From a virus (Duplodnaviria; Caudoviricetes): a stretch of DNA of 30,244 nt. Shown here piece after piece: positions 1-30,244 of the stretch. The notes beneath the pieces were generated by a model. The model made no database searches. It was not told where the DNA came from and was given only the letters and a program-made list of their open reading frames with translations. How positions within the stretch are numbered: position 1 is the stretch's first letter; every line of letters starts with the position of its first letter. The stretch lies in the IMG/VR virus record IMGVR_UViG_3300016474_000557, positions 1 through 30,244 of that record. One strand, written 5' to 3'. The position numbers were made by a program, and so were the translations under genes.

Positions 1-52
1 ACGGAAACGTCAGTGGGTGAAGAACCAGCGGCGGGCTTGGGAAGTCCAGGCA

Positions 53-1837
53 TCAGGCAGCGATGTCTCCTTCAAGGATGTACGTGTCAGCAGCAACGCA
101 GATGATCGAAGCCTTGCTGTACTGGGCACGAGTCTTGAGGCCGGGGGTGCCGTTCACGGTGGGGCCACCGGTCGCAGACACTGTGATCTGGCCAGCGCCA
201 CGCTGGATGATGTCGATGCGCTGACCGGCCACCATGTCCAACCCGGTGGTCAGGCTGAGGGTCACAGCGGAGCCGCTCGTGGTGGCAATGAGGTTGCCGA
301 TGTCGGAGTTGAGAACCGTGTAGGTGCCAGATGCGGAGACGGTTGTAATGGTCTGAGAAGCGGACCAAGGTCCAGTGATACCGCCAGTAAAGGAGGTGTC
401 GGTACCGAGAGAGGCACAGATGATCCAACGAGAGTAGATAGCTCCTGGAATGACGCTGAACGACGTACCGGAGCCGATAGAAGAGGTAGTAGACGTAGAC
501 GCCGCACCTGTGGTGGAGGTGCTCTGCGAAGAGGTGTTCAGGCCAGACGTAGCGTTGACCGTTACGGTGTGAGTGTGGGAACCCTGAGCATCGCTGTTAC
601 CTGCATACGAGGGCACGTCGATGGCGTGCACGTGGGCACCGCCAGTCGGAGTCACTGACTCCTGCACCCAGTTCTTGTCGTTGGCCGTGAAGCCAGAAGT
701 GAACTGTAGGTAAGTGCCTTCTGGGTTGAGTAGGAACGCAAGACCGAAAGCGTTGTAGTTGTGAGCGTGGGTGCCAGCGGACGCCGTGTTGAACGAAGCG
801 TGGTCGTGAGCGATGCTGTGTGAGTGGCTACCTTGCGTGTCTGTAGTCGCCGTGTGGGAGTGGTCCACTCCGTGCGTGTGCGCAAACCCGTGAGTGTGAG
901 CGAAGTCGTGCGTGTGGGCAGGAAGGTTTGCGGTCACAAGAGTGACGCTGTCCGCTCCCACTGCAACGCCCACGTTGCTTGTGCTGGTCGTGCCACGGAT
1001 GAAGAGGTTGTTGTAGTTGGGGACGTTGAAGGTACCGCCTGATCCACCATGAACATATCCGTACTCTGCAAACAGGGCGGGGTACGAAGTGGTGGACAGC
1101 GCTTGACCGTTGGCTTCTACATAACCAGAAGGCACAGCGCCGGTTGACGGCCAAAGAACGGCAGCACCGATGGGTGTGTGGGGGCCGACGTTCTGCGCAA
1201 GCTCAATCCAGGGGCCGGTATCGGTCTTCACGTACACGCCAGAGGACGTACCAGACGGCGTGCCGGTCTTGTAGTAGAGGCTGCCGGTACCGGAACCGTA
1301 ACCGGATGCAGGGACGGAAGCGCCCTGATCTGGAATGGAGGTGGTGACGGTTACTCGCTTGTCCACAATGCGAGAACCGGTGATCGTTGCACTGCCGGAA
1401 CGGTACACCGCCGCCAGCACTACGTCCGTAGAGAAGTCTACGTTGGTAGTGGGCGACGGCGAACCGATCAGAACAGAGGCCGACTTCGGATAGGAGGGGT
1501 TCGTAGCACTGTCGTCGCCCTTGACTGCTGTCAAAGTAGCAACGCCGCCTGACACCCTCGCAACGACAATGTCGAAGCGGTTGTCTGCGGGGGCAGTAGG
1601 CATACCGAACGAGGAGTTGGCGCTGACGGTGTACGAGACACCGTTCAACGTCACCACACCGGCTGCAACGCTGACGGAGTTGTTGGTGCCGTTGGTCGTT
1701 ACGGCACACCCAGATACCACGCCGGAACCACGGACACTGAGGATCTCAAAGTCCAGAGCGTCCGGTTCAGCCTGGTCAAGGGCTTCGTACTTGTTGCCAC
1801 CAGAGGTGTCCCCGGCGTTCGGAATGATGAGTGACAC
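53..1837 (-). CDS. Tail fibre-like virion protein with phage tail-collar domain
   Basis: Collar motif PIGAAVLWPST..VPSGYVEANGQ..YPALF..G..FNVPN..FIRG followed by many HxH repeats; Gly/Ser/Thr-rich beta-type composition. Confidence 0.8.
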   Translation of the reverse strand: MSLIIPNAGDTSGGNKYEALDQAEPDALDFEILSVRGSGVVSGCAVTTNGTNNSVSVAAGVVTLNGVSYTVSANSSFGMPTAPADNRFDIVVARVSGGVATLTAVKGDDSATNPSYPKSASVLIGSPSPTTNVDFSTDVVLAAVYRSGSATITGSRIVDKRVTVTTSIPDQGASVPASGYGSGTGSLYYKTGTPSGTSSGVYVKTDTGPWIELAQNVGPHTPIGAAVLWPSTGAVPSGYVEANGQALSTTSYPALFAEYGYVHGGSGGTFNVPNYNNLFIRGTTSTSNVGVAVGADSVTLVTANLPAHTHDFAHTHGFAHTHGVDHSHTATTDTQGSHSHSIAHDHASFNTASAGTHAHNYNAFGLAFLLNPEGTYLQFTSGFTANDKNWVQESVTPTGGAHVHAIDVPSYAGNSDAQGSHTHTVTVNATSGLNTSSQSTSTTGAASTSTTSSIGSGTSFSVIPGAIYSRWIICASLGTDTSFTGGITGPWSASQTITTVSASGTYTVLNSDIGNLIATTSGSAVTLSLTTGLDMVAGQRIDIIQRGAGQITVSATGGPTVNGTPGLKTRAQYSKASIICVAADTYILEGDIAA

Positions 1838-1856
1838 GAAGTTCTCCTAGAAGGGA

Positions 1857-2063
1857 TCAGGCCATTGTGTCGTAGAGGTTCCCACGGCTCCTGAGGTATT
1901 CGAAGAGGTCGGGGGCCAGGTCGTAGCTCTGGCCATCTACGAAGTCGAAACGAGTTGCACCGAAGTACATCGTCCATGTGCCCTTGACACGGGCACGCTT
2001 GGTGGTCGGGGTCACGATGACCGGCTCCACCTGCTGGACTTCTACTGCTTGGGCTGCTGCCAT
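1857..2063 (-). CDS. Small hypothetical protein downstream of major capsid gene (probable virion protein)
   Basis: 68-aa ORF with AGGAGA RBS in the structural operon. Confidence 0.65.
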   Translation of the reverse strand: MAAAQAVEVQQVEPVIVTPTTKRARVKGTWTMYFGATRFDFVDGQSYDLAPDLFEYLRSRGNLYDTMA

Positions 2064-2119
2064 GACTAGCTTCTCCTATTGGATAGACGGTTACCAACGA
2101 AGTGTACCACGGCAACTTG

Positions 2120-2149
2120 AAAGGGGGAGGGCCGAAGCCCTCCCCCTTT
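2120..2149. terminator. Intrinsic terminator after major capsid gene
   Basis: aaagggggagggc-cgaa-gccctcccccttt perfect hairpin with A/T tails on both sides. Confidence 0.85.
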
Positions 2150-2174
2150 ACGGTTCATCTAGCCAGAGGCTAGG

Positions 2175-3251
2175 TCAGCTGATCGCACCACCAAGGGTGT
2201 TGATGATCACTCGGGACTCGTGGGTGATCACACCGAAGCCCCAGATGGCGTACCATGCGAGACCGTGCTCACGACCGAAGTCGATCACGCCACCGTCACG
2301 AAGCTCAACCGGAAGGCTGATAGCGTGACCGAAGGCGTTGTCACCGATCATAATGGCGCTGTAGGAGTTGGTGTTCGGGGTCTGCGTGCCACCGGTACCG
2401 GGGTCGATGTCGGCAGGAACGCTGAGGCCCTTCTCAACCTGAGTGGTCTCAATGAACACTACGTCGTAGATACGACCGATCTCACCGAGCATGAAGTTGC
2501 CAGGAGCGGCGTACTTCGTTACTTCGATGAACTCAGGCCAGTCACGGAGCGAACGGCTCTGGGACGGGTGCACGAAGCAGACGTAGGTGTCGCCAAGGCG
2601 AGGGATGTTCTGGCTTGCCAGCACGTTCACGGCATCCTTCACAGCAGCGGGGCTGAGGAAGCCGGGGCTTGCAGCAGTACCGAGGGTACCAGCGTCGTAC
2701 GGGCTGATGGAGCCACGAGCGGAAGCTGCGGTGCGACCGAACACGACGTTCGGAGCAACAGCGGAGCCACCACCGAACGGCACACCGTTGGAGTACAGGG
2801 TGTTACGAGCCTGAACGTCCATGCTCTGCGCCATGTGACGACCGAGCAGACGGCTGGAAGAAGCCATCACGTCATCGAAGGATGCGTTGAGCAGAAGCTC
2901 GGTGACAGCAACGGCCTTACCGTGCTCCTTCACCGTGATCTGGATCTGGCTTGCGGAAAGAGCCACAGGCTCCATACGAACACCTTCGGTGAGTTCGGAG
3001 CCGGTGCTGTCCACAGCCAGGTTGTTGTAACGCATGAAGTTGATGGTCAGACCAGGCTGAACACCAAGCTCTGTCTTCTTGACGGCGAACTGCTCGAAAC
3101 GAAGCACGGGCATCGCCTGGAACAGGATCTCCTTGGACCAGATGGTCTGGATAGCGGGAGAGAGCGAAGCGTCAGAGCTATAGCCAGTCGTGGTGACTGC
3201 GCTGAGGTCTGCACCGGTGATCGCTCCACCTGTAGGTGCGGGAAGGGCCAT
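2175..3251 (-). CDS. Major capsid protein (N4-gp56 family type)
   Basis: AIQTIWSKEILFQAMPVLRFEQFAVKKTELGV...DFGREHGLAWYAIWG, recognised as actinophage MCP; follows scaffold; GGAGG RBS; terminator downstream. Confidence 0.92.
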   Translation of the reverse strand: MALPAPTGGAITGADLSAVTTTGYSSDASLSPAIQTIWSKEILFQAMPVLRFEQFAVKKTELGVQPGLTINFMRYNNLAVDSTGSELTEGVRMEPVALSASQIQITVKEHGKAVAVTELLLNASFDDVMASSSRLLGRHMAQSMDVQARNTLYSNGVPFGGGSAVAPNVVFGRTAASARGSISPYDAGTLGTAASPGFLSPAAVKDAVNVLASQNIPRLGDTYVCFVHPSQSRSLRDWPEFIEVTKYAAPGNFMLGEIGRIYDVVFIETTQVEKGLSVPADIDPGTGGTQTPNTNSYSAIMIGDNAFGHAISLPVELRDGGVIDFGREHGLAWYAIWGFGVITHESRVIINTLGGAIS

Positions 3252-3312
3252 TGTGTTTATCCTCCAGGGATACTAGGTTGAAGTTGAATGTTGAAAGACG
3301 AAGTGATTCAGA

Positions 3313-4125
3313 TCACTTCAAACCGAGCCTGCCCCTAACTTGTGCCCATTGATCCATCGGCATGGCCTTGATGTCGGCCTGCGTGATCACTTGCTGCTCC
3401 GTACCGTTGTCCATTGGCCCACCGGGAATCGCTCCAGTTGCGGAGATACCCCTCGGTCGCTGTTGTGCTTGCTGCACAAGCGGCTGTACCTTCTGCATGA
3501 TAGCAGATGAAATGGTTACAGCCCGCTGAATTGCCGCTTCGATTTCCTCGACGGTGTCGCCCTTGATAGGGTCATCATCTGCCGCAAGAAGTTCGGGAAT
3601 GATGTTCTCGGCTTCCTCACTGAGGCGACGGTTCTTGTACTGCTGGAGTTCCTGGAACTGACGCTCCTTCTCCAGCATGGCTGCACGTGCTTCGCTCTCC
3701 TGCTGGAGTGCAAGGAACTTCTGCTCCCACTCCTGCTGAGCGGTGTTGAGACGAGAAGTCAACTCGTCTTCCTTCTTGGCGATGAGGTCCTTGGCAGACA
3801 TCTCTGCCTCTTCACGCTCACGGCGTGCACGGTCCTCTGCCTCTGCTGCCTCACGTGCAAGGCGAGCAGCTTCTTCACGCTCCTTGCGGATGGTCTCAAG
3901 CTCTTCTTCCAGCTTGCTCAGCTTGTTGTAGAGCTTGTCCTTCTCTTCACGACGAGCGTGCGCCATCTCCTCTTCGGTGAACAGTCGGCTGTTCGTAGAA
4001 GAAGGAGTGGGGGGCGTGTCGCCCTTGCCGGTAACGGCGTCTGCCTCGGCCTGCATGGCTGCAAATGCGGCGTCGGTTGCGAGAGTCGTCTGAACGATCT
4101 CGTCTGCTGATTGCTTCACTGACAT
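3313..4125 (-). CDS. Capsid scaffolding protein
   Basis: Glu/Ala/Lys-rich coiled coil between portal and MCP, with a short helical C-terminal tail. Confidence 0.8.
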   Translation of the reverse strand: MSVKQSADEIVQTTLATDAAFAAMQAEADAVTGKGDTPPTPSSTNSRLFTEEEMAHARREEKDKLYNKLSKLEEELETIRKEREEAARLAREAAEAEDRARREREEAEMSAKDLIAKKEDELTSRLNTAQQEWEQKFLALQQESEARAAMLEKERQFQELQQYKNRRLSEEAENIIPELLAADDDPIKGDTVEEIEAAIQRAVTISSAIMQKVQPLVQQAQQRPRGISATGAIPGGPMDNGTEQQVITQADIKAMPMDQWAQVRGRLGLK

Positions 4126-4171
4126 TGTTAGTCCTCTATTGGTCTAGCTAATTGGGTCTGGAATGTTGTAC

Positions 4172-5869
4172 TTATGCTTCTTCGGAAGGGACCCTACGCT
4201 GTGCGAGATTCGCACCGTAGGCTCGCTGGATCAACTGGTTTACTACGTCTCCACTCGGCTGAACGCCGGGGAGGATGCCGGGACCACCACCAGGTGAACC
4301 CGTGCTGCTCACATCAGAGCCACCTGCGCTGGCGACCTCAACAGGTTCAGCGCCACCATCGGGGCCTGGAACCATGCCGGTCATCATCATAATGGCCTGT
4401 GCGATCTGTGTCTTGATCATATCAAGAGAGCCTTGGTCGAAGGCGTCATCCCGTAGCTCTTCGAAGATCTCTGCCATCTTCTCGTTCGGGAACTGCTCAC
4501 CCAATTCACGGAGAGCGCCACGCTTCGACTCAAGACCGATGGCCATCTTTGCCTGCAACTCGTTCAGCTTGATCAGCTGATCAACGGGGAGCGGCTCAGG
4601 CCAGTGGATCTCGGTACGGTAGGTGTTGGGGTCGGCGGGGTCCAGCTGCGTCAGCTGGTCCGACTCAGGAAGGGATGCCACACGCTCGTCCCACAGCAAC
4701 GACTCTGGCTCGTGAACAGCCTGGGTGCGGATGATGAGTTCGTTGAGGCGCTTCAATCCCTTGGTGAAGTGCGCCTTCTTCATCGTGTAACGGTTCATCA
4801 TCGGCTGGTACTGGATCGCCAGTGCCACGCCGGATGTGTTGGAGATGGGCTGGGTCTGACCGAGGGCGCTTTCAGGCACACCAGTGATCTCGTGCATCGT
4901 CATCTTGAGGAACTGGATGTACTCCATAGCGCCACCCATCTCGCCCCTGGACTCCAGGTTGAAGACGTTGGCGTCCTTGGGTAGACCTGCCCACACCTTC
5001 TTGGCTCCACGCTCAAGCTGGCTGGCCTTGGCTCCAGTGATGATGGTCACGGGGGCGCTGTGGTAGTTGATGATGTCCGAGACCTCGGTCATCTTCTCGT
5101 TCAGTTCACGATTCAGGGAGATGATGTCCCAGATGTCAGACTGGCCCCACGGGCTGGAAGAGATGGTCACATTCGGGATGTGCACGATGGGCACGGTGCC
5201 GATGGGGTTCGGGTACTGGTCGATCAACTCGTCGTTGATGTACTGCTCCACGGCGTCGTCGGTGAGGATCTCAGTGAAGGTGTAGACCTGACGAGTACCC
5301 TCGGGGCTGGTGCCCCAGAAGCGGTACTTGAGCTTGAAGCGCAGCATGCGGTCACGGTCATGCGGGTGATACTCGGGGAAGCAGTGAGCCGGGTTGAGCG
5401 GAATGATGCGGGTACGTCCAGCATGGTAGACACCAATACTGTCGATCCACGGCTCTTCATAGGCCACCTTCACGAAGCAGTCGCCCGTCACACCGGCAAG
5501 CTGACCCATCTCCCAGAGGATCATGTTCTTGTCGTTGTCCTGTTCCCAGACCTTCTGGAGAAGGTGGGGGATGATCGCCCCGTTCTCCTCTGGGCAACGG
5601 AAGTGCACGCCCTTGCCGAAGCAGAAGTTGGTGATGTAGTCGGACATGGTGCGGGTGTAGTTCAGCGTGATCTGCTGCTCACCCATCTCACGACGGTGAC
5701 TCCAGTGATGGCCAAGGTACCAAGCCCACTCTGCCGCATAGCGGTTCAGGCGGGGGCCGTGGACTTCGAACTCCTCATCTGCAAGCTCCACCAGGCCCAA
5801 CGGCGAAATAGCGACCGCAAGGTCGCTTGAAGAGGCTCTATAGCTGGGGGAGAAGAAGTCAACAGGAAT
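4172..5869 (-). CDS. Portal protein (probable ATT start at 5869; first canonical start at 5800)
   Basis: SPP1-like portal features (WEMGQLAGVTGDCFVKV, PWGQSDI, SNTSGVAL); located between terminase and scaffold; AAGGAG lies 7 nt upstream of an in-frame ATT. Confidence 0.88.
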   Translation of the reverse strand: MPVDFFSPSYRASSSDLAVAISPLGLVELADEEFEVHGPRLNRYAAEWAWYLGHHWSHRREMGEQQITLNYTRTMSDYITNFCFGKGVHFRCPEENGAIIPHLLQKVWEQDNDKNMILWEMGQLAGVTGDCFVKVAYEEPWIDSIGVYHAGRTRIIPLNPAHCFPEYHPHDRDRMLRFKLKYRFWGTSPEGTRQVYTFTEILTDDAVEQYINDELIDQYPNPIGTVPIVHIPNVTISSSPWGQSDIWDIISLNRELNEKMTEVSDIINYHSAPVTIITGAKASQLERGAKKVWAGLPKDANVFNLESRGEMGGAMEYIQFLKMTMHEITGVPESALGQTQPISNTSGVALAIQYQPMMNRYTMKKAHFTKGLKRLNELIIRTQAVHEPESLLWDERVASLPESDQLTQLDPADPNTYRTEIHWPEPLPVDQLIKLNELQAKMAIGLESKRGALRELGEQFPNEKMAEIFEELRDDAFDQGSLDMIKTQIAQAIMMMTGMVPGPDGGAEPVEVASAGGSDVSSTGSPGGGPGILPGVQPSGDVVNQLIQRAYGANLAQRRVPSEEA

Positions 5870-5918
5870 GGTACTACTCCTTAGCTGTCGTACTTCGAAA
5901 GTGTATCAGAAGGACCCT

Positions 5919-6149
5919 TCACAGGTATCGATTTGCTCCCCACCACTCTGGGTCAGAGTATGCGTAAGAGAAGCCCTGGGATTCGGCCATCTCAGTGAAG
6001 TCAATAGCACCTGGTAGTGGGGACGGCTTGGCCTCCACCGACACGACGAAGGATACGGGAGGATCTGCGGGGGCGCTCTTGAGTGACGCCACCTCGGCCT
6101 CTAGGGCTTCAATACGCTCCAAGAGGTCAGCTACCGTCAGCCGTGCCAT
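5919..6149 (-). CDS. Small coiled-coil hypothetical protein
   Basis: MARLTVADLLERIEALEAEVASLK heptad pattern; overlaps the end of the upstream gene. Confidence 0.6.
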   Translation of the reverse strand: MARLTVADLLERIEALEAEVASLKSAPADPPVSFVVSVEAKPSPLPGAIDFTEMAESQGFSYAYSDPEWWGANRYL

Positions 6150-7290
6150 ACAGCTTCCCATTGTACAGGGCTACGCCGTCCTGGATGTCTACTTGGTGGT
6201 AGAAGAAGCGGTGGTCCCCGCTGTCCTCGTAGTGCACCACGGCGAGACCCTGCTGCCAGTCTTCGACAACAGTCATGGGACGACCGTGTAGGTCCAGACC
6301 GCCCTTGGTGCTGGGGACGCTGCCGTCGCACTTCGCCAAGCAGCCGGGGGTCGCAGCCATGATGGTGCGAGCGCCCTCCCATTTCACGAAGGTCTTGGCT
6401 GCATACTCACGACGGTGGATGTGTCCGTAGATCACGCTGGTCTTGTGGTTGTTGAGATACACGTGGGCGGTGCTACCGCTGGACTTCACTCGGTCACCGT
6501 GGATAACACGGAGGCGCTCGTTGATCCAGAAGTCGTTCGCAGGATACCCCTCTAGGTATGTCACTCCCGACTCGTCCAGACGGCACAGGTGGGGGACGCT
6601 CAGGACGGGGAAGCTCTCAGGACGTGCGCCCTGGCGTAGCCCGAACGCAGCAGAGGCGTTATCCAACAGGTAGTTGACGAGTCGCTCTTCGTGGTTTCCA
6701 GCTAACCAGACGCACTTGGCCTCGGGGGCAGCTGCACGGAGCCGGAACATGAGTTCCGTGGTGTAGTCGATAGCGGGCTGGATCGTGCGGTAGAAGGCGG
6801 GGCTGAGACGGTACTTGCCCATCTCAGGAAGGTCCAGGTTGTCTCCGACTAGGACGATGAGGTCAGGCTGGATGTCCTGGATCATGGCGACCGACAGGTC
6901 AATGGCGGTCTCGTCGTGAGTGGAGACCAGCCTCTCGTTCTTGTCGAAGTAGTACCCGATCTGCATGTCGGGGAGAACGACGCACGTCTTGAGGGCGTCG
7001 TTCGCCTTGACCTTCGTGACCTTGCTCTTGGGCAGCTTGTACTGTGGACCGGGCTGGATGACCGGCCACTCGGGTCCCTCTTCGAACTTAGGAGACAACA
7101 CGACCGACACGAGGTCCTGCGCCTGCATGTTCCCGTCAGCGTCCTTGGACCCCTGCTGGTACACCTTCACCGACTGGATGCGATGCAGCTGTCCAACCTC
7201 TGATGGTTCGATACCGTTTCGTTCTAGAAGCTCTCGGACAGCACCGATGCCTACAGCAAAGTCAACGTCATGGGCGATGGTCACAAACAC
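6127..7290 (-). CDS. Calcineurin-like metallophosphoesterase
   Basis: Motifs PDMQ, GDNLD, GNHE, IHGD, GHIH in canonical order. Confidence 0.85.
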   Translation of the reverse strand: MFVTIAHDVDFAVGIGAVRELLERNGIEPSEVGQLHRIQSVKVYQQGSKDADGNMQAQDLVSVVLSPKFEEGPEWPVIQPGPQYKLPKSKVTKVKANDALKTCVVLPDMQIGYYFDKNERLVSTHDETAIDLSVAMIQDIQPDLIVLVGDNLDLPEMGKYRLSPAFYRTIQPAIDYTTELMFRLRAAAPEAKCVWLAGNHEERLVNYLLDNASAAFGLRQGARPESFPVLSVPHLCRLDESGVTYLEGYPANDFWINERLRVIHGDRVKSSGSTAHVYLNNHKTSVIYGHIHRREYAAKTFVKWEGARTIMAATPGCLAKCDGSVPSTKGGLDLHGRPMTVVEDWQQGLAVVHYEDSGDHRFFYHQVDIQDGVALYNGKLYGTADGS

Positions 7291-7552
7291 ACACCTCTCG
7301 TACGTGGTCGGATACCACCGTCTTACCTACGGCATAGCCGTTACCAGTGACAACATCGTGCAACCACTGGATAGTGAACTGATCGTCGGGGCGAGAGCGG
7401 TTACGAGCGTCTCGCACGAGCGTGATGGCAGTGAGGAGAGCGTCGAACTCGTCAGGGTTCTCTTCATTGAGATCGTCCAAGAGGATGCCGAGCTTGCACC
7501 TCTTTGCAGAGGGCCTGTTCCTACGCTTGTTGAGTTCCTCTCTGATACTCAC
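7268..7552 (-). CDS. Hypothetical protein (possible Cys/His zinc site)
   Basis: 94-aa ORF coupled to the phosphoesterase; N-terminal C plus C-terminal H..CxC. Confidence 0.65.
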   Translation of the reverse strand: MSIREELNKRRNRPSAKRCKLGILLDDLNEENPDEFDALLTAITLVRDARNRSRPDDQFTIQWLHDVVTGNGYAVGKTVVSDHVREVCVCDHRP

Positions 7553-7633
7553 ACACGCTTCCGATCAGTAGACGGATGGAAGCCATTAGCCTACACCATC
7601 GGACGACGCCGTGTCCAGCATCCCGGTGCCGGA

Positions 7634-8146
7634 TTAGCGACGGATCTTCGTGCGCTTGGAAGAGGGGGCCTTGGGACCAGTGGACTCGGGGAAGATCCAT
7701 GCGGCGTCCTTGGTCGTCAGCGCACGCTTACTGTGGCCTGCGCCTTCCGTGTAGTTCGGGTTGTCAAGATCGCCCTCGTACCCTTCACCGATCACACCAA
7801 TGGCCTGCTGGTTGGTGGAGGCGGCGTCCAGCTTCGCCTTCGTGCGGGAGCCACGCTCTCCACGAGGATACGCACGAGAAGGCTCTACAGAGGCACGGGT
7901 CGGGTTGGAACCCCGCCAACCGCCGAGGTACATGTCGGGCGGCGAGAGCCGGTCGTAGTTCTGAACGGCATAGTCACGAAGCTGACCGCCTGTGATCTCA
8001 CCGGGCGGGAAGTCGTGACCACCCTGGCCGACCATGTAGGAGTGCTTGGCGTCGTTACCTGCGCCGGGGCCTGCCACCTTGTGGCTGAACCCGCCGTCTT
8101 CGTTGATGGCCTGTGCAAGCCTGTCGAACTGATTGGATAGCTTCAC
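7634..8146 (-). CDS. Hypothetical protein with N-terminal LSNQF tag
   Basis: GTGA overlap with upstream gene; YLGGW..SVEPS...NQQAI core. Confidence 0.7.
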   Translation of the reverse strand: MKLSNQFDRLAQAINEDGGFSHKVAGPGAGNDAKHSYMVGQGGHDFPPGEITGGQLRDYAVQNYDRLSPPDMYLGGWRGSNPTRASVEPSRAYPRGERGSRTKAKLDAASTNQQAIGVIGEGYEGDLDNPNYTEGAGHSKRALTTKDAAWIFPESTGPKAPSSKRTKIRR

Positions 8147-8577
8147 GACCCCATCTCCCTTTCTCGTTGAGCTTGCTGGTACGCACGCATCCTAGCACGA
8201 GCGCCAGGCGTGTTGTCAACGTAGTTGGTAGGAAGATACACCGGCTTTCCAGTGTCACGCTCAACCGCAGCAGCAGCAGCGACTCGGTGGTGTCCCTCGG
8301 ACTGTACATGGCGCACGCTCTTACCGTCAGGCGACTCTTCGAAGATGATCGTAGCGGGGCTGTTCACTCCCTTGAAGTGGTTGTACCCCTCGGACTTGAG
8401 AGAGTCGTAGACGCCTGCACCGTGTCGGCCACTTGCTGCGGGGGCACGGGACTCTTGCTCCTTCTGGGGCCAGATGTGCTCCAGCGGGCCGTCCGTGGAG
8501 TGGGTTACAAAGTCCTGCCACTCCGTGCCGGTCATAAAGAGCTTAAGCTGATCGGGGTTGAGCGCTCGCTTACTCAT
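8143..8577 (-). CDS. ParB/Srx-like domain protein
   Basis: DSLKSEG...PATI...EGHHRVAAA...LP pattern; N-terminal LNPDQLKLFM. Confidence 0.7.
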   Translation of the reverse strand: MSKRALNPDQLKLFMTGTEWQDFVTHSTDGPLEHIWPQKEQESRAPAASGRHGAGVYDSLKSEGYNHFKGVNSPATIIFEESPDGKSVRHVQSEGHHRVAAAAAVERDTGKPVYLPTNYVDNTPGARARMRAYQQAQREREMGS

Positions 8578-9836
8578 CAGAAGTCCAATCCGTACTTCTG
8601 AGCAATAGGGCTACGGTTGTCACGAGTCATAGTCCTAGAGGACGACGGGGCTGTTGGGGGAGCAGGCACAGCTGACTGATTGATAGCGAGGGTGTTGGGG
8701 TCTAGCAAACGGGGAGCGTCACTAGTAGCCACGCTGCGACTCTTCTGGCCCACCCATTCAGCAGCCTGTTCGTTGGGAGGCAGTTGGCGGTGTCTAAGAG
8801 CCGCACGTCGGCCTGTCATTGCGACAGCATCGTACACACCGCGGCGTTGGAACTCCTTGGAGTTGTTATCCATGCCAACGACCTTGGCGTCGTGACGGTC
8901 CACAGCGTAAGCCTGCGCCGCCATGTGGCGAACGACAGGATCGACGTGCGAGAGGTTGAGAGACGCTTCGAAGTTAGGAGTCTTCTGGCTGAGCGGACTC
9001 TGCACACTGAACGCACCGCCCCGATCACCGTGTCGGTAGTTGTGCACGGCAGCACGGCCTACGGCTTCTGGAAGAACACCACCAGAGGCACGAATGGAAG
9101 AAGCCTTCTGGTAAGCGTCGTCTTCATCCGCAGCAGAACGAGACGATAGGAGAGCGTGCTTGGCAGCCTGCACGTTGACGTACTCGCCAGTCTGATCATC
9201 TTGCCAGGTAGCCTGTGGGGACGAGATAGCGGTGGCACGAGTCATGGCTCCGGTTGAGAATCCGTGCACCGCAGCAGTCTGCTGAATGATAGCCGGGGCG
9301 TGACCTAGCGAACCGTCGTGGCTGCCTGAGGAATCGGTACCCTCGTACCAGTCAGCGTGACCCACTGCTCTGTAGGCAGACTCTCGGGACGCCATCATGT
9401 CAGCAAAGTGGCCTTGACCAGTCACTGTACCATTGGAGTCACGAGCGGTGGCAACGCCTTGAAGGGCTGCTTTCTTCTGCTTGACGTTGAGGTTCGGCAT
9501 GAAACCCGGCTGCGCAGCGAGGCCCATCGTGTCCTTACCCTTGACGTTGACACGGCCAGACGGAACACCCATTGCCTCAGCGGTCTCGTTGGTCAACGAC
9601 GTAGTCTGACGAGGAGCGACCTTGTTCACATCAAAGAGGGCACCTTGATTGGGGTCGTACTGATCGCTCGTCTCAGACCACACCTGATTGGGGTGGTGAG
9701 GTTCGATGTGGTTGTCGTTGAGGATCTCAGACCAGGCGGTGGGGCGCACAGCATCACGGGGCGCTACTCGCCCCGTCTTCAATCCACGCTGACGCTCCTG
9801 GCCTTGGTAGAAGCCAGGTACTAGATCCTCAGCCAT
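8577..9836 (-). CDS. Hypothetical protein with DUF7178-like (HhH-related) C-terminal domain
   Basis: WY...SPQATW..N...KTPNF...VDRH...Y...QAAEW motif order; family call made from memory. Confidence 0.5.
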   Translation of the reverse strand: MAEDLVPGFYQGQERQRGLKTGRVAPRDAVRPTAWSEILNDNHIEPHHPNQVWSETSDQYDPNQGALFDVNKVAPRQTTSLTNETAEAMGVPSGRVNVKGKDTMGLAAQPGFMPNLNVKQKKAALQGVATARDSNGTVTGQGHFADMMASRESAYRAVGHADWYEGTDSSGSHDGSLGHAPAIIQQTAAVHGFSTGAMTRATAISSPQATWQDDQTGEYVNVQAAKHALLSSRSAADEDDAYQKASSIRASGGVLPEAVGRAAVHNYRHGDRGGAFSVQSPLSQKTPNFEASLNLSHVDPVVRHMAAQAYAVDRHDAKVVGMDNNSKEFQRRGVYDAVAMTGRRAALRHRQLPPNEQAAEWVGQKSRSVATSDAPRLLDPNTLAINQSAVPAPPTAPSSSRTMTRDNRSPIAQKYGLDF

Positions 9837-9843
9837 AGGGACC

Positions 9844-10137
9844 TCAGCCCCCTCTGTTCTCTGGGTTCGGCTCTCGTGGGGTGGGTCTCACGGCGTCGTA
9901 CGGATCGTCGTAAGGCTTATGGACCGGTGACTTCCATCCAAGCTTCCTGGTGTCGGTACCCTTGGGGAAGGGACGCCAGTTGTCGCTCCTGTCCAGAGAC
10001 GAGTCAAACTGGAGGCTCACCTGGTGGCCATCACCGGTAGGCGTCACTTGTGGATAGTGGTGCGTGTAAGCGCTTGGGTCGTTGTAAGGATCACGATCCT
10101 TGCCGCCACCACCTCGGAAAGTGGTCTTAACGGGCAT
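9844..10137 (-). CDS. Hypothetical protein
   Basis: 97-aa Pro/Asp-rich ORF filling the operon gap. Confidence 0.6.
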   Translation of the reverse strand: MPVKTTFRGGGGKDRDPYNDPSAYTHHYPQVTPTGDGHQVSLQFDSSLDRSDNWRPFPKGTDTRKLGWKSPVHKPYDDPYDAVRPTPREPNPENRGG

Positions 10138-10144
10138 GGGTGGA

Positions 10145-10549
10145 TCAGCCGTTCACACGAGTCTTGTTGGGGCGAGCCTCGTGGAGACCGGAGTTGTAAG
10201 CGTACTCGAAAGTAGGCTGACCCTCGCCGGAACCAGCGCCCATGACGAAGTCGCTGAGCACTTCGGGAGCCTCAATCCAGGAAGCGGAGCCGACATGTGC
10301 ACGCTCACGCATGGTGTCGGCAGCGTGCTTGTAGAAGGTCTCAGGAGACTGCATGCTCTGCGTAGCGGAAAGACCACGGGTGTCGGCGTAAGCGCCCTTG
10401 CCGAAGTCGTTCGGTACGTCAGTGTCAGTCGCCACTCCCTCTTCGAAACGGAGCGGACCCTTGTTACCAGGGATGCTGGGGGCGTAGCTACGCTCAAAGA
10501 CGTTGACGCCCTTCTCAGGGTAAGGGTTCTGTGGTGCGAATGTGGTCAT
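10145..10549 (-). CDS. Conserved terminase-adjacent phage protein
   Basis: GGAGG RBS before MTTFAPQNPYPE; GPLRFEEGVATDTDVP motif recalled from related actinophages. Confidence 0.7.
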   Translation of the reverse strand: MTTFAPQNPYPEKGVNVFERSYAPSIPGNKGPLRFEEGVATDTDVPNDFGKGAYADTRGLSATQSMQSPETFYKHAADTMRERAHVGSASWIEAPEVLSDFVMGAGSGEGQPTFEYAYNSGLHEARPNKTRVNG

Positions 10550-10604
10550 GTTTGGAAGCCCTCCATAGTGGGTGAACAATGGTAACAGTACCATATGGGG
10601 TCGG

Positions 10605-12152
10605 TTAACGACGGAAGAATGGGTTATCACTTGAACTGATCGTCGGCATCACGTCCTGGACGGTCATCTGGCAGGCAATGGCCAGGGAGTCGGCATAGTC
10701 GTCAAAGGCCCCTCTCTCGTCGGGGGCGGCTGCCAGCATGTAAGGACCCCTCTGCACCCTCTCCAGGTCGCCCATCTGCTGGTTGAACTTCTTCCAACGC
10801 CTGGTGTTGCGAGCCTTGTAGTCGCCGGGGATGAACAGCTGGTTACGCTGGATCAGCTGGGTCAGGTGGGTCCAGCGGTCGTTCTGGGCCTTGACATCGG
10901 ACCCGACCGCAACGACTTCGATATGGGGCATGAGAATCTGGAGGCGCTCAGCAACAGCGCCACCGACACCTTGAGCGTCCACTCCAATGCGCATGACGTT
11001 GTAGTTTCGAAGAAAGTCGATGATCTCAAAGTACTGTGACTCCCAGTCCACGTTGTTGATCTCGTGCCAGTTGAGGACACGATGTTCGAAGAACCCGAAC
11101 GGGTCGGGCCTATCCCAGTCCACCCACACGGGCGTAATTACAGTGCTGTCATTCGAACGAGCCACGTCGATGCCGACCACGATGGGGGTCTTCCACCACT
11201 CCTGGACGATGGGCATGGTCTTGTCGTACATGCGGTCCAGGCGCTCCTCGGACACGAACATACCCTTGTCCAGCATCCAGCGATTGCAGTAGGACATCTG
11301 GAACTCGTCGGAGTCCTCACCGATACGGATCTTCTCGTCAGCGATGAAGGCGGCGTAGTTCTTGTTGTACTTCGCAGCCATCTTCCAGTCGTACTCGTGG
11401 TGGGAGCGCTTCTTCCCACGACGGTTGGCGTCGGTACGCTTGTTGCGCTGGATGGCAGTGTAGAAGTAGCTCTTGTAGCGCTGGGCGGTGCCACCGAGGA
11501 GGATGCTCCCACGGTTCCAAGCGAGCATCGGCTTGATGGACTTGGTCACCATCTGCTCGTCAGCTTCCTGAGCCTCATCGATGAAGACAAAGTGGTAGGT
11601 CTTGGATTCGATCTTGGCCTTGGGGTTGCAGGTTTGCATGCGGCAAGACGATCCACTCTTCTTAAGGAGCAAGATCTTGCCCTTGCCACGAGCACCACCG
11701 GCTGTCGCCTTGTCATCGATCTCGGGGTCCAGCATCAGGGTGGTGGCGTGATCGCTTGTCAGCTTGGCAACTACACGTCCGAACACGGTGTCGGCCTGGT
11801 CCTCAGTGGGGGCGAAGACGCCCACAAGGAATCCCTTCTTGAACTTGCCGAGCCAGTGCGGATACACGTCAGCTAGACGTGGAAGGATGACCATGAGACC
11901 GGCGATCACGTTCGACACGACCTCGGACTTGCCCGACTGACGGGTGGCGATGAGCGTCTTCTCGTCACCGTCACCTAGCACGACCGACTCAATGATGGAA
12001 TAGGCGATGGGCGTCTGGTACGGGAAGAACTTCACGTCACAGAACTCTTCTACAAAGATGATCAGCTTCTCAATCAGTTCATGTACGAACTGAGGGCTGC
12101 TTTCGTCCTCGTAATCCTCTAGATCAGGAGCCTGCTCAATAACGTCAGTCAT
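10605..12152 (-). CDS. terL: Terminase large subunit
   Basis: Walker A ATRQSGKS, Walker B FIDEAQ, GGT coupling motif, nuclease GIDVAR...DDYADS. Confidence 0.93.
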   Translation of the reverse strand: MTDVIEQAPDLEDYEDESSPQFVHELIEKLIIFVEEFCDVKFFPYQTPIAYSIIESVVLGDGDEKTLIATRQSGKSEVVSNVIAGLMVILPRLADVYPHWLGKFKKGFLVGVFAPTEDQADTVFGRVVAKLTSDHATTLMLDPEIDDKATAGGARGKGKILLLKKSGSSCRMQTCNPKAKIESKTYHFVFIDEAQEADEQMVTKSIKPMLAWNRGSILLGGTAQRYKSYFYTAIQRNKRTDANRRGKKRSHHEYDWKMAAKYNKNYAAFIADEKIRIGEDSDEFQMSYCNRWMLDKGMFVSEERLDRMYDKTMPIVQEWWKTPIVVGIDVARSNDSTVITPVWVDWDRPDPFGFFEHRVLNWHEINNVDWESQYFEIIDFLRNYNVMRIGVDAQGVGGAVAERLQILMPHIEVVAVGSDVKAQNDRWTHLTQLIQRNQLFIPGDYKARNTRRWKKFNQQMGDLERVQRGPYMLAAAPDERGAFDDYADSLAIACQMTVQDVMPTISSSDNPFFRR

Positions 12153-12168
12153 AGTAGTTGATATGGTA

Positions 12169-12405
12169 TCAGGCTAAGCCTCTGTTCTCGGCCTCAGTGA
12201 GCAGTGCGATGAACGCATCCAATGCCGTCTGGAGAGGTTCAGCATCGACCTTACCGTACCGCCAGCCGTCCAAAGACTGGTGCATGGTGATGAGGATCTC
12301 GTCCAAGTAGGGACCGATGAGCTTGTCGTCTACCTTGGCAGCACGACGGAGGTGATCGGGGTTGATGGGGCGGGCGGCGCTCTTGAGTCCTTTGTAGGTG
12401 CTCAC
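12169..12405 (-). CDS. Hypothetical protein upstream of terL
   Basis: 78-aa helical ORF with GTGA overlap. Confidence 0.6.
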   Translation of the reverse strand: MSTYKGLKSAARPINPDHLRRAAKVDDKLIGPYLDEILITMHQSLDGWRYGKVDAEPLQTALDAFIALLTEAENRGLA

Positions 12406-12761
12406 TTGGAGTCAGCCCCCAAGCCCATGTTCCAGCGACGAAGCTGCTTGGCAGTCATCCCATCAAAGGCGTCGGGCCTATTACTGATCTGAGCATCCAG
12501 GCTGTCTACTCGCATTGTAAGTAGACCTACCTGGAATGTGAGTTTGCCGAGACGCACTTGGATGCCTCGTCCTCTCCAGAAGGGGGGCGCTGTCTGTCGC
12601 ATGATGGCCTTGGTGACAAGAGGCTGACCCTTCCCGTTGTCCTTGGTGATCCAGTAGATGCGTAATGTCTCCAGGTACTGGATGCGGTTCAGGGTGTCCT
12701 TGAACAGGTAGTAGGCACCAATCATCAACGTGACGCTGATGATTCCGATTGTGATGAGCAT
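12402..12761 (-). CDS. Membrane-anchored hypothetical protein
   Basis: N-terminal hydrophobic helix; GGAG RBS. Confidence 0.65.
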   Translation of the reverse strand: MLITIGIISVTLMIGAYYLFKDTLNRIQYLETLRIYWITKDNGKGQPLVTKAIMRQTAPPFWRGRGIQVRLGKLTFQVGLLTMRVDSLDAQISNRPDAFDGMTAKQLRRWNMGLGADSK

Positions 12762-12776
12762 TAGTTCTCCGAGTAG

Positions 12777-13220
12777 TCAGACGGAATGGAAGTCCCGCAC
12801 AACCTCAGCAGCGGAGGCCCTGCGATACGGGAAGTAGTTCAAAGTGCTGTTGATGTACTGCCCCTTGGAGGGGGAGGCGTCAAAGGCTTCAAACACTGCT
12901 GACGGAACGTCATTGTACACCCAGGGCGTGCCGTACTTGATGAACTTGACCCTCAGCTGTAACGTGTCGGGGTCGTACTGGTACGCATGCACACGGGTGG
13001 AATCTGGGTACTTCCATTCCGTGGTGTCTTGATGGATGGGGTCTAGGGGGCCGTCAGGACGGCTGTCACCGAAGAGCGCCTTCTCGTAGAAGCGAGAGCG
13101 GGTACCAACGATGGCACCACGTTCAGGATGACGAACGTCGCCACCGGCAGTACCCGCTCCGATTCCTTGCTTGAAGCGCTCTGCGCCCCAACTGCCTAGT
13201 CCAGTGCCTTGCTGTGCCAT
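12777..13220 (-). CDS. KTSC domain protein
   Basis: STRV..YQYD...LRVKF...WVYNDVP..VFEAF..SPSKGQYIN matches the KTSC pattern. Confidence 0.8.
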   Translation of the reverse strand: MAQQGTGLGSWGAERFKQGIGAGTAGGDVRHPERGAIVGTRSRFYEKALFGDSRPDGPLDPIHQDTTEWKYPDSTRVHAYQYDPDTLQLRVKFIKYGTPWVYNDVPSAVFEAFDASPSKGQYINSTLNYFPYRRASAAEVVRDFHSV

Positions 13221-13241
13221 AGCGCTAGACTAGCACACCTG

Positions 13242-13424
13242 TCAAGGCTTCTGTACGTTGGCAACGGCAACACCGAAACCAAGCACGGTCAGCGCCTTGA
13301 GGAGCTTGCCCTCCCAGATGTCGGGCACCACGTCGAAGATGGCCTCAAGACCGATCAGAGTGGCAAGCACGGAGTAGATAGCCGTACGTGCCTTAGCGGG
13401 AATGGACTGGGCTAGATTGATCAT
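13242..13424 (-). CDS. Holin-like small membrane protein
   Basis: 60 aa, two hydrophobic segments, RTAIY and AVANV motifs typical of actinophage holins. Confidence 0.6.
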   Translation of the reverse strand: MINLAQSIPAKARTAIYSVLATLIGLEAIFDVVPDIWEGKLLKALTVLGFGVAVANVQKP

Positions 13425-13990
13425 GGTGCCTCCTCAGGCGTAGGTGCTTGCTTCTGTGTGATAGTGACGGGCACTTCTAGGGAGGACCACTTGACGTTCT
13501 TCTCCCAATCGACGTGCTCAGCTAGATGGCTAGCCGTTTCGTCCACTTTGGATTCTAGCTTAGAGATGTGGTCTTCGAAGCCTCGGTGAGCCACTGCGTT
13601 CTGCCGATCCATAGAGTCCAGTCGGTTGTTCAACTGGTGACTGGTCTCGTGGATGCGGTCTCCAAGGACACTGAGATGAGACACTACCTCGCTCGCAGTG
13701 GACAGACCTGGCGGTAGGTCCTCCCAGCGAGCTTGAAACGCTGCAAGATCGTGCATCTTGGCATGCGTCTCGGCCACCATGTCGAATAGACGAAGCTGGT
13801 CTGGGGCCTTGTGGTTCACGGCGTTGTTGATCTCCTTCACTTCCAAGTTGTTGGCCTTGGCTTGGCGGTGGCCAAGGTAACCGAACATGGCAGTGATGCA
13901 CACGCCGATCAGGGTGAGGATACTTCCCCAGATGAACACGCTTGAATCAACATCACCAGCAGCACCCTGTGCCGCCGCTCCCCACATCAT
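13421..13990 (-). CDS. Membrane protein with coiled coil (lysis-cassette type)
   Basis: Single N-terminal TM segment then EINNAVNH and heptads; adjacent to the holin-like gene. Confidence 0.6.
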   Translation of the reverse strand: MMWGAAAQGAAGDVDSSVFIWGSILTLIGVCITAMFGYLGHRQAKANNLEVKEINNAVNHKAPDQLRLFDMVAETHAKMHDLAAFQARWEDLPPGLSTASEVVSHLSVLGDRIHETSHQLNNRLDSMDRQNAVAHRGFEDHISKLESKVDETASHLAEHVDWEKNVKWSSLEVPVTITQKQAPTPEEAP

Positions 13991-14373
13991 AGTGCCACGA
14001 GCGGCGTTGCTACCCCGTCGCTCTCCAGAGGTGTGATATTGGCGGTGTCTTCAACCGTAAGAACGCCTTTGACGATATGCAGTTCAGCGATAGGAGTAGA
14101 GGTCAAGAGGGCAGAACGGCTGACCTTGGCGACCATGTCCCACGAGAACTCCCCGGCACCCAGCCACTCGGTGTTCTCTGCGGAAAGGGACAACAGAATG
14201 CCCCCCTCTGAGGTGATCTCGGCGGGGATGACGTACTTGACTGAGTTGACAAGGATAGTTGCGTTGGCCACGGTGGGGACACGCTTGCGGTGGGTGCGCC
14301 TGTCCTTAATGATGATTAAGCGTTCCCAGATCACACCCTTGGTCGCTGTGTAGTTCTTGGTGCGGGTAGTCAC
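13987..14373 (-). CDS. Hypothetical beta-rich protein, probably virion-associated
   Basis: GGAGG RBS; G.ILLSLSA..T..L..G..WDM pattern seen in phage Ig-like/baseplate proteins. Confidence 0.55.
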   Translation of the reverse strand: MTTRTKNYTATKGVIWERLIIIKDRRTHRKRVPTVANATILVNSVKYVIPAEITSEGGILLSLSAENTEWLGAGEFSWDMVAKVSRSALLTSTPIAELHIVKGVLTVEDTANITPLESDGVATPLVAL

Positions 14374-14423
14374 CTGGTCCTCCCTGCTAGACGGCGGTTT
14401 GTATCACTAATCGTAGCATGTCA

Positions 14424-14452
14424 TTGACACAGGGTGGCGCTAGTGGTACTGT
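14424..14452 (+). promoter_or_regulatory. Sigma70/SigA-type promoter
   Basis: TTGACA-17 bp-TACTGT with TG extension, at the strand switch. Confidence 0.65.
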
Positions 14453-14630
14453 GCCGAACTATCCTCACGGGGAGGGGGGAAAGGGGGGAGGGGCCACCGA
14501 CAAGGAATTGGTCTTAAGATCCCCGAGAGTCCCCCACCCCGAGCGAAGCGAGGTGCACTCCTAACGCTGGGAGTGCGTCGGGCTTCGCCCTCCGAGGGTG
14601 ACGGACGGGGTCTAGAGAAAGAAGATCGAT

Positions 14631-14909
14631 TTGTATCGCAAGTACTTGCCCGAAGAAACGGGAGACCTGACTCGCTTCTTGGCCCCCAAGGAGTTGGAGA
14701 AGGCTATGGCCCGTAAGAAGGAGTACGACTGGTGGGTCGCACACCCAGAGGTCCACTGGTGCGCAGAGCGCACGTCTACGCATGGCCCGGTCTCCTTCTG
14801 GGACCACTACCGATACTATGGATACCTATCTCGCAACCAGGTCTACTCCGTCCGTCAGGCGTACCGCCAAGCGACGGGATACGCCGTAACCAGAGGAAAG
14901 GCAGCATGA
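14631..14909 (+). CDS. Hypothetical protein
   Basis: 92 aa, ATGA-coupled to next gene; start uncertain. Confidence 0.55.
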   Translation: MYRKYLPEETGDLTRFLAPKELEKAMARKKEYDWWVAHPEVHWCAERTSTHGPVSFWDHYRYYGYLSRNQVYSVRQAYRQATGYAVTRGKAA

Positions 14910-15262
14910 GCAAGATCAGTTCCAACAAGAAGGTCTATTCCCGATTCAAGGAGGGGTGCACGGCTGTGCTCATGGGGGACCCCGACAGCCAGGGTAACCA
15001 GGCTGCCCTCATCACCGACATCGATGTCAACGAAGGGGAACCCTTCGTCAGCCTGACCAAGCCCCATGAGTGGTCCCCGGTACCCCTCGTCCCCCGACCT
15101 GCCGACATCCCAGAGTTCGTAGAGGTGATCCTGTGGGGAGACGGTGACGGTGTCCACATGGACGTGGTGAGCGTGGACGAAGACTGGGACCAGTGGAACG
15201 AGTCCATCACGTTGGGCCGCTTCACTGTCAGGGTCCCGGCTATGCTAACCCCCTTGACATGA
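14906..15262 (+). CDS. Hypothetical protein
   Basis: ATG at 14906 overlapping the upstream stop, GAGG RBS. Confidence 0.65.
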   Translation: MSKISSNKKVYSRFKEGCTAVLMGDPDSQGNQAALITDIDVNEGEPFVSLTKPHEWSPVPLVPRPADIPEFVEVILWGDGDGVHMDVVSVDEDWDQWNESITLGRFTVRVPAMLTPLT

Positions 15263-15282
15263 CGATCCCCGTCAGGTACGCT
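15254..15282 (+). promoter_or_regulatory. Sigma70-type promoter with palindromic spacer
   Basis: TTGACA-17 bp-TACGCT; spacer contains TGACG-N5-CGTCA. Confidence 0.6.
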
Positions 15283-15308
15283 CCCCTTACATCAGAAAGA
15301 AGGACCCA

Positions 15309-15836
15309 GTGAAGAAAGCACTCAGTACGATCATCCTAGCGGTGGGCTTGACAGCCCTCATGGGCGGCACCGCCCTCGCTCATCGTGACCACGACGACTG
15401 CGACAAGTACTCGTCACGTCAAGAGTCCTACAGGGACGATGATGACGATGATGACGATGACGATGACTGCCAGACGACAACGACTACGTCGCCCACCACT
15501 ACGACCGTCTACGTCACCACGACAACCGTCCAGGACACGACCACTACGACGTTGGAAGACACGACGACGACTGAGGCTCCGACCACGACCGTCGAAGTGA
15601 CGACGACGACTGCGCCTTCCACCACCGTGCCCGACACGACTACGCCTGAGGTCACCACTACCACCGTGGAGAGTACTACGACCACGGTAGAGGTGAGTAC
15701 GCCGCCGACGACGAGCGTGCCCCCTACTGGAAGGCTTCCTCAGACCGGCAACGGTGGTTGGGTGTGGATCTTGGCAGCAGGTTGTCTTGCTGGATTGCTG
15801 GGAGCGGTCCTGCTCCTGTTCCCTCGTCAGAAATGA
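15309..15836 (+). CDS. Secreted, sortase-type (LPQTG) cell-wall-anchored Thr-rich protein
   Basis: Signal peptide ending ALA, poly-Asp tract, Thr/Pro repeats, LPQTG + TM + basic tail RQK. Confidence 0.82.
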   Translation: MKKALSTIILAVGLTALMGGTALAHRDHDDCDKYSSRQESYRDDDDDDDDDDDCQTTTTTSPTTTTVYVTTTTVQDTTTTTLEDTTTTEAPTTTVEVTTTTAPSTTVPDTTTPEVTTTTVESTTTTVEVSTPPTTSVPPTGRLPQTGNGGWVWILAAGCLAGLLGAVLLLFPRQK

Positions 15837-15877
15837 CCTCTTAGGGTCTCAATCTCCTAGCGAAAGGAGGTCATAGC

Positions 15878-15911
15878 AAACAGGGAGGGGGTTTCGGCCC
15901 CCTCCCTGTTT
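15878..15911. terminator. Intrinsic (bidirectional) terminator
   Basis: aaacagggagggggt-ttcg-gccccctccctgttt hairpin. Confidence 0.85.
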
Positions 15912-15957
15912 CGTGTATGGCAAGATGGGGGTCTACCTACCAAGGAGATCTCATCAC

Positions 15958-16581
15958 ATGGCAATGACCATCGTTCCTGTCAAGATGCCGACAGAGCTAC
16001 AGAACCAGTCGAACGGGGATCTGGACCCCGCCCTCCTCAAGCCCATTGGCACCAAGACTTCCATGCTGGCTACCGCTGCTGACTGGTACGCCGTCATGCA
16101 GAAGGAGTTCCTCAAGGACACCGGTCGTGTGCTGTCCTTCACCTTCGGCGGCGGCTATCGCACCTGGCAGCAGCAGTACAACCTCTTCATCTCTCGCTAC
16201 GAGAAGATCAGCTACGCCACCTACCTCGTGACCCCCAGCACTCGTAGGAAGGTCTGGAAGGCTGAGCAGGGCGTCCACAAGGCGCTGAACCCCAGCACGA
16301 GCTACTGGCGCAAGAAGGTCATCGGTACGCTCCCCAACGGACAGCCTCGCTACCCAGCCACCGCAGCTGTCCCCGGCACGAGCAACCACGGCCTTGGCCT
16401 GGCTTGCGACCTGGCCATCGGTCGCCCCGAAAGCGCTACGAGCCTGACAGCGCCTGATCGTGCTTGGCTGGAGGCCAACATCCACCGCTTTGGTTTCTCC
16501 TACGAGAGCACCTCTGAGCCGTGGCACATCCGCTACGTTGTCGGAGACGCCTGCCCTCCATACATCAACGAGAAGCACTGA
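15958..16581 (+). CDS. M15-family (VanY-like) peptidase, probable endolysin
   Basis: YRT..QQ, PGTSNHGLGLACD (SxHxxGxAxD) and EPWH zinc motifs; AAGGAG RBS. Confidence 0.87.
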   Translation: MAMTIVPVKMPTELQNQSNGDLDPALLKPIGTKTSMLATAADWYAVMQKEFLKDTGRVLSFTFGGGYRTWQQQYNLFISRYEKISYATYLVTPSTRRKVWKAEQGVHKALNPSTSYWRKKVIGTLPNGQPRYPATAAVPGTSNHGLGLACDLAIGRPESATSLTAPDRAWLEANIHRFGFSYESTSEPWHIRYVVGDACPPYINEKH

Positions 16582-16583
16582 CC

Positions 16584-16838
16584 ATGTCTGTCCTCCAGCC
16601 TTCCCAGTTTGGTCAGGGACGTACGTTCACAGGCGTGCCTGCGTACAACCCAGAGCCGCACGAGGGGGAGCCTGTGAGGCACCTGCTGCACGACGCCCAC
16701 TGGTCGTCCGTGCACCCGGCTCTTCAAGGCGCTCACCCGCTGGATCGCCCCCGTGACTCGTTCAGTTTGGGGCACACCGCTGGACTTCTTGCGCACCTGA
16801 GGAGCGTTGGAGAGTCGTTGACGCAACCGTACCGATAA
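16584..16838 (+). CDS. Hypothetical protein with N-terminal LQPSQF tag
   Basis: ATG 2 nt after the peptidase stop. Confidence 0.55.
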   Translation: MSVLQPSQFGQGRTFTGVPAYNPEPHEGEPVRHLLHDAHWSSVHPALQGAHPLDRPRDSFSLGHTAGLLAHLRSVGESLTQPYR

Positions 16839-16854
16839 TGGTAGTGTTCTGCCC

Positions 16855-17184
16855 ATGATTGAGCATGTCAACGACGGTCTGTACTTGCTGAACCCTGGTG
16901 ATGACGCACAGAGGGTGGCTCGTAGGGTGTACGGTGACGTGCACAAGAGCAACGTGCTCCTCACTGCGAACCCCACCAACTGGGACGAGCTGGACAGGGT
17001 GATCGTACCCAACAAGAAGGGGCGAGTGACTCGTCTCTTGGCTGGGGAGTCCCCCAAGGACACCGTTCAACGCATGTTCCCCAACCAGCTACCGCACCTG
17101 TACCTGTTGCAGTACAGCATCTGGAATGGCGGTAATGACGCCTGGTTGGTGGAGGGCGATCTCGTGTACGTACCAGAGCGATAA
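16855..17184 (+). CDS. Protein with two degenerate LysM/tail-X-like repeats
   Basis: PGDDAQRVARRVYG...LLTANP...IVP and AGES....QRMF....WN....L.EGDLVYVP. Confidence 0.55.
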   Translation: MIEHVNDGLYLLNPGDDAQRVARRVYGDVHKSNVLLTANPTNWDELDRVIVPNKKGRVTRLLAGESPKDTVQRMFPNQLPHLYLLQYSIWNGGNDAWLVEGDLVYVPER

Positions 17185-17269
17185 GAGAGGATATCACCAC
17201 CCTCGGTGGCGTCGAATTGTGCACGCTCTGAGCTTGATACCCAACGAGTTACTATCGATATGAAACGCA

Positions 17270-17297
17270 AAGAGGACCCCCGAAAGGGGGTCCTCTT
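17270..17297. terminator. Terminator between the convergent + operon and the tRNA array
   Basis: aagaggaccccc-gaaa-gggggtcctctt perfect hairpin. Confidence 0.85.
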
Positions 17298-17317
17298 GTG
17301 TGAAGGCAAACTCACGA

Positions 17318-17393
17318 TGGCTGCCAGAGTAGGGATCGAACCTACGACCGTCTCCTTAACAGGGAGCCGCTACTGCCTCTGAGCTACCTGGCA
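17318..17393 (-). tRNA. tRNA-Asn(GTT)
   Basis: Cloverleaf, loop CT-GTT-AA, encoded CCA. Confidence 0.9.
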
Positions 17394-17394
17394 T

Positions 17395-17466
17395 TGGTAG
17401 CGGTAAGAGGATTCGAACCTCAGCCATCATCTTTCAGAGAGATGTGTCCCGCCTTGGGATACCGCA
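17395..17466 (-). tRNA. tRNA-Gln(CTG), compact D arm
   Basis: CATCT-CT CTG AA-AGATG, TTCGAAT loop, CCA. Confidence 0.8.
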
Positions 17467-17584
17467 TCGTCTTGGCTAGCTTACCAGGCTAGCCACAGCA
17501 GTGCGCCTTGTACCCACAATGGGGGCACTTCCAACCAGTTACGTTGGGGTCATATCGCTGTTCGCAATTCTCACAATCCACGAG

Positions 17585-17656
17585 TGCCTCCCCTGGGATT
17601 CGAACCCAGACCTCTGGGCTTAAAAGGCCCGCCCTCTGCCGTTAAGTTAGAGAGGC
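17585..17656 (-). tRNA. tRNA-Lys(TTT)
   Basis: GGGC-CT TTT AA-GCCC; T arm intact. Confidence 0.88.
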
Positions 17657-17663
17657 ATTCTAG

Positions 17664-17744
17664 CACTGCGTACGGGATTCGAACCCGTAATGCATTGAGC
17701 GGTGGCTTGAAAGGCCACTGGGTCTACCGTTCCCCCAACGCAGC
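17664..17744 (-). tRNA. tRNA-Glu(TTC) with 13-nt variable region
   Basis: GTGGC-CT TTC AA-GCCAC; T arm intact. Confidence 0.8.
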
Positions 17745-17745
17745 A

Positions 17746-17822
17746 TGGCGGTGGCACGGAGAGTCGAACTCCGACTTCAACCTTGACAGGGTTGCGTGCA
17801 CAGACCAGTACACTATGTCACC
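17746..17822 (-). tRNA. tRNA-Asp(GTC)
   Basis: CAACC-CT GTC AA-GGTTG, CCA. Confidence 0.9.
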
Positions 17823-17823
17823 T

Positions 17824-17899
17824 TGGAGAGTCCTGTGAGAATTGAACTCACACTTCATCGTTTGCAGCGATGCGCCCACAGCCAGTAGACCAAGGACTC
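17824..17899 (-). tRNA. tRNA-Cys(GCA)
   Basis: CATCG-CT GCA AA-CGATG, U73, CCA. Confidence 0.9.
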
Positions 17900-17903
17900 A
17901 GAG

Positions 17904-17975
17904 TGGTACCCGAGGGTATCGAACCCCCCTATCTGCGTTTTCAGCACAGCGCTAATCCATCTCAGCTAGGGCACC
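17904..17975 (-). tRNA. tRNA-Phe(GAA)
   Basis: Loop CT-GAA-AA, cloverleaf. Confidence 0.88.
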
Positions 17976-18078
17976 ATTGGCGACACACCACCCGACGAGA
18001 GTTGCAGCTACTCACGATGTGTGTCGCAGAGAGTGTTGGGGGCCGCTTACCTCCCCATTGAATACGCTAGACACTCAG

Positions 18079-18150
18079 TCGGAAACCTGGGAGTCGAACC
18101 CAGCACCCCGGCCTTCCAAAGACCTCATGCAACCGCTACACCTGATTCCG
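18079..18150 (-). tRNA. tRNA-Pro(TGG)
   Basis: 5' CGG, loop TT-TGG-AA. Confidence 0.85.
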
Positions 18151-18247
18151 ATTGTCCCTCTGCTGTGCCTTGCGGCTAGCCTGCCTCCCCAGAGGGTCGG
18201 GGGCGGTTCGGGTTGCGACAGGACCACCACGTCCTCAACCACAGGCT

Positions 18248-18324
18248 TGGTAGATGCGGAGGGATTCGAACCCCCGACCTTGACTTTGTAAGAGTCCTGC
18301 TCTGACCAACTGAGCTACACATCC
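18248..18324 (-). tRNA. tRNA-Val(TAC)
   Basis: GACT-CT TAC AA-AGTC, CCA. Confidence 0.9.
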
Positions 18325-18764
18325 ATGTTCTTGTATCTTGCTAGAATCTCCTCTGCCCACGCCACTAGGTCTTCCGGTCGTTGACCGGCTGGCTGGAACG
18401 ACACCCACAGTTCCAAGTTCTCAGGACGATTGTCGTCCTTCACCCCGTTCTTGTGGTGCACTGTCTCTCCCGGCAGAAGAGAGCGCCCCAACACATCTTC
18501 CATGACGAGCCGGTGCTCAAGCACCTTCTTGCCGTCTCTGTTGACCTCTACGTATCCTGCCTGGTTTACCCAGCGCTGTCTGCCGGTGCCTGTTCTCGCT
18601 GCGTTAGCACAGCGAATGCAGCGGTCGTACGAAGTCAGTCGCTCTCCGCAGATCGTGCAGGGCTTCTGCTTCCATGACGCCCGACACTTCGGGCAGCACT
18701 TGTGACGACTGCTAGGGACGAACTCTCGTCTGCACCTTCCACACGTTCTAGTCTCTTCTTGCAT
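18315..18764 (-). CDS. HNH homing endonuclease (HNH_3/NUMOD-like) with N-terminal CxxC clusters
   Basis: EHRLVM...[19 protein letters not shown]; stop overlaps 5' end of tRNA-Val; GTGCTAGTAT -10 element 7 nt upstream of the ATG. Confidence 0.88.
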
Positions 18765-18790
18765 GGGAATCATACTAGCACATGTGGACG

Positions 18791-18863
18791 TGGAGTTGGG
18801 GGGAGTCGAACCCCCGAAATGCCATCTTGCAAGGATGGTGCTGTACCACTGAGCCACAACCCC
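18791..18863 (-). tRNA. tRNA-Ala(TGC)
   Basis: CCATC-CT TGC AA-GATGG; G3-U70. Confidence 0.9.
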
Positions 18864-18889
18864 TTGAGGTGCGGTGCAGACGAAAGAAG

Positions 18890-18963
18890 TGCTCTCTAAG
18901 GGATTCGAACCCTTACAACTCGGGGTTTAAGCCCGGTGCCTCTGCCGGTTGGGCTAAGAGAGC
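18890..18963 (-). tRNA. tRNA-Leu(TAA), short variable loop
   Basis: CGGG-CT TAA AC-CCCG. Confidence 0.82.
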
Positions 18964-18966
18964 AGA

Positions 18967-19041
18967 TGGAGTGTCTATCGGGATTCGAACCCGACCAGTC
19001 ACCTTGGCAAGGTGGCATGCTGCCGCTGACATCATAGACAC
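18967..19041 (-). tRNA. tRNA-Gly(GCC)
   Basis: Loop TT-GCC-AA, U73, CCA. Confidence 0.88.
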
Positions 19042-19043
19042 AT

Positions 19044-19118
19044 TGGAGCAGGTAGGGGGATTCGAACCCCCAAACTCACCTTGGAAGGGTGCTATGTTGC
19101 CGTTGACATCATACCTGC
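19044..19118 (-). tRNA. tRNA-Gly(TCC)
   Basis: Loop CT-TCC-AA, U73, CCA. Confidence 0.9.
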
Positions 19119-19196
19119 ATTGGGAGGACCGGGCCTTGCTAGCTTTGCCCGCTGGCGCTTCTCGTCCAGCATGCTCACGTCTGAGCTTTCCTCCAG

Positions 19197-19270
19197 TACC
19201 TGCTGCGGGAATTGAACCCACCTTGAACTCGTTATCAGCGAGCCGTTCACAACCAGTGAACCTAACAGGC
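19197..19270 (-). tRNA. tRNA-Ile(GAT)
   Basis: CTCG-CT GAT AA-CGAG. Confidence 0.85.
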
Positions 19271-19384
19271 AAGACTGTTGGGGGGCCGTACGATTGCCGT
19301 ACGATCATTAGCCCTTCCACCCTCAGGTCCCCCGGTGCTTCTGTAGGGATTCGAACCGAACCCTGAACAGTGTGTGCTATAATG

Positions 19385-19458
19385 TACCTCTGGTGGGATT
19401 CGAACCCACATCGTCCATTACGGTTACTCTGATTAGAAGGCAGGTCCGGTACAGAGGT
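19385..19458 (-). ncRNA. D-armless tRNA-like RNA (loop CTTCTAA; TCT or CTA)
   Basis: Perfect 7-bp acceptor stem and T arm, no D hairpin, long segment 3' of the anticodon-like arm. Confidence 0.65.
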
Positions 19459-19992
19459 ATGAACAGTTGCTTGAATTGTGAAACGCCTACCACCAATCCC
19501 AAGTTCTGCGGAAGGGGATGCGCCACGTCCTACAACAACAAGGTCTCTCCGAAGCGGACGCTTTCTGGAAAGAGCAAGTGCAAGGCGTGTGACGTTCCAA
19601 TTCCAGTGGGATACCACTACTGCGACGAGCACCGGGGCGCTCACGCAGGTCGTGTCGATTGGACCGCTCGTACAAAGGGCGATTACAAGAAGGCCAACGC
19701 CAATCAAGGCAAGTGGCCGTACGCCCGCCGACTCTCACGTCAAGCGTACCTCGCTTCCGGTCGCCCTCGCTGCTGTGCGGTGTGCGGATACGACAAGCAC
19801 TTTCAGGTCTGCCACATCCGTGACTGTAGCTCGTTCCCTGACTCTGCAACTATCGCAGAGATCAACGCACTGGACAACCTCGTTGCGTTGTGCCCCAATC
19901 ATCACTGGGAGTTTGACAAGATGGGGGCGCACGCTTTGGGAATTGTGCCCCCCGTTGTTGGCAAGGCAAAGGTTGGCGTGTCGTTCAGCTAG
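19459..19992 (+). CDS. HNH endonuclease, antisense to the tRNA array
   Basis: CAVCG...CHI...NLVALCPNHHWEFD; N-terminal CxxC..FC...C; GTGCTATAAT at 19374-19383. Confidence 0.85.
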   Translation: MNSCLNCETPTTNPKFCGRGCATSYNNKVSPKRTLSGKSKCKACDVPIPVGYHYCDEHRGAHAGRVDWTARTKGDYKKANANQGKWPYARRLSRQAYLASGRPRCCAVCGYDKHFQVCHIRDCSSFPDSATIAEINALDNLVALCPNHHWEFDKMGAHALGIVPPVVGKAKVGVSFS

Positions 19993-20070
19993 GAGTCCAC
20001 TCCCAGAAGCACCGACTGTGTCCATCACTAGGGGCATTGACTCTGTTACTAGAACGTCCCAGGTTCCATC

Positions 20071-20140
20071 GCCTATCGGGGGAGTCGAACCCCTCCTTCC
20101 TGCTTTGCGGCAGGCGTGCGTACCCTCACACTCTCCAGGT
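20071..20140 (-). pseudogene. Degenerate tRNA-like element (6-nt loop CGCAAA)
   Basis: T arm and CCTGC/GCAGG stem present; acceptor stem poorly paired. Confidence 0.5.
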
Positions 20141-20173
20141 TATCGATGGGGGCATCTGCATTCGCAGAGTCGG

Positions 20174-20247
20174 TGTTCCAGGTAGGATTCGAACCTACAA
20201 CATCCAGGCTCTCATCCTGGCACCTCTGCCGATTGGGTCACTGGAAC
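20174..20247 (-). tRNA. tRNA-Leu(GAG), short variable loop
   Basis: CCAGG-AT GAG AG-CCTGG. Confidence 0.85.
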
Positions 20248-20253
20248 ATAGGT

Positions 20254-20404
20254 GGTGGTGGGGTACTGTCACATCGCCAGCGCCCACACACGCCCTTCAA
20301 CCTCTATACGAGATAGAAGCTCAAGGCGGCGTGTGGACACCCGTAAACTCGGGCCTGCATAGCCGTAGCTATTGGAGCCTTTGCAGACGTATTCCCCCAC
20401 CACC
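20254..20404 (-). ncRNA. Structured RNA, GAAUACG/CAGUA family copy 1
   Basis: 10-bp terminal stem GGTGGTGGGG/CCCCACCACC flanking GAATAC-GTC...GAC-AGTA. Confidence 0.6.
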
Positions 20405-20407
20405 AGA

Positions 20408-20484
20408 TGGGGTGACCGGCCAGAGTCGAACTGGCTAACGAGACGGTTCACAGCCGCCCCTCCGCACCGATTGGATTCGGCCAC
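20408..20484 (-). tRNA. tRNA-His(GTG)
   Basis: Loop CT-GTG-AA, C73, CCA. Confidence 0.88.
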
Positions 20485-20486
20485 AG

Positions 20487-20570
20487 CGGAGAGTAGAGGA
20501 GTCGAACCTCACACCTTGCGATGCTCACATGTTTCCAGCATGGACCCCCGCCACCGGGGGATTGCTCTCC
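20487..20570 (-). tRNA. tRNA-Ser(GGA)
   Basis: CATG-CT GGA AA-CATG, long variable arm, G73. Confidence 0.85.
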
Positions 20571-20573
20571 ATT

Positions 20574-20732
20574 TGACAGCTACTGGAACCAGCATTCCGT
20601 GGGTGGTCGCTTAAGGGGCGACTCCCACCCAGCCATCCCGTGTGCGGCGGCTGTGCACAGCCATGTGGGGTCCTCTTGCCTGTATGCGGACAATCCTCTG
20701 CCGCCCATTGAGGGCATCCGTATTCACTGTCA
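20574..20732 (-). ncRNA. Structured RNA, GAAUACG/CAGUA family copy 2
   Basis: TGACAGT-GAATAC-GGA...TCC-AGTA-GCTGTCA. Confidence 0.6.
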
Positions 20733-20733
20733 G

Positions 20734-20806
20734 AGCCACGGGTGAGATTCGAACTCACTGCTTCATCGTTACGAGCGATGCGCCCCTCCTAAGGAGCCTC
20801 CCTGGC
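20734..20806 (-). tRNA. tRNA-Thr(CGT)
   Basis: CATCG-CT CGT AA-CGATG. Confidence 0.82.
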
Positions 20807-20810
20807 ATGT

Positions 20811-20936
20811 TGAGTAGCTACTGGACCTCCTGTAGCTGCACAGGGGATCGTCCCCCGCCGCCCTTGGTCAGTCTCCGTGGGCACGGTGTGTAGCAATCCA
20901 CACCTGAACCTACAAAGCATCCGTATTCACTACTCA
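20811..20936 (-). ncRNA. Structured RNA, GAAUACG/CAGUA family copy 3
   Basis: TGAGTAGT-GAATAC-GGA...TCC-AGTA-GCTACTCA. Confidence 0.6.
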
Positions 20937-20937
20937 G

Positions 20938-21010
20938 AGCTAGACGAGGGATTCGAACCCTCTACCTTAGTCTTACCATGACTATGCACATCCTAATGTG
21001 CTTCTCTAGC
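20938..21010 (-). tRNA. tRNA-Thr(GGT)
   Basis: TAGTC-AT GGT AA-GACTA. Confidence 0.87.
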
Positions 21011-21012
21011 AT

Positions 21013-21088
21013 TGGGGCCGGGGGCGGGATTCGAACCCGCTTACTCCGCTTTACAAGAGCGGCACTCGTCCTAACGAGCATCACCGGC
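21013..21088 (-). tRNA. tRNA-Thr(TGT)
   Basis: CCGCT-CT TGT AA-AGCGG, CCA. Confidence 0.9.
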
Positions 21089-21090
21089 AA

Positions 21091-21170
21091 TGGTAGGGGG
21101 GCACGGAGTCGAACCGCAGTGGCCTCAGCTTCAAAGGCTGGTGGGGGCACCGGCCCCCCGCTACTCCCCA
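21091..21170 (-). tRNA. tRNA-Gln(TTG)
   Basis: CAGC-CT TTG AA-GCTG, CCA; G-rich enlarged D arm. Confidence 0.8.
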
Positions 21171-21171
21171 G

Positions 21172-21244
21172 TACTCCGTACGGGATTCGAACCCGTACTC
21201 TCAGCCTTGAGAGGGCTGCGTGTTGCCAATTACACCAACGGAGC
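21172..21244 (-). tRNA. tRNA-Glu(CTC)
   Basis: CAGCC-CT CTC AA-GGCTG. Confidence 0.9.
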
Positions 21245-21245
21245 A

Positions 21246-21315
21246 TGGCGCTTCTGGAAGGATTCGAACCTTCTAGGTGTCTTTAGGAGAGACGCCGCCA
21301 TCCTATGGCAGAAGC
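21246..21315 (-). tRNA. tRNA-Arg(CCT), compact D arm
   Basis: GTCT-CT CCT AA-AGAC, perfect acceptor and T stems, CCA. Confidence 0.78.
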
Positions 21316-21394
21316 ATCGAAGCATCCCTATCCCCGGTATGCGGGGGCCGCACTGGGTGGTCATCCCTGTACGGTGCTGACGAAGCCTTAGGAT

Positions 21395-21470
21395 TGGTAC
21401 TCCCCTGGGGATTCGAACCCCAACCACACAGGGTAAGAGCCTGGGATGCCGACCGTAACACCTGAGGAGC
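21395..21470 (-). tRNA. tRNA-Lys(CTT)
   Basis: CAGG-CT CTT AC-CCTG, CCA. Confidence 0.87.
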
Positions 21471-21475
21471 ATGAG

Positions 21476-21559
21476 TGGGAGCAGAGGGAATCGAACCCCC
21501 GAAGTCCGAAGACACCTGTTTTACAGACAGGTTGCAACTAACCAACAGTGCTTGCGCCC
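21476..21559 (-). tRNA. tRNA-Tyr(GTA)
   Basis: CCTGT-CT GTA AA-ACAGG, variable arm GTC-TTCG-GAC. Confidence 0.9.
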
Positions 21560-21628
21560 ATAGTGGGGTGTTGAGGCGACAGAACGCCTCACTTAGTGTC
21601 AGCTTCTCTGCACTGACAACACCTCCAG

Positions 21629-21712
21629 CGGAAGGTACAGGAGTCGAACCTGATCCTTTGACAGACGCACTCGTTAGCAGCGAGGCCCCCCACCTCTGGG
21701 GGATTGCCTTCC
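21629..21712 (-). tRNA. tRNA-Ser(GCT)
   Basis: CTCG-CT GCT AA-CGAG, long variable arm, G73. Confidence 0.87.
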
Positions 21713-21715
21713 ATA

Positions 21716-21967
21716 TAGCAGGGCGGGCGGGAGGATTACTGTATACCTCCAACACAGGGTAGCTCGTACAGTTTCCGATGTATGACCTGTGTCCCTCGGT
21801 GATGCCGCTAAGCCTGTGACCGTACTAGGTTGCTACCCGTTCTGGACCCTCTCAGCACTTGCCGTTGAGGGCTGTTCACTCACCAATGCCGATGGCCCCC
21901 AGTTGCTACACCAGGACCGTTTCCGGCACGCCCAACCACTTCAACCGTCGTCTCCGTGGTCCTGCTA
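21716..21967 (-). ncRNA. Unidentified ~250-nt structured RNA between tRNAs
   Basis: Paired termini TAGCAGG/CCTGCTA and several internal hairpins; no credible ORF. Confidence 0.5.
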
Positions 21968-21968
21968 G

Positions 21969-22041
21969 TACCTGCTGAGGGAGTCGAACCCCCGGCCAAC
22001 ACGTTCGTAGCGTGCTGCTCTGTCCTCTGAGCTAAGCAGGT
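21969..22041 (-). tRNA. tRNA-Arg(ACG)
   Basis: CACG-CT ACG AA-CGTG. Confidence 0.9.
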
Positions 22042-22589
22042 ATGTGGTAGTTCACGTTGGGGGGCCGCTGCTATTCCAGCGCCTCTGTTCACCACTACGT
22101 GTTCTATGAGGGTAGCACTACCATCCCCCGTACCTAGCTGAGCGTGCAGCTAGGACACCCTTCCGTCAAGACACGTAAGGCCACGTCGGTCCTGGGAACT
22201 ACGCCCCCAGGTTGGCTGATCTTGTGTGAATACAAGGGGGAGACCCACGTACCCCAGGTGTTGTATCCAGGTTGGCCGGAAGACCCTTTGATCGCACCGA
22301 CAGCACCCCTGAGCGAGCACCTGTGCTCGTGGGACGTGTTAGGGAACAGTCTCACTTCCCCTCGCTCACAGTCCCGGTAGACGATTTGACCCACCTGCCG
22401 TCCCTAATCAGCGCATCGTCGGGAGTAATGGAGGGGGCGGCGGCAGGACTTCCCGTCCCTACGAGGTCCTCCCATTAGCTCGGACCCGCCCCCTCAGAAC
22501 CGTGTGGGGACCATTCCTTCATGCCACCACCCCGAAAGGGGTGGCGAATGGCCCTGCCGTGCATAGCAGGCTCTTCGCCCCACACTCCG

Positions 22590-22665
22590 TAGCGCCCGTG
22601 GGATTCGAACCCACACTGTACTGGTTCTAAGCCAGTCGCCTCCTGCCGAATTGGGCTAGAGCGCC
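22590..22665 (-). tRNA. tRNA-Leu(TAG), short variable loop
   Basis: ACTGG-CT TAG AA-CCAGT. Confidence 0.88.
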
Positions 22666-22851
22666 ATGTGACGATTACGGCACAGAGGTAATGTAAAGCC
22701 TTCTGTGTAGCCCGCTTATGAGCGTCCATCGTCATCGCCCACCAGGTGTACCCCTGGTCACTCTCTAGTAAAGTATCAAAGTGTTTGGGGTGTGAGATGC
22801 TATCCCGTCGCCCCGGTAAGCACTGCCCTCCGCTAAGCGGTCAGACAGTAG

Positions 22852-22925
22852 TAGCCCTCCTGGGATTCGAACCCAGACCATCTCCGTGTTGAGCGGAGCG
22901 CCTCTGCCAGTTGGACTAGAGGGCC
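22852..22925 (-). tRNA. tRNA-Leu(CAA), short variable loop
   Basis: CTCCG-CT CAA CA-CGGAG. Confidence 0.87.
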
Positions 22926-23134
22926 ACGACGCTTTGGGTTACCAGCCCCGTGAGACGATGCGTCTGCCGTCACCTTCCACATAACGATGGTGGTCGCTCC
23001 ACGTCTGGCTAAGGCGTTCCAGCACCGTCAACCGCTACTTCCCTTTAGCTTCGTGGTCTAGGCCTAGCTCACGAATCGGCTGGAGCCGTTTGACATGCAC
23101 TCCAGTTCCTATGGGGTTGGTAGCCCCTTAGAGG

Positions 23135-23204
23135 AGGCGGGTGTCGGAGTTGAACCGGACTAAGCCTGGCTTATGAGACCTGGCCCCTAACCCTAGGACC
23201 CGCA
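23135..23204 (-). tRNA. tRNA-Met(CAT)-like, compact D arm, 1:72 mismatch
   Basis: Loop CT-CAT-AA, T loop TTCAACT; could be initiator-like or Ile2. Confidence 0.68.
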
Positions 23205-23205
23205 G

Positions 23206-23277
23206 CACCGACCGTAGGATTCGAACCCACATCGAACGGTTTTGGAGACCGTTGCCTTACCATTAGACCAGATCGGT
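23206..23277 (-). tRNA. tRNA-Trp(CCA)
   Basis: ACGGT-CT CCA AA-ACCGT, G73. Confidence 0.9.
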
Positions 23278-23410
23278 ATGTGCCTGTCTTTCCAGGCTGT
23301 CAGGCGGATTACCGCCATTTAGAGTTTGCCTTCACCCACGTAGCTACGAACCGCTCTCAGCGGTCCCTATTGGAACCACCCGTATGAGAGCCGGGTGTCA
23401 ATCGTAATAG

Positions 23411-23488
23411 TGGAGCCGCCGAGATTCGAACTCGGGTTCCGCAGGTGCTCTTGCAAGCCTTTCCTCCGGTCGATGCCTTATCGGCCCC
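23411..23488 (-). ncRNA. Mini-tmRNA (tRNA-like domain only)
   Basis: GGGGCCG-ATAAGGCATCGAC...GAAC-CCGAG-TTCGAAT-CTCGG-CGGCTCC-A; G3-U70; stemless D loop; no mRNA-like domain. Confidence 0.72.
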
Positions 23489-23504
23489 ATTCGGTTGTAG
23501 TAGT

Positions 23505-23533
23505 ACCATATCAGGTAGTTGCTACCTTGTCAA
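23505..23533 (-). promoter_or_regulatory. Promoter driving the RNA array, with palindromic spacer
   Basis: TTGACA-17 bp-TATGGT with TG extension; spacer AGGTAG-CAA-CTACCT. Confidence 0.72.
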
Positions 23534-23542
23534 GTACCTTTG

Positions 23543-23626
23543 CGGAAGGTAGAGGAGTCGAACCCCTGGCCACAACCAGCGTGTCGGTTTTCAAGACCGA
23601 TTGCCCCCCACGGAGCGCTGCCTTCC
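23543..23626 (-). tRNA. tRNA-Ser(TGA)
   Basis: TCGGT-CT TGA AA-ACCGA, long variable arm, G73. Confidence 0.88.
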
Positions 23627-23681
23627 AAGTGGGATGATAGCACATACTACCACCCCGTGCCGGATATCAACTACCCGACTT

Positions 23682-24089
23682 TCACTTCTTGTAGACGACG
23701 ACGACCATGTGCTCGTCGGTCTCGCTGATGATCTCAGCGTTGGTGTAGATGTTCACCTCGTCTTCGCCCTCTTCGCCCTCTTCCTCATCGAAGTTCATGG
23801 CCTGGCAGATGCAGCCCTCGTTGTCGCAGTACCCCGTCTCGTCCTTCCTGTAGAAGGCGCTGTCGGATGCCTGCTGGTACTCGCTGGCTTGCTGGTCGGT
23901 GAGGCCCACTGCATCCAGTGCCGAGAGCAGGTAGGGCATCGTGGCGGCGAGGTAGTCTTCCACCTCAGTGGCGTAGTACGCCTCGGCAATGTCCTCGTCT
24001 TGGAGGATCAGGGGGAGCGTCTCCAGGAGACTCGCCACCAGTTTCGCTGGTGGAGCGTGTGGGCGGTGTGAAGGGTGGCCAACACACAA
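23682..24089 (-). CDS. Acidic hypothetical protein (5' end probably frameshifted)
   Basis: Clean coding frame from about 24045 down; the promoter-linked ATG at 24127 is in another frame. Confidence 0.55.
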   Translation of the reverse strand: MCVGHPSHRPHAPPAKLVASLLETLPLILQDEDIAEAYYATEVEDYLAATMPYLLSALDAVGLTDQQASEYQQASDSAFYRKDETGYCDNEGCICQAMNFDEEEGEEGEDEVNIYTNAEIISETDEHMVVVVYKK

Positions 24090-24134
24090 GCGAGCTTGTG
24101 GGCGGCTGGGTCGGTAGTCGTTGTCATGGAAGGG

Positions 24135-24163
24135 ACCCTACTCTCGTAGCGCCCCCGTGTCAA
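24135..24163 (-). promoter_or_regulatory. Sigma70-type promoter (leaderless transcript)
   Basis: TTGACA-17 bp-TAGGGT, ATG 7 nt downstream. Confidence 0.6.
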
Positions 24164-24172
24164 TGACCTTTC

Positions 24173-24331
24173 TCAGTAACCGCTCTTTGCCCTATGTAGG
24201 GCCTCTGCGTACTCGTCGTCGCTCATGTTGTCCCTCGCCTGCTCCTGGGCTGCTACCTTGCGGGCGCTCATTGTGTATGGAGGGGTGTGTACGGGGTCAG
24301 CCTGTGCTGGCTTCGTGGTCTTGATGGACAT
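24173..24331 (-). CDS. Small hypothetical protein
   Basis: GGAGG RBS before MSIKTTKP. Confidence 0.55.
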   Translation of the reverse strand: MSIKTTKPAQADPVHTPPYTMSARKVAAQEQARDNMSDDEYAEALHRAKSGY

Positions 24332-24515
24332 AGGAATCCTCCGGTGGTTCGATCTGGATACGAACATCATAGTCCCTGGGATCTCCCCACGAAGCCAAGA
24401 CGGCAGGCTCACCGTCCTCGTACTCCACGACCCAGAGGTCTCGCCCCTGCGAGTCGTGCTGGATGGAGAACAGGTGCCCCCACCTTCCGTTGTTAGTGGT
24501 CCTAATCCAGATCAT
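24297..24515 (-). CDS. Small hypothetical protein
   Basis: AAGGAG RBS before MIWIRTT. Confidence 0.6.
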   Translation of the reverse strand: MIWIRTTNNGRWGHLFSIQHDSQGRDLWVVEYEDGEPAVLASWGDPRDYDVRIQIEPPEDSYVHQDHEASTG

Positions 24516-24531
24516 ACGCTCTCCTTGTAGA

Positions 24532-25275
24532 TCACTCGGGGCGAGTGAGGCGAGGAACCGCCTCCGATGCCGTCTTCTTGTAGTCGATACTGCGCCAGTT
24601 GTTGCGCTTGACGCCCGCTGGCTTACCAGCGGCTGCGAGGCCCTGGGCATGCGCAAAGGCGTCGTCCTCGTTGACGAAGTGGGCGACTGCCTTGCCTCCG
24701 CTGAGGAGGTCTGCTTCGAACAGCTGGAGCGGTCTTGGCGTGTCGTACGCCTCCTTGTGCACCTGACCAGCGTTCAGCATGGGGTTGTACCCTCGCTGTG
24801 CGAGGTGCTTGAGCGCCGGGTGGGCAGTCGGGTCGGCAGCAACGTCCCTAGACCACGTCCTGACGGTCTCGGGGAGCGCTCTATACGAAATAGCGCCTGG
24901 GTCCTCATAGTCGTTCACGTACGGAACAGTCTTGCCTTCTCGCACGGCACGCCCAGCCTCGTCAGAGTAGTTGGCGTCGTGGTCGCTCATTGTAGGCGTG
25001 AGCGGGCCTGTCATACGCACAGTGTGCACGAACTGCCTGCTCGCCAACACGCCTCGTGCCACGGCAGTGTGCTTGTCACCGAAGTGCATACCCGCTGAGT
25101 CGCCGTAGCCTACATCGACGTTCCCGCCTCGGTCCATCCTCGGCATATCAGGCTCATCGGAAGCGTGGTATACGATGTTCGGCTGCTGTACCCACTTGTC
25201 AGGGTGGAGACGCCAACGATCCGGCCCCTTGGGACCGGGATCGAAGAGTTGCTCCTTCTGCTTGCGGCGTGCCAT
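24532..25275 (-). CDS. Putative ADP-ribosyltransferase-fold protein (ART-PolyVal-like)
   Basis: VYHAS...GMHFG...A...VHTVR...PYVNDYEDPGAISY resembles the H-x-[TS]/aromatic/E motif order. Confidence 0.5.
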   Translation of the reverse strand: MARRKQKEQLFDPGPKGPDRWRLHPDKWVQQPNIVYHASDEPDMPRMDRGGNVDVGYGDSAGMHFGDKHTAVARGVLASRQFVHTVRMTGPLTPTMSDHDANYSDEAGRAVREGKTVPYVNDYEDPGAISYRALPETVRTWSRDVAADPTAHPALKHLAQRGYNPMLNAGQVHKEAYDTPRPLQLFEADLLSGGKAVAHFVNEDDAFAHAQGLAAAGKPAGVKRNNWRSIDYKKTASEAVPRLTRPE

Positions 25276-25278
25276 TAG

Positions 25279-25452
25279 TCACGAGTGTACTACATCGGAC
25301 TGGAGCTTCATGGCTGTAGCCCCGCCCCCGTGCTTGCACTTGAGCGTCCTACTGCACGACACCTGGGTGTACTCCACAGATGCCTCTGGCAGCAAGAACC
25401 CGCATCGGGGGCACACCCACGTGCGCCCCGTCGTCTCTTCCTTGCGTGCCAT
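25279..25452 (-). CDS. 57-aa zinc-ribbon-like protein (not in ORF track)
   Basis: MARKEETTGRTWVCPRCG...CSRTLKC; GGAGG RBS; fills the gap exactly. Confidence 0.6.
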   Translation of the reverse strand: MARKEETTGRTWVCPRCGFLLPEASVEYTQVSCSRTLKCKHGGGATAMKLQSDVVHS

Positions 25453-25453
25453 C

Positions 25454-25633
25454 TCAGCCTCCGGTCCTGTAGAAGCCCCGCCCCTTGAGGACGACGCCGG
25501 GTGCGCTGTACACCCTCTTTACGGGACGGAACTCTCCACTAGGATGGAGGGCTGTGTCAAGGGCATCTTCGAAGATCGACTGACTGATCTCAGTTCTCGT
25601 CCCGTCTTCGAACTCGTACTCATACGTCGGCAT
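25454..25633 (-). CDS. FmdB-family small protein lacking cysteines
   Basis: MPTYEY...Q...DAL...KRVYSAPGVVLKGRGFYRT. Confidence 0.7.
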   Translation of the reverse strand: MPTYEYEFEDGTRTEISQSIFEDALDTALHPSGEFRPVKRVYSAPGVVLKGRGFYRTGG

Positions 25634-25802
25634 AGGGGTTGTCTGCTCCTCGTGGTGCGTAGTGCAGAGTAGCATACCCTGCCATCAGGTTGTCCTTCCA
25701 ATCCTCCCGCATGCGCTTGAACCACGCTTGCCGGGAGGCTTCGTTCATCTTGCCCCAAGTGGTGAACTCTACACCGATCTCGGGGGCGCTGCCGATTGCC
25801 AT
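25620..25802 (-). CDS. Small hypothetical protein
   Basis: 60-aa ORF in the operon. Confidence 0.5.
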   Translation of the reverse strand: MAIGSAPEIGVEFTTWGKMNEASRQAWFKRMREDWKDNLMAGYATLHYAPRGADNPYADV

Positions 25803-25835
25803 AGCGCTAGACGATAGCCAGCACTGGGCGTGCTG

Positions 25836-26105
25836 TCAAGAACACCAGCGGCAACCTTCCACAGGGGACGGTGCGCCCCGTTTGTCCAATTCCTTCTTGA
25901 TAGCCAGTGTTTTCAGCCCATAGTCCACCAAAGACCTACGGGGGAGATCCCACTGGTGCAGGCCCTCTTTCGTGTGAATCTGTTGGTGAAGCCGTCCAAT
26001 GCTGTCCTGGAGACGGGCAGTGTCTACGTTCGGGATCGACTTCATCTTGACGATCTTGAACTGTTCAGGATGCAGGTTAGCTGGGTCGTTCTCATTGACG
26101 GCCAT
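25836..26105 (-). CDS. Hypothetical protein with LHPEQF tag
   Basis: 89 aa, GAGG RBS. Confidence 0.6.
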   Translation of the reverse strand: MAVNENDPANLHPEQFKIVKMKSIPNVDTARLQDSIGRLHQQIHTKEGLHQWDLPRRSLVDYGLKTLAIKKELDKRGAPSPVEGCRWCS

Positions 26106-26292
26106 ACGGCTTGCCCCTCATAGGGCGCAACGCCCCCTTGGCAAACGTGCCAGGAGGGTAGATACGTGCTGTGGAGTTGTTCGGGTCCTCGTCATACGGT
26201 AGCGGCTCTTCCTCGGGAAGGTGTGCCTTGTAGACGTGATGGTCTGGAAGGCGCTCTGTAGTGGCGAACTGGATGCTGTTGATGTTCTTCAT
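26092..26292 (-). CDS. Hypothetical protein with INSIQF tag
   Basis: ATGA-coupled start at 26292. Confidence 0.6.
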   Translation of the reverse strand: MKNINSIQFATTERLPDHHVYKAHLPEEEPLPYDEDPNNSTARIYPPGTFAKGALRPMRGKPYGRQ

Positions 26293-26690
26293 AGGTAGTC
26301 CGGTGGGTCGTTGGTGAGGGAAGGATAGGGCTTGAAGGAATGTACACCGGTCACCTTGAATCCTTGAGCGCTGCGGACCTCGTAAGACGGCACGTTCTTC
26401 TCTGCCGGGTTCTTGGGGTCCCCACCCATCGTAGTCAGGACGCTCTCCAGATCCTCTTTGGGGTCCACTCGCTCTACAGTGTACGTAGTGCTGAACATCT
26501 CCCCCTGAGGTCCGTTTGCGTATGGGCTGTCTCGGTGGTACAGCTTGGCATGGTACGCCTCTGTAGCTGCGTACGCACGAGCACCACGCATGTCGTTGGG
26601 GCCGTGTGCCATACGAGGCTCCACAACGTCCCCCGGCTTGAACACCGCAGGAGAGGAGTGGAAGAACTGTGTCTGGCTGAGGTTTCTCAT
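26289..26690 (-). CDS. Arr (rifampin ADP-ribosyltransferase)-like fold protein
   Basis: FFHSSPAVFKPGDVVEP...AYAAT...YTVE...RS..GFKVTG parallels Arr FYHGT..L..GDL...YFT...YIVEP...YRS..PLRIVG. Confidence 0.55.
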   Translation of the reverse strand: MRNLSQTQFFHSSPAVFKPGDVVEPRMAHGPNDMRGARAYAATEAYHAKLYHRDSPYANGPQGEMFSTTYTVERVDPKEDLESVLTTMGGDPKNPAEKNVPSYEVRSAQGFKVTGVHSFKPYPSLTNDPPDYL

Positions 26691-27715
26691 GTGTACTTGT
26701 ACGAGTGTTGCGTGTTGGACGAGCGGGCTTCGTAGATGTCCTCGTGATACAGCACGGGGGCGAACTGGTCGGGAGAGTGCACACGAGCCACTGCCATGCG
26801 GTGGTGGCCCCCCACCATCTGCGGCTTCGCTTCGCTACCCATCCGAAGACCCAGACGGATTGGAGACTTGACACCTTCGTTGATGATGGACTCCACCATT
26901 GTGGAGTGGGGAGACGGCTCGGAGACGAGTTCGTGGTCTACCCACGTCTCTGCACGGCGACGAGAGTTGTATGAGGGAGCGCCCTTCATACCGCCCCTGC
27001 CCTTCGTCGTCCTGTACCATCCTCGGTCGCCGTCAACTCCGGTCATCTTTGGTCTGGTGTTGTGACCGGGTACTGTCTTGAGGGTGTAGTGCCCGCCAGC
27101 AGAGGTCTCGTGTCCGTGAGGCGTCCTGTAGACAGCCTCATCCTCATAGTCATACTGCCCACTGGGAGGGGCCTCGTCAGCCTCGTCGTACTTGCGGTTC
27201 CACAGATCCTCAGTGCTCTCGGCCTGGTCCACTCCATAGCGCACCGGGTTAGTGGAGCTAGGGCGCTTGAAGACGGTCTTCCTGCGCTTGAACCCCTGTG
27301 CGTCAGTGACGGCCCCCGTGGCAGTACGCAGCCCTCTGTACATGTTGGGTACTTCGTCGGTGCGCTCGTTGCGCTCGGTGTGCATACCCGCACGTGGGTC
27401 GTTGGTGCCAGACGTGAGTGCGTAACCATCGTGACGGTCACCATCTAGAGGCTGCCACTCTCGTTCGATCTCACGAGGTGTCATAAACATCTTAAGCTGA
27501 TCACCGACCTTGTGATGGGTGGTCACGGCACGAGGAGTAGGGTTGGCCGGGTCCTTCTCTGAGAACTCCTTGATCTTTCGATCCCTCGTCTGCCCAGAGA
27601 ACCCTACGCCCTCACTGATCTGACGCTTCTTGTACTCCCAGCTTGACGGGGCCTTCCCAGCGGGAGGCATACCCGGTAGCTCTGGCTGTTCGAACTGTGG
27701 TCCTAGGTTACTCAT
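26687..27715 (-). CDS. Protein with C-terminal ParB/Srx-like domain
   Basis: ESIINEGVKSPIRL...GGHHRMAVA...APVLY; N-terminal LGPQF; internal DQLKMFMTPRE. Confidence 0.7.
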   Translation of the reverse strand: MSNLGPQFEQPELPGMPPAGKAPSSWEYKKRQISEGVGFSGQTRDRKIKEFSEKDPANPTPRAVTTHHKVGDQLKMFMTPREIEREWQPLDGDRHDGYALTSGTNDPRAGMHTERNERTDEVPNMYRGLRTATGAVTDAQGFKRRKTVFKRPSSTNPVRYGVDQAESTEDLWNRKYDEADEAPPSGQYDYEDEAVYRTPHGHETSAGGHYTLKTVPGHNTRPKMTGVDGDRGWYRTTKGRGGMKGAPSYNSRRRAETWVDHELVSEPSPHSTMVESIINEGVKSPIRLGLRMGSEAKPQMVGGHHRMAVARVHSPDQFAPVLYHEDIYEARSSNTQHSYKYT

Positions 27716-27965
27716 GTGGAGCCTCCACTCCGTACTGAGCGTCGTGCGCATTCAGACCAAGGATGCCACGCACCTCACGTCTGGTCTCTCGCCTTCCCGG
27801 CTCCTGCGGGTTGGAACCCCAACCCATCGTGAGGTCGTGAGACGCCAGCGTGTCAGGCTCCTTGCCCTGTGCCTGGAGCGCCCTGTACTCCTCAAGGGTC
27901 AATGTCTGACCCTTCGCCAGTCGCTTGTCAGGGGGAGCCTCTTGGAACTGTGTGGGGTTGAGCAT
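27708..27965 (-). CDS. Hypothetical protein with LNPTQF tag
   Basis: AAAGGA RBS before MLNPTQF. Confidence 0.62.
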   Translation of the reverse strand: MLNPTQFQEAPPDKRLAKGQTLTLEEYRALQAQGKEPDTLASHDLTMGWGSNPQEPGRRETRREVRGILGLNAHDAQYGVEAPHE

Positions 27966-27987
27966 GGCACGATCCTTTCTAGATAGT

Positions 27988-28028
27988 ACTTTAGCACCTT
28001 GACACGTATCAGGCGACTCGCCTACACT
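27988..28028. promoter_or_regulatory. Divergent promoter cassette
   Basis: + strand TTGACA-18 bp-TACACT; - strand GTGCTAAAGT. Confidence 0.55.
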
Positions 28029-28034
28029 ATGGGT

Positions 28035-28199
28035 ATGCTCGTGCAAGGACCGCTCTTTCTCTACGACTACTGCCCCGATACGGGCGAGTATCGTGTGTGG
28101 AACATTGCCCTGCAACGGTGGTCTGTTCCTCTGCTGTGGACCGGCATGATGGACGAGATACTTTCCACCGACTTCCTAGACTGGCTACCGGATCGCTGA
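28035..28199 (+). CDS. Small Trp-rich protein ending LDWLPDR
   Basis: ATG 6 nt after the -10 element (leaderless). Confidence 0.55.
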   Translation: MLVQGPLFLYDYCPDTGEYRVWNIALQRWSVPLLWTGMMDEILSTDFLDWLPDR

Positions 28200-28200
28200 C

Positions 28201-28377
28201 TCAGTCGGGGAGCCAGTCTAGGTGCTCGTCAGACAGGTACCACTCGGTCCATTCTTCCTTCCACGGCATGTGGAGCCACTGGTGCGGCCTCGTCTGGTAC
28301 CAGCACAGTGCAAGGTCGTGATCGTAGTAGTAGTAGTCGTTCTTGAACGCCCCGGTCCTTTTGTCCAGGAATCTCAT
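28201..28377 (-). CDS. Small Trp/Tyr-rich protein ending LDWLPD
   Basis: ATGA-coupled to the upstream gene. Confidence 0.6.
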   Translation of the reverse strand: MRFLDKRTGAFKNDYYYYDHDLALCWYQTRPHQWLHMPWKEEWTEWYLSDEHLDWLPD

Positions 28378-28574
28378 AGTTCGGGCAGCCATTCCCAGAA
28401 CTCGGCTGAAATGGCCTCCAAAGACCCTCCCGTCGTAAGATCGCTGGGCCACACCTCCTGCCACGGGCCTGTATTGTTGGCAGTCCAAAGGGGGCTGAAC
28501 TTCCCCCGCTCTACGTCGTACGTCAGCTTCATCAATAGGACTTTGCGGTCGTAGGAGTACATAGGAACGATCAC
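28374..28574 (-). CDS. Small Trp-rich protein ending WEWLPEL
   Basis: GTG 6 nt after the -10 element. Confidence 0.6.
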   Translation of the reverse strand: MIVPMYSYDRKVLLMKLTYDVERGKFSPLWTANNTGPWQEVWPSDLTTGGSLEAISAEFWEWLPEL

Positions 28575-28580
28575 GGGGCG

Positions 28581-28609
28581 AAACTAGCACGCCCCCACTA
28601 CTCTGTCAA
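28581..28609 (-). promoter_or_regulatory. Sigma70-type promoter
   Basis: TTGACA-17 bp-TAGTTT with TG extension. Confidence 0.62.
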
Positions 28610-28611
28610 GA

Positions 28612-29052
28612 TCAGCGGTCCATGCCCTTGGCGTCTCGGTACTCTCTGTCAGGCTGTGCCAGCCTCTTCACGTCGGGCAGGTTGTCGCTGTGCACTACCG
28701 GGACGTAGTACGCCTTGCCCTTGTTCAACTCAGCGACTCTTGCCGCTTGCACACGGTGGTGCCCGTTGGCGAGAAGGGGCTTACCGCTCGCCCTCGCCCC
28801 CACAGGGTCACCAGCCCATCCAGGGTTGTTGTGCATGATGGTGACCGGCGTCTTGACGCCCTCCTTCTCCACCTCAAGGTCCATGTCGGAGATCCAGTTC
28901 TCCGAGGACTTCTCTCGCCACATGTTGATCTGGCCTTCCTCACCCGGCCCATCAAGACGTGGATCGTAGTCAGCGGGCCACGTTTCGCTCCTGATCTCGT
29001 CAGGGCGCATGAACATACGTAGTTGGTTCGGGTTCAGTACTTTCCTGCTCAT
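28612..29052 (-). CDS. ParB/Srx-like domain protein
   Basis: EVEKEGVKTPVTI...ANGHHRVQAA...VPVV; N-terminal LNPNQLRMFM; GAGGTG RBS. Confidence 0.72.
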   Translation of the reverse strand: MSRKVLNPNQLRMFMRPDEIRSETWPADYDPRLDGPGEEGQINMWREKSSENWISDMDLEVEKEGVKTPVTIMHNNPGWAGDPVGARASGKPLLANGHHRVQAARVAELNKGKAYYVPVVHSDNLPDVKRLAQPDREYRDAKGMDR

Positions 29053-29076
29053 TGCGATCACCTCTTTGTTTCCCCA

Positions 29077-29115
29077 ACTTTAGCACTTGACACGTCCCCG
29101 CTAGGCAAGTAAGGT
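29077..29115. promoter_or_regulatory. Divergent promoter cassette
   Basis: + strand TTGACA-17 bp-TAAGGT; - strand GTGCTAAAGT; near-copy of 27988-28007. Confidence 0.6.
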
Positions 29116-29163
29116 GCAGCACATGATCCCGTCAGCACTCCACCAGGCCACAAGGGAGGACAC

Positions 29164-29322
29164 ATGACCCGTTGCAATGAGTGCATCTACTTCGCCCCGC
29201 TCCCCAACACCCCAACGGTAGGGCGGTGCCAACTGACACTGCCTCCGTTTCTGCGAGCGGAATCACCGTTCACCACCATAGAGATGGGGTGTGACCTTGG
29301 AGTCACAAGGGAGGACCAGTGA
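29164..29322 (+). CDS. 52-aa Cys-rich protein (not in ORF track)
   Basis: GGAGG RBS; MTRCNECIYF...GRC...GC; GTGA-coupled to the next gene. Confidence 0.6.
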   Translation: MTRCNECIYFAPLPNTPTVGRCQLTLPPFLRAESPFTTIEMGCDLGVTREDQ

Positions 29323-29570
29323 GCGACCTGACCGAACGCCTGCGGAATGCCTGTGACTACGAGAACGAAACCGTCTACGAGTTCTGCAACCGAGCCGCTG
29401 ACGCTCTGGAAGCCGCCGAAGCGAAACTCGCCGCCATCGACGCACTGCACCAGCCCGACGCCAGCGGCCTGTGCCAAGAGTGCCCACGGGCTGACGGCAT
29501 GTTCACCGAGGGCTACGGAGAATGGCCCTGTGACACCCATCGCATTCTGCACCCCGAGGAGGACCAGTGA
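29319..29570 (+). CDS. Small early-type protein with H/C zinc motif
   Basis: ALHQP....CQEC...WPCDT..IL, a common actinophage small-protein motif. Confidence 0.7.
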   Translation: MSDLTERLRNACDYENETVYEFCNRAADALEAAEAKLAAIDALHQPDASGLCQECPRADGMFTEGYGEWPCDTHRILHPEEDQ

Positions 29571-29872
29571 GCGAAGAACGACTGACCGACGAATACGAAT
29601 TGTCCAGGCCATGCCCGCTATGCGGCAACGGCCCACGCTCCACGGGCAACTGCGATCACCTCATCACGTTGACGCACGGCAGAGTCGCCATGTCTCGATC
29701 AACCTGGGAGGGGCTGGTCACGGATCGGCTCGCCGTGCGTGACCTGTGTGCCCGTCACGGCATCACCGTTGAGGGCATCGTCGCACTCGTGGACGCCCTG
29801 TTCGACTACCAGGGACCGACCGTGCCTGGCTACGGATGGCTCCGTCGTCTGGCCCGTGGGGAGGAAGCATGA
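29567..29872 (+). CDS. Hypothetical protein (CPLC)
   Basis: GTGA coupling, GGAGG RBS. Confidence 0.65.
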   Translation: MSEERLTDEYELSRPCPLCGNGPRSTGNCDHLITLTHGRVAMSRSTWEGLVTDRLAVRDLCARHGITVEGIVALVDALFDYQGPTVPGYGWLRRLARGEEA

Positions 29873-30244
29873 GTACCGACTACCGCACACTGCTGGCCGA
29901 ACGGCTGCATCAGCGCACCCATGACGACAACCCCGACGTGGAGTTTGCAGCTGACTGCCAAGAGCAGGACGGATGGGTGGGCGACACGTACCTGGCGTAC
30001 AAGGATGCCGCCGACACCATCCTCGCCACCCGCATCCCCGACCTGTGCAACGACTGCGACCAAGGCGACGTGAAGCACCTGCCGTACTCGCAGACCTGCG
30101 TCCACCCGAACGCTCCGACCATCGCTGACCTGTTGCGCTGGGGTGAGAACGTGGCGAAGGCGGTGCCCGATTCAACGCACGATCTGGTTCTGCTGGGACG
30201 GCAGCGCATCCCCTGGGCCACGGCCCTGCTGGCTGCTCTCCGTA
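29869..30244 (+). CDS. Hypothetical protein, runs off the window end
   Basis: ATGA-coupled start MSTDYRTLLAERL; open to the end of the window. Confidence 0.6.
   Translation, partial: MSTDYRTLLAERLHQRTHDDNPDVEFAADCQEQDGWVGDTYLAYKDAADTILATRIPDLCNDCDQGDVKHLPYSQTCVHPNAPTIADLLRWGENVAKAVPDSTHDLVLLGRQRIPWATALLAALR

Follow-up and report, generated by a model that had tools for sequence, protein, structure and literature searches.

The window analyzed here is the whole 30,244-nt stretch of DNA, a linear virus record that is ~31% complete. Terminase, portal, and capsid genes are present, and the capsid protein is 58 to 59% identical to those of the Streptomyces phages LuckySocke, Alone3, pSt2308, BRock, and GiJojo; the host of the phage is probably an actinobacterium. 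On the minus strand between positions 2175 and 12152, the genes for terminase, phosphoesterase, portal, probable scaffold, and major capsid follow the order seen in LuckySocke and BRock. A phage tRNA array lies on the same strand, and within it is a short tmRNA-like gene. The features of this region are listed here.

17318..23626, minus strand: phage tRNA array, 29 ARAGORN genes (ARAGORN, Rfam)
18790-18863, minus strand: tRNA-Ala(UGC) (ARAGORN)
23411..23488, minus strand: mini-tmRNA consisting of a tRNA-like domain (TLD) only, without a coding sequence (CDS-less) (RF00023 versus RF00005 scores, fold)
23505..23533, minus strand: sigma-70-type promoter-like site (10/12 matches, extended -10, 17-nt spacer)
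23542..23626, minus strand: tRNA-Ser(UGA), the true first gene of the array (ARAGORN)

The minus-strand sequence and coordinates of the 78-nt element, 23411 to 23488, are exactly those of the original prediction, with G1 at position 23488 and the discriminator A at position 23411. The Rfam tmRNA model (RF00023; gathering cutoff, 47 bits) matched positions 23408 to 23488 at 49.5 bits (E value of 7.6e-17 over the whole window), whereas the tRNA model (RF00005) gave 18.2 bits, below its cutoff of 29. In the RF00023 alignment, both ends of the model were matched and 19 nt stood in for 312 internal model positions; pseudoknots, tag reading frame, and stop codon were absent, as were a D stem and a 5-bp anticodon stem with a 7-nt loop. 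These results bear out the proposal of a tmRNA tRNA-like domain lacking the mRNA domain, and the element does not score better as an ordinary tRNA-Ala. ARAGORN called no gene at 23411 to 23488, even with relaxed tRNA thresholds. None of 300 doublet-shuffled versions of the window contained the defining pattern; the folding z-score (-1.52) is weak alone, since 15 of 200 shuffles folded equally well. Judged by model scores and predicted fold, the 78-nt element is a real tmRNA gene reduced to its tRNA-like domain.

The predicted fold comprises a 7-bp acceptor stem with the alanine determinants G3-U70 and A73, a 12-nt unpaired D loop, and a six-pair helix with one G.G mismatch. It further includes an A-rich loop of four bases, a GCAA tetraloop closed by a 4-bp stem, a linker of 3 nt, and the T arm. 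Helix 2a, the A-rich loop, and the hairpin occupy the place of the pseudoknot/ORF ring. The individual parts are as follows.

23482..23488, minus strand: 5' acceptor strand, containing G3 (7/7 pairs with 23412-23418)
23469..23481, minus strand: stemless D loop with GG and the UCGAC motif (no stem predicted)
23439..23469, minus strand: helix 2a (6 pairs, one G.G mismatch) and cap (fold, family covariation, compensatory changes in a relative)
23459-23462, minus strand: A-rich internal loop within the helix 2 region (fold)
23447-23458, minus strand: 4-bp hairpin with GCAA tetraloop (fold)
23436..23438, minus strand: 3-nt linker AAC (family consensus GAC; middle A kept)
23419..23435, minus strand: T arm, 5 bp with a 7-nt loop (fold; two compensatory pair changes in the relative)
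23411..23418, minus strand: 3' acceptor strand with U70 and discriminator A73 (fold, family conservation)

The trinucleotide directly 3' of the discriminator A is CTA (23408-23410); CCA is not encoded and would therefore need to be added after trimming. In E. coli tmRNA, U17, C18, G19, and A334 are described as SmpB contacts (PMC8363625), and we infer that the D-loop UCGAC motif corresponds to U17, C18, and G19 and the middle A of the linker to A334. The window copy is off consensus at two points, namely, the AAC linker, found in 3 of 130 family members, and the G.G mismatch in helix 2a. The ~90 nt immediately 3' of the element (23322-23410, minus strand) are conserved in a related phage and are predicted to fold as a branched hairpin.

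Contigs of this related phage, which is ~88% identical, were seen in two RNA runs from a single sludge sample. In these two runs, 5 to 6% of the window's words were present and contigs of the relative covered the conserved RNA genes; such contigs report conservation rather than transcription, and the stretches they leave uncovered are uninformative. The relative shows two compensatory changes in the T stem and one in helix 2a. At the site of the window's G.G mismatch its base is paired, its linker is the consensus one, and its cap hairpin differs by two deletions and two substitutions. Its contig ends near the predicted start site, which may be a mere graph break, and the -35 hexamer of the window promoter recurs in the loose end of the contig.

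The promoter-like site lies 17 nt upstream of the mini-tmRNA, and one such site was found where 0.5 was expected. The element had been taken to be the first RNA after the array promoter; it is indeed the first after this internal promoter, but tRNA-Ser(UGA) lies upstream of that promoter and heads the array, so the mini-tmRNA is not the first RNA of the array. Across the family, a promoter of its own does not emerge as a trait (8 of 142 elements with a site upstream versus 9 downstream; shuffles gave a mean of 3.8 and a maximum of 8). A candidate TrcR-like box in the window's own promoters amounted to a single GTAGTA hexamer and was dropped. Neither smpB (tblastn; best E value, 6.5) nor a second tmRNA-like gene was found in the window.

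Several other RNA-like stretches were seen on the minus strand of the array. Positions 21720-21873, inside the array, gave a weak match to the manA RNA (29.2 bits, E value of 1.4e-4, cutoff of 55.2). At positions 22042-22430, where no tRNA was called, a strong fold is predicted, and the part at 22190-22429 is conserved in the related phage contig, at a depth of ~70 in the RNA runs. Next to it, at 22430-22494, a 65-nt element is closed by a G/C-rich stem and resembles a tRNA at its 3' end; it lacks a T arm and has no Rfam match. Four tRNA-like genes were missed by ARAGORN: those at 21016-21088 and 19385-19458 were called as tRNA-like by Rfam, and those at 23119-23202 and 21248-21320 were read by eye as having CAU and CCU anticodons, respectively.

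We then considered the element as a member of a family. An IMG/VR scan with a pattern allowing a 20- to 50-nt gap gave an estimated ~520 viral stretches, of which 120 were fetched. Among 101 unique sequences (those fetched plus the phage DS6A and window copies), all seven acceptor pairs formed in 100 and all five T-stem pairs in 101; 63 were 77 to 80 nt long, and a minor class measured 62 to 65 nt. Gaps of 51 to 81 nt yielded only 30 stretches, compared to the ~520 at 20 to 50 nt, and mini-tmRNA lengths thus form a discrete size class. A further minor class is longer (92 to 120 nt; L383-L412), with the A-rich loop and short hairpin tipping a longer or branched arm. Full-length tmRNAs also occur in phages, with ~380 stretches at gaps of 270 to 300 nt, which is part of the full-length range only; ARAGORN called a tmRNA in 95 of 105 parsed full-length viral records. 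Three ARAGORN "full tmRNA" calls at viral loci were spurious extensions of minis and were set aside.

Conservation was also assessed with patterns that left out the parts in question. With the acceptor omitted, 98 of 104 unique matches were well formed and 6 were dropped; G1-C72, G2-C71, G3-U70, and A73 were present in 98/98, and acceptor pairs 4 to 6 covaried. When neither the D loop nor the acceptor was specified, in a scan covering one cap subfamily, 90 of 92 sequences passed; G3-U70 and A73 were present in 89 of these, an in-register G19 equivalent in 84, and the middle A of the linker in 86. The six helix 2a positions were paired in 102 to 128 of 130 main-class sequences, versus shuffle maxima of 65 to 80; the 130 include two offset duplicates, and the shuffles ignore relatedness. 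Pairs were counted from fixed anchors, and no counts were taken from MAFFT alignments, in which the stems were misaligned. An inner hairpin of at least 3 bp was found in 111 of the 130. The A-rich cap motif may derive from the loop after helix 2a or from pseudoknot 1.

A tRNA was found within the fetched 300 to 600 nt for 23 of 142 viral elements and within 2.5 kb for 15 of 41, indicating that most viral mini-tmRNAs stand outside arrays. LuckySocke, GiJojo, and pSt2308 carry a mini-tmRNA at which no RNA is annotated, and in the complete genomes of LuckySocke, BRock, and DS6A it is the sole tmRNA-like gene by RF00023. Pfam found smpB in 0 of 5 phage records, and the gene is absent from LuckySocke, BRock, and DS6A. 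Streptomyces phage Riptide has a variant mini (L380 2501-2577) with an altered D-loop motif and one T-stem mismatch, and it also has a compact full tmRNA (W03 94862-95130) with the tag ANSKFAFALAA. Pfam scans of neighbors, restricted to the largest ORFs, revealed no recurring protein partner, release factor, or Pth among 118 proteins from 41 viral loci or 140 proteins from 27 genome loci, and smpB lay beside just one of these 41 viral and 27 genome loci. A 70-nt mini (L146 3001-3070) lies ~570 nt from smpB and is the only tmRNA match in a 0.5-Mb Saccharibacteria MAG; an assembly gap is close by, and the match represents a lone CDS-less tmRNA or else an artifact.

Among 185,579 species genomes, ~130 stretches matched the first pattern, an unfiltered estimate that holds false or doubtful rows such as poorly paired Planctomycetota matches and L185, a genome match that resembles a collapsed ordinary tmRNA. 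By record title, the 120 stretches fetched included 45 from cyanobacteria and 22 from Poribacteria; many of the other genome matches sit among phage genes, and some are false or collapsed. Full-length tmRNA was also present in 5/5 and 3/5 of the genomes checked. A short match occurred in 19 of 121 Poribacteria genomes, 17 of which also have a full-length tmRNA. Poribacteria minis (L122, L166, L172, and others) are 82 to 85 nt long, with a longer cap hairpin and a promoter-like site of their own, and at each of the 4 loci scanned a gene for a pyridoxal-dependent decarboxylase adjoins the mini.

In cyanobacteria, a cap-specific pattern matched 65 of 301 Nostocaceae genomes, while the reversed control gave 0 matches. 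The TrcR box, taken from PMC10272220, was present no more than 250 nt upstream of the element at 37 of 45 cyanobacterial loci, compared to 4 of 435 control windows. At 23 Nostocales loci the element was 96% identical, versus 67% and 59% for flanks of equal length; the cyanobacterial loci represent one related lineage and are not independent. At most one ARAGORN tRNA, usually a remnant, was found nearby in 25 of 28 loci. A tRNA-like remnant recurs ~200 nt downstream of the cyanobacterial mini (L127, L130, L148, and others) and was called tRNA-Pyl(CUA) by ARAGORN in 15 of 28 loci; it may be an array gene that has decayed or an RNA with an amber anticodon.

A copy with 7/7 acceptor pairs is also held by the trn operon of the Anabaena PCC 7120 delta plasmid, between tRNA-Glu(UUC) and tRNA-Tyr:

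NC_003273 (pCC7120delta), ~51736-51819 (L377 3502-3585), minus strand: PCC 7120 mini-tmRNA (RF00023, 31.9 bits, E value of 1.8e-10)

This operon is reported to be induced 100- to 1,000-fold by ribosome antibiotics and to aid survival, and 26 genes were counted in it, three of them undetected (PMC8421152). Neither tmRNA nor ssrA is mentioned in the main text of PMC8421152 or the part of its supplement that was examined, and tmRNA is unmentioned in the main text of either trn operon paper. We arrived at 26 tRNA-like genes leaving the mini aside (24 by ARAGORN, one by Rfam, and one Ile-like by eye), and the PCC 7120 mini-tmRNA is therefore probably a 27th, unlisted gene of the operon.

What might such an RNA do? 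We propose, with a probability of about one-half, that the charged, SmpB-bound RNA rescues stalled chains or tails them with alanine without adding an ssrA tag. The mini-tmRNA would be transcribed from the adjacent promoter, trimmed, given CCA, and charged with alanine by the host AlaRS. With SmpB and EF-Tu it would enter the A site of ribosomes stuck on broken mRNAs; the nascent chain would move to it by peptidyl transfer, and translocation would push out the mRNA, with no ssrA tag added. As the RNA brings no message, translocation would leave the next A site unoccupied, and completion would fall to a second charged copy, to the full tmRNA of the host, or to some other release factor; repeated charged copies would add one more alanine per round, producing an alanine tail. 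The release step is the weakest link of this mechanism. The net effect would likely be extra rescue capacity without an mRNA domain that toxin RNases could cut, and less ssrA tagging would be expected because SmpB would be shared with the mini-tmRNA.

The case for such rescue begins with the family-wide combination of TLD anatomy, no ORF, invariant alanine identity, and conserved bases at the putative SmpB contacts. A TLD fragment with SmpB is reported to direct template-free polyalanine synthesis in vitro (Shimizu and Ueda 2006, as cited in PMC3929946), and the SmpB tail is described as ejecting truncated mRNA upon translocation (PMC8363625). We also count in its favor that cells keep the mini-tmRNA behind a TrcR stress box and inside the antibiotic-induced trn operon, that CDS-less tmRNAs persist in organelles, that phages also carry full-length tmRNAs, and that Riptide carries a full tmRNA along with its variant mini. 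Against it stand the only in vivo result known to us, in which endogenous tmRNA of E. coli is reported to be inhibited by the DS6A RNA (Mao et al. 2009, as cited in PMC11915505), and the lack of an encoded release step near the mini-tmRNA loci. Charging would help an inhibitor too, by recruiting EF-Tu; the trn phenotype has been ascribed to tRNAs; and the AAC linker and helix 2a mismatch of the window copy are off consensus.

That in vivo result suggests the principal rival, a competitive inhibitor or sponge, which would bind SmpB (and EF-Tu when charged) or park on stalled ribosomes and halt host trans-translation; phage or stress-made proteins would be spared ssrA tagging and proteolysis, and ribosomes would not be freed. 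A TLD-like molecule is stated to inhibit tmRNA strongly whether chargeable or not, perhaps by titrating SmpB (PMC4131195). Conservation of the SmpB-contact bases fits such a role, as do the presence of the mini form only, without smpB, in LuckySocke, BRock, and DS6A and the usual presence of a full tmRNA in mini-bearing cells (5/5, 3/5, and 17/19 for Poribacteria). We nevertheless regard inhibition as a possible but doubtful explanation. Because it was reported with or without charging, a pure sponge alone fails to explain why alanine identity is invariant. Moreover, the RNA is kept by cells behind a translation-stress promoter, where blocked rescue would be expected to be harmful; Riptide has both forms; and reduced tagging is equally predicted by rescue. 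What separates the two mechanisms is the freeing of ribosomes and the need for charging. Both were suggested in the original prediction (as an SmpB decoy and a tag-less rescue RNA), and both remain live. A role in counterdefense strikes us as improbable. Here the RNA would soak up defense proteins or nucleases that recognize tmRNA or tRNA, such as the predicted SmpB-like domains of CoCoNuT systems. Tm­RNA-binding SPB domains have been predicted in CoCoNuT helicases (PMC11090510), and viral contigs hold far more of the elements (~520 stretches) than species genomes do (~130); however, the SPB-tmRNA link is itself a prediction, and the stress-regulated chromosomal copies would be left unexplained.

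Other readings question whether the element is a finished tmRNA-like gene at all. It could supply only the acceptor half to a two-piece tmRNA, be a remnant in decay, or be a full tmRNA that collapsed in assembly, and the ~31% completeness of the contig, the resemblance of the L185 match to a collapsed ordinary tmRNA, and the two nonconsensus positions of the window copy would all accommodate this. We consider it very improbable, as the acceptor strands are in standard order, helix 2 is closed by its own hairpin, helix 2a covaries, the lengths fall into a discrete class (~520 versus 30 stretches), and complete related isolates carry the short form as their only tmRNA-like gene. The permuted model RF04321 scored no more than 18.3 bits (cutoff, 47), in a partial match to the T arm only, and the separate coding piece that a two-piece tmRNA would call for was not found in this incomplete contig. 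A low-threshold ARAGORN search for such a partner gave 117 noise calls, which were discarded. Hardly credible, finally, is the idea of a tmRNA/tRNA-Ala chimera that decodes GCA codons, or of an odd tRNA-Ala. It arose from the CTTGCAA in the cap, which had been read as an Ala(TGC) anticodon loop, and the separate tRNA-Ala(UGC) noted along with it does exist at 18790-18863; a 9-nt word is common to the element and the anticodon arm of that tRNA. As a 7-nt loop, though, CTTGCAA is flanked by 0/5 stem pairs and folds instead as the 4-bp hairpin with the GCAA tetraloop, and it is therefore not an anticodon loop. There is no D stem, the RF00005 score is 18.2 bits, and TTGCAA occurs in 3 of 130 family caps (the window copy counted) and is lost in the ~88% identical relative. 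The shared word may reflect chance or old gene conversion.

Returning to rescue by a charged mini-tmRNA, we extend it, more tentatively, to the whole family: TLD-only tmRNAs might be a large overlooked class that carries out SmpB-dependent, message-free, tag-free rescue by alanine addition on 70S ribosomes, wired into the Nostocales TrcR regulon and contributing part of the trn survival benefit. A curated tmRNA database is reported to list 9 entries as "standard, no CDS" and 72 as "permuted, no CDS" among 97,179 (PMC11915505), and simple patterns find hundreds of viral stretches. In the open-access literature, we found no paper on the breadth of the form in phages or on the cyanobacterial and Poribacteria copies. 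The window copy itself adds little beyond one more member; the further copies lie in cultured Streptomyces phages, which are the closest isolates to the window phage, and in a model cyanobacterium, and the question raised by DS6A, inhibition versus tag-less rescue, thus becomes directly testable in Streptomyces lividans with LuckySocke and in Anabaena PCC 7120, for which deletion strains and inducing conditions are available. If rescue is true, bacteria have an RNA-based, tag-less rescue route; if inhibition is true, an RNA inhibitor of a pathway essential to the host is widespread among phages.

Among known systems, poly-alanine tailing by RqcH/RqcP (RQC) resembles the predicted activity in yielding a template-free C-terminal alanine tail. 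The likeness is in how the systems would work, and there is no homology; RqcH/RqcP is described as using ordinary tRNA-Ala on the split 50S subunit (PMC8373112), whereas the mini-tmRNA would use SmpB on the 70S ribosome. Closer in form are the CDS-less tmRNAs that persist in mitochondria and some plastids, including the ~65-bp genes of Mallomonadaceae plastids; these too have a TLD and no tag frame and have been proposed to help with incomplete mRNAs (PMC11915505). They are organelle genes, mostly permuted, whereas the minis of phages and bacteria act as accessories beside a full tmRNA of the host. With standard tmRNA (ssrA, RF00023), the mini-tmRNA shares the G3-U70 and A73 acceptor, stemless D loop, helix 2a, linker, and T arm, and full-length viral tmRNAs also have an A-rich loop after helix 2a. 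Unlike standard tmRNA, the mini-tmRNA lacks pseudoknots, a resume codon, a tag ORF, and a stop codon, and it therefore cannot complete trans-translation.

The nearest known system is the TLD-only tmRNA of phage DS6A.

JN698994, 28478-28560: DS6A TLD-only tmRNA (tmRNA Website tmID 11587)

In a BLAST search against 50,697 phage records, DS6A was the best match to the window element, and at 77% its copy was the closest among the 290 short elements fetched. The two have the same anatomy (80 versus 78 nt), an identical acceptor stem, the same encoded 3' end, and a cap made of an A-rich loop and a short hairpin. They differ in that the DS6A copy stands alone among protein genes, whereas the window copy lies within a 29-gene tRNA array and has a strong promoter-like site upstream, a GCAA tetraloop, and an AAC linker. 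The original prediction treated the form as unprecedented. However, DS6A is entered as "TLD only" in PMC4131195 and its form is also described in PMC11915505; the TLD-only kind is thus already published, and the window element is a further member of it.
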